Shown: in pieces, positions 1 through 64,000 of the stretch
Layout: each line of letters starts with the position of its first letter
Numbering within the stretch: position 1 is the stretch's first letter
Assembly (NCBI GenBank): GCA_046597055.1
Contig: JBKJLC010000222.1
Location: 6,777 to 70,776, forward strand
Source of the DNA: Kofleriaceae bacterium
Lineage (GTDB): Bacteria; Myxococcota_A; Polyangia; Haliangiales; Haliangiaceae
DNA length: 64,000 nt
Direction of reading: 5' to 3'
Made by a program: the position numbers and the translations under genes
The notes under the pieces: generated by a model
Told to the model about the DNA's origin: nothing
The model's input: only the letters and a program-made list of their open reading frames with translations
Database searches by the model: none

Positions 1-28
1 TCGCGGGCCCGTTGGCCCGGCTCGGCCC

Positions 29-964
29 CTACGCCGCGCGCGGCGTGCGCTTGCGCAGCGCGGCGAGGTGGCCGGCGGCGCGCTCGCGCAGCAGCTCGGC
101 GAGCAGGCCGAGCTCGCGGCCGCGCGCCGACGACATGCGCCAGACCAGCCCGATGTCACGCCCGGGCGCCGGCGCGACGAACCGGGCCAGCGCGACCTCG
201 CCGTGGCTGGCCAGCGCCGCCGCCGCCATCTCCGGTAGCAGCGTCACGCCCAGGCCGTTGGCGACCATCTGGACCAGCGTCGGCAGGCTGGTCGCGCGCA
301 GCTCGGCGTGCTCGTGGGCGCCGATCGCGTCGCACACCGCCAGCGCCTGCTCGCGCAGACAGTGCCCGTCGTCGAGCAGCAGCATGTGGGCCGCGTCGAG
401 GTCGGACTCGCGCAGGCGCACCCGCCGCGCCAGCGGGTGGTCGGGCGGGGTCGCGACCACGAAGTCCTCGCGATACAGCGACACCGCCGCGAGATCGCCC
501 TGCACCGGCAGCGCCAGCACGGCGGCGTCGAGCCGGCCGTCATCGAGCAGCGCGAGCACCTGCGCGGTCCGCTCCTCGCGCAGCGCCAGCCGTAGGCGCG
601 GGTACGCGATGCGCACCGCCGGCAGCACGATCGGCAGCATGTAGGGCGCGATGGTCGGGATCACGCCAAGCCGCAGCGTGCCGGTCAGCGGCTGGGCCAG
701 CGCGTTGGCCGAGTCGACCACCGCCTCGGCCGCTGCCAGCGCCGCGCGGGCGCGCGCGACGATCTCGGCGCCGATCGCGGTGATCAGCACCTGGCGCCGG
801 TCGCGCTCGAAGATCTGGACGCCGAGCAGAGACTCGAGCTGCGACAGCTGGGCCGACAGCGCCGGCTGGGTCACCGCACAGGCGGTCGCCGCCTTGCGGA
901 AGCTGCGGTGATCGGCGATCCCGACGACATATTCGAGCTGGCGGAGGGTCAGTGGCAGGGACAT
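29..964 (-). CDS. oxyR: LysR-family peroxide-sensing regulator OxyR
   Basis: Track ORF 29..1048(-) trimmed to the ATG at 962-964 (MSLPLTLRQLEYVVGIADHRSFRKAA = LysR wHTH). 'LLLDDGHCLREQALAVC' matches the redox Cys-pair region of OxyR. The gene is divergent from ahpC. Confidence 0.85.
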   Translation of the reverse strand: MSLPLTLRQLEYVVGIADHRSFRKAATACAVTQPALSAQLSQLESLLGVQIFERDRRQVLITAIGAEIVARARAALAAAEAVVDSANALAQPLTGTLRLGVIPTIAPYMLPIVLPAVRIAYPRLRLALREERTAQVLALLDDGRLDAAVLALPVQGDLAAVSLYREDFVVATPPDHPLARRVRLRESDLDAAHMLLLDDGHCLREQALAVCDAIGAHEHAELRATSLPTLVQMVANGLGVTLLPEMAAAALASHGEVALARFVAPAPGRDIGLVWRMSSARGRELGLLAELLRERAAGHLAALRKRTPRAA

Positions 965-966
965 CG

Positions 967-1003
967 ATAGCCGCAGGTTATCACGCCCATTGTTTTCAGC
1001 ACA
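967..1003. promoter_or_regulatory. Putative OxyR operator in the oxyR/ahpC divergent promoter region
   Basis: ATAG-N7-TTAT-N7-ATTG-N7-CACA read directly from the sequence. It partly matches the 4-element ATAG-N7-CTAT-N7-ATAG-N7-CTAT layout; the last element is weak. It lies between the divergent oxyR and ahpC starts. Confidence 0.4.
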
Positions 1004-1086
1004 TTGAACGATCAGGCCGAGAACCCCATAACGAACTCCATCAACCACCGCGTGCGGCCCGCCGCACGCCCCCGAGGAGTTTCTTG

Positions 1087-1626
1087 ATGCTCACCATCGG
1101 CGACCGCTTCCCTGCATTCTCGGCCAAGGCCGTGGTCTCGAACGATCCCAACAAGGCCTTCGTCGACCTCGACGACCGCGCTTACGAGGGCAAGTGGAAG
1201 GTCTACTTCTTCTGGCCCAAGGACTTCACCTTCGTGTGTCCGACCGAGATCGCCGGCTTCGGCAAGCTCGACCGTGACTTCCGCGATCGCGACACCCAGC
1301 TGCTCGGGGTGTCGACCGACAACGAGTTCGTCCACCTGGCGTGGCGCTCTCAGCACCCCGACCTCAAGGAGCTGCCGTTCCCGATGGTCTCGGATCTGCG
1401 CCGCGACCTGTCGACCGCGCTCGGCGTGCTCGATCCCAACGAGGGCGTGGCCCGGCGCGCGACCTTCGTCGTCGATCCCAGCGGCATCATCCGCTTCGTC
1501 GAGGTCACCGACATGAACGTCGGCCGCAACCCGGCCGAGGTCCTGCGCGTCCTGGACGCCCTGCAGACCGACGAGCTGTGTCCGTGCAACTGGCAGAAGG
1601 GCCAGAGCACGCTCAACGCGGCGTGA
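1087..1626 (+). CDS. ahpC: Peroxiredoxin, alkyl hydroperoxide reductase subunit C (AhpD-coupled type)
   Basis: ATG at 1087 is preceded by GAGGAG. The protein has 'FFWPKDFTFVCPTEI' (peroxidatic Cys motif) and a C-terminal 'ELCPCNW'. ahpD follows 8 nt downstream. Confidence 0.9.
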   Translation: MLTIGDRFPAFSAKAVVSNDPNKAFVDLDDRAYEGKWKVYFFWPKDFTFVCPTEIAGFGKLDRDFRDRDTQLLGVSTDNEFVHLAWRSQHPDLKELPFPMVSDLRRDLSTALGVLDPNEGVARRATFVVDPSGIIRFVEVTDMNVGRNPAEVLRVLDALQTDELCPCNWQKGQSTLNAA

Positions 1627-1633
1627 GGAGCTC

Positions 1634-2173
1634 ATGACGACGACGCTCGACCAGCTCAAGGAGCGGCTCCCCGACCACGCTCGCGATCTGCGGATCAACC
1701 TCGGCGTGATCACCGGCGCGTCGAGCCTGACGCCGCGGCAGCACTGGGGCAGCGCGCTCGCGGCGGCCATCACCGCGCGCAACCCGGCGGTGATCCGCGC
1801 GATCGCGGCCGCGGCCGGAGCGCACCTCGACGAGGCCGCCACCCGCGCGAGCGAGAACGCGGCCTCGCTGATGGCGATGAACAACGTGTACTACCGCTTC
1901 CTCCACTACCTGGAGGGCGCCGAGTACGGCCACCTGCCCGCCCGCCTGCGCATGCAGGCGATCGGCAACCCGGGCGTCGACCACGCGGACTTCGAGCTGT
2001 GGTGCCTCGCCGCGTCGGCGATCAACGGCTGCGAGTCGTGCGTGCGCGCCCATGACAAGGTGGTTCGGGGCAAGGGCATCAGCGCCGCGAACGTGCAGGA
2101 CGCGGTGCGCATCGCCTCGATCGTCCACGCGCTGGCGGTGACGCTCGACGGCGTCGCGGCGCTCGCGGCCTGA
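1634..2173 (+). CDS. ahpD: Alkylhydroperoxidase AhpD (carboxymuconolactone decarboxylase fold)
   Basis: 179 aa with the CxxC motif 'INGCESCVRAH', positioned immediately after ahpC. An RBS-like gaggag lies upstream. Confidence 0.85.
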   Translation: MTTTLDQLKERLPDHARDLRINLGVITGASSLTPRQHWGSALAAAITARNPAVIRAIAAAAGAHLDEAATRASENAASLMAMNNVYYRFLHYLEGAEYGHLPARLRMQAIGNPGVDHADFELWCLAASAINGCESCVRAHDKVVRGKGISAANVQDAVRIASIVHALAVTLDGVAALAA

Positions 2174-2178
2174 CCCGG

Positions 2179-2388
2179 TCACCGCGTGGGGTCGGCAACA
2201 CCCTCGGGCAGGACGCAGTGCACGACCTCGTTGAGCCCACCCTGGCGGAACGAGGGCGTGACGACCTGGATCCAGCCGGGCCCGACGCTCAGCACGGTGT
2301 CGGCCGCCGGCACCGACCCGGTCCGCGGCGCCACCACGATCTGCTCGACGAGGTCGGTGTGGTTCCATCGTGGCAGCTCGGTCACCAT
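2179..2388 (-). CDS. Hypothetical small protein (69 aa)
   Basis: The ORF has strong G/C third-position bias typical of real genes here. I recognise no motif. Confidence 0.4.
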   Translation of the reverse strand: MVTELPRWNHTDLVEQIVVAPRTGSVPAADTVLSVGPGWIQVVTPSFRQGGLNEVVHCVLPEGVADPTR

Positions 2389-2439
2389 CGCCCGCCCGCA
2401 TGATGCCTCGAGCGCAGGCGCGTGCCGAGCAGCCGTCGG

Positions 2440-2625
2440 TCAGAAGTCGAAGTCGCTGTGGTCACCCTGGGTCGAGCTGGCCGCGATCATGAGCAGCATG
2501 GTCGCGACGACCACCAGCCGGGCTGGGCCCGCCAGCAACGCCGCCAGGGCGCCGAAGCCGAAAAACGACATTCCGACCGTGACCGTGAACGCGGTCGCGA
2601 TCACGTCCAACATCGGCGGCTCCAT
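2440..2625 (-). CDS. Hypothetical small membrane protein (two predicted TM helices)
   Basis: Track ORF 2440..2652(-) trimmed to MEPPMLDVIATAF... It has two hydrophobic stretches, an acidic C-terminus (DHSDFDF) and good GC3 bias. Confidence 0.45.
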   Translation of the reverse strand: MEPPMLDVIATAFTVTVGMSFFGFGALAALLAGPARLVVVATMLLMIAASSTQGDHSDFDF

Positions 2626-2806
2626 GTCTGTCCGTCGTCCATTGCTTGGCAAGGAGCACGTCGCATGCCACGCACGTGCCGCGCAACGCCTCGGGCCTCC
2701 GTGGACATGACGGCCCGTCGTGCTCGTGCTGCGCGCGACTTCGCACGCGATGGCGCGCTCTGTGCGCCCGCGCGCAGGGCACCCACGAAAAGCGCTCGGG
2801 CCGCGG

Positions 2807-4324
2807 CTACCGGCCCAGGCGCGCGATGAAGCCGTCGGCCTTCGCGAACTTATCGCCGGCCTTCTGCACCGCGACCGGGCCCGCCGGCCCGAGATCGAGC
2901 TTGTAGCGGAACAGGCCCGCGAGCCGCGCCGCGCCGCCCTCCCCGATCGCCAGCGCCACCGCGCCGTCGTGGTCCCAGTCGCCGAACCGGTGACTCCAAA
3001 GCGGCTTGCCGTCGGCGCCGAGCTTGGCGACCCAGCCGTCGCGGTAGCCCTTGGACTTCAGCGGGGCCCCCCCGACCTCCATCGAGGACTCGAACCAGCC
3101 GGCGACGACGACGTTGCCCGCCTTGTCGACCGCGGCGGCCTGGCCGATGTCCTCGCGGTCGCCGCCGAACGACGTCGCCCACAGCAGCGCGCCGTCCGCG
3201 CTGACCCGCGCCACGAACACGTCGGCCTCGCCCCGGGCGGTGAGCTTGGTGCCGAGGAAGTCGAGCTCCTTGTCGAACGAGCCGGTCAGCGCGATCGCGC
3301 CGGCCTGGTCGACCGCGAGGCCCCCCGCGACCTCCTCGAATGGATTGCCGATGGCCTTGCTCCACGCGTGCGCGCCGGTGCGATCGAAGCGCGCCAGGAA
3401 CAGGTCGGACGGGCCGATGCCGGCCAGCGCCCCGCCGCCGAGATCGATCCCGCGGGTGAAGCGCCCGAACAGGAACACGTTGCCGTTGCCGTCGACGTCG
3501 AGGTCGTCGATGTAGTCGGAGTACTCGCCACCGACCTGGGTGACCCACTCGACCTCGCCGCCGGCGCTCAGCTTGATAAGCGCGGCATCGTCGCCGCCCC
3601 GGCTGGTGAGCATGGTGGTGCCGACCTGCACCTCTTGCACGAACGACACCGCAACGATCCAGCCGCCCCCGGGGAACGCGGCCAGCGCGGTGGTGTCGTC
3701 GGAGCCCTTGCCGCCGGTGGTCCACAGCCACTCGACCTCGCCCTTGGCGTCGAGCCCGGCCACGAACAGATCGTCGGAGCCCTTGGTGGTCGCCGACATC
3801 GAGCCGGTGGTCAAGGTGTCGGAGAACAACCCACCGATCGCGATCGCGCCGGTGGCCGCGACCGCGATCTCGCTGGCGCGCTCCTGGTTCTTGCTGCCGA
3901 AGGCCGTGACCCAACCGACCGCGCCCTTGGCGTCGACCCGGGCGACGAAGGCGTCGCTCTTGCCGGCGCTGGTGCGGACGCCGGCGGCGCCGAAGGTCGC
4001 CTCGCCCTCGAAGTCGCCGACGACCAGGGTGGCGTCGTCGGCGGTGATCGCGAGCGCGCGCGCGACATCGGACTGGGCGCCGCCGATGGTGAGGATCCAG
4101 TCCACCGCGCCGGTCGCGCCGCCGGGATCGGCCTCGAGCGGCGGCAGCGGGCGGGCGGGCGGCGCCAGGGGAGGCGGCGTGGCCGCCGTGGTGCCGGGGC
4201 CGGCCGCGGTGGCGGCATCGCGGTGACTCGCCGGCGCGGCCGTGCCGCCGGTCGGCGATTCCTTCTTGGTGCCACACGCCACGGCGAGGCCGAGGCCAAG
4301 GACGAACGGAACGGGGATGCGCAT
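2807..4324 (-). CDS. Lipoprotein with beta-propeller-type repeats (SBBP-like)
   Basis: This is the 3' part of track ORF 2807..6346(-), with ATG at 4322-4324 preceded by GGAGGTG. The signal and lipobox are 'LGLGLAVAC'. About 7 repeats of D-x-F-[VL]-A-[RK]-[VLF]-x3-G-x3-W are present (e.g. SDAFVARVDAKGAVGW, ADVFVARVSADGALLW). Confidence 0.75.
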   Translation of the reverse strand: MRIPVPFVLGLGLAVACGTKKESPTGGTAAPASHRDAATAAGPGTTAATPPPLAPPARPLPPLEADPGGATGAVDWILTIGGAQSDVARALAITADDATLVVGDFEGEATFGAAGVRTSAGKSDAFVARVDAKGAVGWVTAFGSKNQERASEIAVAATGAIAIGGLFSDTLTTGSMSATTKGSDDLFVAGLDAKGEVEWLWTTGGKGSDDTTALAAFPGGGWIVAVSFVQEVQVGTTMLTSRGGDDAALIKLSAGGEVEWVTQVGGEYSDYIDDLDVDGNGNVFLFGRFTRGIDLGGGALAGIGPSDLFLARFDRTGAHAWSKAIGNPFEEVAGGLAVDQAGAIALTGSFDKELDFLGTKLTARGEADVFVARVSADGALLWATSFGGDREDIGQAAAVDKAGNVVVAGWFESSMEVGGAPLKSKGYRDGWVAKLGADGKPLWSHRFGDWDHDGAVALAIGEGGAARLAGLFRYKLDLGPAGPVAVQKAGDKFAKADGFIARLGR

Positions 4325-4481
4325 GTTCACCTCCCGGACACGGCGACCCGCGGCCGGATGCAACGAGAACGTCGATAACGATGTCACGACGTGCGCGGCG
4401 GCGGCAATCGAGGGCCCGCTCACTTGGCGGGAACCGGCCCGCGGCCCGGTTGTCCAAGGCCGGCTGGCGTATGGTCCTCGC

Positions 4482-6683
4482 ATGCGATTCGCTGCGATGG
4501 TTGCTCTCGTGTCGTCGAGCCTTGCCGTGGCGGCGAGCCTCACCGGATGTCCGCGGACCGCAACGCAGCCGCCCGCGCCCGCCGGCCTGGCCCGCGAAGA
4601 CCGCCTGCAGATCGCGCGGCTCGAGGCCCAGCGCGAGGCCGGCGTGCCCCGGCTGGTCGAGCTCGCCAGCGATCGATCGCCGGCGCGCCGCGCGCTCGCG
4701 CTGCGCGCGCTCGGCCGGATCGGCGGTCGCGACGCGGTGACCGCGCTGCGCGCACGCCTGGGCGGCGACGACGCCGCCGGCGCCGCCGCCGCGCTCGGGC
4801 TGATCGGCGCGACCGGGGGGCTCGAGCCGGCCGAGGCCACCGCGATCGCCCGCGACCTCGCCGCGGTCGGCGGCCGCGGCACCACCCGGGCCGCCGTGGT
4901 CGAGGCGCTCGGCCGGCTCGGAGCCGCCGAGGCCCTGCCGACCCTGGCCACCGCCATCGGCAGCGACGACGTCGCGGTCGCGACCGCGAGCGGCCTGGCG
5001 CTGGCCCGGCTGGCCCGCGCCAAGATCGCGCTCGACGAGACCACCGAGCTCGCGGTGATGGCCCGCACCCGCGACGACGACGCCGGCGTGCGCCACGCCG
5101 CGACCCTCGCGCTCGGCCGCGCGTACCTCGACCCGGCCACGCCGCCGCCGGCCGCGACCGATCCGGTGGTGCGGGCCCTGCGCGCGAGCCTGGGCGACAG
5201 CGATCCGCTGGTGCGCGCGGCCGCGGTGCAGGGGCTCGCCGCGCGCCGCGCGGTGCCGGTGACCACGCCGCCGCTGCTCGATCGGCTCGACGACTCGGAC
5301 TGGCGGGTCGCGGTCGAGCTGGTGCGTGCGCTCGGCGGCGCCTCGGGCACCGCCGAGACCCGGATCGCGCTGATCCCGTACCTGGCCCGGCTCGCCGGCG
5401 AGTGGTCGGCCGGTCGGCTCGCGCCCGCGTTCGCGCACCCGCTGCTCGAGGGCCTGCGCCAGCTGCCCGAGCGCGCCGGCGAGCCCAAGGTGCGCGCGCT
5501 CCTGGTCTCGATCGCGCGCGCGTACGCCGACGATCCGCCGGCGCGCCGGGCGCCGCCGCTGCGGCTCGCCAGCGCCTGGGTGAGCTGCCTGGCGCTGACC
5601 GCGCTGGCCCGCCCGATCGCGACGGTGCCGCCCGGCGACGCGTTCGGCGATCCATCGATCGCGCTGTCGCAGCTGGCGACCTGCGGCACCGGGCTGGTGC
5701 CCGACCACGAGGTCCAGCGGCTGTCGATCGAGGTGATCGCCGCCGGTGGCGCCAGCGATCCGGCCCGGCGGCTCGCGCAGGCCGCCCACCACGGCGATCC
5801 GCGGATCGCCGCGGCCGCGGTCCTGCTGCTGCCGCCGCGGTGGACCGCGGCCAGCGCCGCCGATCGCATCACGATGCGCGACGCGATCACGGCTGCGCTC
5901 GCGCGCACCGAGGCCGCGATCGCCGGGCCGGCCGCCGAGGCCGCCGGCGCGCTGCTCGCCGCCCAGGGCACCGGCGGGGATCTGGCGCCGCTCGCGGCCG
6001 CGGTGGTCGCCCGCCTGAGCACGGCCGGCGCCGACGTCGAGCTCACGACCACGGTCATGACCGCGGTCGCCAGCGCCAAGCTCGACGCGCTGCCGACCTG
6101 CCAGCGGATGCGCGCCGACGGCAACCCGGCCCTGCGCCGGGCCGCGCGCGACTGCGTGATCGCGCTCACCGGCGACGATCCGGGCCCGGCCACCGCGGCG
6201 ACCGCGCCGGTGCCGCCGCCGGTCGACGTCCTGGCCGGCCTCGGCGCCAAGGTGTGGCGGCTGTCGACCACCCAGGGCGAGGTGGTCATCGCGCTCGCCG
6301 GCGATCTCGCGCCGTGGCACGTCGCGTCGGTGGTCGCGTTGACCAAGGAGGGCTTCTACGACGGGCTGGCGTTCCATCGCGTGGTCCCCGACTTCGTCGT
6401 GCAGGGCGGCGATCCGACCGGCACCGGCTGGGGCGGGCCCGGCTACGTGCTGCCGTCGGAGGTCGGCTCGAGCCTCGACGCGCCAGCCCCGATCTTCGAC
6501 CCGGGCGCGCTCGGCATCGCCGACGCCGGCAAGGACACCGGCGGCTCGCAGTGGTTCGCGATGCACGGGCGCACCCCGCACCTCGACGGCCGCTACACCT
6601 GGATCGGCCGCGTGACCGAGGGCCAGGAGATCATCGATCGGCTGCAGATCGGCGATCGCATCGTGCGCGCCAAGATCGAGTAG
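4482..6683 (+). CDS. Lipoprotein: long HEAT/ARM-like helical repeat region fused to a C-terminal cyclophilin-type peptidyl-prolyl isomerase
   Basis: Track ORF 4242..6683 trimmed to the ATG at 4482 (MRFAAMVALVSSSLAVAASLTGC lipobox). HEAT-like repeats recur (ALRALGRIGGRDAV...). The C-terminal 'FHRVVPDFVVQGGDPTGTGWGGPGY...GGSQWF' is a cyclophilin signature. Confidence 0.8.
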   Translation: MRFAAMVALVSSSLAVAASLTGCPRTATQPPAPAGLAREDRLQIARLEAQREAGVPRLVELASDRSPARRALALRALGRIGGRDAVTALRARLGGDDAAGAAAALGLIGATGGLEPAEATAIARDLAAVGGRGTTRAAVVEALGRLGAAEALPTLATAIGSDDVAVATASGLALARLARAKIALDETTELAVMARTRDDDAGVRHAATLALGRAYLDPATPPPAATDPVVRALRASLGDSDPLVRAAAVQGLAARRAVPVTTPPLLDRLDDSDWRVAVELVRALGGASGTAETRIALIPYLARLAGEWSAGRLAPAFAHPLLEGLRQLPERAGEPKVRALLVSIARAYADDPPARRAPPLRLASAWVSCLALTALARPIATVPPGDAFGDPSIALSQLATCGTGLVPDHEVQRLSIEVIAAGGASDPARRLAQAAHHGDPRIAAAAVLLLPPRWTAASAADRITMRDAITAALARTEAAIAGPAAEAAGALLAAQGTGGDLAPLAAAVVARLSTAGADVELTTTVMTAVASAKLDALPTCQRMRADGNPALRRAARDCVIALTGDDPGPATAATAPVPPPVDVLAGLGAKVWRLSTTQGEVVIALAGDLAPWHVASVVALTKEGFYDGLAFHRVVPDFVVQGGDPTGTGWGGPGYVLPSEVGSSLDAPAPIFDPGALGIADAGKDTGGSQWFAMHGRTPHLDGRYTWIGRVTEGQEIIDRLQIGDRIVRAKIE

Positions 6684-6716
6684 CGCGCGCAACGGCGCCG
6701 GCCTGATCAGCCGCCG

Positions 6717-7301
6717 TCAGGTGACCTCGGGCACGACCCGGTCGAACAGCGCCGCCCAGCGCTCGACCAGCGCCGGGTCGACGTCGTGCAGGCGCTCGTG
6801 CAGGTGGCGGTGGCGGGCGTCGAGCCCGACCCCGTCGACCCAGAAGAAGTGCACCGCGAACTGGCCGCGCGCCTGCCGGGCCGCCGCGCGGGTCGCGTAG
6901 AACGCGGCGATCGCCTGGTGCATCGCGGCGCGATCGCGCGCCGGGTCGACGCCGCGGCCGGCGCGCAGCGTGGCCGCCAGCTGCGACAGCGTGTCCTCGA
7001 GGCGCTGCTCGAGATCGGGCCGCGGCGCGTGCGCCCACGCCAGCGCGTCGGAAGCGCGGGCGGCCGCCAGGGTCGCGCCCGCGTTCGACGGCACCAGCGG
7101 CGCCGGCACCCCGGTCGCAGCGCCGACCGCGCGGATCCGCTCGATGTCGACGTCCTCGTCGTCGAGGTCCTCGAAGGCGGGGTCGCGGTCGAAGTTGACC
7201 CGGTACGAGCCATCCTCGTGGATCGCCACGATCCGGCCGCGATACCAGTCGCCATCGCGCTCGATCTCGACCGCCTGGCCGGCGCTGTACCTGATCGGCA
7301 T
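6717..7301 (-). CDS. Hypothetical protein with N-terminal Tudor/Agenet-like SH3-fold motif
   Basis: 194 aa. The N-terminus 'YSAGQAVEIERDGDWYRGRIVAIHEDGSYRVNFD' resembles Tudor/Agenet-type barrels. The rest is unassigned. Confidence 0.6.
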   Translation of the reverse strand: MPIRYSAGQAVEIERDGDWYRGRIVAIHEDGSYRVNFDRDPAFEDLDDEDVDIERIRAVGAATGVPAPLVPSNAGATLAAARASDALAWAHAPRPDLEQRLEDTLSQLAATLRAGRGVDPARDRAAMHQAIAAFYATRAAARQARGQFAVHFFWVDGVGLDARHRHLHERLHDVDPALVERWAALFDRVVPEVT

Positions 7302-7358
7302 CCCGAGAGGGTAGCGCGAGCGCGGATCACCGGCGGGGCGTCACCGGCGCGAAAGACG

Positions 7359-8123
<765 letters not shown>

Positions 8124-8181
8124 GGCTCAACTGTACGGGATCGAACCCCGCCGGTCGAACCACACCTCGGGGGTCACCCGG

Positions 8182-8742
8182 TCAGAAGCAGGTATCGCTG
8201 ACGACGCCGGTGTGCTGGCAGTGGACCTCGGGATCGGTCGACGCCGCGGTCATGTGATAAATGCGACACGACCGGCTGTCACCGGTGGTCACGTTGGCCG
8301 TGAACGGCGGGTCGGCGACGAAGCCGGCGCAGGCGCTGGCGCACTCGCCCGGCGAGGCGTACGGCGGCCGGCGCTCGTCACCGCAGATCGCCAGCGTGGC
8401 GGCGCAGAAGCTCTCGCAGTTGTCGCCGCACACGCCGTTGCCGCCGGGCCCGGCGTTGCGGCAGGCGGTGCCGGTGTCGTCGCGCTCGGCGATCGCGGCC
8501 CAGAAGGTGCGGCATTCGATCGTGTTGCCGGCCGGGACCTCGGGATCGCCGACCCCCATCGTCGCGCAGGTCGCCGCGCAGTTGTCGATCGCGGAGTACT
8601 GCGAGTCGTCGCCCGAGCAGTTGCGCATCACCAGGCGGCAGTAGTCCTGGCACGGCCCCTCGGTCTCGTCGACCGATGCGCCACCGCAGGCGGCGAGCGC
8701 ACACCCGAACAGCAGCACGGCCACCCCGCGGAGGAACAACAT
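8182..8742 (-). CDS. Cys-rich secreted lipoprotein with internally duplicated Cys pattern
   Basis: Track ORF trimmed to MLFLRGVAVLLFGCALAAC (lipobox). There are about 20 Cys in two similar halves. Confidence 0.65.
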   Translation of the reverse strand: MLFLRGVAVLLFGCALAACGGASVDETEGPCQDYCRLVMRNCSGDDSQYSAIDNCAATCATMGVGDPEVPAGNTIECRTFWAAIAERDDTGTACRNAGPGGNGVCGDNCESFCAATLAICGDERRPPYASPGECASACAGFVADPPFTANVTTGDSRSCRIYHMTAASTDPEVHCQHTGVVSDTCF

Positions 8743-8893
8743 CGGCGGCCATCGTACCACCGCGGCACCGATCGACCGGCTTCTCGGTCGACCTCTCGCT
8801 CGCCAGCCGCGAGGTGATCGAGGGGCTCAGCGCCCAGCGCGGGCCGCCGCGCGAGCGTTGGTAGCGCGGACGGCCCCGGGCGCAGCGACGGCT

Positions 8894-10834
8894 TCAGGCC
8901 ACCGCGCCCCCCTCCTCGTCGAGCACCCCGCGCAGCGTGGCGAGCAGCGTCGCGATGGCCAGCGGCTTGGCGAGCGAGGCACGGGTCCCCGCCATTGGCT
9001 CGGGGTGCCCGGTGATGCCGATGATCTTGATCCGCGGATCGTGGGCGAGCAGCTCGGGCAACGCCGCGGTGCCTGACATCCTCGGCATCGCCTGGTCGAG
9101 GATGACCGCGTCGAAGCGGGCGCCGGGCGCCCGGAACTGCTCGACCGCGTCGCGGCCGTCGGTCGCGGTGGTCACGCGATAGCCGGCCTCGCGCAGGACC
9201 CGCCCGATGATGCTCCGCAGCGCGTCCTCGTCGTCCACGACCAGGACGTGCTCGCTGCCGCGGACCAGGTCCGGCAGCGAGGTCGCCGCCGGCGCCGGCG
9301 GTTCGGCGGCGCTCGCCGGCAACAGGATCGTGAACGTGGTGCCCTGGCCCAGGCGCGACGCGCATGCGACGAAGCCGCCGGCGTCGCGCACGGCGCCGAA
9401 CGCGCTGGAGAGCCCGATGCCGGTGCCCTTGCCGATCGGCTTGGTGGTGAAGAACGGCTCGAACACGCGCTGGCGCGTCGCCTCGTCCATGCCGCAGCCG
9501 TTGTCGCTGACCTGGATGCGAACGTGCTCGAGGTGCTGGGGCGATCCCTGGGCCTGCAACAGGGGCGCGCCCGCCGCGACCCGGTCGATCACGACGTCGA
9601 TGTGCGGCTCGCGGCCGGTGGTCTCCAGCGCATCGCGGGCGTTGAGGAGCATGTTCAGCACCGCCTGCTCGAGCTGGACCGCGTCGATCTCGACCGGCGG
9701 CAGCGACGGCGCGGCCGCGACGGTCACGTCGATGCGGTGGTCGAGGGCGCTGCGAGCAATGGCGATGGTCCGCCCGACCACGTCGGCCACCTGCGTGGCG
9801 CCCGAAGCCGCGCGTGGCCGGTTGCCCGCGAACTGCATGAGCTGCCGGACGAGCTCGGCGGCGCGGACGGAGGCCGCGCGCGCCGCGTCGATCAGTGGGT
9901 GCGCGTCGGTCGGGGCGCTGCACATCGCCAGCTCGAGCGACGGCAGGATGACGGCCAGCATGTTGTTGAAGTTGTGCGCGACCCCGGCCGTGAGCCGGCC
10001 GACGGCCTCGAGGTTCTGGGCCTGCCGGGCCTGCTCGTCGGTCGCGCGCCGCTGGGTCACGTCGAGGAAGCCGCCGATGACCGTGGCGATGCGGCCGCCG
10101 TCGTCGCGCAGGGCTGCGCCCTGCGACGCTACCCAACGCACCGTCCCGTCGCGCCGGACGATCCGGAACTCGAAGGGCAGCGGCAAGCCGCCGGCCTCGA
10201 GCTCGGCCAGGACGGCGCGCACGCGCGCCTGGTCGTCGGGGTGGATGAGGGTCAGGAGCGCCGCGGAGCTGCGCGTGCCCTCGTCCGCGCGAAGGCCTGC
10301 GATCCGGCCGCAGGTCTCGTCCCAGGTCAGACGATCGGTCGCGACCTCCCACGACCACAGCCCCATGCCGCTGGCGCTGACGGACAGCCGCAGCTTGGCC
10401 TCGCTCTCCCGCAGCTCGTGCTCGGCGCGCTTCATCGCGCTGACGTCGGTGAGCACGAGCGTGAGCGCGGCGACCCGGTCCCCGTCGCGGATCGGGCCGA
10501 CCCGCACGAAGAAGTACGCGCCGATGCCCTGCGCCTCGTACGCATCGGGAACCCCGGTGGCGATCACGCGCGCATAGCAGTCGCGCGCGACCTGGTGAAA
10601 CGGCGCCGCGATGAACTCGAAGACACTGTGACCGACCAAGTCCTCGGGGCGATAGCCCTCGCCGGTCCGGTTGACGTACAGCACCGTGCCGTCCGACGCG
10701 ATCCGCACGATGAAGTCCGGCGCGCTATCGAGGATCGAGCGCAGGAAGCCGGCGTCCGCCCCGAGCCTCGCCACCTCGCGCTCGAGCTCGGTGATCCGTC
10801 GCGTTGGGTCTGCGTGCGTCATCGCGCTGGACAT
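8894..10834 (-). CDS. Hybrid sensor histidine kinase (2 PAS + HisKA + HATPase + receiver)
   Basis: Two PAS-like segments are present. The H-box is 'GVAHNFNNMLAVI' and the ATPase motifs are 'DNGCGMD' and 'GTGIGLS'. The C-terminal receiver is 'VLVVDDEDALR...AVILDQAMPRMSG...AKP'. Confidence 0.85.
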   Translation of the reverse strand: MSSAMTHADPTRRITELEREVARLGADAGFLRSILDSAPDFIVRIASDGTVLYVNRTGEGYRPEDLVGHSVFEFIAAPFHQVARDCYARVIATGVPDAYEAQGIGAYFFVRVGPIRDGDRVAALTLVLTDVSAMKRAEHELRESEAKLRLSVSASGMGLWSWEVATDRLTWDETCGRIAGLRADEGTRSSAALLTLIHPDDQARVRAVLAELEAGGLPLPFEFRIVRRDGTVRWVASQGAALRDDGGRIATVIGGFLDVTQRRATDEQARQAQNLEAVGRLTAGVAHNFNNMLAVILPSLELAMCSAPTDAHPLIDAARAASVRAAELVRQLMQFAGNRPRAASGATQVADVVGRTIAIARSALDHRIDVTVAAAPSLPPVEIDAVQLEQAVLNMLLNARDALETTGREPHIDVVIDRVAAGAPLLQAQGSPQHLEHVRIQVSDNGCGMDEATRQRVFEPFFTTKPIGKGTGIGLSSAFGAVRDAGGFVACASRLGQGTTFTILLPASAAEPPAPAATSLPDLVRGSEHVLVVDDEDALRSIIGRVLREAGYRVTTATDGRDAVEQFRAPGARFDAVILDQAMPRMSGTAALPELLAHDPRIKIIGITGHPEPMAGTRASLAKPLAIATLLATLRGVLDEEGGAVA

Positions 10835-11105
10835 TCTGCCCGGTCCCGGCCGGTCACGGTGGCGCGACCGGGCGTTCTCGACGCTGGGAGATGCCCCGAT
10901 CAGGTCGCGGCTGGCCCGGGCCGCAATCGGCGGCCACGGCTCGCAGCGCCTGGCGGTCGCTGCGCTCGGCTCGACAGCCCGGCCCTATCGTCGCCTGATA
11001 GTCGGCGCGGCGCGCCCTGCTTGTCGACCGTCCAGGCTACGATCGTCCGCTGAGCCTCCCGGTCCGGGAGGCGCGAACCTTCGACGGGGGAGGCACTACG
11101 TGCGC

Positions 11106-11387
11106 ATGAAGACGTCCTGGAGCCTGGTGTTCGCCGCGGCCGTTGCGATCGGCTGTTCGAAGCCTGCGGCCCCGCCCGGGTCGCCGACCGGTGGCGGCGA
11201 GGTCACGCCCGCGGATGGCGCCACCGAGGGGGCCAAGGTCGTCTGCCACCTCTCCTGTTCCGGAACCGAGGCCAAGGGCTACGGCGCGACCGAGGAGGAA
11301 GCCCGCACCGACGTCGGCCAGCACATCAAGACGAACTGCAAGCCCGAGGACGGGCAGTACTTCATCTTCTGCGATCCGCCGAAGTAG
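11106..11387 (+). CDS. Small lipoprotein (93 aa)
   Basis: ATG at 11106 is preceded by GGGGGAGG. The signal and lipobox are 'FAAAVAIGC'. Six Cys including the lipobox Cys. Confidence 0.6.
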   Translation: MKTSWSLVFAAAVAIGCSKPAAPPGSPTGGGEVTPADGATEGAKVVCHLSCSGTEAKGYGATEEEARTDVGQHIKTNCKPEDGQYFIFCDPPK

Positions 11388-12377
11388 CCGCACACGGCCC
11401 GATCGGCGCCGGCGCTGGGGTAGATGCGGTGGTGCCAGACGGACACCGCCTGCCGTGCGACGGCGGTGGTCAGTCCAGACGGGGCTGGCCGGCGCCCGGT
11501 GGGCACCGACTACGTCTGTCAGGCCTGCGGGTACGCAGTGACGATCAGCCAGCCGGGCAACGCTGCGATCGACGGCGAGGCACGGCGGATCGTTGATGCA
11601 ATTTCGACGCGGTGCATTAGGGTGACGACGTGCTCACCGCCGCCGCTGCTGACGTCGATGTCGACGCCGCGCTCGTCCACCTGGCTGCGCACGGCTGGGC
11701 GCGGATCGGCGTGGTCGCCGCCCCCGACGCCTTGTCCGCCCTGCGGACGAGCGCCGACGCGCTGATGGACGTACCCCGGGCCGGGCTGTTCTACCAGCAC
11801 GACTCGGCGACCGGCGCCTACGAGGACCTCAGGTTCCGCGATGGCCACATCGGGGCGTCGCGCGCGTACCGCAAGATCGAGGGCCTCGAGCGCGATCCGG
11901 CGATGCTGGCGTGGATCGAGAACCCGCTGTTCGCGCGGATCGCGGCCGCGGCGATCGCCGGACCGGTGGCGGTCTGTCGCGCGGTGCTGTGGAACAAGAT
12001 CGCGCAGGGCGGCACCGAGCTGCCGTGGCACCAGGACGGCGGCAAGTTCTGGGGACTGACCGCGCAGCCGACGCTGCAGGTCTGGACCGCGCTCGACGAC
12101 GCGCCGGTCGCCAGTGGTTGCGTCGAGGTGGTGCCCGGGACCCACGCCGGCGGCCTGGCCACCCGCGAGGGCGGCACGATCCCGGCGGCGCTGTCGGAGC
12201 CGCGGCTGGCCGACGCGATCATGCTGCCGGCGGTCGCTGGCGAGGTGCTGCTGCTGCACAACCTGGTGTGGCACCGGTCGCGGCGCAACACGACCGATCA
12301 CGCGCGGCGCGCGCTGTCGGTGTGCCTGATGAGCAACGACGTGCGCTGCACCCGGACCCGGCGCGCGCCCCGCCAGT

Positions 12378-13897
<1,520 letters not shown>

Positions 13898-13901
<4 letters not shown>

Positions 13902-14617
13902 GCGCGGTGGAGCCCGTCAGCGGCCCGGACCAGCGCGGCCGCGGGGTCGCGGTCGACGGTGGCGCCGTGACCGGGGATGACCCGGGCCAGCCCGGCGGTG
14001 CTCGCGAGCCGACGCAGGTGCGCGGCGTAGGTCGCCTTGTCCTTGACGATAAACACGCGCGCGGTCCGGGTGACCTTGGGGCCGCCGGTGGAGCCGATGA
14101 GCTTCACGAGCGCGCCCTTCACGCCCGGCAGCTGGTCGGGCAGGTTCATCAGCGCGTCGTTGAAGATCAACGTGATCTGGCCGCCCGGGTCGCGATGAGC
14201 GAACACCGCCTCGGCCGGTACGCCGTCGAGCGGCTGCCACGACAGGGCGCCGCCGGTCGGCATGAGGTCGTAGCCGCCGTCGACCGGGACCGCCTTGGCG
14301 ACCCGGCCCGCCGCGGCCGGCATCGCGACCACCCGCGCCGCCGGGTAACGCGTCTTCCACGCCGGCGCGTCGAGCCGGTGCACCCCGTTGGGCACGATGA
14401 TCCAGCCGATCGGCCCCAGCGCGTCGATCGCCTGCATGGTCGACGCGTCGCACGCGATCACGCTGTGCGCGGCCAGGCTGCCGTCGGGCAGGCGCGCGAT
14501 CGTCATGCGCCGGCCGATCGGCAACAGGTCGAGGGTCGCCTCGACGGTCCACAGCCCCTCGGCGAGGTGCGTGAGCGGGCCGTGCGCGGCGGGAGTCCAG
14601 GGTCGGGTCGAGGCCAT
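13898..14617 (-). CDS. DUF4336-like (metallo-beta-lactamase-fold) protein
   Basis: Track ORF trimmed to MASTRPW. The pattern 'GLWTVEATLDLLPIGRRMTIARLPDGSLAAHSVI...IGWIIVPNGVHRLD..WKTRYPAA' recalls DUF4336. Its stop overlaps the photolyase ATG (ATGA at 13898-13901). Confidence 0.55.
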
Positions 14618-17320
14618 GCCGGTGCGATGTTCGCCGGCCGCGGATCGTGGCGCCAGCGGTGGCACCGCCGACTTCGTGCGAGACTCGGCTCATGATCGGG
14701 TCGCACCGCCGCGTCGCCCGCGCCGGGCTCGCGCTTGCGACGCTGGTGGCCGGGCCGGCCCGCGCCGACGAGCCCCGTACGCCGCCCGCCCCCCGCGCGC
14801 GGTTCGGCCTCGGTGAGGCGACCCGGCCGCCGCCGCCCAACCGCCATCTGTTCGAGCTCGGCGCCGCGCCGGCGCGACCGGCGACCTGCGAGGAAGCCCG
14901 GTCGTTACCCTGCCCGTCCGGGCCCGAAGCGGCCGAGGCCGCGCCGGCGGCGGTGACCACCCGGCGGTCGGCCGCGCGCCTGGCCCGGCTACCGCTTGGC
15001 GACGCCGACCTCGACGACGCCGCCGGGCTGGTGGTCGGCGCCGGCCGCGACGATCTTGGGCCCTTCTTCGCCGGCGCGACCGGCGCCGAGCACCGCTGGC
15101 TGCTCGACGGCGCCCCGATCGAGTCGGCGCGCTCGGGCGCGCTCGCGACCCGGGTGCCGCTGGCGTTCCTCGACGCGGTCACCGTGACCACCGGCGGCTT
15201 CTCGGCGCGCGATGCGGCGACCACCGGCGCGGTGATCGATGCGACCTTGCGCGAAGGCGGCGAGCGCACCCGCGCGGTCGGCGCGGTCTGGCTGGGCGCC
15301 GGGCTGACCCCGCGACCGCTGCCCCGCGCGCGTGGCGAGTACCGGCCGTTCGAGGGCCGCCTCGAGGATCTGCGCACGCTGTCGGCGGTCGCGGTCGGCG
15401 ATGGCACGCTCGCGCAGGTCGGCGGCGCCCGCCTGTGGTGGGCGGCCGGCGTGGCCCCGCGGCTCGACGATCAGTCCCTGATCCGCGACGCATTTCGCCG
15501 GGTCGATCGCGACGGCGACGGCGGGCCCGACACCGACCGCACCGGCCGGCTGGTCCACGAGCGCATCGGCACGCTCGACCGCGACGGCCTGGGCTATTCG
15601 GTCCCGGTGCTGGCCCGGCTCGGCCTGCGCGGCGCGCACCAGCAGCTCGCGCTGACCGCGCTGGTGACCGCCGGCCGCGAGCTACGCTGGACCCCGATGG
15701 CCGAGGACAGCGCGGCCGGGGTCGAGCGCGAGCTCCGCGGCGCCGATGTCAGCGCGACCTGGCGCGGCCGCTGGGGCGCGACCGCGGCCCGCGCGCAGGC
15801 GTCGTGGCACCGCGACGGACGCGAGGAAGCGGCGCACGCCGGCGGCGACCCGCCGTCGATCGGCTACGCCTACGTGCCGGCGCCGAGCCCCGGGCTGACC
15901 GCCGGCGACGCCGCGGTGCGCGCGGCCTGCGAAGCCGGCGGCGCCTTCGCGAGCTGCCCGATCGAGACCGGCTACTACGCGACCGGGGGCGTCGGGCGCA
16001 CGATCGATACCGTGCAGGATCGGCCCCGGGTCACCGCCGAGCTCACCCACACGCTCGCCGAGCACACGCTCAGCCTCGGCGTCAGCGGTGAGGACGCCCG
16101 CCTGCGCCTGCGCAACCGGTTCTCGGGCGGGTTCCTGCGCCAGCAACTCGGCGAGGGCGCGTTCCTCGACTACCGGCTGGTCGCGATCGACATCGCCGGG
16201 ACCGACACCTGTGGCGTCGGCATCGCCTGCCGCTGGCTCGACGTGCACGAGCGCACGATCCGGACCCGGCACGCGGCGCTGTGGCTCGCCGACACCTGGC
16301 GACCGGGGCCGGCGATCGCGGTCGAGTACGGCGTGCGCGGCGAGACCAGCCGGATCGGCGAGTCGGTCCGGGTCCACGACGTGCTGCCGCGGCTGGGCGC
16401 GGCCTGGGACTTTCTCGGCAAGGGCCGCGCGCGTGGCTACGCCGGCTGGGGCCGCTACGCGGCGCTGCTCCCGGCCGGCGCGGGCGAGCGGATCTTCGGG
16501 GGCCCGTCGGTCTACCAGGAGATCACGTTCGGCGATCAGCGCGCGACCGGCCTGGCGGTCCCCGACGACCTGCCGGTGTACGGCCAGCCGCGCGGCGTGC
16601 GGATCGACGAGGCGCTGGCCGGCGTCGAGGTCGGGCTCGCCGACGTCGCGCGGGTCGGCGGCTGGGCCCGCCACCGCCACCTCGGCCGCACGCTCGAGGA
16701 CGACCAGGGCCAGCTCACCACCGGCGGCCACCTGACCGGCGTGCGCGCGACCCGCGACCTCACCGAGCTCGCGATCACCGCCGAGAACGCCCCGACCGCG
16801 CAGGTCCACGTCCGCGCCGGGTACGCGTGGTCGCGGCTGCGCGGCAACTGGCCGGGCCCGTGGGATCCGTTCGAGGGCCTCACGCTCTACACGTCGAGCT
16901 TGTTCGCGGCCGCGCCCACCAACGCGACCGGGCCGCTGCCCGGCGATCAGCCGCACCGGTTCTTCGCCGAGCTCGCCGGCGGCGGGCACGCGTGGGGCTT
17001 CGCGCTCGAGGCGTCGGTGCGCGCGACCGCGGCGTCGGGCCGCGCGATCAGCACGCGCGGGCGCGGCGAGACCCTGGCCTTCCTGCTACCGCGCGGCAGC
17101 GGGGGCCGGCTGCCGACCGTCGCCCAGACCAACCTGCACCTCGGGGCCCGCCGCGGCCGGGTCGCCGTGATGCTCGACGTCTTCAACCTGTTCGATCGAC
17201 GCGGCGTGACCGCGGTCGACGAGCTGTACACGCCCGACGCCCAGCAGCCGATCGCGGGCGGTGACGCCAGCGACCTGGTGTTCCTGAAGGACGCCGGGTC
17301 CGACGGGCAAGCGCCGCGGA

Positions 17321-18604
<1,284 letters not shown>

Positions 18605-18709
18605 TGGCGGCGGACCCTGCCACAGAGCCCCCGCCGCGTCTAGCTATCTCCCCGGTCGGGTCACCCGAGACGAGGCAGCCTCAGGCTGCCGCCGGGGCCG
18701 GGGGCGCGC

Positions 18710-19315
18710 TCACAGATCCTCGTCCTCGCCAGCGCCGAGCTGGCCGATCCGCTTGTCCTTCTTCTCGGCGTCGTCGTCGCCGAACAGCCGGACCCGGCGC
18801 TGGTTGCGGTTGTGGCCGATCGCGTAGACCACGCCGGCGATGCCCGACAGCGGCAGCACGACCATGAGCACCGGCATCAACAGGAACATGGGGATGATCG
18901 AGGTGACGATCGCCGTCAGCAGCACGTAGATCACCGAGGCCGGCACCGCCTCGCGCCACGCGCCGGCGTACAGCCAGCCGAGCGGCCCGAACAGGAACGA
19001 GGCGCCGCCCGAGATCAGCCACGACTTCTCGCCAGCCTCGCGCGGCCGGCTGAGCTCGTGCTTGGCGTCGGCGGCGCGGCGCGCCAGCGCGAGCGCGTCG
19101 TCGAGATCCGCGCCCGTGCGACCGCGCGGCCTGGCCTTGACGATCGCGGCCTGGCGCGACCGCAGCTCGTCGGCGTCAGTCTGCGACCGCGCCCGCTGGG
19201 CGCGAACCTTCGCTTCGGCGTCGGTCTTGCGGCGGCGGGCCCCATCGGCCTCGGCCTTGACCTCCGCCTCGAGCCGGCCGAGCCGGGCCAGCGCGTCGTC
19301 TTCGTCGGTCGCCAC
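18710..19315 (-). CDS. Hypothetical membrane protein (N-terminal charged coiled-coil, C-terminal TM helices)
   Basis: Track ORF 18710..19363(-). The first 16 codons have poor GC3, so the start is probably the GTG at 19315 (VATDEDDALARL...). The start is uncertain. Hydrophobic helices 'LISGGASFLFGPLGWLYAG' and 'VIYVLLTAIVTSIIPMFLLMPVLMVVLPLSGIAGVVYAI' are present. Confidence 0.5.
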   Translation of the reverse strand: MATDEDDALARLGRLEAEVKAEADGARRRKTDAEAKVRAQRARSQTDADELRSRQAAIVKARPRGRTGADLDDALALARRAADAKHELSRPREAGEKSWLISGGASFLFGPLGWLYAGAWREAVPASVIYVLLTAIVTSIIPMFLLMPVLMVVLPLSGIAGVVYAIGHNRNQRRVRLFGDDDAEKKDKRIGQLGAGEDEDL

Positions 19316-19386
19316 CCGCGAACTATGGCATGATCGCGCGTTCCGGCCGCAACGGAGCTCCAACCACGATGATGCAAGCTGCTGTC

Positions 19387-19755
19387 ATGAGGTTGCTGAT
19401 GGTCTCCCTCGTGTCGCTCGCGACCGCGGCGTGCGGCGGTGATCCGCTGCCGGCCGCGGGCCCGGCGCGCAGCCGCACCGCCACGGCGGGCGCGGCCAGC
19501 AAGCCGGCCGCGCCGGGCAAGGGCGAGGCCGCGCGCCGCGCCCGCGCGGAGCACCGCACCGCCGAGCCCGACGACGTGCCGTCGAAGGGCAAGAAGTGGG
19601 GCGGCTGGAAGTACCAGGGCCCCGCCGACGACTGCTTCTACCTCGTCAAGCGCAAGTGCTTCACCGCGCTCGACGACGCCTGCGACGCGGCCCGCTGCGG
19701 CAAGAAGACCTGCGTGCCCGAGGGCGCCGGTCCCGCCAGCGTCCGCTGCGAGTGA
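19387..19755 (+). CDS. Small Cys-containing lipoprotein
   Basis: Track ORF trimmed to the ATG at 19387 (MRLLMVSLVSLATAAC lipobox). The C-terminal Cys-rich module is 'DDCFYLVKRKCFTALDDACDAARCGKKTCVPEG'. Confidence 0.6.
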   Translation: MRLLMVSLVSLATAACGGDPLPAAGPARSRTATAGAASKPAAPGKGEAARRARAEHRTAEPDDVPSKGKKWGGWKYQGPADDCFYLVKRKCFTALDDACDAARCGKKTCVPEGAGPASVRCE

Positions 19756-19771
19756 CCGCTGCGAGTGACCG

Positions 19772-20833
19772 TCAGGCGGCGGCGCGGTAGCCGCGCGCGG
19801 TGACGACCTTGGGGATCCGGACCCGCGGGCCGACCTTCACCGAGATCCGACGCACGTTGCGGTAGTACTCGCCGTCGATCACCGGCTCGAGCAGCTCGTC
19901 CGACGTGGCCTCGATGACCATCTCGCGGCAGGGCCGGTCGACGATGGCGCGCCCGCGCATCTCACCGCCGCGCGCCATGCGCGGCAGGTTCATGGCGACG
20001 CCCCACGGGCTCGGGGTGCCGACGATCGCGTTCATCAGGCCCGCGTGATCGGCCTTGCCGAAGAACTTGAGCACGTTGCCCAGGTTGATCGACATCGACG
20101 CGACGTGGATGCCGGTGAACTCGTCGCCGGGCAGGATCATCCCGTCGACGGTCACGCGGGCCTTGGTCGGACGGAAGATGTCGTCGGCGTAGCCGGCGAG
20201 CTGACGCACGCCCGGCACGTGGCGCAGCGCGGTCATCGCGACCGGCATCGAGAGGATCGTTCGACCAACGACCTTCATGATTGTGCGCGGGTTGGGATCG
20301 GCATCCTCGTAGTACTTGGCGAAGAAGCGCTGGCCGACGCCGCCCGCCGCGACCGCGAAGCCATAGGTGCGGAACGGACGATCGCCGTCCGGGGTCGCCT
20401 CGATGCCGTCGATCACCATCGAGTCGACCTCGGTCTCCTCGACCCGCAGGCCACCCTCGATCTTCGCGCGCAGGCTGGCGAGCAGGCCCTCGGCGTCGCC
20501 CTTGATGCCGACGTTGTTGGCGATGAAGTCGATGGTCCCGCCGTTGGTCGGCATGGTCAGCGGCATTGTCACCTGCTCGCCGGCGAACTCCTCCTCCTGG
20601 AGAACCTCCATGCCCATGCGCAGCATCCAGTGCAGCGCGCCGTCACCGCCATCGGCGACCCAGTAGCGCGCGCGCTTGCGCAGGAAGTCGCGCAGCACCG
20701 GCTTGATCGACTCGAGCGTCTGGGTCTCGTGGACCTCCCCGAGGTCGCCGACGATCGACTGCAGACGGCGCGCGCGATCTGGCTTGCCCTTGTTCTTGCG
20801 ACTGTTGGGGTTGGTGATGACGCCGATTTGCAT
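19772..20833 (-). CDS. Diacylglycerol/lipid kinase catalytic-domain family protein
   Basis: Track ORF trimmed to the ATG at 20831-20833 (MQIGVITNPNSRKNKGK). 'WVADGGDGALHW' is the GGDG motif of the DAGK/NAD-kinase-like fold. Confidence 0.65.
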   Translation of the reverse strand: MQIGVITNPNSRKNKGKPDRARRLQSIVGDLGEVHETQTLESIKPVLRDFLRKRARYWVADGGDGALHWMLRMGMEVLQEEEFAGEQVTMPLTMPTNGGTIDFIANNVGIKGDAEGLLASLRAKIEGGLRVEETEVDSMVIDGIEATPDGDRPFRTYGFAVAAGGVGQRFFAKYYEDADPNPRTIMKVVGRTILSMPVAMTALRHVPGVRQLAGYADDIFRPTKARVTVDGMILPGDEFTGIHVASMSINLGNVLKFFGKADHAGLMNAIVGTPSPWGVAMNLPRMARGGEMRGRAIVDRPCREMVIEATSDELLEPVIDGEYYRNVRRISVKVGPRVRIPKVVTARGYRAAA

Positions 20834-21040
20834 GTGGGTTACTCCGCTGGCCGACACGCGCCGGGCAGTCCCGCTATTTGCAAGAACCAGGCGCATCGAC
20901 GCGGTGCGTAAACCGTCGGAAAGACGCGCATAGGCTAACGTCGTTCAGCCTCCAGGCGCGAAATCGGTTACGCGATCGCGTCGAGAGTGTGTAGCGGCTG
21001 TGGCGGGCACGGCGCCCGGCGCCTCACCGCGGCGGAGGGA

Positions 21041-21832
21041 TCAACGCCCAGTGAACGTGGGTGTGCGCTTCTCGAGCAGCGCCGCGATGCCCTCGCTGGC
21101 ATCGTTCGACTGCAGTGACTCGGCCTGTGCGAACGACTCCGCGTAGGCGGCGTCGCGCACGTTCCAGCCCAGGCCGCGATAGAGCGAGCGCTTGGTCTCG
21201 CGCACCGCCGCCGGCGCCGAGGTCGCGATGGCCGCGGCGAGCTCGAGCGCGCGCGGCAGGACCTCGTCCGCGGGCACGGCCGATGACAGGAGGCCGATCC
21301 GCTCGGCCTCGTCACCCTCGACCAGCCGGCCGGTGAACAACATCTCGGCCGCGCGCGAGACGCCGACCAGGCGCGGCAGGACATAGGAGATGCCCATGCC
21401 GGAGGTCAGGCCGAGCCGCGTGAAGTTGGCGCCGTAGCGTGCGGCGCGCGCCCCGATGCGGATGTCGCAGCACAGCGCCAGGCCGAAGCCACCGCCGACG
21501 GTGTGACCGTTGAGCGCGCCGATCACCGGCACCGCCAGGTCGGTCACCGACAGGAACGGCTGGTACATCGCGAAGCTGCGCTCGTGCGCGGTGCGGGCCG
21601 GACCGTCGTCGCGCTGCACCCCCGACTTGAAGTCGGCGCCGGCCGAGAAGCACGGCCCGGTCCCGGTGATCACGAGGCAGCGCAGCTCGGCGGTGCGGGC
21701 CTGGTCGACGGCGCGCGCGAACGCGTCGAGCAACTCGGGCGTCATGCTGTTGCGGTTGTCGGGCCTCGACAGGGTGATGATCCCGATCGCACCCTGCATC
21801 TCGAACACGACGGCGTCGCTCATTGCCACCAT
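21041..21832 (-). CDS. Enoyl-CoA hydratase/isomerase (crotonase) family
   Basis: 'ITLSRPDNRNSM', 'VITGTGPCFSAGADFK' and 'IGALNGHTVGGGFGLALCCDIRI' are crotonase oxyanion-hole motifs. Confidence 0.85.
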   Translation of the reverse strand: MVAMSDAVVFEMQGAIGIITLSRPDNRNSMTPELLDAFARAVDQARTAELRCLVITGTGPCFSAGADFKSGVQRDDGPARTAHERSFAMYQPFLSVTDLAVPVIGALNGHTVGGGFGLALCCDIRIGARAARYGANFTRLGLTSGMGISYVLPRLVGVSRAAEMLFTGRLVEGDEAERIGLLSSAVPADEVLPRALELAAAIATSAPAAVRETKRSLYRGLGWNVRDAAYAESFAQAESLQSNDASEGIAALLEKRTPTFTGR

Positions 21833-21990
21833 CTACCACCGCGCCAGGCCGGCCGTCGATCATCGAGCGGGGCGCGCGCCGGTGACGGTGGCTCGGACCG
21901 GCTGCTGAGGCATGCACCCCGCAGGCCGAGAGAGGGATTGTTTGGCTCGCGTCCGGTCGCGCCCGGGCGGCCGGCCATAGAGTCCGACCC

Positions 21991-22455
21991 ATGTTCCTCC
22001 GAGCCCCCGTGTGGGCGGCCGCGGCCCTGGTCGCGATCGCAGCATGTCAATCAGGTCCGCCGCAGCGCGCCGAGCCCGCCGCGAGCGCGCATCCCAAGCC
22101 GAGCGCGCCGGTCGCGGTGAAGGTCGACGCCCAGCCGCTCGGAGGCAACGCCTACCAGGTCACGATGACCGCGACGCCCGCGGTGGCGGTGCCGTCGCTC
22201 GAGCTCGAGCTCGACGGGCGCCGCCAGGTGGTGGGCCCGACCGCCGCGGGTCAGCCGCGCGCGATGACCGCGCGGGTCCAGCTCGGCGTCGGCCGTGGCC
22301 GCGAGGTCGCGGCCAGCGCCTCGGTCATGGTGGGCGGACATCGCCGCCGCGCCGCCGCGGTCGTGCAGGTGGGGACGGTGCCGGTGGTGGCGCGCGAGCG
22401 GATCAACATCGTCCGACTTCCGGACGGCTCCGAGGCGGCCGAGGTGCGCCAGTGA
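21991..22455 (+). CDS. Lipoprotein, function unknown
   Basis: MFLRAPVWAAAALVAIAAC lipobox. Its stop overlaps the GTG of the next gene (GTGA at 22452-22455). Confidence 0.6.
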   Translation: MFLRAPVWAAAALVAIAACQSGPPQRAEPAASAHPKPSAPVAVKVDAQPLGGNAYQVTMTATPAVAVPSLELELDGRRQVVGPTAAGQPRAMTARVQLGVGRGREVAASASVMVGGHRRRAAAVVQVGTVPVVARERINIVRLPDGSEAAEVRQ

Positions 22456-24107
22456 AGCGCGCGCTGTGCGCGCTCGCCTTGCTCGCGGGCGCCTGCGGCG
22501 GCGATGACGACGACGCCGGTCAGACCGGACCCGACGCCGGCGAGCTCAGCCCCGATGCGGCGACCTGCGGGATCGCGCCGGGCGGCGCGTGCGCTGATCA
22601 GACCCTGCAGACCTGCGTCGGCGGCGAGCTCCAGACCCAGGACTGTCGCGCCACGATGGCGACCTGCCGCTTCGACAGCGCCGCCGGTGCCGCGGCCTGT
22701 ATCGACGAGTGCGCCGCCGCCAGCGTCGACGCGGCCGGCACCTGCGTCGACCGCTCGGTGCGCCGCTGCGAGGTGGTCGACGGGCGCAACACCGTGGTGA
22801 GCGACACCTGCGGCGCGGGCGAGACGTGCGCGCCCGCGGGCCAGCCCGCGGCCTGCATCGGCGATCCGTGTCGCGACCTCGGCCCCCAGGGCAAGTGCGA
22901 CGGCAACACGCTGCTCCGCTGCGTGGGTGGCGCGCCCTCGCCCACCGACTGCGCCGGCACCAGCCAGGTGTGCGCGTACGTGGACAACACCGCCGGCTAC
23001 GCCTGCGTCGCGCCCGCGGCGACCGGCGCGATGGTGGTCACCGGGACCGTCCGCTACGAGGACCGGGCGCCGCTCAACGACGGCGCGCTCGGCGCGATCA
23101 CCGCGATGGACGTCCGGGGCGCGCTGATCACCGTGGTCACCGACGCCGACAGCATGGTGGTCGCCACCGCGCTGACGTCGGATGACGGCAGCTACACGCT
23201 GCGCTACGACGCCGCGGTCGGCACGATGGTGCACGTCATGGTGACCGCGCACAGCCCGCTGCCGGCGCGGCCGGTGCGGGTGCTGCGCAACCAGACCCAG
23301 CTGCACGGGTTCGGCGGGGCCAGCTTCGCCGCCGCCGCGAGCACGACCCAGGACCTGCTGGTCACCGATGCGTCAGCCGCGTCCGAGGCGTTCAACATCC
23401 TCGACCAGAGCGTGCTGGCGATGGACACGATCCGGACCGCGATGGGCAACCCGACCCCGACGCCGCTCACCGCGCGCTGGTCGCGCGGCTCGAACCAAGG
23501 CACCTACTACTCCAACCGGACGATCTTCCTGCTCGGCTCCACCTCGGACGACGACGGCTACGACGACACCGTCATCCTTCACGAGATCGGCCACTTCGTG
23601 GAGGACACCGAGGGTCGCTCTGACTCGCCCGGTGGCGGCCACGACGGCTCGCCGACCGATCCGACCCTGGCGTGGAGCGAGGGCTTCGCGACCTACTTCG
23701 CGATGGCCACCCGCGGCGCGCCCTACTACATGGACTCGAACTCGGGCGGCGGCTGGGGCTACGACGCCGACACCTCGCTGACCCGGGCCCAGGCCGCGGG
23801 CGCGCTCGACCAGAACGTGAGCGAGGACATGGTGAGCCAGATCCTGTGGGACCTCGGCGACGGCGGCAGCAACGACGACGATCCGCTGAGCTCGTCGATG
23901 CACGCGACGCTGCTGCGGATCCAGCCGAGCTACCTGGCCCGGGTCATGCTGCGCTCGGTCGGCGCTGACGGGGTCGACCTGGTCGACTTTCTCGACGGCT
24001 GGTTCCTGCGCGGGGGACTGTCGACCTGCGCGGGCGTCCGGTCGGTCGTCTCGACCACGCGGACGTTTCCGTACGACTACGCCGGTCCCGGCGGCCGCTG
24101 CCCGTAG
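22452..24107 (+). CDS. Secreted lipoprotein zinc metalloprotease with N-terminal Cys-rich repeats
   Basis: Track ORF 22011..24107 trimmed to the GTG at 22452 (VKRALCALALLAGAC lipobox). Repeated Cys-rich modules are present ('C..G.L..C', 'TCxxxxxxxAC'). 'VILHEIGHFVED...AWSEGFATYFA' is HExxH plus a downstream Glu. Confidence 0.75.
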   Translation: MKRALCALALLAGACGGDDDDAGQTGPDAGELSPDAATCGIAPGGACADQTLQTCVGGELQTQDCRATMATCRFDSAAGAAACIDECAAASVDAAGTCVDRSVRRCEVVDGRNTVVSDTCGAGETCAPAGQPAACIGDPCRDLGPQGKCDGNTLLRCVGGAPSPTDCAGTSQVCAYVDNTAGYACVAPAATGAMVVTGTVRYEDRAPLNDGALGAITAMDVRGALITVVTDADSMVVATALTSDDGSYTLRYDAAVGTMVHVMVTAHSPLPARPVRVLRNQTQLHGFGGASFAAAASTTQDLLVTDASAASEAFNILDQSVLAMDTIRTAMGNPTPTPLTARWSRGSNQGTYYSNRTIFLLGSTSDDDGYDDTVILHEIGHFVEDTEGRSDSPGGGHDGSPTDPTLAWSEGFATYFAMATRGAPYYMDSNSGGGWGYDADTSLTRAQAAGALDQNVSEDMVSQILWDLGDGGSNDDDPLSSSMHATLLRIQPSYLARVMLRSVGADGVDLVDFLDGWFLRGGLSTCAGVRSVVSTTRTFPYDYAGPGGRCP

Positions 24108-24116
24108 ACTCGGGGC

Positions 24117-25682
24117 GTGCGCGGCCCCGGACTGGACGAGCTGATCGCGGCCGCGTACGCGGTCGAGGTCGCCACCGGCCCGGTGCTGGCGGGGGTGACG
24201 CGGGCCGAGGGCCTGCTGGCCGCGGCGGCGCAGCTTGCCGGGCTGATCGGGGCGCGGCGGGCGGTGGCGCGTGCGCCGGCGGAGCCGACCTGGTCGGCGC
24301 TGCCGGCACGGTCGGGGCCAGCGGTGGACGCGGCCGCGCGCGGGGCCGCGCTCGAGCGGATGCTGGCGTGGGCGGCCGCGGGTGGCGCCGATGCCGACGC
24401 GCTCGAGTTTCGCGTGGACGCCGACGGCGGCTGCACCGCGCACGCGCGCCGTCCGATCGCGGCCGGCACGCGGGTGGTCACCGTGCCGCGGCGGCTGATG
24501 ATCGTCGAGGACGACCTGGCCGCGTCCTCTACCGGCGCGGTCGATCCGTTCGGGCCCATGCTCCGCAGCGCCCGCGACACCCTGGCCGCGTGGCTGCCGC
24601 TCGAGGCGGCGCGCGCGGACTCGCCATGGCGGCCGTTCCTGGACGTGCTCCCGACCGCCCTGCCCGACCTGCCGGTCTTCCACGGCGACGCCGATCTCGA
24701 CGAGCTGGCCGGCACCGTGGCGCGCGGCCTCGCGGCCGCCGCCCACGAGGACATCGGCAGCACCTATGGGCTGTTGCAGGACGGCCTCCAGGAGCGGGTC
24801 TCGCTGGTCGACTTCGCCTGGGGCCGGGCGATCGTGCGCTCGCGTGGGTACAACGTCGAGATCGGCGGCGAGGCGCGGGTCGCGTTGATCCCGATCGTCG
24901 ATCTGTTGAACCATCGACCGGGCGACACCACGTGGAGCTACCACCCGGACGAGGCGGCCTACGGGATCACCACGCTGCGCGCCTTCGAGACGGGCGACGA
25001 GGTGCACGCCACCTACGGGCCCTATGGCAACGCGAAGCTGCTGGTCGGGTACGGGTTCGCGCTGGACGACCACGGCGTGGACGAGGCCGCGCTGGTGTTC
25101 GCGCCGGCCGGCGATCCCTGCACCGACCTCGCGGGGCACCTGGTGTGGCGACAGCCCTTCGCCGCGCCCGCGGCGATCGCGGTCGGGACCCGCTTCGACT
25201 GGCGGTTCCGGCGGGCACTGTCGGTCGCGCGCCTGCGCGCCGCGCCGTGGGCCCGCGTGCGCGCCGCGGCCGACCGCGGGCTGCCGGGCCGCGAGCTGCC
25301 CTGGCTCGGCGCCGCGATCGAGCGCGTTGCGCTGGCGGAGCTCGCCACCGCAGCCCGGGCCGGGATCGAGCGGCTCGACGAGAATGGGCCAGACGTGGAG
25401 CCGGTCGGCGGTACCGGCGCGGTGAACCCGGCGGCGACGTCGTGGCGGCGCGCGTGTGGCCTCGTGCGCCGCGGCGAGCGCGCGCTGCTCCAGCAGATCC
25501 TGGCGTTCGCGGCCGAGGCGGCGACCCACGTGGACGCTGCCGACGCGGCGACCCGCGTCGGCGTCGCCGAGCCCGAAGCCGTGCGCCGGGTCGCCGACGC
25601 GGTCGCGGCGGCGCAGGCCGGGCCGCCGCCGCCGCTGGTGAGTGAGTACCTGTGCACGCTCGCCGACGAGCTGATGGACTGA
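24117..25682 (+). CDS. SET-domain protein (Rubisco-LSMT/SETD3-like architecture), putative protein lysine methyltransferase
   Basis: GTG at 24117, 9 nt after the protease gene. 'ALIPIVDLLNHRPG', 'DEVHATYGPYGNAKLLVGYGFAL' and 'FAWGRAIVRSRGY' match SET-domain core motifs, followed by a helical C-terminal region. No signal peptide. Confidence 0.7.
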   Translation: MRGPGLDELIAAAYAVEVATGPVLAGVTRAEGLLAAAAQLAGLIGARRAVARAPAEPTWSALPARSGPAVDAAARGAALERMLAWAAAGGADADALEFRVDADGGCTAHARRPIAAGTRVVTVPRRLMIVEDDLAASSTGAVDPFGPMLRSARDTLAAWLPLEAARADSPWRPFLDVLPTALPDLPVFHGDADLDELAGTVARGLAAAAHEDIGSTYGLLQDGLQERVSLVDFAWGRAIVRSRGYNVEIGGEARVALIPIVDLLNHRPGDTTWSYHPDEAAYGITTLRAFETGDEVHATYGPYGNAKLLVGYGFALDDHGVDEAALVFAPAGDPCTDLAGHLVWRQPFAAPAAIAVGTRFDWRFRRALSVARLRAAPWARVRAAADRGLPGRELPWLGAAIERVALAELATAARAGIERLDENGPDVEPVGGTGAVNPAATSWRRACGLVRRGERALLQQILAFAAEAATHVDAADAATRVGVAEPEAVRRVADAVAAAQAGPPPPLVSEYLCTLADELMD

Positions 25683-25802
25683 AGCCAGACCGCAGGTAGC
25701 AGCTGCCTGCGCAGCGAGCGCGAGCTGGCACGCGCCAACCCGGTCCCATGGGACAGCGGCCGCCGCCGACCGGCAGGCCTCGCGGTTACCGCGGCTTCGG
25801 TC

Positions 25803-26504
25803 GTGGTCACTGCGCTCGGCGGCTGTGAGCTCCTCGACCTCGCCACCGCCGACAGGCTGGACCCGACCCAGACCACCGCGCTCGGGGATCTCATCGGGCA
25901 GACCGGCTCGCTGGCCGCGGTGATCGCGGACCCCGACGAGGCCAGCGGCGCCGAGCTCGCCGACGCGCTCGCCCTCGATCACTTCGTCCACCTGGTCCGG
26001 CCCGACGTGCCCGCGACCGGGGCCGCGTCCCGCCTGGCGCGGCTGGCAGCCGCCCCGCCCCCGGAATGTATCGTCGACGCGGGCGGCATCCTGACCGCGA
26101 CCGAGTGCGAGATCCCCATCGGCGAACGCACCTGTCGGGTCAACGGCACGATGCGCTCCACCCCCGGTGGAACCAGCACCCGTTACGCTGGCGAGCTGGC
26201 GGTGACCGGCGAGGGCTGTCCCGGCCGAGCCATCATGTTTGACTTCGACCTCGCCGGCCCGACCTCGAAGCCGACCGGGCTCGACGGTCAGGTCGACTTC
26301 AGCGAGGACCGCCCGCCGGGCAACGTCTACCGCGGTCGCCTGGTCTTCCGGGGCATCGGCCTGGCCGGCTCGTGCGACCGGCCGTCGAAGGGCACGCTCG
26401 ACGTGCGCGTCGATGGAGTCTACGGCGGTGAGGCGATCGCCGACGATATCACGGTGTCCTTCAACGAGAGCCCGGAGTGCGGCGTCATCCTGATCGAGGA
26501 CTGA
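25803..26504 (+). CDS. Hypothetical probable lipoprotein; annotated start is probably wrong
   Basis: The first canonical start (GTG 25803) lies 6 codons before a lipobox Cys (TALGGC). The in-frame upstream codons encode a good signal peptide (RRRPAGLAVTAASVVVTALGGC) but contain no ATG, GTG or TTG. See the finding at 25680-25830. Confidence 0.5.
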   Translation: MVTALGGCELLDLATADRLDPTQTTALGDLIGQTGSLAAVIADPDEASGAELADALALDHFVHLVRPDVPATGAASRLARLAAAPPPECIVDAGGILTATECEIPIGERTCRVNGTMRSTPGGTSTRYAGELAVTGEGCPGRAIMFDFDLAGPTSKPTGLDGQVDFSEDRPPGNVYRGRLVFRGIGLAGSCDRPSKGTLDVRVDGVYGGEAIADDITVSFNESPECGVILIED

Positions 26505-26555
26505 CCCGATCGCCGCCGCCGGTGGCCGCGGCGGGTGGAGTAGCATCGCGCGCCA

Positions 26556-27905
26556 ATGACGGGCGGGCCCGCCGACACCACGGTCGCACCTTCGACGCCG
26601 GCGCCGAGACGTCGCCGTCCCGGTGCCCGTTGCCACGTCGTCTACCCGCCGGCCATGATCAGGGTCATTCCGCTGGTCGGCGCCGAGACGATCCTGGGCC
26701 GCGACCCCGGCGAGAACGGGGTCGCGATCCCGCACCCCACGGCCTCGCGCCGGCACCTGGCCATCCGCTGGGAAGCCCGAGTGGAGCAGCACACCGTGGT
26801 CGATCTCGGCTCCAAGAACGGCGCCTCGGTCGATGGCACGCGGCTCGGTGACACGCCCCGGCTCCTCGACGACGGCGCGGTGGTTCGGGCCGGCGATCTG
26901 CTCCTCGTCTACGAGACGTTCGACGACGAGGTCGCCGACGACGAGGTCGGGGCCGCGATCCCCGGCATCGCGGCGACGACGCGCCAGCTGCGCGCCCTGA
27001 TGCGGCGCGCCGCCGAGGATCCGGCCCACGTGCTCCTCCTGGGTGAGACCGGCACCGGCAAGGAGCACATCGCGCGCGAGCTGCACCGGCGGTCGGGACG
27101 GACGGGACCGTTCCTCGCGGTCAGCTGCGCCGAGCTCAACGCGGAGCTCATGACCAGCCAGCTCTTTGGCCATGTGCGGGGCGCCTTCACCGGCGCCCAG
27201 CAGGCGCAGCCGGGCCTGTTTCGCGCCGCGGCCGGCGGCACGCTCCTGCTCGACGAGCTCGGCGAGCTCGCCGCGGTGGTGCAGCCCAAGCTCCTGCGCG
27301 TCTTGCAGGAAGGCGAGGTGCTGCCGGTCGGCGAGGGCCGGGCGGTCCCCATCGACGTCCGGGTGATCGCCGCGACCAACGCCGATCTGCCGGCGCTGGT
27401 CGAGGCCGGCGGGTTCCGCCGCGACCTGTACGCGCGGCTCGCCTTCTGGGAGATCGTGGTGCCGGCGCTGCGGGCGCGGCGCGCCGATATCCTCGGCTGG
27501 CTCGAGCTGCTGCACGACCGCTTCGTCGAGCGCCGCGCCGGCGTGCGCACCCCGCTGCTGCTCGACGCCGACGCCGCCGAGACCCTCCTGCTGGCGCCCT
27601 GGCTCGACAACCTGCGCGGCCTGGATCGGGTGATCCACCGGCTGGCCGCCAGTCGATCGCCGGGTACCGTCGTGACCCGCGCCGAGCTGGTGGCGCTGCT
27701 GCCGACGACGGCGACCGCGAACGCGACCCCGGCGGGACCGACGTCTTCGCCGACCCCGGCGCCCCCGCCCCCGCCCCCGCCCGCGACCCGCGCCGAGCTC
27801 GAGGCCGCGCTCGCCGAGCACGGCAGCGTCCGCGCGGTCGCCAAGCACTACCGGCGCGATCGGCGGCAGGTCTACCGCTGGCTCAAGGATCTCGGCCTGC
27901 GCTGA
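26556..27905 (+). CDS. Sigma-54-dependent transcriptional activator with N-terminal FHA domain
   Basis: FHA: '[25 protein letters not shown]...[14 protein letters not shown]'. AAA+: '[14 protein letters not shown]', 'GAFTGA', 'LLLDELGEL', 'RVIAATN', 'FRRDLYARL'. A poly-Pro linker precedes a C-terminal HTH '[24 protein letters not shown]'. Confidence 0.85.
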
Positions 27906-27941
27906 CCGCGGGTCCCGGCGGTGGGCGCCGGCCCCGCGGTC
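27904..27941. terminator. Bidirectional stem-loop between convergent genes
   Basis: gaccgcggg..ccggcg-gtggg-cgccgg..cccgcggtc gives about 15 paired positions with one small bulge. It spans both stop codons (TGA 27903-05, TCA 27940-42). There is no U-tract. Confidence 0.45.
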
Positions 27942-30900
27942 ACCGCGCCGTGCGGCGGGCGAGCACGACGTAGCCCTCGGCCTCGGCCTGCCGGCGCGCG
28001 GCCTCGAAGCGCTTGCGACCCTTGCCCAGCTGCGCCTCGAGCTGACCGAGCGTCACGCGCAGCGCCAGCGCGCGCCCGCCGAACCCGTGGCGCTCGGCGT
28101 CGGCCAGCGCCGCGGTCACCACCGGCACCGCCGCGCGTCGTTCGGCTGCGCTGCCGGCCGTCGCCACCTGGCCGGCGGCATCGGCCACGACCATCCGGAC
28201 ATCGAACACCTCGCTGGTCTCTACCAGCGCGAGCGCCCGCGCGGCCAGCGGCGCGGCGGCCTCCGGGGCCAGCGCGCGCGCCTCGACCGCGAGGGCGACG
28301 GCGACGCCCTCGGCCAGCTCGAAGCGCGCGTAGCTGGCGCCGGCGTCGCGGGCCAGCCGGGCGGCCTCGGCTGGCTGGCCGGCCTGGAGCGCGATCTCGG
28401 CCAGCTGCAGCACGCCCAGCGGCTCGGTCATGCGCTGCCCGGACTCGCGCCGGATCCGTTGCACGCGGTCCACCAGCGCCCGGGCTTCGTCGAGCCGGCC
28501 GTGCGCGATGGCGATGTCGGCCAGCCACTGCAACGGAAACGCCGCATACGGCTGCGCGGTGACCTCGAGCTGCGCCAGCAGGCTGTTCAGCTCGGCGACC
28601 GGCTCGTCGAGGCGGCCGCGGGCGCGCTGCACCAGCGCCAGCCCCATGCGCGGGAACGCCGTGTACGGCAGGTTCCCGTGGCGCTCGAACGTCTGCCGCG
28701 ATCGCTCGGAATAGGCCGCCGCAGCGTCCAGCTCGCCGGCGAACACGTACGCCAGGCCCAGGTAGTACTCCGCCCACCCGGTCCGGTGCGACGACCCGAT
28801 GGCGGTGCCGATCGCCAGGGCCTCGTCGGCATGGCCGCGCGCCACGGTCAGTCGCCCGGCCGACATCTCGAGCCACGACAGCTCGGACAGCATCTCGCTG
28901 ATCGCCGCCTGGTTACCGACCTCGCGGCGGATCGCCAGCGACGCCTCGTACAGGGCGCGGGCGACCCGCGGCTCGCCACCCTGCAGGCGCACCAGGCCGA
29001 GCGCCATCAGCGCTTCGCTCTCGAGGCTGCGCGCGTTCAGCTCCGACGCGATCATGCGCTGCTCTTCGAACGCCGCCGCCGCCGCGGCGATATCGCCGAG
29101 GAAATAGCGGGCCCAGCCCTCCTCGGACCGGCCGGCGGCGATGGTCAGCCGCGCACCGCGCACCCGCCCCTTGCGCACCGCCTCCGCCGCCGCCCGCAGG
29201 CGGAGCTCGGCGTCGCCGAGGCCGGCGGCGCCGGCCGCCTCGAGCAGATCGATGAGCGGGCTATCCCCGAGCGGCGGCGGCAGCGCCCGCAGCGCGGCCA
29301 CCGTCTCCAGCGCGGCCGGGCCCTGGCCGGCGACGAACTGCGTGCGCGCCAGCATGAGCCCGTGGTCGAGGTTGTCGGGAAAGAACCGCCACAGCGTCTG
29401 GTAGATCTCCAGGGCCTGCTCGGTGGCCCCGAGGGTGGAGCGGTAGCGCGCCTCGATGACCAGGCGATCCTCGCGGGTCAGCCCCTCCGACCGCTCGTAG
29501 GCGCGCCGGGCCGCCTCGGCGGCACGGCCGTCATACCCGAGCTGCCACCACGCTTCGGCGAGCGCGGCGTGGGCGACCGCGAGCCGGTCATCGGCGGCGA
29601 TCGCGGCGATGAACGCATCGCGGGCCGCCAGCGGGTCGAACCGACGCAGCGCCGCCGCACCCTCGGCGTAGCGCTGCATCGCCTCGGGATTGCGCGGGAA
29701 CGCCGCCGGCTGGCGCTCGACGCTGGTGCCAGCCGGCTGGGCGACCCCCAGCCGCGCGCGCACGCGGGTCCCGAGGCGAGCCACCATATCGAGCAACTCG
29801 CGGCCCGTGCCGCTCTCGGCGAGCCCGGCGACGATCGCCGTCGACTCCTGGATCCGCACGTCGACGCGCAGCTGGCCACCGACGTCGACATACTGGCCGT
29901 AGATCAGCACGTCGGCGCCCAGGATCGTCCGCAGCCGGGCGCGGGTCGCCACGCCATCGGGTGCCTGCTGCTCGGCGCGGGTCAGCTCGAGCGCGGCGCG
30001 CGCCACCTGATCGCGCGGGATCACGCGCAGCGCCTCGCCGGCCCCCAGCTCGGTCGCCAGCATCTCGGTCAGGCCGGCGCCGATCCACGCCGCGTCCGGC
30101 TGACCGGACAGGTTGCGGAAGTCGAGCACCGCCACCGAGCGCCGGGCCACGACCGCCGACGACGACGACGACGGCGCCAGCGCCGGCGCGCGCCCGCGGC
30201 TGGCCACCAGCGCCAGCCCGGCCGCCATCACCAGCGCCGTGACCGCCAGGTAGACGCCGCGGCGGCGCGGCGGGCTCAGCCGCCTCGCCAGCGCGGCCGG
30301 CGGCGGCCGGCGCGCCGGATCGCGCGCCAGGCAGGCGCGGATGACGTCATCCCAGCGCCGCTCGAGCGCGGGGACCAGGCTGCGCGGCGACGGCTCGGCA
30401 CCTACCTGCGAGCTCGGGGCCGGACGACGGCCGGTCACCAGCTCGAACAGGACGACGCCGAAGGCGTAGACATCGGTCGCCGGCGTGGCCTCGCCACCCG
30501 CGGCCTGTTCGGGTGCCATGTACGCCGGCGTCCCGGCGACGCCGCCGTGGGCGTCCGGACCCGGCTCGTCGAGCGTGTCGTGGGCCAGGCCGAAATCGGT
30601 GACGACCGCGCCGCGGGTCGTCAGCACCACGTTGGCGCTCTTGAAGTCGCGGTGCACCACGCCGGCGCCGTGGGCGGCGTCGAGCGCCGCCGCCATGTCG
30701 CGCACCAGGGGCAAGGCGTCGCGCGGGTGGAGCGGACCCGTGCGGACCAGCCGCTGGGCGAGCGTCTCGCCGTCGAGCAGCTCCATGGTCAAGAAGGTCG
30801 TGTCGCCGTGGCGACCCAGGTCGAACGCGCGGCACACGTGGGGATGGGTGATCTTGCGCGTGAGCAAGATCTCGCGCTTGAACCGCTCGAGGATGCCGGG

Positions 30901-31104
30901 GCGGTCGAGGACGGCGGCCCGCACCGTCTTCAGCGCCACCCGATCGTGCAGCTCGAGATCGTCGACCTCGTAGACCTCACCCATGCCGCCCTGCGCGAGA
31001 AAGCGCACCACCCGGTAGCGGCCGGCCAGCAGATCGCCGGCGGCGAAGACGGGCGCGGCCTCGCTCCGGCTCGGGGTGCCCACGGCACTTTGGGTCTCGT
31101 CCAT
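27940..31104 (-). CDS. Ser/Thr protein kinase with one TM helix and a large TPR-like sensor region
   Basis: Track ORF 27940..32031(-) trimmed to the ATG at 31102-31104 (MDETQSAV...). Hanks motifs: 'GGMGEVY', 'VALK', 'HRDFKSANVVL', 'DFGLA', 'GTPAYMAPE'. The TM is 'VYLAVTALVMAAGLALVA', followed by about 700 aa of helical TPR-like repeats. Confidence 0.85.
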   Translation of the reverse strand: MDETQSAVGTPSRSEAAPVFAAGDLLAGRYRVVRFLAQGGMGEVYEVDDLELHDRVALKTVRAAVLDRPGILERFKREILLTRKITHPHVCRAFDLGRHGDTTFLTMELLDGETLAQRLVRTGPLHPRDALPLVRDMAAALDAAHGAGVVHRDFKSANVVLTTRGAVVTDFGLAHDTLDEPGPDAHGGVAGTPAYMAPEQAAGGEATPATDVYAFGVVLFELVTGRRPAPSSQVGAEPSPRSLVPALERRWDDVIRACLARDPARRPPPAALARRLSPPRRRGVYLAVTALVMAAGLALVASRGRAPALAPSSSSSAVVARRSVAVLDFRNLSGQPDAAWIGAGLTEMLATELGAGEALRVIPRDQVARAALELTRAEQQAPDGVATRARLRTILGADVLIYGQYVDVGGQLRVDVRIQESTAIVAGLAESGTGRELLDMVARLGTRVRARLGVAQPAGTSVERQPAAFPRNPEAMQRYAEGAAALRRFDPLAARDAFIAAIAADDRLAVAHAALAEAWWQLGYDGRAAEAARRAYERSEGLTREDRLVIEARYRSTLGATEQALEIYQTLWRFFPDNLDHGLMLARTQFVAGQGPAALETVAALRALPPPLGDSPLIDLLEAAGAAGLGDAELRLRAAAEAVRKGRVRGARLTIAAGRSEEGWARYFLGDIAAAAAAFEEQRMIASELNARSLESEALMALGLVRLQGGEPRVARALYEASLAIRREVGNQAAISEMLSELSWLEMSAGRLTVARGHADEALAIGTAIGSSHRTGWAEYYLGLAYVFAGELDAAAAYSERSRQTFERHGNLPYTAFPRMGLALVQRARGRLDEPVAELNSLLAQLEVTAQPYAAFPLQWLADIAIAHGRLDEARALVDRVQRIRRESGQRMTEPLGVLQLAEIALQAGQPAEAARLARDAGASYARFELAEGVAVALAVEARALAPEAAAPLAARALALVETSEVFDVRMVVADAAGQVATAGSAAERRAAVPVVTAALADAERHGFGGRALALRVTLGQLEAQLGKGRKRFEAARRQAEAEGYVVLARRTAR

Positions 31105-31261
31105 ATGCAGCCGGGCGCGCGCGGCACGGCGCAGCGCCCGACCATACATACCATCGGGGTCGCGGGTCGGCCGGCCCCCAGCTATGTCGGCGACGAACCT
31201 CCCGAGCTGGCGAGGGTCGACCGCAGCGCCGCAGCGGCGCCGGCGCGTGGCTGCCCAGCGG

Positions 31262-32440
31262 TCAGAAGCGGATCTGCCAGCGCTGATCGTAGGCGGCGGG
31301 CGTCGCGCAGGTCCGCTGCTCGACGGGACGCACCTGGTTGCGGTTCCAGCCGTCGACCGACAGGCACAGCGAGGGCGCCGAGAGCGGCGACAGCCGCTGG
31401 TAGGCCGGGCCCGGCCAAGTCGAGCCCGGCCAGCTGGAGATCGCCCAGCGCTGGTTGGTCGTGCCGTTGCAGTGAGCCTGCTGGAGGTCGCGGCCGCTGA
31501 CCGTCGAGGTGTCAGGCACGTCGACGCACATGCCGCTGGTGTCGGCGACGATCTGCGGGGTGGTGGCGCCAGTCGAGCGGTCGAGCCAGAACCGCTGGGC
31601 CTGGCCGCCGTGGCACGGGACGTACTGGATCGACGCGCCCGCGAACGGGCTGCCGTCGGCGACGTCGAGGCAGCTGTTGACCTCGGGTGGCAGCGGGGCG
31701 CGGCCGCCGAGGAGGAACTGGGTGGAGATCCGCACCGGGCGCGCGCCGGGCACCCGGCGCAGCGCGGACAGCGCCGAGATGCGCGCGATGAAGTCGGCGT
31801 CCGCGGCGTAGGGCCGGACCCGGATCCCGCCGCCGGGCGCGACCACGACGTAGCCAACCGACCTGGGTGCCGCCGGCGACGGGTCGATACACGGGATGCC
31901 GGCGTCGATGGCCGTGATCCGCGAGCGGGCATCGGCCATCGTGACGGTGAGCTCGCCGTCGACCACGCCGGCAGTGACCACCGCCGAATTGATCTGCACC
32001 GGCGTGCTGCCGCCCGCCGACAGGCCGACACAGCGCAGGTTGCGGCCGAGCCGCAGCGGCGTCGCCACGTCGATCGCCGGCCCCGGCGTGAGGAACTGGC
32101 TCGCGACCTGGATGATCGCGCCGGGTCCGATCATGTTGATGTGGCGCGCGGCGAGCACGAGCGGCGGGTTGCTGTCCCACTGCTCGACGGTGACGCCGGC
32201 CGGCGCGACGCCGTCGACCCAGAGGTCGTGCACGAACACCAGATCGGGCGCGATCACCAGCGCGGCGTGGCGATCGCCGCCGGCGACCCGAACGCCGACG
32301 TACCAGGACTCGTTCGGCGATCCGTTGCCGCTGTTGAACACGGCGCCCGTGTCGGGCTCGTCGAGCGCGGGCTGGTCGAGGCAGGCCGAGGTGCCAGCGA
32401 GGAGGGCGAGGAGCGGGATCGGAAGGTGGCGATGGTTCAT
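31262..32440 (-). CDS. Lipoprotein with C-terminal ricin-type beta-trefoil lectin domain
   Basis: Track ORF 31262..33328(-) trimmed to the ATG at 32438-32440 (MNHRHLPIPLLALLAGTSAC lipobox). Three QxW repeats are present ('AQRFWLD', 'NQRWAIS', 'DQRWQIRF') with paired Cys. The N-terminal ~250 aa are unassigned. Confidence 0.75.
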   Translation of the reverse strand: MNHRHLPIPLLALLAGTSACLDQPALDEPDTGAVFNSGNGSPNESWYVGVRVAGGDRHAALVIAPDLVFVHDLWVDGVAPAGVTVEQWDSNPPLVLAARHINMIGPGAIIQVASQFLTPGPAIDVATPLRLGRNLRCVGLSAGGSTPVQINSAVVTAGVVDGELTVTMADARSRITAIDAGIPCIDPSPAAPRSVGYVVVAPGGGIRVRPYAADADFIARISALSALRRVPGARPVRISTQFLLGGRAPLPPEVNSCLDVADGSPFAGASIQYVPCHGGQAQRFWLDRSTGATTPQIVADTSGMCVDVPDTSTVSGRDLQQAHCNGTTNQRWAISSWPGSTWPGPAYQRLSPLSAPSLCLSVDGWNRNQVRPVEQRTCATPAAYDQRWQIRF

Positions 32441-32699
32441 CGTGGACGGCGGTAGTGCAACCCGAGCGCCAGCCGCCTGACGGCGGAACTCCTCGAGTTT
32501 CCGCCGCCGGTCACAGGAGGGCCGTGGCGCGCGCCGCGACGTCCCATGGGACATGCGCCAGGACTTCGGGCGCCGGGTGCAGCGCGTGAGGCTCGGCAAC
32601 GCGAGGGCTTCGAGCCGAGCGTCGTCGGGGTCGCGCCAGGACGCGCCAAGGCGCGGCGCCGGACCTGACGGCGCCCGTACTCGATGCCATGCTGCGCAC

Positions 32700-33679
<980 letters not shown>

Positions 33680-33683
<4 letters not shown>

Positions 33684-34405
33684 CCGCGGCGGTCGTCAGG
33701 TTCGACCGGCCCGATCGGCTCGCCCGCGCCGCCGCCGACCAGCTCGCGGCGATCGCGACCGCGGCGGTCGCCGCGCGCGGCGGCTGCAGCATCGCGCTGG
33801 CTGGCGGCTCGACCCCGCGGCGGCTGTACCAGGTGCTGGCCGCGCGCGGGCGCGCGGCGCTGCCGTGGGACGCGGTCGATCTTTGGTGGGGCGACGAGCG
33901 CACCGTGGCGCCCGATCACGCCGACTCGAACTACGGGACGGCGCGGGCGGCGCTGATCGAGCCGCTCGGCCTGGCGCCCGATCGGGTGCACCGCATCGCC
34001 GGCGAGCACGCCGACCCCGAGGTGGCGGCGGCCGCGTACGAGCGGGCCCTGGTCGCCGCGCTCGGGGCACCGCCGGTGTTCGACCTGGTGCTGCTCGGCA
34101 TGGGCGCCGACGGTCACACCGCGTCGCTGTTCCCGGGCAGCGCGGCGCTCGCCGAGACCGCGCGCCTGGTCGTCGCCAGCCGGGTGACCTCGCCGCTGGT
34201 CGGCGGCGCGACGACCCGGATCACGCTGACCGCGGCGGCGCTGTCAGCGGCGCGGCACACGCGCTTCCTGATCACCGGCGCCGACAAGGCCGCGGTGGTG
34301 GCCGCCGTGTTGACTGGCCCACCCGGTCGGTTTCCGGCCCAGCGGATCGCCGGTCCCGATCTGGTCTGGCTGATCGACGAGGCGGCCGCTGCCGGCCTGC
34401 CGTGA
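33680..34405 (+). CDS. pgl: 6-phosphogluconolactonase
   Basis: The ATG overlaps the gnd stop (ATGA at 33680-33683). '[13 protein letters not shown]', '[17 protein letters not shown]' and '[20 protein letters not shown]' are present. Confidence 0.85.
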
Positions 34406-34443
34406 CCACCGTGCCCAGGCGCGCCACCAAAGGAGCAACCTTC

Positions 34444-36003
34444 ATGACGGCACCCGAACCTCCGCGCCCCCTGGCCCCGATCCCGTCGGTGATCGGCGAG
34501 ATCCTGGGCGAGGCGCCCGGCAAGCGGCGGCGTCCCGATCCGATGGCGATCGTGATCTTCGGCGCGACCGGTGACCTCACCAGCCGCAAGCTGGTGCCGG
34601 CGCTCTACAACCTGATGGTCGACCGCTTGCTGAGCGAGCCGACCGTGATCATCGGCCTCGGCCGCAACGACCTCGGCGCGGCGGCCTTCGCGGCCCAGCT
34701 GCGGCCGGCGGTCATCGAGCACTCGCGTCAGCCGGTCGAGCCCGCCGCGTGGGACAAGTTCGCCGGCATGCTCGACTTCATCGGCGGCGAGTTCGCCGAC
34801 GACGCGATCTACCTCGCGCTCAAGACCCGGCTCGAGGCCGCCGCCGCCCAGGGCACCCAGGGCAACCGGATCTTCTACCTGGCCGTGCCGCCGGCCGTGT
34901 TCACGCTCGTGATCGAGAAGCTGCACCAGCACCAGCTGGTCGAGCGCGCCCCGAAGGGCGCCGGTGGCCCGGCGTGCCGGGTGATCGTCGAGAAGCCGTT
35001 CGGTCGCGATCTCGCCTCCGCGCGCGCGCTCAACGAGCTGATCGGCCGCTACCTCGACGAGCGCCAGATCTACCGGATCGATCACTACCTCGGGAAGGAG
35101 ACGGTCCAGAACATCCTGGTGCTGCGCTTCGGGAACTCCATCTTCGAGCCAATCTGGAACCGCAACCACGTCGACTTCGTCGAGATCACCGCGGCCGAGA
35201 CGATCGGCATCGAGGGCCGCGGCGGGTTCTACGAGTCGACCGGCGTGCTGCGCGACGTCATCCAGAACCACCTGCTCCAGGTCATGTCGCTGGTGACGAT
35301 GGAGGTGCCGGCATCGTTCTCCGCCGACGACATCCGCGACGAGAAGGCGCAGGTCCTGCGCTCGGTGCGGCCGCTGACCCTCAACGAGGTCGCCAACGAC
35401 TGCGTGCGCGGCCAGTATCGCGGCTACCGCGAGGAGCACGGCGTCGCGCCCGACTCGCAGATACCGACCTACGCGGCGATGCGGTTCATGATCGACAGCT
35501 GGCGCTGGCAGGGCGTGCCGTTCTACCTGCGTGCCGGCAAGGGCCTCGCCGAGCGGGTCACCGAGGTCCTGATCCACTTCAAGTCGGTGCCGCTGATGCT
35601 GTTCAAGGAAGAGGCCGCCGGCAGCGTGCTGCAGCCGGCGGTGCTGACCTTGCGGATCCAGCCCCAGGAGGGCGTCTCGCTGCGGTTCATGGCCAAGGTG
35701 CCGGGCGAGAACATCCAGGTCGGCAGCGTGGTGATGACCATGAACTACGCCGACGCGTTCCACCGCCCGATCGCCGAGGCCTACGAGCGCCTGCTGCTCG
35801 ACTGCATGCGCGGTGACGCGACCCTGTTCAACCGGCGCGACACCGTCGATCGCGCCTGGCAGCTGATCGAGCCGGTGCTCCAGGTCTGGGAGGCCACCCC
35901 GGGCGTCCTCAGCTACGAGCCGGGTAGCTCGGGCCCGCCGGCCGCCGACGAGATGATGGGCCGCGACGGCCGCAGCTGGCGCGAGCTGGTCAAGACGCCC
36001 TGA
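34444..36003 (+). CDS. zwf: Glucose-6-phosphate 1-dehydrogenase
   Basis: Track ORF trimmed to the ATG at 34444. 'IFGATGDLTSRKL', 'RIDHYLGKE' (active-site motif), 'RFGNSIFEPIWN' and 'DVIQNHLLQ' are present. Confidence 0.9.
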   Translation: MTAPEPPRPLAPIPSVIGEILGEAPGKRRRPDPMAIVIFGATGDLTSRKLVPALYNLMVDRLLSEPTVIIGLGRNDLGAAAFAAQLRPAVIEHSRQPVEPAAWDKFAGMLDFIGGEFADDAIYLALKTRLEAAAAQGTQGNRIFYLAVPPAVFTLVIEKLHQHQLVERAPKGAGGPACRVIVEKPFGRDLASARALNELIGRYLDERQIYRIDHYLGKETVQNILVLRFGNSIFEPIWNRNHVDFVEITAAETIGIEGRGGFYESTGVLRDVIQNHLLQVMSLVTMEVPASFSADDIRDEKAQVLRSVRPLTLNEVANDCVRGQYRGYREEHGVAPDSQIPTYAAMRFMIDSWRWQGVPFYLRAGKGLAERVTEVLIHFKSVPLMLFKEEAAGSVLQPAVLTLRIQPQEGVSLRFMAKVPGENIQVGSVVMTMNYADAFHRPIAEAYERLLLDCMRGDATLFNRRDTVDRAWQLIEPVLQVWEATPGVLSYEPGSSGPPAADEMMGRDGRSWRELVKTP

Positions 36004-36251
36004 CCGGGGACGACCGATCCGGCTCGGTCTGCGAGCCCGACCCCGGAACTCGAGGTCGACGCCCGGGAGCGAGCGCCCCAGCCTCAACCCGCGAGGGTCG
36101 CGTATCCGCAAGCACATGATCCAGCATGCCGGTAGCGGGGCCCTGAGAAGATCTGCTGTGTCGAAATGCTGTCATCTGGAGGAACGAGCGGGCGGTGATT
36201 GCCATTCGGCCGCGCCGGGACCATCGTGCCGTCAACCTTGGGGAGGTCCTT

Positions 36252-37031
36252 ATGATCCGAGCTCTGTTGGCATTCCCGTGCTGTGTCTTCACCCTGCTTG
36301 CCACGACCGGCTGCATGACAGATGAGCTGGGCAGTACCCAGCAGGAGTCCCATTCGTGGGGCGGCTATCACTGGGCACGAACCAGTAATCCGTTCCGCCT
36401 CCAGATCGGAGACAACGTCTCGAGTCAGTGGGACGCCTACCTGAACACGACCGTCAGCGACTGGAGCAAATCGACGGTGCTCGACACGGTCAAGGTCGTC
36501 GGCGCCGCCTCCGGCCGACGCTGTCGGGGCACCACCGGCCGGGTCGAGGTGTGCAACGCCGCCTACGGCAGCAACGGTTGGCTGGGCGTCGCGTCGATCT
36601 CGGCCAGCGGCGGCCACATCACGCAGGGGACGGTGAAGCTGAACGACACCTACTTCAGCACGGCGAAGTACGACACCCCGGCGTGGCGCAACCTGGTCAG
36701 TTGCCAGGAGGTCGGCCACACGCTGGGGCTCGATCACCAGGACGAGAACTTCGAGAACACGCCGCTCGGCACGTGCATGGACTACTCGAACGATCCGGTA
36801 CCCAACCAGCACCCCAACACCCACGACTACGACCAGCTCCAGACGATCTACCAGCACCTCGACTCGACGACCACGGTCGGTGCGGCGACCACGAACACCA
36901 ACGGCGCGGGCGACGCGCCGGCCGACTGGGGCCGTCTGGTGTCGTCCACGCGGAATGGCCAGCACGAGACCTACGTCCATCAGCACGGCGATCAGACCGT
37001 CGTCACGTTCGTGACCTGGGCCGAAGAGTGA
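36252..37031 (+). CDS. Secreted lipoprotein, metzincin-like zinc-protease fold with variant motif QEVGHTLGLDH
   Basis: ATG at 36252 is preceded by GGGGAGG. The lipobox is 'LLATTGC'. 'CQEVGHTLGLDHQDE...TCMDYS' resembles HExxHxxGxxH plus a Met-turn, but the first His is Gln (CAG). Third-position GC is visibly lower than in the neighbours. Confidence 0.65.
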   Translation: MIRALLAFPCCVFTLLATTGCMTDELGSTQQESHSWGGYHWARTSNPFRLQIGDNVSSQWDAYLNTTVSDWSKSTVLDTVKVVGAASGRRCRGTTGRVEVCNAAYGSNGWLGVASISASGGHITQGTVKLNDTYFSTAKYDTPAWRNLVSCQEVGHTLGLDHQDENFENTPLGTCMDYSNDPVPNQHPNTHDYDQLQTIYQHLDSTTTVGAATTNTNGAGDAPADWGRLVSSTRNGQHETYVHQHGDQTVVTFVTWAEE

Positions 37032-37153
37032 CCTGCCGTCGACGCTCGCCACCGACCTGACACCGACCTCCGAGCCCGCCGCCACGTCCCGATGAACAGG
37101 GGCGATCGCGACCGGCGTCGCGGCCACCCGGGCTCGGGCGGATCCAGCCGGCC

Positions 37154-37618
37154 TCAACGGATCACGAATGAGAGCCGCGTCCGCGTCACGCCGTCGAGCC
37201 CGGGCTCGAGCTGCTCATCCGCGCCGGCGACGGTCGCGCGCCAGAAGTCGAGCGCGCTGGCGTTTTCGGGACGGACGGTGAACGTCCACGGGCCCGGGCG
37301 GGTCGAAAACATCGCCCGCGCGGCCGCGTCGCCGACGCCCGCCCGGCGGGCACCGGCCACGACGAAGAACTCCTCGACGTGCCAGCGCCCGCCGTCGTCG
37401 CGTCTCACCAGCGCGAAGCCGAGCGGCCTGCGCTGGTCTCCGAGGAACAGGAACGCCGCGCGCGACGCTCGATCCCGGTAGTCGGGCAGCTCGTCATAGA
37501 CGAACAGGGCGTCCTCGCCGATCGACGCGGGAAGGAGCGCGCTCCACTCGTGCATGTAGAGCTGGAGCAGGCGCCCGAGCCGGGCGTCGTCGGCGTCGAC
37601 CTGGACCAGCTCGACCAT
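37154..37618 (-). CDS. GNAT-family N-acetyltransferase
   Basis: Track ORF trimmed to MVELVQVDADD. 'FFVVAGARRAGVGDAAARAMF' fits the GNAT motif A (R/Q-x-x-G-x-G/A). Confidence 0.65.
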   Translation of the reverse strand: MVELVQVDADDARLGRLLQLYMHEWSALLPASIGEDALFVYDELPDYRDRASRAAFLFLGDQRRPLGFALVRRDDGGRWHVEEFFVVAGARRAGVGDAAARAMFSTRPGPWTFTVRPENASALDFWRATVAGADEQLEPGLDGVTRTRLSFVIR

Positions 37619-37694
37619 CGCGAACCCAGGATGCCACACGGGGCCGGGCTGACACCGGACGGCGCGCGCCCCGTCCGACGTCTGCCAGGTAGTC

Positions 37695-37727
37695 GCGCCG
37701 TCAGCTCCCGCGCAGGGGTGACGGCGC
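37695..37727 (-). terminator. Stem-loop downstream of the giant repeat-protein gene
   Basis: gcgccgtca-N15-tgacggcgc is a 9-bp perfect stem. It starts 24 nt past the stop at 37751-37753. There is no U-tract, so it is only terminator-like. Confidence 0.35.
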
Positions 37728-37750
37728 GCTCGGCCACAGCGCCGCGCCGG

Positions 37751-45547
<7,797 letters not shown>

Positions 45548-45760
45548 GATCCCTCTGCGGCGCGGGCGAAGGTCCAGAGCGGGAGCCGCGTCTCGCGCGC
45601 CTCCCTCCGAGGCACGTCCACGCAGTCCCGCAGCTGCCGAATCCGGCTCGGAGCGTAACACCGCGCGCGACGTCGTCACGACGCGGCGGCCGCGAAAACG
45701 CGAGTGACTGCCGCCGGCTTCGCCGGGTGAGAGCCGCACGCACCGTGGTAAGCAAACGCC

Positions 45761-46534
45761 GTGGTGCCGGTCGAACCGCTCGCTGACGTCCTGTACGAAG
45801 ACGCCGAGCTGATCGCGGTGGCCAAGCCCGCGGGAGTCGCGGTCGTGCCCGAGCGCGACGAGGCGGCGACCGCGTGTCTGCGCCACCAGCTGGAGGCCGC
45901 GCGTGGTGAGCCACTGTGGGTGGTCCACCGCATCGACAAGGACACGTCGGGGCTCGTCCTGTTCGCGCGGTCGGCCGCCGCGCACCGGTGGATGAACGAC
46001 GCGTTCGCCGAGCGGCGAGTCGCCAAGCGCTACGTGGCATTCGCAGCCGGCGACCTGCCGGGCGAGCGAAGCGTGGACCTCGTGCTGGTGCCGGCGCGGC
46101 GGGGCAAGGCCCGGCCGGCGGCGGCGGGCGAGGCCGGGGGCAAATCCGCGGTCACGCATCTGCGGGGCGTGCGGCGGTGGCGGCGGGGCGATGATGTGGT
46201 GACGCTGTGCGAGGCGCGGCCCGTCACCGGACGGCATCATCAGATCCGCGTGCACCTGCGCAGCCTGGAGGCGCCGATCCTGTTCGATCCGCTGTACGGG
46301 AAGCGGACGCTGCGCGGGGCTTACGAAGGCGCGCCGGCCGGGCGGCTGGCGTTGCACGCGGAGGCGATCGAGCTGCGGCGGCCTGACGGGCGGGTGCTGT
46401 CGGTGGTCGCGCCGTGGGCGGCGGATCTGATCGCGCTGCGTGGGTGGCTGGATGGGACGTGGACGGAGGTGGGGACGGAGAGGGACGGGGAGATCGGGAC
46501 GGAGATGGCGAACGAGAAAGAGACGAGTTCATGA
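45761..46534 (+). CDS. RluA-family pseudouridine synthase
   Basis: 'LIAVAKPAGVAVVP', 'VHRIDKDTSGLVLFA' (catalytic Asp motif), 'KRYVAF' and 'TGRHHQIRVHL'. A purine-rich low-complexity tail follows. Confidence 0.85.
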   Translation: MVPVEPLADVLYEDAELIAVAKPAGVAVVPERDEAATACLRHQLEAARGEPLWVVHRIDKDTSGLVLFARSAAAHRWMNDAFAERRVAKRYVAFAAGDLPGERSVDLVLVPARRGKARPAAAGEAGGKSAVTHLRGVRRWRRGDDVVTLCEARPVTGRHHQIRVHLRSLEAPILFDPLYGKRTLRGAYEGAPAGRLALHAEAIELRRPDGRVLSVVAPWAADLIALRGWLDGTWTEVGTERDGEIGTEMANEKETSS

Positions 46535-47511
46535 AGGCATGGGTGCTCGATGTGATCGCGTGCGCGGCGTGCGGTGGCCGGCTGGCCGGCGCGGGGCTGC
46601 TGCTGGCGTGTCGCGGCTGCGGCGCGCGGTATCCGCTGCTGGCCGACGTACCGGTGGTGGTGCCATCGCCCGCCGACTACCTGGCGGGTTATCGCGACGC
46701 GACCCTGGCGACCCTGGCCAGCCACGGCCAGGCCACCCGCGCCGCGGTCGAGGTGGTCGACGCCTTTGCCGAGGCGGTCGGGCGCACCGAGCCGCTGGCG
46801 TTCGGCGACGACTGGGTCGGTCGCGAGGGCGGCGCGATGCCGGCGCCGGCCGGTGACGACGGGGCGGCGCGCGCGTTCGCCGGGTTCCTCGCCCAGGCCC
46901 GCGGCATCGACGACGCGATCGTCCGGCTGTGCGGCGACCGCGCCGGCACCGTGGTCGAGATCGGCTGCGGCGCCGGCACCCTCGCCCGCCAGCTGGCCAC
47001 GCGCGCCGAACGCCTGCTGGTCACCGACCTGTCCCTGCGCGCGGTCCTGCGTACGACCGAGACCGCGGGCATGACGGGCGCCCGTCGACCTCGCGGCGGG
47101 GCGAACCGGGGTGGGCCGCGAGGACGCGCCGCGCCGGCGGCCCGGCCGAGCGCCGACCTTGCCGGGGCTGTCGTCGACGCCGACGCGCTGGCGCTGCGGC
47201 CGCGCTCGGTCGATCTGATCGTCGCGGCCGAGCTGATCGATCTGCTCGCCGCGCCCGACGACTTCCTCGAGTCGGCCGCGGTCGCGCTGCGCGCCGGGGG
47301 CCGGCTGGTCCTGGCGACGCCGGATCCCTCGCTCGGCACCGGCGACGACGACGCGCTCGGCACGCGGCTGCGCCACGGCGGATGGACGATCACCACCGAG
47401 GACCGCGGCGTCGCGTGGGTGCGGCCGCACGGACCGCGCCACTATCAGGTCTACTTCGCGGACGTCATCGTCGCGACCCGGGGGCCGCGTCGCCGCACAC
47501 CGCGCCGCTGA
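46531..47511 (+). CDS. SAM-dependent methyltransferase with N-terminal Trm112-like zinc-ribbon
   Basis: The ATG overlaps the rluA stop (ATGA at 46531-46534). 'VIACAACGGRL....LACRGCGARYPLLADVPVVV' is a Trm112p-like ribbon. 'VVEIGCGAGTLARQLA' is SAM motif I. An RG-rich insertion lies between the motifs. Confidence 0.7.
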   Translation: MKAWVLDVIACAACGGRLAGAGLLLACRGCGARYPLLADVPVVVPSPADYLAGYRDATLATLASHGQATRAAVEVVDAFAEAVGRTEPLAFGDDWVGREGGAMPAPAGDDGAARAFAGFLAQARGIDDAIVRLCGDRAGTVVEIGCGAGTLARQLATRAERLLVTDLSLRAVLRTTETAGMTGARRPRGGANRGGPRGRAAPAARPSADLAGAVVDADALALRPRSVDLIVAAELIDLLAAPDDFLESAAVALRAGGRLVLATPDPSLGTGDDDALGTRLRHGGWTITTEDRGVAWVRPHGPRHYQVYFADVIVATRGPRRRTPRR

Positions 47512-47523
47512 CCGCGCCGGGCG

Positions 47524-47970
47524 TCAGTGCTCGCGATCGGGGCCGTGATCGTGATCCGGCCCGTGGTCGTGATCGTGGTCGTGGTTGCAGCCGGGACCGT
47601 GCTCGTGCTCGGCCTCGTGCGCGGCCATCTCCTTCTTGACCACCTCCATGTCCAGGCCCTTGGCCTTCTCGACCAGCTGATCGAGCGCGGCCGCCGGCAG
47701 GGCACCCGACTCGCGGTAGAGGAGGACCCCATCGCGGAACAGCATCAGGGTCGGGATCGACTGGATCCCGGCGGCGGCAGCGAGCTCTTCCTGAGCCTCG
47801 GTGTCGATCTTGCCGAAGGTGATGTCACCGTGCTTGTCCGAGGCGGTCTCGAAGACCGGCGCGAACATCTTGCACGGGCCACACCAGTCGGCCCAGAAGT
47901 CGAGCAGGACGATGCCGTCCTTCTCCACGGTGGCCTGAAAGTTCTCGAGGTTGATCTCGACAGTCGCCAT
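47524..47970 (-). CDS. trxA: Thioredoxin with His/Asp-rich C-terminal extension
   Basis: Track ORF trimmed to the ATG at 47968-47970. 'VLLDFWADWCGPCKMFAP' is present. The ~40-aa tail is 'AAHEAEHEHGPGCNHDHDHDHGPDHDHGPDREH'. Confidence 0.85.
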   Translation of the reverse strand: MATVEINLENFQATVEKDGIVLLDFWADWCGPCKMFAPVFETASDKHGDITFGKIDTEAQEELAAAAGIQSIPTLMLFRDGVLLYRESGALPAAALDQLVEKAKGLDMEVVKKEMAAHEAEHEHGPGCNHDHDHDHGPDHDHGPDREH

Positions 47971-48071
47971 GACGGACCTTTCGCTGCGTCGGCGGACGAC
48001 GAAGAATTCGGCGGCCGGTTCGCCACCATACTGCGCACGTGCTGGGTTGTCCGCCCGATTTCGGCCCGGTT

Positions 48072-48749
48072 TCAGCCCAGCCAGCGGCGCGCCAGGGACC
48101 GCACCCGGTAGCGCGCCCGCACGTCGGCGATCGGCTCGGACCACCGGTCCTCCCACCGCACGGCGAGCAACGGCGCGGCGTCGCGCCCGACCTCGTACGC
48201 CTCGCGCAAGGAGTGCCGCAGCGCCCCCCAGCGCTGCTCGAGCACGATGTGCTTGACCGACCCGAACAGCACCACCATCGCGGACACCGGGAGGCGCAAC
48301 TGCCCCCACGAGAAGGCGTGGATGATGACCTCCTCGTGGCCGGTGATCCCGAGGCCGAGCAGCACGTGCCAGACGTCATGGGTCTGACGAAACCGGCGCA
48401 TGAGGTACGCCATCTCCTCGTCCTCGACGTGGCGGGTGCGGGCCGCCTGGTAGTCGGCGGTGATGCCGTTGTCGTCGAGATGCCGGGCGTAGGCACCGCC
48501 GAGCGTGGTCGCCGGCGAGCGGCGCAGCGCGTCGAAGTCGACCACCTCGCTCGACAGCTCGGGACGCTCGGCGAGGATGCGCCGCCCCTCGGGATCGCCC
48601 CGCATCCACGCGACCAGCTTCCGGTAGGCCGGCCGCCCGGTGATCTCCTCGACCCGATGGATCTCGTGGGTCTTCGTCGAGTCGGCGAGGACCCGGACGA
48701 CGGCGCGTCCGACCAGGTAGCCATCACGCACCGTGTCGGCGACTGCCAT
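48072..48749 (-). CDS. Coq4-family protein (putative zinc-binding, ubiquinone-biosynthesis-protein-COQ4-like)
   Basis: Track ORF trimmed to the ATG at 48747-48749. 'THDVWHVLLGLGITGHEE' fits the COQ4 HDxxH-x11-E metal-binding motif. Confidence 0.6.
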   Translation of the reverse strand: MAVADTVRDGYLVGRAVVRVLADSTKTHEIHRVEEITGRPAYRKLVAWMRGDPEGRRILAERPELSSEVVDFDALRRSPATTLGGAYARHLDDNGITADYQAARTRHVEDEEMAYLMRRFRQTHDVWHVLLGLGITGHEEVIIHAFSWGQLRLPVSAMVVLFGSVKHIVLEQRWGALRHSLREAYEVGRDAAPLLAVRWEDRWSEPIADVRARYRVRSLARRWLG

Positions 48750-48792
48750 GAGGATGAGCGTGGCTCGCCCGGCCGGCAGGGTCAACCGCGAG

Positions 48793-50118
48793 TCACTCGC
48801 AGGGCAGCGCGCAGCGAACGTCGAGGCTGGTATCGAAGGGCAGCAACCGGTCGCCCAGCTCGGCCCGGACCGCGACCAGGGGGCCAGGACAGGCGAGGTC
48901 GTCCACACCAGCGCGCAGGCACGGCGTGCCGTCCGCATGACCGGCGGCGCCGCACCAGGGCAGCGCGGCGATCGACACCCGCTCGCCCGAGGGCAGCTCC
49001 CGCACCAGCTCCGCCGTACACTCGGCCTGCACACCGGGCACCAGCGGCACGCGATCGAGCTCGTCGTCGAAGCAGACCGCATCGCCGACGAGCGGACGGG
49101 CGTTGCCGAACAACAGGAACGCCTGGACCCAGTCGGTTTCGGCGCACACGTCGACCGGGGTGCTCGTGTCGAGCGCCGCGAGCCCGGCCAGGCGCGGTGC
49201 CGGCCCCACACCGGCCCCACTCGCGCAGACCGTGGCGAGCTTCGGCCCGGGCGCGACCAGGACCTCGGCGCGCCCCGACACCACCGCGAAATGCACCAGG
49301 CGCGCATCGCCGTAGGCGGTCCGTTGGATCAGGTGCGCGATCGTGGCCTGGACGTCGACGAGGCCGCCATCGCTGCGCGCGACACAGTTGGTGCGGGGCC
49401 CGGGCGCGGCCGGGTCGGCCGGGTCGCAGCGGACGCCACGGGCAAAGCACTGGAAGTCGACCGCGGCCTCGACATCGGCGGCGCCGGCCACACCGGCCAG
49501 CACGCCGGGTTCGACCAGCGAGCAGTCGTCGCTGTCGGTGATGATCGCCACCAGAAGCCGTGCGTGCTCCCGGCGGAAGCCATCGTTGGCGGGCTGGCTG
49601 CCGTCGAGCGCGAGCGTCGCAGCAGCCAGTGGCTGACTGACGGGACAGGTCGACCGCGGCACGTCGAGCAGGCACGCGAACGCGTCGGTGAGCTCGCCCG
49701 GGTAGTTGCGCACGTGGCTGTCGTCGTTCAGCCGTCGGTCGGTCAGGAACGCGCCGGTGAGGCCGCAGCGGGCTCCGCCCTGCATCGCCCCCGGCGCGCG
49801 CGGGGCCTCGCAGCCGGGCACGGCGGCGGCACCGAGATCGCTGGCGACCACGCCCACGTGCATGTCGATGCCACCTTCGCGAGCGAGCAAGGCGACCTCG
49901 CGCAGGTTGGCCGCCAGCGTGGGCGTCTGGTCGGCCATCGACGGGGAGACGTCGACCACGAACAGAACGTCGAGCGCCGCCGGTGGATGGATCGGCCAGA
50001 CGAGCCGCTCCTCGATGGCGCAGACCTGCGGCAGCTCGTCCGCGGTGTCGGCGTCGAGACAGGCGCCGAGCAGCAGGACTGCCAGCCAGGCAAGGAGCGC
50101 AGTGAAGCAGCGCGACAT
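48793..50118 (-). CDS. Cys-rich lipoprotein with vWA-like domain
   Basis: Track ORF trimmed to the ATG at 50116-50118 (MSRCFTALLAWLAVLLLGAC lipobox). 'VLFVVDVSPSM' is a MIDAS DxSxS motif. There are many Cys (about 20). Confidence 0.7.
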   Translation of the reverse strand: MSRCFTALLAWLAVLLLGACLDADTADELPQVCAIEERLVWPIHPPAALDVLFVVDVSPSMADQTPTLAANLREVALLAREGGIDMHVGVVASDLGAAAVPGCEAPRAPGAMQGGARCGLTGAFLTDRRLNDDSHVRNYPGELTDAFACLLDVPRSTCPVSQPLAAATLALDGSQPANDGFRREHARLLVAIITDSDDCSLVEPGVLAGVAGAADVEAAVDFQCFARGVRCDPADPAAPGPRTNCVARSDGGLVDVQATIAHLIQRTAYGDARLVHFAVVSGRAEVLVAPGPKLATVCASGAGVGPAPRLAGLAALDTSTPVDVCAETDWVQAFLLFGNARPLVGDAVCFDDELDRVPLVPGVQAECTAELVRELPSGERVSIAALPWCGAAGHADGTPCLRAGVDDLACPGPLVAVRAELGDRLLPFDTSLDVRCALPCE

Positions 50119-50248
50119 GACAGCCCCGTACTGCAACCGACGTACCTGTCGGCGCCGAGAGGTTGCAGCCAGTTGCCGAGCTCCGCGCTGCCAACATGCG
50201 TGCGACCGCCAACCGCGTTGGCGGGCGGCTCGTCTACGATGCCGGCTC

Positions 50249-50998
50249 GTGCCGCTCTCCACCGACGAGCTGATCGTCCTCGCGCTCGTGCTCGGCGCCG
50301 GCAGCTTCGTCGAGGCGGTCGCGGGCTTCGGCGGCACCGTCCTCGCGCTCTCGCTCGGCGCGCGCTGGTTCACGATCGAGCAGCTGCTCGGCTGGTTCCT
50401 CCCGATCAACCTGATCTTGTCGACCACGCTCGCGGTGCGCGGGCGCCGGTCGATCGAGGGCCACCTGCTCGCGACCCGCATCCTGCCCATAATCCTGATC
50501 GGGCTGGCCGGTGGCACCGCGCTGGCGTGGGTGGTCGACGCCCAGCGGGCGCGCGCCCTGTTCGCCGGCCTGGTCATCGTGGTCGCGCTCGCCGAGCTCG
50601 GTGGTCACCTCCGCGCCGGCGAGCGTCGGCCCCCACCACCCACGATCCAGCGCGGGCTGCTGCTCGGGGCCGGCGTGATCCACGGCCTGTTCGCCACCGG
50701 CGGACCCCTCGCGGTGGCCGTGATCGCGCGGCTGATCACGACCAAGGCGGCGCTGCGCGCCACGCTTGCCGTGATGTGGCTGACGCTCAACGTGATCGTG
50801 CTGGCCCGCCTGGCCAGCCGCGGCCACCTCACCGCCACCACGCTCACGGTGTCGGCGCTGCTGCTCCCTGCGATGCTGACCGGCCTCGGCGTCGGCGAGC
50901 TCGTACATCACCGGGTCAGCGAGCACGGCTTTCGCCGCGCGGTCGCCGTGCTCCTGCTCGTCACCGGCGTGCTGCTGCTGCTCGCGTCGCTGCGGTGA
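50249..50998 (+). CDS. TauE/SafE (DUF81) family anion-exporter membrane protein
   Basis: The hydrophobic multi-TM part of track ORF 49706..50998 begins around the GTG at 50249 (VPLSTDELIVLALVLGAGSFVEAVAGFGG). 'GLFATGGP' and the ~250-aa size fit TauE. The start is uncertain. Confidence 0.65.
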   Translation: MPLSTDELIVLALVLGAGSFVEAVAGFGGTVLALSLGARWFTIEQLLGWFLPINLILSTTLAVRGRRSIEGHLLATRILPIILIGLAGGTALAWVVDAQRARALFAGLVIVVALAELGGHLRAGERRPPPPTIQRGLLLGAGVIHGLFATGGPLAVAVIARLITTKAALRATLAVMWLTLNVIVLARLASRGHLTATTLTVSALLLPAMLTGLGVGELVHHRVSEHGFRRAVAVLLLVTGVLLLLASLR

Positions 50999-51092
50999 CC
51001 GGGCCGCCACCCCGACGGCGCCGCCAGCGATCTGCCGGGTCTTGCGCGAAACTGCGCGACCGCGACGAGCCCGAGGACGCTACCAACAAGGC

Positions 51093-51656
51093 ATGCAACC
51101 ACGGTTCATGCTGGCCGGCCTGTGCCTCGCGACCGTCCTTGCGCCCGGCTCGGCTGGCGCCGACGCGCGTCGGCACGCCGCCCACGGCATCCTCGGCGTC
51201 GCGACCCCGGTCGGTACGCTCGGCGGCGAGCTCGAATGGATGGTGGCCGACGAGCTGAGCCTGTCCGGAGGCATCGGTGTGTCCGGGTCCGGGCCGCAGA
51301 TCGCCGTGATGCCGCGGTACCAGCTCCCGGTCGGGACGCGCGCCTGGCTCGGGCTTGGCCTCGGGCTGTCCGGCGGGCCGTACACGTGGAAGGAATTTTG
51401 CCTGGGCGGGTCCGGCTGCACCGAGCGGACGGCGACCTTCGCCCTCTGGGGCAACGCCGAGCTGTCGGGCGCCTGGCAGTGGCGCAACGGCATGAGCCTG
51501 CGGATCTTCTTGGGCGTCGGGCAGGTCCTCAACCCGGGCGCGCTGACCTGCGACTTTTACGATCGCTCCAACTACTGCAAGGCCGAGGACGAGGCGTCCG
51601 GCGAGCGGTTGCCCTCGTTCGGGCTCGCGTACGGCGGCGCGTTCGGCCCGCGCTGA
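51093..51656 (+). CDS. Small secreted, probably outer-membrane beta-barrel protein
   Basis: Track ORF trimmed to the ATG at 51093 (MQPRFMLAGLCLATVLAPGSAGA signal). It is Gly-rich with alternating strands and ends in an aromatic-containing 'FGLAYGGAFGPR'. Confidence 0.45.
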   Translation: MQPRFMLAGLCLATVLAPGSAGADARRHAAHGILGVATPVGTLGGELEWMVADELSLSGGIGVSGSGPQIAVMPRYQLPVGTRAWLGLGLGLSGGPYTWKEFCLGGSGCTERTATFALWGNAELSGAWQWRNGMSLRIFLGVGQVLNPGALTCDFYDRSNYCKAEDEASGERLPSFGLAYGGAFGPR

Positions 51657-51890
51657 GGAGACGAGCGCCCGGCTGTGACGCCACGCGCGCCGGCGGTCAT
51701 TCCGACGGGGCCGCGGCCAGCGTCTGCTCCGCCGCGGCCAGCTCGTCGGCAGACATCCGCCGGTAGTACTGGCCAGCCAGCGCCTCGTCATCGATCTCCG
51801 GCGCTGCAGGGGCAGCAGTCTCGGCGATCGCACGCGGGGACCCACGGGCGGCCGCGCGCCCACCGTCCCGAAGGGGAGATATAGGTGACA

Positions 51891-51905
51891 ACGTAAACTT
51901 TACGT
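51891..51905. promoter_or_regulatory. Perfect 7-1-7 palindrome, candidate TetR operator
   Basis: ACGTAAA-C-TTTACGT sits in a locally AT-richer patch, 16 nt upstream of the TetR GTG start (51921). Confidence 0.5.
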
Positions 51906-51920
51906 CGTACATCTTCACTC

Positions 51921-52553
51921 GTGGGTCGTGCCGCGCTGACCGCCGAGGACCATGCCGCCTTCCGTCGGGCGATGCGGGACGTCGCGACCCGCCGGTTCGC
52001 CGACCACGGCGAGCGCGGCGTGACGATGCGAGGGCTCGCCGAGGACCTGGGCTGCAGCCCGATGACGCCGTACCGGTACTTTCGCGACAAGGACGAGATC
52101 CTCGGGGTGGTGCGCGTGGCCGCCTTCGAGGCATTCGCCATCGCGCAGGAGCTCGCGTTCGCCACCGAGCGGCACCCGGTGCGCCGGCTGCACGTGCTGG
52201 CCCGCGCCTACGCGACGCACGCGCTCGCCCACGCGGATGAGTACCGCGTGATGTTCCAGCTCGTGCAACCGGAACGCGACAGCTCCGACCTCGGCCGCGT
52301 CGTGCGCCGCGGCTGGCTGCCGTTGCGTACGACCGTGGACGAGGCCATCACCGCCGGCGCGATCGCGGGCGACCCCGACGAGCTGGCCCACGTGTGCTGG
52401 GCCGCCCTGCACGGGCTGGTCACGCTGCACCTCGCCGGCAAGCTGCGGCTCGGTCGCGAGCTCGAGCACCTGATCGTTCCGATGATCGACCGCCTGTGCG
52501 GCGTCCGATCATCAGCGCGCAAGCCGACCCCACCCCGAAAGAGATCGCGATGA
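51921..52553 (+). CDS. TetR/AcrR-family transcriptional regulator
   Basis: N-terminal HTH 'VTMRGLAEDLGCSPMTPYRYFRDKDEIL' followed by a helical ligand domain. Confidence 0.85.
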   Translation: MGRAALTAEDHAAFRRAMRDVATRRFADHGERGVTMRGLAEDLGCSPMTPYRYFRDKDEILGVVRVAAFEAFAIAQELAFATERHPVRRLHVLARAYATHALAHADEYRVMFQLVQPERDSSDLGRVVRRGWLPLRTTVDEAITAGAIAGDPDELAHVCWAALHGLVTLHLAGKLRLGRELEHLIVPMIDRLCGVRSSARKPTPPRKRSR

Positions 52554-52990
52554 GCAACCTTTCCCGTTTCCTGGCGTACGCCGCAGCCTTCGAACAGACC
52601 TACCTCGACGACGACTGGAGCCGGCTCGCGCCGTTCTTCACCGAAGACGCCGTGTACGAGGTGACCGGCCTGGGCAAGCCGTACCTGCTGAGGGGTCGGG
52701 ACGAGATCTTCCGCGGCATGCGGCGCTCGCTCGACGGCTTCGACCGCCGGCTGGACGGCCGCGAGATCGTGCCGTCGGCGCCGCCGTCGGAAGTGGATGG
52801 ACGGGTGAACCTGACCGGCGTGGTCCGCTACCGCCGGGCCGGCGCGCCCGACGGCGAGCTCGCAGCCACGATCGTCGCGGTGTTCGACGGAGATCGTATC
52901 TGCCACATGCACGACACGTTCACCCTCGATCACCCTGCGATAATCTGGCTCGCCACCCACGCCGCCGACCTCGACGGCTCGTACGCCTGA
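52550..52990 (+). CDS. SnoaL/NTF2-like fold protein
   Basis: The ATG overlaps the TetR stop (ATGA at 52550-52553). 146 aa. 'FFTEDAVYEV' and the overall size fit SnoaL-like polyketide-cyclase/NTF2 proteins. Confidence 0.6.
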   Translation: MSNLSRFLAYAAAFEQTYLDDDWSRLAPFFTEDAVYEVTGLGKPYLLRGRDEIFRGMRRSLDGFDRRLDGREIVPSAPPSEVDGRVNLTGVVRYRRAGAPDGELAATIVAVFDGDRICHMHDTFTLDHPAIIWLATHAADLDGSYA

Positions 52991-53215
52991 GCGCCGTGCC
53001 AGGCACCAGTGCACCGCAGACGCTGCCGCGCACTCGCGCGATCCATTGAGGCTGCCGATCATCGAACCTGCCCGATCGTGGTGCTCCTCGGACCGCACGA
53101 GCGCGGTCCCTGCCGGACGGCCCGAGGTCGGCCAGGCGGCATTCGCTGGCAACCAGTCGCTACCGCCGAGAACACCGGCACTCGCCGCCCCGCCGCGCAG
53201 TACCGTGGCGTCCCC

Positions 53216-53596
53216 ATGCGCTCCGCCGCCGTCGCCCTCGCCCTCGTCGCACTCGCCGCTTGTGGCGACAGCTCGTCGTCGCGAACCGTCGACGCGGCGA
53301 CCGGCGGACCCGCCATCGCGGCCTGCGCCGACGTCGACGCGACCACGCTGACCAGCGCCACGATCGACGACCTGGTCGCGCGGTACCAGGGGCGCGCCTG
53401 TACGAGCCCGCTGGCTGGGGGCGACCGGGGCCTCCAGCAGGAGTGTCAGTACGGAGCCCAGCTCTCGGTCTGCGGCCAGAGCGCGGGGCTCGCCCAGCTC
53501 GGCTGCCGGTGCGAGGAAGGGGGCCTGTTCTGCTCCAACGGCGAGGCCATCAAGGCCGGGCAAGAGCGCCTGTGCGGCGATGCCGGCGTAGAGTGA
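53216..53596 (+). CDS. Small Cys-rich lipoprotein
   Basis: Track ORF trimmed to the ATG at 53216 (MRSAAVALALVALAAC lipobox). 9 Cys. Confidence 0.6.
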   Translation: MRSAAVALALVALAACGDSSSSRTVDAATGGPAIAACADVDATTLTSATIDDLVARYQGRACTSPLAGGDRGLQQECQYGAQLSVCGQSAGLAQLGCRCEEGGLFCSNGEAIKAGQERLCGDAGVE

Positions 53597-53737
53597 CACC
53601 GCGCCGACGCCCCGGGGCGCGCTGGGCATCTGCATCAGGAGCCCGCATGAGCCGAGGATCGCACCCCGGCAGCCCATCACTGAACGGCCCGTCCGCGCGC
53701 CGGCGCACCGTGCCGGGTGCGCCGGCGCAGGCTCACG

Positions 53738-55201
53738 TCAGGGACCGTAGAGGGTGCCCTGCGGGGCGCCGGTTTGCATGAGGCGCAGCAGCTCGCGGCC
53801 CAGCGCGACCTCGACGTCGAGCGCGGGCTCGGCCAGCGCCGCGGCGTCGGCCTCGAAGCGATCGGCCGCGGCCTGCATGATCGCCAGTGCCGCGTCCCGG
53901 TCATTGCCGTACTGGTCGGCGGCGTCGTGCATGCCCGACACCAGCAGCGCCAGCGCGGTCGTGCGCGCGGTCGACGCCTGCGCGAACCACTGGCCGCGGT
54001 CGTCGAGGTTGCCGTCACGCGCGACGTGGAGCGCGCTGGTCCGCGTCACGCCGGCCGGGTTCCGCCACGACAGGTCGAGGTCGGCGGCGAGCCCGTCGAG
54101 CGCGGCCAGCTCGGTCTCGCGCAGCGACACCAGCAGGGCGCCGCGTCGCTTCGACAGGAACACGGTCGCGACCTCGAGGCTGGGATCCTCGGCGAAGCCG
54201 GCCGGGAAGCCGTAGCCATCGGCGATCGCCAGTCCGGGCGCCGGACGCACCGCGACCGCGAGGTCGTAGGCGATCGGCGCGGTGAACCACGGGAACTCGT
54301 CCGCGATCAGCGCGCTGACGTGCTCGGGCCTCTGGAGGCTGAACGCGTTGGCGCCGCGCACCTGCGCCATGCTCTGCAGCACCTCGGGGCCGACGCCGAG
54401 CCCGAGCGCGAGCACGGTCAGGTGCACGCCGTCGTCAGCACCGGCCGCCGCCATCTGCTCGAACTCGCTGGGCGCGGTCGCGCCGACGTTGGGCTGCACG
54501 TCGGTGAACAGCACCAGCCGCACGTTCTGCTGCCCGGCGGCGCGCGCCTGCCGGCCGAGCTCGTAGGCGCGGCGCAGGCCGCCCTCCATGTCGGTCGACC
54601 CGGCCTCGCGCAGCTGATCGATCGCCGCGCTGATGCGGGCCTGGTCCGAGCCGCGGGTCAGGCCCAGCGGGGTCGCGATCTCGCTGCCGTACGTGACGAT
54701 GGCGACCTGATCGCCGGCGTCGACCTGATCGGCGAGCGCGTGCAGGGTCGCGCGCGACAGCCAGCCCGGGGTCGGGTACGCCTCGCTGCCGTTGCTCCAG
54801 CCCATCGATCCCGACACGTCGACCGTGAAGATGAAGGTGGTCGGCGGCCGCACGAACCGGTCGGGATCGACGTTCGACGACATCCCGACCTGCAGCCAGC
54901 CGCGCGCGGCACCGGCCCGGTCGGGCGCGACCCCGGCCGCGGCCCGCAGGCACAGCGTGTCGTTGCAGGGCGCGCCGGTGAGCCCGAGGTCGTGCTCGGC
55001 GAACATGCCCTCGACCAGCAGCGCGCCGGGAGGCGGGACCCGGCCGCTCGCGATCAGCTCGCGCGCCAGGCTCATGTCTTTCACGCCGCCCGGGGTCGCG
55101 CCGAAGTCGCCGCCGGTGGGGCTGCCACTGTAGGCATCCACCGAACCGCACGCGGCCACCAGGGTCAGGAATAGATACCGGAGCGAGCGGAGCGGCTTCA
55201 T
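53738..55201 (-). CDS. vWA-domain lipoprotein (YfbK-like architecture)
   Basis: Track ORF trimmed to MKPLRSLRYLFLTLVAAC (lipobox). 'FIFTVDVSGSM' is the MIDAS motif. 'VAIVTYGS', 'GSTDMEGGL' and 'RLVLFTDVQPNVG' are present. The C-terminal region resembles the DUF3520-type extension. Confidence 0.8.
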   Translation of the reverse strand: MKPLRSLRYLFLTLVAACGSVDAYSGSPTGGDFGATPGGVKDMSLARELIASGRVPPPGALLVEGMFAEHDLGLTGAPCNDTLCLRAAAGVAPDRAGAARGWLQVGMSSNVDPDRFVRPPTTFIFTVDVSGSMGWSNGSEAYPTPGWLSRATLHALADQVDAGDQVAIVTYGSEIATPLGLTRGSDQARISAAIDQLREAGSTDMEGGLRRAYELGRQARAAGQQNVRLVLFTDVQPNVGATAPSEFEQMAAAGADDGVHLTVLALGLGVGPEVLQSMAQVRGANAFSLQRPEHVSALIADEFPWFTAPIAYDLAVAVRPAPGLAIADGYGFPAGFAEDPSLEVATVFLSKRRGALLVSLRETELAALDGLAADLDLSWRNPAGVTRTSALHVARDGNLDDRGQWFAQASTARTTALALLVSGMHDAADQYGNDRDAALAIMQAAADRFEADAAALAEPALDVEVALGRELLRLMQTGAPQGTLYGP

Positions 55202-55326
55202 GAGCCGTGGCCCATCGCATCCGGCGTACCAGGTGACCGCCACGGGTTCCGCATCGTTGGCGCCGGCGCGCTGCGATCGCCCGGCAGGTTCCGGACATCC
55301 ATGTCACGGGCCTATACTCGCGCGCG

Positions 55327-58300
55327 ATGGAACCTGACGCGCCCGCTCCTCGCCGTGGTTCGGCCACCGCTCGCCGGCGCCGCAAGGTCGCGTGGACCAA
55401 GCGGCTGCGCCGGGTCGGGATGGCCTGGCAGAACGCGCTCGAGATCATGCGCGCCGGCCGGCTCACCGCCCCCTACGGCGCGCCGTTCGAGGTCGTCCAC
55501 GCGACCCCCATCTACCGGCTGCGTCATTACCGCAACAGCGACACCACGCCCGCCACCACGCCGCCGCTGCTGCTGGTGCCGCCGCTCATGGTCGCCAGCG
55601 AGGTCTACGACATCGCGCCCGATGTGAGCGCGATCGCGTACCTGACCCGCAGCGGCGTCGACGTGTGGGTCGTCGACTTCGGCGCCCCCGAGCGCGAGGA
55701 GGGCGGCCTCGAGCGCACGCTCGACGATCACGTGCGCGGGGTGTCCGAGGCGATCGACCAGGTCCGCCAGCGCACTGGCCAGGACGTCCACCTCGCCGGC
55801 TACTCGCAGGGCGGCATGTTTGCCTACCAGGCGGCGGCCTACCGGCGCAGCGCTGGCATCGCGTCGATCATCACGATGGGCAGCCCGGTCGACATCCACC
55901 GCACGGTGCCGCTCGCCGAGCAGCTGGTCGAGCGCATGGTGTCGGGGCTGTCGCGCGCGATCGCGGGACCACTCGCGCACATCGACCGCCTGCCCGGCCG
56001 GGTCACCTCGACCGGCTTCAAGCTGCTGAGCGTGCGCAAGGAGGCCGGCCAGCTGGTCGAGTTCGTGCGCAAGCTGCACGACCGCTCGGCGCTCGAGAAG
56101 CGCGAGGCCCGGCGCTTGTTCCTGGGCGGTGCCGGCTTCGTGGCCTGGCCGGGCCCGGCGCTGCGCAAGTTCATCAGCGAGATCGTGGTCGCCAACCGGA
56201 TGACCTCGGGCGGCATCGTGATCGACGGCCACACCACGACCCTGGCCGACATCGACTCGCCGATCCTCTACTTCTTCGGCGAGCGCGACACCATGGGCCG
56301 GCCCGCGGCGGTGCGCGGCATCCGCAAGGCGGCGCCGGCGGCCGACATGATCTACGAGGTGGCGGTCAAGGCCGGCCACTTCGGGCTGGTGGTCGGCTCG
56401 ACCGCGCTGACCGTGACCTGGCCGACCGTGGTCGAGTGGATCCGCTGGCAAGCCGGCGACGGCCCCCGCCCGGCGCGGATGGTCGAGCCCGGCGCCACCA
56501 CGTCGATCCCGACGATCGGCCCCGACGACGAGGACGCGGACGACGACGTCGAGGACGATGACATCGACACCGCGTTCGGCGAGATGCAGTTCGATCTCGA
56601 GCTGGTGCAGGACGTGCTGGGCAAGACCGCGCGCGCGGTGATGGAGCGGGTCGGCGACGTCACCCAGGACGTGTCCGACTACCTCGACAACCTGCGCTGG
56701 CAGGTGCCGCGCCTGCACCGGCTGCGCAGCCTGCGCGACGACACCGCGATCTCGCTCGGCAAGGAGCTCGCCGAACAGGCCCGCGAGATCCCCGATCAGA
56801 CCTTCTTCATGTGGCGCGACCGCGCGTTCACGTACGCCGACGCCAACCGCCGGGTCGACGCGGTGGTCCGCGGCCTCATCCAGTCCGGCGTCCGCCCCGG
56901 CCACAAGGTCGCGGTCGTGATGCAGAGCCGGCCCAGCTACCTGTCGGTGGTCGCCGCGCTGTCGCGGCTGGGCGCGGTCGCGGTGCTGATCGCGCCGGCG
57001 ACGCTGGCGTCGGCGCTCACCCGCGCGCTCGACGTCGGCGAGGCCGAGCGGGTGATCACGGATCCCGAGACCGTGGCGGCGGTGCGGACCAGCTGGGCCG
57101 GGCCGCTGTTCGTCCTCGGGGCCGCCCACGACCAGCGCGCGCTGCCGCCCGGCGTGGTCGACCTCGAGCAGATCGATCCCGACGCGGTCGTGATGCCGAC
57201 CTGGTTCCGTCCGGATCCCGGACGCGCGCGCGACCTGGCGCTGGTGTTCGTGTCCGGCGGTCGCTTCGAGACCCCGCGGGCCAGCCGCATCACCAACCGG
57301 CGCTGGGCGTTCTCGGCGCTCGGCGCCGCCGCCACCTGCACGCTGACCAACCGCGACACCGTGTATTGCTGCCTGCCGCTGCACCACCCGACCGCGATGC
57401 TGGTCGCCGCCGGCAGCGCGCTGTGCGGCGGCGCGCGGCTGGCGCTGGCGTCGCGGTTCGCGCCCGACGTGTTCTGGGCGGAGGTCCGGCGCTACGGCGT
57501 CACCGTGGTCTTCTACGCCGGCGAGATGTGCCGCTCGCTGGTGCGGGCGCCGTTCGCGATCGGCGAGCAGAACCATCCGGTCCGCCTGTTCGCCGGCTCC
57601 GGCATGCGCCCGGATCTCTGGCGCAAGCTGACCGAGCGGTTCGGCTCGGGCGTGCTCGAGTTCTACGCGTCGACCGAGGCGTCGGCCGTGCTCGCCAACG
57701 CCTCGGGCGAGAAGATCGGCGCGGTCGGCCGGCCGCTGCCCGGCAGCCCCGAGCTGGCGATCGCGGCCTACGACTTCGACGCCGACGACCTGGTGCGCGA
57801 CGGCAACGGCCGGGTGACCCGGGCCCGGGTCGATCAGCCCGGCATGCTGATCGCGCGCCTCGACACCGCGCGCGGCATCGCCGATCTCGCGCATATCGCG
57901 CCGACCCGGCTGCTGCGCGACGCGCTGGCCCCGGGCGACACCTGGTACGCCAGCGGCGATCTGCTCAAGATCGACGGCGACGGCGACCACTGGTTCGTCG
58001 ACCGGCACGGCGACATGATCCGGACCACGGGCGGACCGGTCGCCAGCCGCCTGATCGAGGACGCGCTCCACCAGGTCCCGGGCGTCGACGCGTGCGTCGC
58101 GATCGGGTTGGCCGACGTCGAGCGCGTCGGCAAGCAGGTCGCCGCGGCCGCGTTCGCGCTCGCGCCCGGCGCCACGCTGGACTTGACCGCGCTCGGCCAG
58201 GCGATCGCGACCCTGCCCGACCACGCCCGCCCGCGCCGGCTACGCCGGGTCGAGGCGATCCCGATGACCGACGGCTTCCGCCCGCTCAAGAAGCCGATCC

Positions 58301-58422
58301 GCGACCTCGGCTTCGGTGACGGTCCCGACGTCTGGGCCTGGGACCCGGCGACCGCGAGCTTGCGCACCACCGCCCGCACCGCCAGTCCGCCGCCGGCGCC
58401 GACCCACGACGCCCGGCCCTGA
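55327..58422 (+). CDS. Fusion protein: N-terminal PhaC-like alpha/beta-hydrolase + C-terminal FATP-type acyl-CoA synthetase/adenylating domain
   Basis: N-terminus: 'PLLLVPPLMV...VWVVDFG...VHLAGYSQGGMFAY' (GxSxG nucleophile elbow). C-terminus: 'LPLHHPTA', 'FAPDVFWAEVRRYGVTVVFYAGEMCRSL', 'EFYASTEA', 'YASGDLLKIDGDGDHWFVDRHGDMIRTTGGPV' and 'DGFRPLKKPI'. The start is 55327 or the internal ATG at 55420. Confidence 0.8.
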   Translation: MEPDAPAPRRGSATARRRRKVAWTKRLRRVGMAWQNALEIMRAGRLTAPYGAPFEVVHATPIYRLRHYRNSDTTPATTPPLLLVPPLMVASEVYDIAPDVSAIAYLTRSGVDVWVVDFGAPEREEGGLERTLDDHVRGVSEAIDQVRQRTGQDVHLAGYSQGGMFAYQAAAYRRSAGIASIITMGSPVDIHRTVPLAEQLVERMVSGLSRAIAGPLAHIDRLPGRVTSTGFKLLSVRKEAGQLVEFVRKLHDRSALEKREARRLFLGGAGFVAWPGPALRKFISEIVVANRMTSGGIVIDGHTTTLADIDSPILYFFGERDTMGRPAAVRGIRKAAPAADMIYEVAVKAGHFGLVVGSTALTVTWPTVVEWIRWQAGDGPRPARMVEPGATTSIPTIGPDDEDADDDVEDDDIDTAFGEMQFDLELVQDVLGKTARAVMERVGDVTQDVSDYLDNLRWQVPRLHRLRSLRDDTAISLGKELAEQAREIPDQTFFMWRDRAFTYADANRRVDAVVRGLIQSGVRPGHKVAVVMQSRPSYLSVVAALSRLGAVAVLIAPATLASALTRALDVGEAERVITDPETVAAVRTSWAGPLFVLGAAHDQRALPPGVVDLEQIDPDAVVMPTWFRPDPGRARDLALVFVSGGRFETPRASRITNRRWAFSALGAAATCTLTNRDTVYCCLPLHHPTAMLVAAGSALCGGARLALASRFAPDVFWAEVRRYGVTVVFYAGEMCRSLVRAPFAIGEQNHPVRLFAGSGMRPDLWRKLTERFGSGVLEFYASTEASAVLANASGEKIGAVGRPLPGSPELAIAAYDFDADDLVRDGNGRVTRARVDQPGMLIARLDTARGIADLAHIAPTRLLRDALAPGDTWYASGDLLKIDGDGDHWFVDRHGDMIRTTGGPVASRLIEDALHQVPGVDACVAIGLADVERVGKQVAAAAFALAPGATLDLTALGQAIATLPDHARPRRLRRVEAIPMTDGFRPLKKPIRDLGFGDGPDVWAWDPATASLRTTARTASPPPAPTHDARP

Positions 58423-58517
58423 CCGCCGCCAGCGCGCGCCGAGCCGTTCGGTCCGCGACCGGGGGTCGGGTGCGAACGAGGCTCGTCTCGTATAGATGAG
58501 GAGACGTCCGGAACGTC

Positions 58518-58553
58518 GAAGCCCCGCTGGGTGAGCAGCGGGGCTTCTTTCGT
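58518..58553 (+). terminator. Rho-independent terminator
   Basis: GAAGCCCCGCTG-ggtgag-CAGCGGGGCTTC is a 12-bp perfect stem followed by TTTCGTT. It lies about 95 nt after the 55327..58422 stop and just past the 3' end of the minus-strand tRNA-Lys. Confidence 0.65.
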
Positions 58554-58564
58554 TCAGTCCCGGG

Positions 58565-58636
58565 TGAGGGCGGTCAGACTCGAACTGACAACCAGCGGAT
58601 TAAGAGTCCGATGCTCTACCATTGAGCTACGCCCCC
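58565..58636 (-). tRNA. tRNA-Lys (anticodon CTT)
   Basis: The reverse complement GGGGGCGTAGCTCAATGGTAGAGCATCGGACTCTTAATCCGCTGGTTGTCAGTTCGAGTCTGACCGCCCTCA folds as a cloverleaf with a 7-bp acceptor stem, GCTC/GAGC D-stem, anticodon loop CTCTTAA and GTCAG/CTGAC T-stem with TTCGAGT loop. CCA is not encoded. Confidence 0.85.
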
Positions 58637-58678
58637 GGAATTACTTACTTCTTAGTCTAGTCTCGGTACCTTTTCAAG

Positions 58679-58752
58679 TGAGCTCGGGGCGACTCGAACG
58701 CCCGACCTACGGGTTCGAAGCCCGGCGCTCTATCCAACTGAGCTACGAGCCC
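58679..58752 (-). tRNA. tRNA-Arg (anticodon read as TCG)
   Basis: The reverse complement GGGCTCGTAGCTCAGTTGGATAGAGCGCCGGGCTTCGAACCCGTAGGTCGGGCGTTCGAGTCGCCCCGAGCTCA has an Arg-like D-loop AGTTGGATA, anticodon loop CTTCGAA and T-loop TTCGAGT. CCA is not encoded. The anticodon should be confirmed with tRNAscan-SE. Confidence 0.8.
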
Positions 58753-58769
58753 TGGCGAGGCCGGGCGGA

Positions 58770-58799
58770 TAGATAGTGCCGCACGCTGCGATCTGTCAA
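58770..58799 (-). promoter_or_regulatory. Sigma70-like promoter for the tRNA-Arg/tRNA-Lys unit
   Basis: The minus strand reads TTGACA (58799-58794), an 18-nt spacer, then TATCTA (58775-58770). The -10 element ends 17 nt upstream of the tRNA-Arg 5' end (58752). Confidence 0.4.
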
Positions 58800-59067
58800 G
58801 CGGCGGCCGAAATGATCGTGCCCGCGGCGGCATGGCGCACCCCTCCGTGGGGTAGCGCCTCTGGGGGTCAGCCCCCAGACAAGCGACCTCACGCACGTCT
58901 CCCGGGGGCAAAGTCACCAGGAACACGCGCAGTTTTCAGCCCTTAGGGAGTAAGAACGAGCTTCCAAAAAGCGGTCAGGCCGCATTAGTATTGCCTCGCC
59001 TTGCCGGTGAACGGGGATCGCGTCAGCGACCGCCCCAGGTTCACCGACTACCCGAGGGGGACTATCC

Positions 59068-62000
59068 GTGTTCAGCAAAGACCGCCGCATCAACCTGGTC
59101 CTGTCCCTCTTCTTCTTGCTGCTGAGCGCCTGCGGAGGCCTCGGCAGCGGCTGCGGCTGCACGACGCAGCCGTTGCCGGCCGGCGGCCTTCCCAGCGACC
59201 AGACCATCGAAGGCGGCGGTCAGATCCGGGTGACCCGGGCCGGCTTCGCCAAGCTCACCTCGGTCATCCCCGCGCTGCTCAACGATCAGCTGTCCGACGG
59301 CTTCTGCATCGGGCAGCAGAGCATCCTCGGCGCCAACGTCTGCTACGAGAACCAGGGACCGACCTGCAACCCGGGTTGCCGGGTCAACGTCGCGCTGCAG
59401 GAGACCCGCCTGCAGGTCACCAACGCGCAGACGCTCAACGTCTACATACGCGCCAACATCAGCGTGCCGGTCCGCATCGACCCGCCGATCTTCGGCGCGT
59501 GCACGATGACGGTCACCGCCAACAACCTGTCGGCGGATCTCGATATCGGCTTCGGCATCAACCCGACCACCGGCGAGATGACGCTCCGGCTGAATCGCAT
59601 CAACAGCTACGACCTGTCGGGCGTCAGCTACTCGGGCTGCACCGTCATCAGCTTCCTCGCCTCGCTGGTCACCAGCCTGGCCGGCACCATCCTCGGCGAG
59701 TTCGTGGTCGACCTGCTGACCCCGACGATCAACGATCTCATCCAGGGCTTCCTGCCCAGCCCGCTCGGCATCGAGGGCATGGTCGACGTCGGCGCGCTGC
59801 TCGCGGGCGTGTCGCCCGGCACCGAAGGCTTCATGGAAGCGCGCATGGTCCCAGGCGGATACGTGTCGCTACAGAACAGCGGCATGTCGCTGGGGCTCAT
59901 CACCGGCCTCAACGCCGACCAGGACCCGACCACCCGCACCGCGCAGCTCGACAGCGAGCCGGCCTACTGCGTCCCGCCGATCCCGGCGCCGGACTTCGCG
60001 GCCGCGCCCGCCAGCCTGCCCCGCGTCGCCGGCCGCAACACCTTCACCTTGGCCGCGGCCGAGGAGTTCCTCGGCATGCCCGAGCCGGCCGACGATCTCG
60101 TGATCGGCCTGTCGGAGACGATGCTCGACCTCGCCGGTCACCACCTGGTCACCTCGGGCGGCATGTGCCTCGGCGTCGGCACCTCGCTGATCGCCCAGCT
60201 CAAGCTCGGCACGATCGGCCTGCTGGTCCCGTCGCTCGGCGAGCTCGGCAAGGGCGACGAGCCGCTCTTGCTGGTCACCCGGCCCCAGCGCGCGCTCGAC
60301 TTCACGGTCGGCGAGGGCACCGAGGCGTCGCCCGCGTTCACGATCCACATCAAGGAGTTCGAGGTCGACTTCTACGGCTTCATCTACGAGCGCTACACGC
60401 GCGCGTTCACGATGTCGCTGGACCTCGACGTCGGCGTGAACCTCGAGTTCGTGCAGATGCCGGGCATGCCGGCCCAGGTCAAGCCAGTCCTGGTCGGCCT
60501 GACCTCGTCGAACATCGACATCACGGTGCTCAACAACGAGTTCGTGAAGGAGACCCGCCAGCAGCTCGAGGCGGTGCTGCCGACCGTGTTCGACCTGGCG
60601 CTGCCGCTGCTCGGCGACGGCCTCGGGCCGATCGACGTGCCGTCGTTCGCTGGCTTCACGCTCAACAACCTGCGGGTCCAGAAGGTCGTCACCGCCCAGG
60701 ACGAGTTCGTGGCGATCTACGCGTCGCTGGGCGCGTCGCAGATGATGCGCACCACCGCGGCCGATCAGTATCCGTCGCTCGGCCCGGTGGTCGACCGCCT
60801 CGACCAGGGCGTCGGCATGCCGAGCTGGCCGTCCCGGGTCGAGACCCCGATCGCGAGCCTGCGCTCGGTGGTGGTGCCGACCCCGGCCCAGATCCGCGGC
60901 GCGCTGATGGGCGAGGCCGGCGGCGCGCTGCCGACCGTGACCATCGAGGTCGCGCACCGCGACGACCACGGCCGCGAGCTCGAGTGGAGCTACAACCTCG
61001 ACAACGGCCTGTGGCGCCCGTACTCGTCGGCCACGCCGCTGGTGATCGCCGACCGCGCGTTCGCCTGGCAGGGCCACTACACGATCGGCCTGCACGCCCG
61101 GGTCAAAGGCGACTACCGGACCACCGCGGTCCAGCGGATCGACCTGCCGGTCACGATCGACTCGATGGGCCCGAAGATCCGCGTCGACGAGGCGCGGCTG
61201 ACCGACCGCGGCCTGTACGTGCCGGCCACCGACGCGGTGTACGAGGACGGCCTCGAGTGGGCGTTCGGCACGATCACCTCGGACCAGCCGGTCACCGGCT
61301 GGCAGCCGTCGCCGACCCTGGCTCGCGCCCAGGTCACCGCGCTCGAGACCGACGGCGAGATCCTGGTCTTCGTCCGCGACCCGAGCGGCAACGTCTCGAT
61401 GGCGATCGCCCGCAGCAACTTCCACGGCGCGGCCGGCGAGGGCGGCTGCAGCTGCCGCTCGACCGGCGGGCCCGACACCGGCTCGATCCTGCTGCTGATG
61501 CTGGTCGCCGGCGTCCTGCTGGGGGCGGGGCGGTCGCGCCGCCCTTTTGCGCGGCGCGCGGTCGTCGCCCTCGGGGCGGTCGCGCACAAGGCTAGCCGGA
61601 CCGTGCGGGCGGGCGGGCGCCTGGCGCCGATGCTGGCGGTGTGGGCCGGCCTGAGCCTGGCGCTGTCGATGGTCCCGGGCTGCTCGTGCGGCTCGGCCGC
61701 TGGCCACGCCTGCGAGCTGTCCGAGGACTGCGACGACCTCGAGTGCCCCGAGGGCCAGATCGCGATCTGCTTCGAGGGCGAGTGCCTGTGCACCGACGAC
61801 GTGCCGTACGGCAAGATCGGCCTGATGTCCGACGTCGCGGTGGCGCCCAACGCCGACGTGGTGGTGTCGGCCTACGCCCAGAACCACGGCGACCTGGTGG
61901 TCGCGCGCTTTGCCGGCGCCGGCCGGATCGCCGACGAGGCCTGGGAGTTCGTCGACGGCGTCCCCGACGGCCCGGTCGCCCTGCCCGAGTCCGATGTGCG

Positions 62001-63051
62001 CGGCGGCATCCTCGACCCCGGCCCCGACGTCGGCCTCTACACCTCGGTGGCGATCGGCACCGCCGACGTGCCGATGGTCGCGTACCACGACAAGACGACC
62101 GGCTCGCTCAAGTTCGCGGCGAAGTCCGGGGGCGCCTGGCAGAACCACGTGGTCGATGCCGGCACCGGCACCATCGCCCCCGAGATCGGCGGCGAGCAGG
62201 TCGGGCTCTACAACGCGCTGTCGCTGCGCACCGACGACGGTCGCCCGGCGATCGCGTACCTCGCGATGATCTCGCAGGGCGACGGCCTGGTGGTCGGCGA
62301 GGTCCGCTTCGCCCAGGCCACCAGCGCCTTGCCGGCCGGCTCCACCGACTGGCAGGTGACCGTGATCGACATGATGGCGCTGCCGCCGGTCGACCCGCTG
62401 AGCCCCGACCCGTACCCGATCCCGGCCGGCATCGGCCTGTTCATCGAGATGGCCCGCGACGCCGCCGGCAACCCGGCGATCGTCTACTACGACCGCCAGG
62501 GCGGCAACCTCAAGCTCGCGCGGTGGAGCACGGCCAACAGCCGCTTCGACCTCAGCGTCATTGCCGGCCAGACCGGCGATGACGGCTGGTACCCGTCGAT
62601 CGCCTTCGACGCCCAGGACGTGGCCCACATCGCCTACCAGGGCGCCGACCACGACGACGTCTTCTATCTCAACACCATGTCGAACACGCGCGAGCTGGTC
62701 GACGACGGCTACCGGATCGTCGGCACCACTCCCGAGGGGCTGCCAAAGCCGGAGTTCCACTTCGTCGGCTCCGACACGCAGATCGTGACGACGTCGACCG
62801 GGCCGTACGTGATCTACCAGGACTCGACCAGCCACGAGCTGCTGTACGCGAGCAAGCAGGGTGACGACTGGGTCCCGACGCCCCTGGCCGGCAACGAGAT
62901 GACGTTCCAGGGCGCCTACGGCTTCTATGCGTCCGCGGTCGCCGGCGGCAACGAGGTGGTCGTCTCGACCTGGGTGATCCACCAGCAGCTCGTCGACAAC
63001 TGGGTCGAGGTGTTCCGGATCCCGCTCGGCACCGGCCGCATCCTGGACTGA
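59068..63051 (+). CDS. 1327-aa surface-protein ORF: N-terminal lipoprotein module ending in a MYXO-CTERM tag, continuing in frame into a second lipoprotein-like beta-propeller module
   Basis: GTG at 59068 follows GAGGGGGA. The lipobox is 'LFFLLLSAC'. The MYXO-CTERM-like tag spans aa 792-826. A second signal and lipobox 'MLAVWAGLSLALSMVPGC' starts at nt 61630. The C-terminal part has repeats such as 'VPMVAYHDKTTGSLKFA', 'RPAIAYLAMI', 'NPAIVYYDRQGGNLKLA' and 'VAHIAYQGADHDDVFYL'. This may be two genes. Confidence 0.7.
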   Translation: MFSKDRRINLVLSLFFLLLSACGGLGSGCGCTTQPLPAGGLPSDQTIEGGGQIRVTRAGFAKLTSVIPALLNDQLSDGFCIGQQSILGANVCYENQGPTCNPGCRVNVALQETRLQVTNAQTLNVYIRANISVPVRIDPPIFGACTMTVTANNLSADLDIGFGINPTTGEMTLRLNRINSYDLSGVSYSGCTVISFLASLVTSLAGTILGEFVVDLLTPTINDLIQGFLPSPLGIEGMVDVGALLAGVSPGTEGFMEARMVPGGYVSLQNSGMSLGLITGLNADQDPTTRTAQLDSEPAYCVPPIPAPDFAAAPASLPRVAGRNTFTLAAAEEFLGMPEPADDLVIGLSETMLDLAGHHLVTSGGMCLGVGTSLIAQLKLGTIGLLVPSLGELGKGDEPLLLVTRPQRALDFTVGEGTEASPAFTIHIKEFEVDFYGFIYERYTRAFTMSLDLDVGVNLEFVQMPGMPAQVKPVLVGLTSSNIDITVLNNEFVKETRQQLEAVLPTVFDLALPLLGDGLGPIDVPSFAGFTLNNLRVQKVVTAQDEFVAIYASLGASQMMRTTAADQYPSLGPVVDRLDQGVGMPSWPSRVETPIASLRSVVVPTPAQIRGALMGEAGGALPTVTIEVAHRDDHGRELEWSYNLDNGLWRPYSSATPLVIADRAFAWQGHYTIGLHARVKGDYRTTAVQRIDLPVTIDSMGPKIRVDEARLTDRGLYVPATDAVYEDGLEWAFGTITSDQPVTGWQPSPTLARAQVTALETDGEILVFVRDPSGNVSMAIARSNFHGAAGEGGCSCRSTGGPDTGSILLLMLVAGVLLGAGRSRRPFARRAVVALGAVAHKASRTVRAGGRLAPMLAVWAGLSLALSMVPGCSCGSAAGHACELSEDCDDLECPEGQIAICFEGECLCTDDVPYGKIGLMSDVAVAPNADVVVSAYAQNHGDLVVARFAGAGRIADEAWEFVDGVPDGPVALPESDVRGGILDPGPDVGLYTSVAIGTADVPMVAYHDKTTGSLKFAAKSGGAWQNHVVDAGTGTIAPEIGGEQVGLYNALSLRTDDGRPAIAYLAMISQGDGLVVGEVRFAQATSALPAGSTDWQVTVIDMMALPPVDPLSPDPYPIPAGIGLFIEMARDAAGNPAIVYYDRQGGNLKLARWSTANSRFDLSVIAGQTGDDGWYPSIAFDAQDVAHIAYQGADHDDVFYLNTMSNTRELVDDGYRIVGTTPEGLPKPEFHFVGSDTQIVTTSTGPYVIYQDSTSHELLYASKQGDDWVPTPLAGNEMTFQGAYGFYASAVAGGNEVVVSTWVIHQQLVDNWVEVFRIPLGTGRILD
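61435..61545 (+). other. Internal MYXO-CTERM-type sorting signal
   Basis: 'GEGGCSCRSTGGPDTGSILLLMLVAGVLLGAGRSRRP' combines a Gly/Cys motif, a hydrophobic helix and a basic cluster. That is the hallmark of the myxobacterial C-terminal sorting tag, but it lies at codons ~790-826 of a 1327-codon ORF. Confidence 0.7.
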
Positions 63052-63156
63052 GCGCAGGCTCGGAGGCGGCCGGCAGCCCCCGCGGCAGGATCCCGGGTGT
63101 GTTGCGGGGCGGCCGCCGCTGTACAGGGGATCCCCGGCCTGTCATGCTTCAGGCCG

Positions 63157-63846
<690 letters not shown>

Positions 63847-63849
63847 CGG

Positions 63850-64000
63850 TCAGGGCAGCAGCATCTCCGCGCCCATGGTCACGAACATGCCGAGCTGACC
63901 GGCGCTGCCGACGCCGTTGCCCAGCCAGGCGGTCCCGGCAAACGCGCTGAACGCGCCGACCACGCGCACGTCGTGACCGACCGCGGCGGCGACGCCGCCG
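63850..64000 (-). CDS. 3' end of a gene running off the window (Gly/Ala-rich C-terminus)
   Basis: The minus-strand frame reads ...GGVAAAVGHDVRVVGAFSAFAGTAWLGNGVGSAGQLGMFVTMGAEMLLP* with good GC3. It is too short to identify. Confidence 0.3.
   Translation of the reverse strand, partial: GGVAAAVGHDVRVVGAFSAFAGTAWLGNGVGSAGQLGMFVTMGAEMLLP

Follow-up and report, generated by a model that had tools for sequence, protein, structure and literature searches.

In the 64,000-nt stretch of DNA analysed here (the window) we have found an ORF of 1327 codons with a MYXO-CTERM-type tag 501 residues before the C-terminus of its product, followed in the same frame by a second lipoprotein-type signal. The fusion is ancient and conserved across genomes. 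We consider it probable (about 0.65) that the ORF represents the two genes of an operon, joined by a natural fusion that has been conserved, and that its precursor is processed into two envelope proteins. The product of the first gene, A, would be a lipoprotein that combines a lipid-binding fold of BPI/LBP type with a MYXO-CTERM tag at its C-terminus; that of the second gene, B, would be a lipoprotein in which a Cys-rich knot precedes a beta-propeller.

Features of the fused gene

The first-pass annotation had placed a sorting tag in the middle of the ORF and, behind it in the same frame, a second signal-like helix with its cysteine and then a propeller-like module. This arrangement is borne out and the coordinates match (Table 1). 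A protein in public data, P0001, is 100% identical to the 1327-aa product. The GC content at codon positions 1, 2 and 3 is 0.66, 0.48 and 0.97.

Table 1. Features of the fused ORF, with positions in the window
Feature	Position	Strand	Details
Fused ORF, complete	59068..63051	+	GTG start, TGA stop, 1327 aa
N-terminal lipoprotein signal, aa 1-22	59068..59133	+	n-region K4/R6/R7, h-region, lipobox L-S-A-C22
First juxtamembrane motif G-C29-G-C31, just past the lipobox Cys	59149..59160	+	C29/C31 kept in 113/119
Two-lobed BPI/LBP/CETP-like (TULIP) lipid-binding fold, approx. aa 40-585	59185..60822	+	AlphaFold + Foldseek
Beta-sandwich (FN3/Ig-like) domains, approx. aa 596-782	60853..61413	+	model + Foldseek
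Internal MYXO-CTERM-type tripartite tag, aa 791-826	61438..61545	+	TIGR03901, conservation, helix prediction
Tag signature G793-C794-S-C796	61444-61455	+	residues kept in 118-119/119
Helix 1, aa 804-819	61477-61524	+	predicted
Arg cluster R822-R825	61531-61542	+	part of the tripartite tag
Arg-rich, poorly conserved, presumably cytoplasmic loop, aa 827-851	61546..61620	+	low pLDDT
Second hydrophobic helix, aa 852-868, ending V-P-G-C872-S-C874	61621..61689	+	helix predicted
Cys-rich mini-domain (C872, 874, 882, 888, 893, 901, 906, 908)	61681..61791	+	8/8 Cys invariant, 119/119
Beta-propeller, approx. aa 898-1319	61759..63024	+	AlphaFold + Foldseek

The N-terminal lipobox LLLSAC22 fits a PROSITE-type pattern, which is found in 112 of 120 close and 91 of 107 distant relatives; Cys22 is kept in 113 of 119. 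In the AlphaFold model of the N-module (m06af1895e55a, pLDDT 90.3, pTM 0.86) the predicted fold matches BPI when compared with the PDB by Foldseek (1bp1, E 2.8e-19, probability 1.00, TM(target) 0.59), as well as LBP (4m4d) and CETP (2obd). The BPI-like region has no match in Pfam, BPI/LBP models included, and no sequence-level match among PDB sequences. Residues 574–760 of the model contain all-beta segments, for which Foldseek finds FN3/Ig matches.

The tag region GGCSCRSTGG..ILLLMLVAGVLLGAGRSRRP occupies codons 792–826 (nt 61441–61545). Its reading as MYXO-CTERM agrees with the HMM search: NCBIfam TIGR03901 matches aa 791–825 over the full model length, with a score of 20.7 bits in the whole protein, barely over the curated cut-off of 20. 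When an excerpt of 83 aa is searched, the score is 26.4 bits (E 6.5e-6). The same model is matched by 25 of 36 family members.

The loop behind the tag has a GC3 of 0.92 in the ORF frame, and values of 0.92–1.0 are found across tag, loop and helix 2. Its length is 25–45 aa in the Kofleriaceae clade versus 0–10 aa in distant fused relatives. In the second signal C872 (codon at nt 61681–61683) and C874 are kept in all 119 relatives and position -1 is Gly or Ala in 118 of 118 (residue 871: 97 Gly and 22 Ala). Position -2 is Pro in 116 of 118 members of the close family, and with it the second lipobox V-P-G-C misfits the PROSITE pattern. Helix 2 has the conserved residues W859, G861 and S867. The GCxC form occurs three times: near the N-terminal lipobox, within the tag and behind helix 2. 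The Pro at -2, the long loop and the conserved residues of helix 2 could signal a retained anchor, and the conserved cysteines could instead be disulfides or metal ligands; these features count against processing.

The C-module model (m13adbec83a74) has a pLDDT of 87.3 and a pTM of 0.80. Foldseek matches its propeller to the Photorhabdus PLL/PHL lectins (5c9o, E 9.7e-12) and to the BT3686 glycosidase (5muk, E 2e-10); these closest solved folds suggest seven blades.

Conservation of the single frame

At least 120 homologues of 1272–1363 aa are listed, which cover 96–100% of the query with 48–76% identity. Relatives are encoded in 159 species-representative genomes and the fused ORF is kept down to about 30% identity. 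The proteins (more than 119) and genome loci (72) with the single frame belong almost without exception to Kofleriaceae or to MAGs of related Myxococcota. For the frame comparison 79 loci were retrieved: 72 loci, each assembled independently, have one stop-free frame that runs through both the tag and the second CxC. The first-pass annotation had named orthologues with the same uninterrupted ORF as evidence that would speak against its reading, and these are what we find. The spacer has 20 distinct lengths over the 72 loci, every one in frame; if lengths were unconstrained, the chance that all are multiples of three would be (1/3)^19, about 9e-10.

All 21 cysteines are conserved. Residues G793, C794 and C796 of the tag and P870, G871 (Gly or Ala), C872 and C874 of the second signal are kept in 117–119 of 119. 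Every signal-defining residue is under purifying selection. The lack of a stop in the 28-codon linker is insignificant alone, because its probability is about 0.6 from base composition (0.53–0.94 in the other two frames of the ORF); the significance comes from conservation across genomes.

Split and stand-alone relatives

About 30 stand-alone N-modules, with 790–960 aa, finish in a true terminal MYXO-CTERM tag, which reaches 31.7 bits in P0246. In split relatives a BPI-like lipoprotein with a terminal tag is encoded directly ahead of a second gene, whose product is a propeller lipoprotein that has a signal of its own. In the pair at locus L085 the tag of gene 1 is followed by a stop, one codon and the ATG of a 520-aa lipoprotein. 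The latter is homologous to the C-module of our protein (E 1e-21) and 44% identical to aa 889–1346 of the fused P0232, signal peptide included (E 4e-126). At locus L088 gene 1 (861 aa) matches our N-module over roughly aa 229–742 (E 5e-42) and its terminal tag is read straight from the translation; gene 2 lies in a different frame and shares 4 nt (GTGA) with gene 1. Another split pair, P0238/P0295, lies on one contig. In distant fused relatives RRR is directly followed by an h-region and a canonical lipobox, and 42 of 59 match the PROSITE pattern.

The internal tag is homologous to the terminal tags of the stand-alone relatives, and the second signal to the genuine lipoprotein signal with which the propeller protein begins where it has a gene of its own, in split loci: both internal signals thus have genuine terminal homologues. 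The nearest relative is a fused protein for 16 of 32 terminal-tag proteins, and split and fused states are interleaved in an NJ tree, which is rough and has no support values. Some metagenomic "terminal" proteins with odd tails (e.g. P0125, P0136) may be frameshift artefacts. Since split operon relatives exist and are interleaved with the fused ones, both internal signals descend from real terminal signals. Interconversion between split and fused states has occurred repeatedly. The earlier suggestion that two adjacent genes lost the intervening stop therefore holds as evolutionary history, as split operons exist, but not as a recent event or a pseudogene: the fused ORF is kept in more than 119 protein clusters, with relatives in 159 species-representative genomes, and every Cys and both signals are constrained.

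Proposed processing of the precursor

We infer that the precursor would be exported by Sec through its N-terminal lipoprotein signal. Upon fusion the Arg cluster and the loop past the tag would double as the positive n-region of the B signal peptide, and the tag helix and the B signal helix would form a transmembrane hairpin. Helix 1 would act as stop-transfer, the loop would be cytoplasmic and helix 2 would restart export, so that both modules would lie outside the inner membrane. MrtX cuts MYXO-CTERM and requires its Cys residues (PMC11980579); following this published model, a CPBP protease of the myxosortase family would cleave the tag at its lipidated GCxC. As the protein also begins with a lipoprotein signal, the mature N-module, when freed for surface transport, would carry a lipid anchor at each end. 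Such double anchoring, which had been pointed out as unusual, is a real feature of the whole superfamily, stand-alone forms included. The propeller module would be freed at Cys872 by Lgt/LspA or kept on helix 2 in this clade; given the Pro at -2, a cut at Cys872 in the Kofleriaceae clade is uncertain. The end products would be the same two mature proteins as in the split operon, with a fixed 1:1 stoichiometry.

We assume a myxosortase in this genome from its lineage (Polyangia). The window and the 8 kb to either side of the 79 fused loci contain no gene of this family; a Mrt_core myxosortase gene (139 bits, cut-off 100) divergently adjoins the stand-alone P0197.

Processing might also stop half-way, which we consider possible although doubtful: myxosortase would free the BPI-like module, while the propeller would stay in the inner membrane on the remnant formed by helix 1, loop and helix 2. 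The premise, equally tentative, is that LspA has ceased to act on helix 2 in the Kofleriaceae clade. In its favour, Pro prevails at -2 in the close family whereas the lipoboxes of distant fused and split relatives are canonical, and this clade has a longer loop and a conserved helix 2; however the invariant Gly/Ala at -1 and Cys at +1 would be hard to explain if lipidation and cleavage were lost.

A single polytopic inner-membrane protein with an uncleaved hairpin and two periplasmic domains is unlikely, as is the associated idea that the three juxtamembrane GCxC form disulfides or bind a metal at the surface of the membrane instead of being processing sites. The three motifs are symmetric, nearly invariant and present at all membrane-proximal positions, helix 2 has conserved residues and a non-canonical -2 Pro in this clade, and the TIGR03901 score is marginal, all of which would suit such a protein. 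Yet in close relatives the modules are two distinct proteins, both with a terminal signal of their own, and switches between the fused and the split state occur across short evolutionary distances. The loop is unconserved in sequence and length, almost vanishing in distant fused forms. An uncleaved hairpin would also keep in the inner membrane a BPI-like module whose stand-alone form is predicted to be surface-sorted, and HVO_0405, the sole tested internal tripartite tag, is cleaved.

It had also been suggested that the second module is translated from an internal ATG while the first reads through. This is very improbable. The in-frame ATG (Met855, nt 61630) lies just ahead of helix 2 and the split relatives L085 and L088 use separate starts, but Met855 is present in just 15 of 119 relatives, Thr being commonest at this position. 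By sequence, GTG or TTG codons might serve as alternative starts; a search for a promoter-like site inside the gene found none. A stop ending the first module occurs in 0 of 72 loci, and internal initiation would therefore not block synthesis of the full-length fusion.

Finally, an assembly or sequencing error (an indel, or a stop that was missed), or decay through a recent read-through of two genes into a pseudogene, would fit the roughly 60% chance of a stop-free linker at this GC content and the broken frames of two long-read assemblies (L043 and L079), but is refuted by the separately assembled loci and protein clusters that share the unbroken frame, by linker lengths in multiples of three, by the continuous GC3 over the junction and by the 40–76% conservation of both modules with invariant Cys.

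Comparison with known systems

The canonical MYXO-CTERM proteins of TraA type (TIGR03901, processed by MrtX and sorted by the T2SS) share with our protein the GCxC, an uncharged Pro-free transmembrane helix, the Arg cluster, an N-terminal signal peptide and the Myxococcota (Polyangia) lineage. The stand-alone N-module relatives are ordinary members with a terminal tag, like TraA. The 1327-aa protein differs from this type by the internal position of its tag and by an N-terminal signal which is a lipoprotein signal. The N-module resembles BPI, LBP and CETP in the two-lobed boomerang predicted for its fold; unlike them it comes from a bacterium, has a lipoprotein anchor and precedes beta-sandwich domains, and its lipid binding is a prediction from the model.

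The first-pass annotation took MYXO-CTERM tags to be terminal by definition, but one similar case of an internal tag in a gene fusion has already been published: MXAN_5598 of Myxococcus xanthus (PMC11980579; Guo, Haft & Wall, mBio 2025), in which the motif is also found mid-protein. In the view of its authors two envelope-protein genes have fused here, like joined TraA and TraB; they propose that the N-terminal part still undergoes processing and becomes anchored at the surface (PMC11980579). We compare it by its description, a brief mention in their Discussion without comparative or experimental support. MXAN_5598 joins an adhesin to an outer-membrane beta-barrel/OmpA, whereas our protein joins a BPI-like lipoprotein to a propeller lipoprotein. 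Unlike MXAN_5598, our fusion has been found conserved, with relatives in 159 species genomes, and has identified split operons, and its post-tag signal is shown to be a lipoprotein signal.

The other related case is archaeal. HVO_0405 of Haloferax volcanii is a fusion with a central tripartite signal cleaved by archaeosortase (PMC7157517); this lipidation-dependent cleavage by ArtA has been shown experimentally, according to the reports cited (PMC7157517; Abdul Halim et al., J Bacteriol 2017, cited in PMC11980579). It resembles our protein in having an internal tripartite signal within a fusion protein. However its nature is different: the tag is of PGF-CTERM type, the archaeosortase is a Cys protease and export is by Tat. 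A second lipoprotein signal, as present in our protein, is not described for HVO_0405, and its fusion is described as strain-specific, while the one that we report is old and widespread.

Fused reading frame and internal sorting tag

The fused ORF has a GTG start and codes for a protein with a MYXO-CTERM sorting tag in its middle, followed in frame by a second lipoprotein signal. The first-pass annotation had described it in this way, and the ORF, the tag in codons 792–826 (GGCSCRSTGGPDTGSILLLMLVAGVLLGAGRSRRP) and the ATG of Met855 are all confirmed. The NCBIfam model TIGR03901 aligns over its full length (1–34 of 34) with aa 791–825. It reaches 20.7 bits with the full protein and 26.4 bits with an excerpt of 83 aa, above the curated cut-off of 20 bits, and it is also matched by 25 of the 36 family members included in a family-wide NCBIfam scan (E <= 0.1).

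MYXO-CTERM is defined in the Haft preprint by a Cys signature (GCGC in its generic form), a transmembrane helix without charged or Pro residues and a cluster of Arg. According to the same source it is found only in Myxococcota: Myxococcia, Polyangia and Bradymonadales with MrtP. The tripartite layout is present here as G793-C794-S-C796, then GSILLLMLVAGVLLGAG, then RSRR. A helix (helix 1) is predicted at aa 804–819 in the AlphaFold model of aa 782–1327, and the signature residues are kept in 118–119 of 119 homologues. The protein also has an N-terminal signal of lipoprotein type, ending in L-S-A-C22. Its nearest relatives are MAGs of Kofleriaceae and Haliangiales, and Kofleriaceae lie within Polyangia. 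It agrees with every feature of MYXO-CTERM that we tested except the terminal position: the last residue of the tag is aa 826 in a protein of 1327 aa.

A regular-expression scan of the 64-kb window for other proteins with a C-terminal MYXO-CTERM gave off-frame matches only, with no further tagged ORF. A scan for promoters and terminators found nothing within the fused gene. The long antisense ORF which overlaps it is an artefact of high G+C and not a gene: third-position G+C (GC3) is 0.97 in the forward frame. All positions are collected in the following table.

Positions of the features discussed (in the window, unless a locus of a related genome is named)
Feature	Position	Strand	Description
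Giant ORF	37751–46528	-	about 2925 aa; GC3 0.94, a strong coding signature; scattered TPR matches only
Upstream neighbour	55327–58422	+	1031-aa fusion of an alpha/beta-hydrolase domain (aa ~103–356) and an AMP-binding (acyl/aryl-CoA ligase-type) enzyme
Terminator-like hairpins	58518–58547, 58971–58983	+	
tRNA-Lys(CTT)	58563–58636	-	between ligase gene and fused gene
tRNA-Arg(TCG)	58678–58752	-	between ligase gene and fused gene
Fused gene	59068–63051	+	1327 codons
First G-C-x-C motif	59149–59160		after the N-terminal lipobox Cys
BPI-like region	59185–60822		BPI/LBP/CETP-type family
Antisense ORF	59869–62982	-	1037 codons; rejected
Second G-C-x-C motif	61444–61455		in the tag
ATG of Met855	61630	+	the helix after it ends in V-P-G-C872-S-C874
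Third G-C-x-C motif	61678–61689		after helix 2
phoU			downstream of the fused gene
AGGGCDC heptapeptide	L085 9400–9600		identical in the tag signature and in the lipobox of the partner
CPBP protease gene	L082 6045–6848	-	divergent neighbour of the P0197 gene
P0197 gene	L082 7001–9436	+	stand-alone N-module

Conservation of the fused frame

The absence of a stop codon in the 28-codon linker after the tag is unremarkable in DNA with 73% G+C: its probability from base composition is about 0.60, and in the other two frames of the ORF a fraction of 0.53–0.94 of all 28-codon stretches is also free of stops. The case rests therefore on the comparison between genomes.

A search of 5.8 billion proteins gave 434 relatives of the window protein. 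Among the best 120 of them, 119 have 1272–1363 aa, cover 96–100% of the query and have 48–76% identity; the exception (P0083) is a fragment of 1080 aa. When one genome per species was scanned, relatives were found in 159 genomes, from which 79 loci were kept, nearly all from Kofleriaceae, Haliangiales or Myxococcales MAGs. In 72 loci a single stop-free frame contains both the tag and the second CxC motif. The spacer between them has 20 different lengths, 50–87 aa, so that indels have occurred only in multiples of three; the chance of this without constraint is about (1/3)^19 = 9e-10. Third-position G+C remains at 0.92–1.00 across the tag, the loop and helix 2. Two groups of residues are nearly invariant in 119 aligned homologues: F785-H786-G787, G793, C794 and C796 ahead of helix 1 and, following helix 2, C872 and C874 together with P870 and G871 (Gly or Ala). 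The same holds for each of the 21 Cys residues of the protein.

These data bear on the explanations which had been offered for the internal tag. It had been interpreted as two adjacent genes which lost a stop codon, as an assembly error or as two proteins with an internal start. The fusion of two genes stands, as discussed in the next section; the other explanations are rejected or lack support. Translation of the second half from the internal ATG is not supported by the homologues: Met855 is found in only 15 of 119, where Thr is the commonest residue. A missed stop or an assembly error would have to recur in 72 loci, none of which has a stop between the tag and the second signal, and to respect the frame in 20 spacer lengths. 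A recent fusion, or a pseudogene, is contradicted by a frame conserved among relatives from 159 species genomes, with nearly invariant signals.

In two long-read assemblies (loci L043 and L079) the orthologue is broken into shorter stop-free segments, of 1158 and 1168 aa. They are probably due to homopolymer indel errors rather than to a real fission. The gene was also found on short contigs of 4.0–4.7 kb in MAGs labelled as Actinomycetes (L047) and Acidobacteriota (L051). These contigs are probably mis-binned, the gene being otherwise restricted to Myxococcota.

Split and stand-alone relatives

A search of 1.84 billion representatives with the N-module (aa 1–830), made without a profile, gave 854 relatives. 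Some are fused proteins of about 1300 aa; about 30 others have 790–960 aa, with a lipoprotein signal at the start and a textbook MYXO-CTERM at the very end. Thus P0130 ends in ...FHGQAGASGCSCETGG..LALLTLFGMLRSRAHGRHRSRRRR followed by a stop, and the terminal tag of P0246 scores 31.7 bits with TIGR03901.

We have found three split pairs. In locus L085 the first gene (P0246, 840 aa) ends with its tag and a TGA, and the ATG of a second gene of 520 aa lies one codon further on in the same frame: a single stop codon separates the split from the fused state. The second gene begins with MRNLHTPSLLVLATALAGGGC-DC-GSS, a canonical lipoprotein signal. It is homologous to the C-module of the window protein from the GC[SD]CGS motif on (E 1e-21), and over its whole length, signal peptide included, it has 44% identity (E 4e-126) with aa 889–1346 of P0232, a fused sister. 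In L088, a locus from an NCBI genome, an N-module of 861 aa (E 5e-42 to that of the window, ending in ...DGACACALPG..LLLLGLVVGLRTRREVNS and a stop) is followed by a propeller lipoprotein of 499 aa which begins with MTRSWHTSTVLFSLGTLLAVAGC-DC. The two genes overlap by 4 nt (GTGA) in different frames, which is the classic arrangement of translational coupling and is no sequencing artefact. In the third pair, P0238 and P0295 lie on the same contig, and the partner of P0238 was identified indirectly through P0295.

Other stand-alone N-modules have no adjoining partner: the next gene is gpsA-like after P0130, codes for dCTP deaminase after P0155 and for a membrane protein after P0197. There are also many stand-alone propeller proteins of 490–560 aa; 23 of 35 have a PROSITE-type lipobox within their first 60 residues, usually ...[AG]GC-[DS]-C-G.

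In a neighbour-joining tree of 105 N-modules the terminal and fused architectures are interleaved, and the nearest relative of 16 out of 32 terminal-tag proteins is a fused protein. We conclude from these comparisons that both internal elements, the tag and the lipoprotein signal, derive from what were real terminal signals in an operon pair, and that genes of this family have fused and split repeatedly in evolution.

Lipoprotein signals

As a lipobox test we required a positive n-region, an h-region and [LIVMFWSTAG](2)-[LIVMFYSTAGCQ]-[AGS]-C near the N-terminus, after the PROSITE pattern (PS51257/PS00013-type). The signal in aa 1–22 (MFSKDRRINLVLSLFFLLLSAC) matches this pattern, as do those of 112 of 120 close and 91 of 107 distant relatives.

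The starts of the propeller genes in the split loci, which are genuine N-terminal lipoprotein signals, align with the internal signal of the fused proteins. In the window protein (aa ~827–872) its positive n-region is the Arg-rich loop, followed by helix 2, predicted at aa 852–868. In the close family position -1 is Gly or Ala in all 118 proteins compared and C872 is present in 119 of 119. Position -2 falls outside [LIVMFYSTAGCQ], being Pro in 116 of 118, and the pattern as a whole fails in 98 of 118. The distant fused relatives (30–38% identity, 1250–1570 aa) have an internal lipobox which fits the pattern in 42 out of 59. In them the Arg cluster of the tag directly joins an h-region and a canonical lipobox, for example ...LLLGLRRRRRWSLVLLALLALIGCDDS.

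A G-C-x-C motif is present at all three membrane-proximal sites of the window protein. This shared form, seen in the sequence, fits the published idea that a single enzyme, Lgt, may act on tag and lipobox. The motifs could instead correspond to a disulfide or a metal cluster. In L085 a whole heptapeptide is identical in the tag and in the lipobox of the partner gene.

Folds and neighbouring genes

No Pfam family is matched at E <= 1 by the whole fused protein or by either half, the LBP_BPI_CETP models included for the BPI-like module. Neither module matches a PDB sequence (E <= 1 for the N-module). AlphaFold models were built with an alignment of 71 sequences. The model of aa 23–790 (pLDDT 90.3, pTM 0.86) has the two-lobed BPI/LBP/CETP (TULIP) fold, with Foldseek E values of 2.8e-19 for BPI (1bp1), 1.4e-17 for LBP (4m4d) and 1.2e-14 for CETP (2obd), all with probability 1.00. 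It is followed by FN3/Ig-like beta-sandwiches. The BPI-like region belongs to a large bacterial family, hitherto unannotated, which has 854 representatives at 50% clustering, a confidently predicted lipid-binding fold of BPI/LBP/CETP type and no Pfam or NCBIfam model. The model of aa 782–1327 (pLDDT 87.3, pTM 0.80) contains helix 1, a low-confidence loop, helix 2, a Cys-rich knot and a beta-propeller, in this order. The solved folds closest to the propeller are the fucose lectins PLL/PHL of Photorhabdus and the glycosidase BT3686, all of them seven-bladed.

The neighbouring genes are unrelated to the fused gene. Synteny is only partial: a PhoU or AMP-ligase gene is found in 8–10 of 79 loci, with the ligase upstream in about 10 of 79, so that the neighbours are uninformative on function. 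An Rfam scan of the window found only the two tRNAs. Terminator-like hairpins were observed on either side of them, and a giant ORF with a strong coding signature lies further upstream.

Putative processing

The genomes show how the protein is built, that this layout is conserved and from where its two internal signals descend. Processing of the precursor at these signals is the most likely reading, and the argument for it is evolutionary. Split and fused forms replace each other at short distances, so that the same mature products are expected from both. In addition, residues which serve only for processing are invariant in the alignments: the Cys pair of the tag, Gly or Ala at -1 and Cys at +1. 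How processing may proceed is suggested by the positive-inside rule together with the published model for MYXO-CTERM. Sec export would begin with the N-terminal lipoprotein signal; helix 1 would halt transfer and leave the Arg-rich loop in the cytoplasm, and helix 2 would restart export, which would place both modules outside the inner membrane. A myxosortase would then free the BPI-like module, lipidated at C22 and at the tag Cys; Lgt and LspA would free the propeller lipoprotein at C872; and a helix-loop-helix remnant would stay in the membrane. The Pro at -2, together with the long loop of this clade, leads to an alternative for the second cut: in the close family the propeller module may stay anchored by its helix instead of being cleaved.

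MrtX of the myxosortases cleaves MYXO-CTERM in a Cys-dependent manner, also in E. coli, where a C-terminal FLAG on TraA-FLAG is lost upon co-expression of MrtX; lipidation by an Lgt-like enzyme is proposed to come first and T2SS transport after it (Guo, Haft and Wall, PMC11980579). We found no myxosortase-like gene in the window or in the 79 fused loci. We infer its presence in this genome from the position of Kofleriaceae in Polyangia, a MYXO-CTERM-positive group. In locus L082 a CPBP protease gene adjoins the stand-alone P0197 gene; it scores 139 bits with NF040914 Mrt_core (cut-off 100), and MrtP is its best specific model. A PF02517 gene was also observed 3.6 kb from the stand-alone N-module gene of the P0163 locus. 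Some lineages may have a dedicated pairing of enzyme and substrate at such loci.

A more specific scenario combines these steps with the folds. The two arms of one transmembrane hairpin would be cut by different intramembrane enzymes, GC794xC by a myxosortase and GC872xC by Lgt/LspA. The cuts would give a doubly lipid-anchored BPI-like lipid-transfer protein and a lectin-like propeller lipoprotein, which would act as a 1:1 surface complex, the bacterial equivalent of LBP/BPI, that recognises and handles glycolipids of its own or of a prey envelope. Taken as a whole we consider it unlikely. If it were true, the G-C-x-C shared by lipobox and tag (AGGGCDC twice in L085) would be direct evidence for Lgt as the long-sought lipidating enzyme of MYXO-CTERM.

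Comparison with known systems

Literature searches on internal lipoboxes and lipoprotein polyproteins gave nothing relevant. Internal sorting tags are already known. The comparative result on this family is well supported, but it involves no new principle, and cleavage is putative here. In Myxococcus xanthus MXAN_5598 has an internal MYXO-CTERM, which its authors read as a gene fusion and for which they predict processing (PMC11980579). In the fusion protein HVO_0405 an internal signal of PGF-CTERM type is cleaved by archaeosortase, as demonstrated experimentally (PMC7157517).

A tag defined by its C-terminal position can last under selection in the middle of a protein over a long evolutionary time, so that annotation rules or HMM post-filters which demand a terminal position will miss or mislabel such proteins. 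The repeated interconversion of split and fused forms is strong genomic evidence that BPI-like and propeller lipoproteins work together. Proteins of this family are also natural substrates in which the predicted cleavage would shift the size strongly (about 85 + 50 kDa), comparable to HVO_0405 in archaeosortase research. They could be used to probe whether myxosortases cut internal tags, whether prior lipidation is needed and whether it is Lgt that attaches the lipid.

The window protein resembles HVO_0405 and MXAN_5598 in having a tripartite tag in mid-protein and homologues with separate halves, as found in the three split pairs. Cleavage of an internal tag by its cognate enzyme has its only precedent in HVO_0405, and in the window protein it is predicted. 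It belongs to a different family from theirs, apparently undescribed. To the known cases this family adds the conservation of relatives across 159 species genomes, split counterparts verified in DNA and recurrent interconversion of split and fused forms, together with a BPI-like fold and a downstream signal identified as a lipoprotein signal which uses the Arg cluster of the tag.
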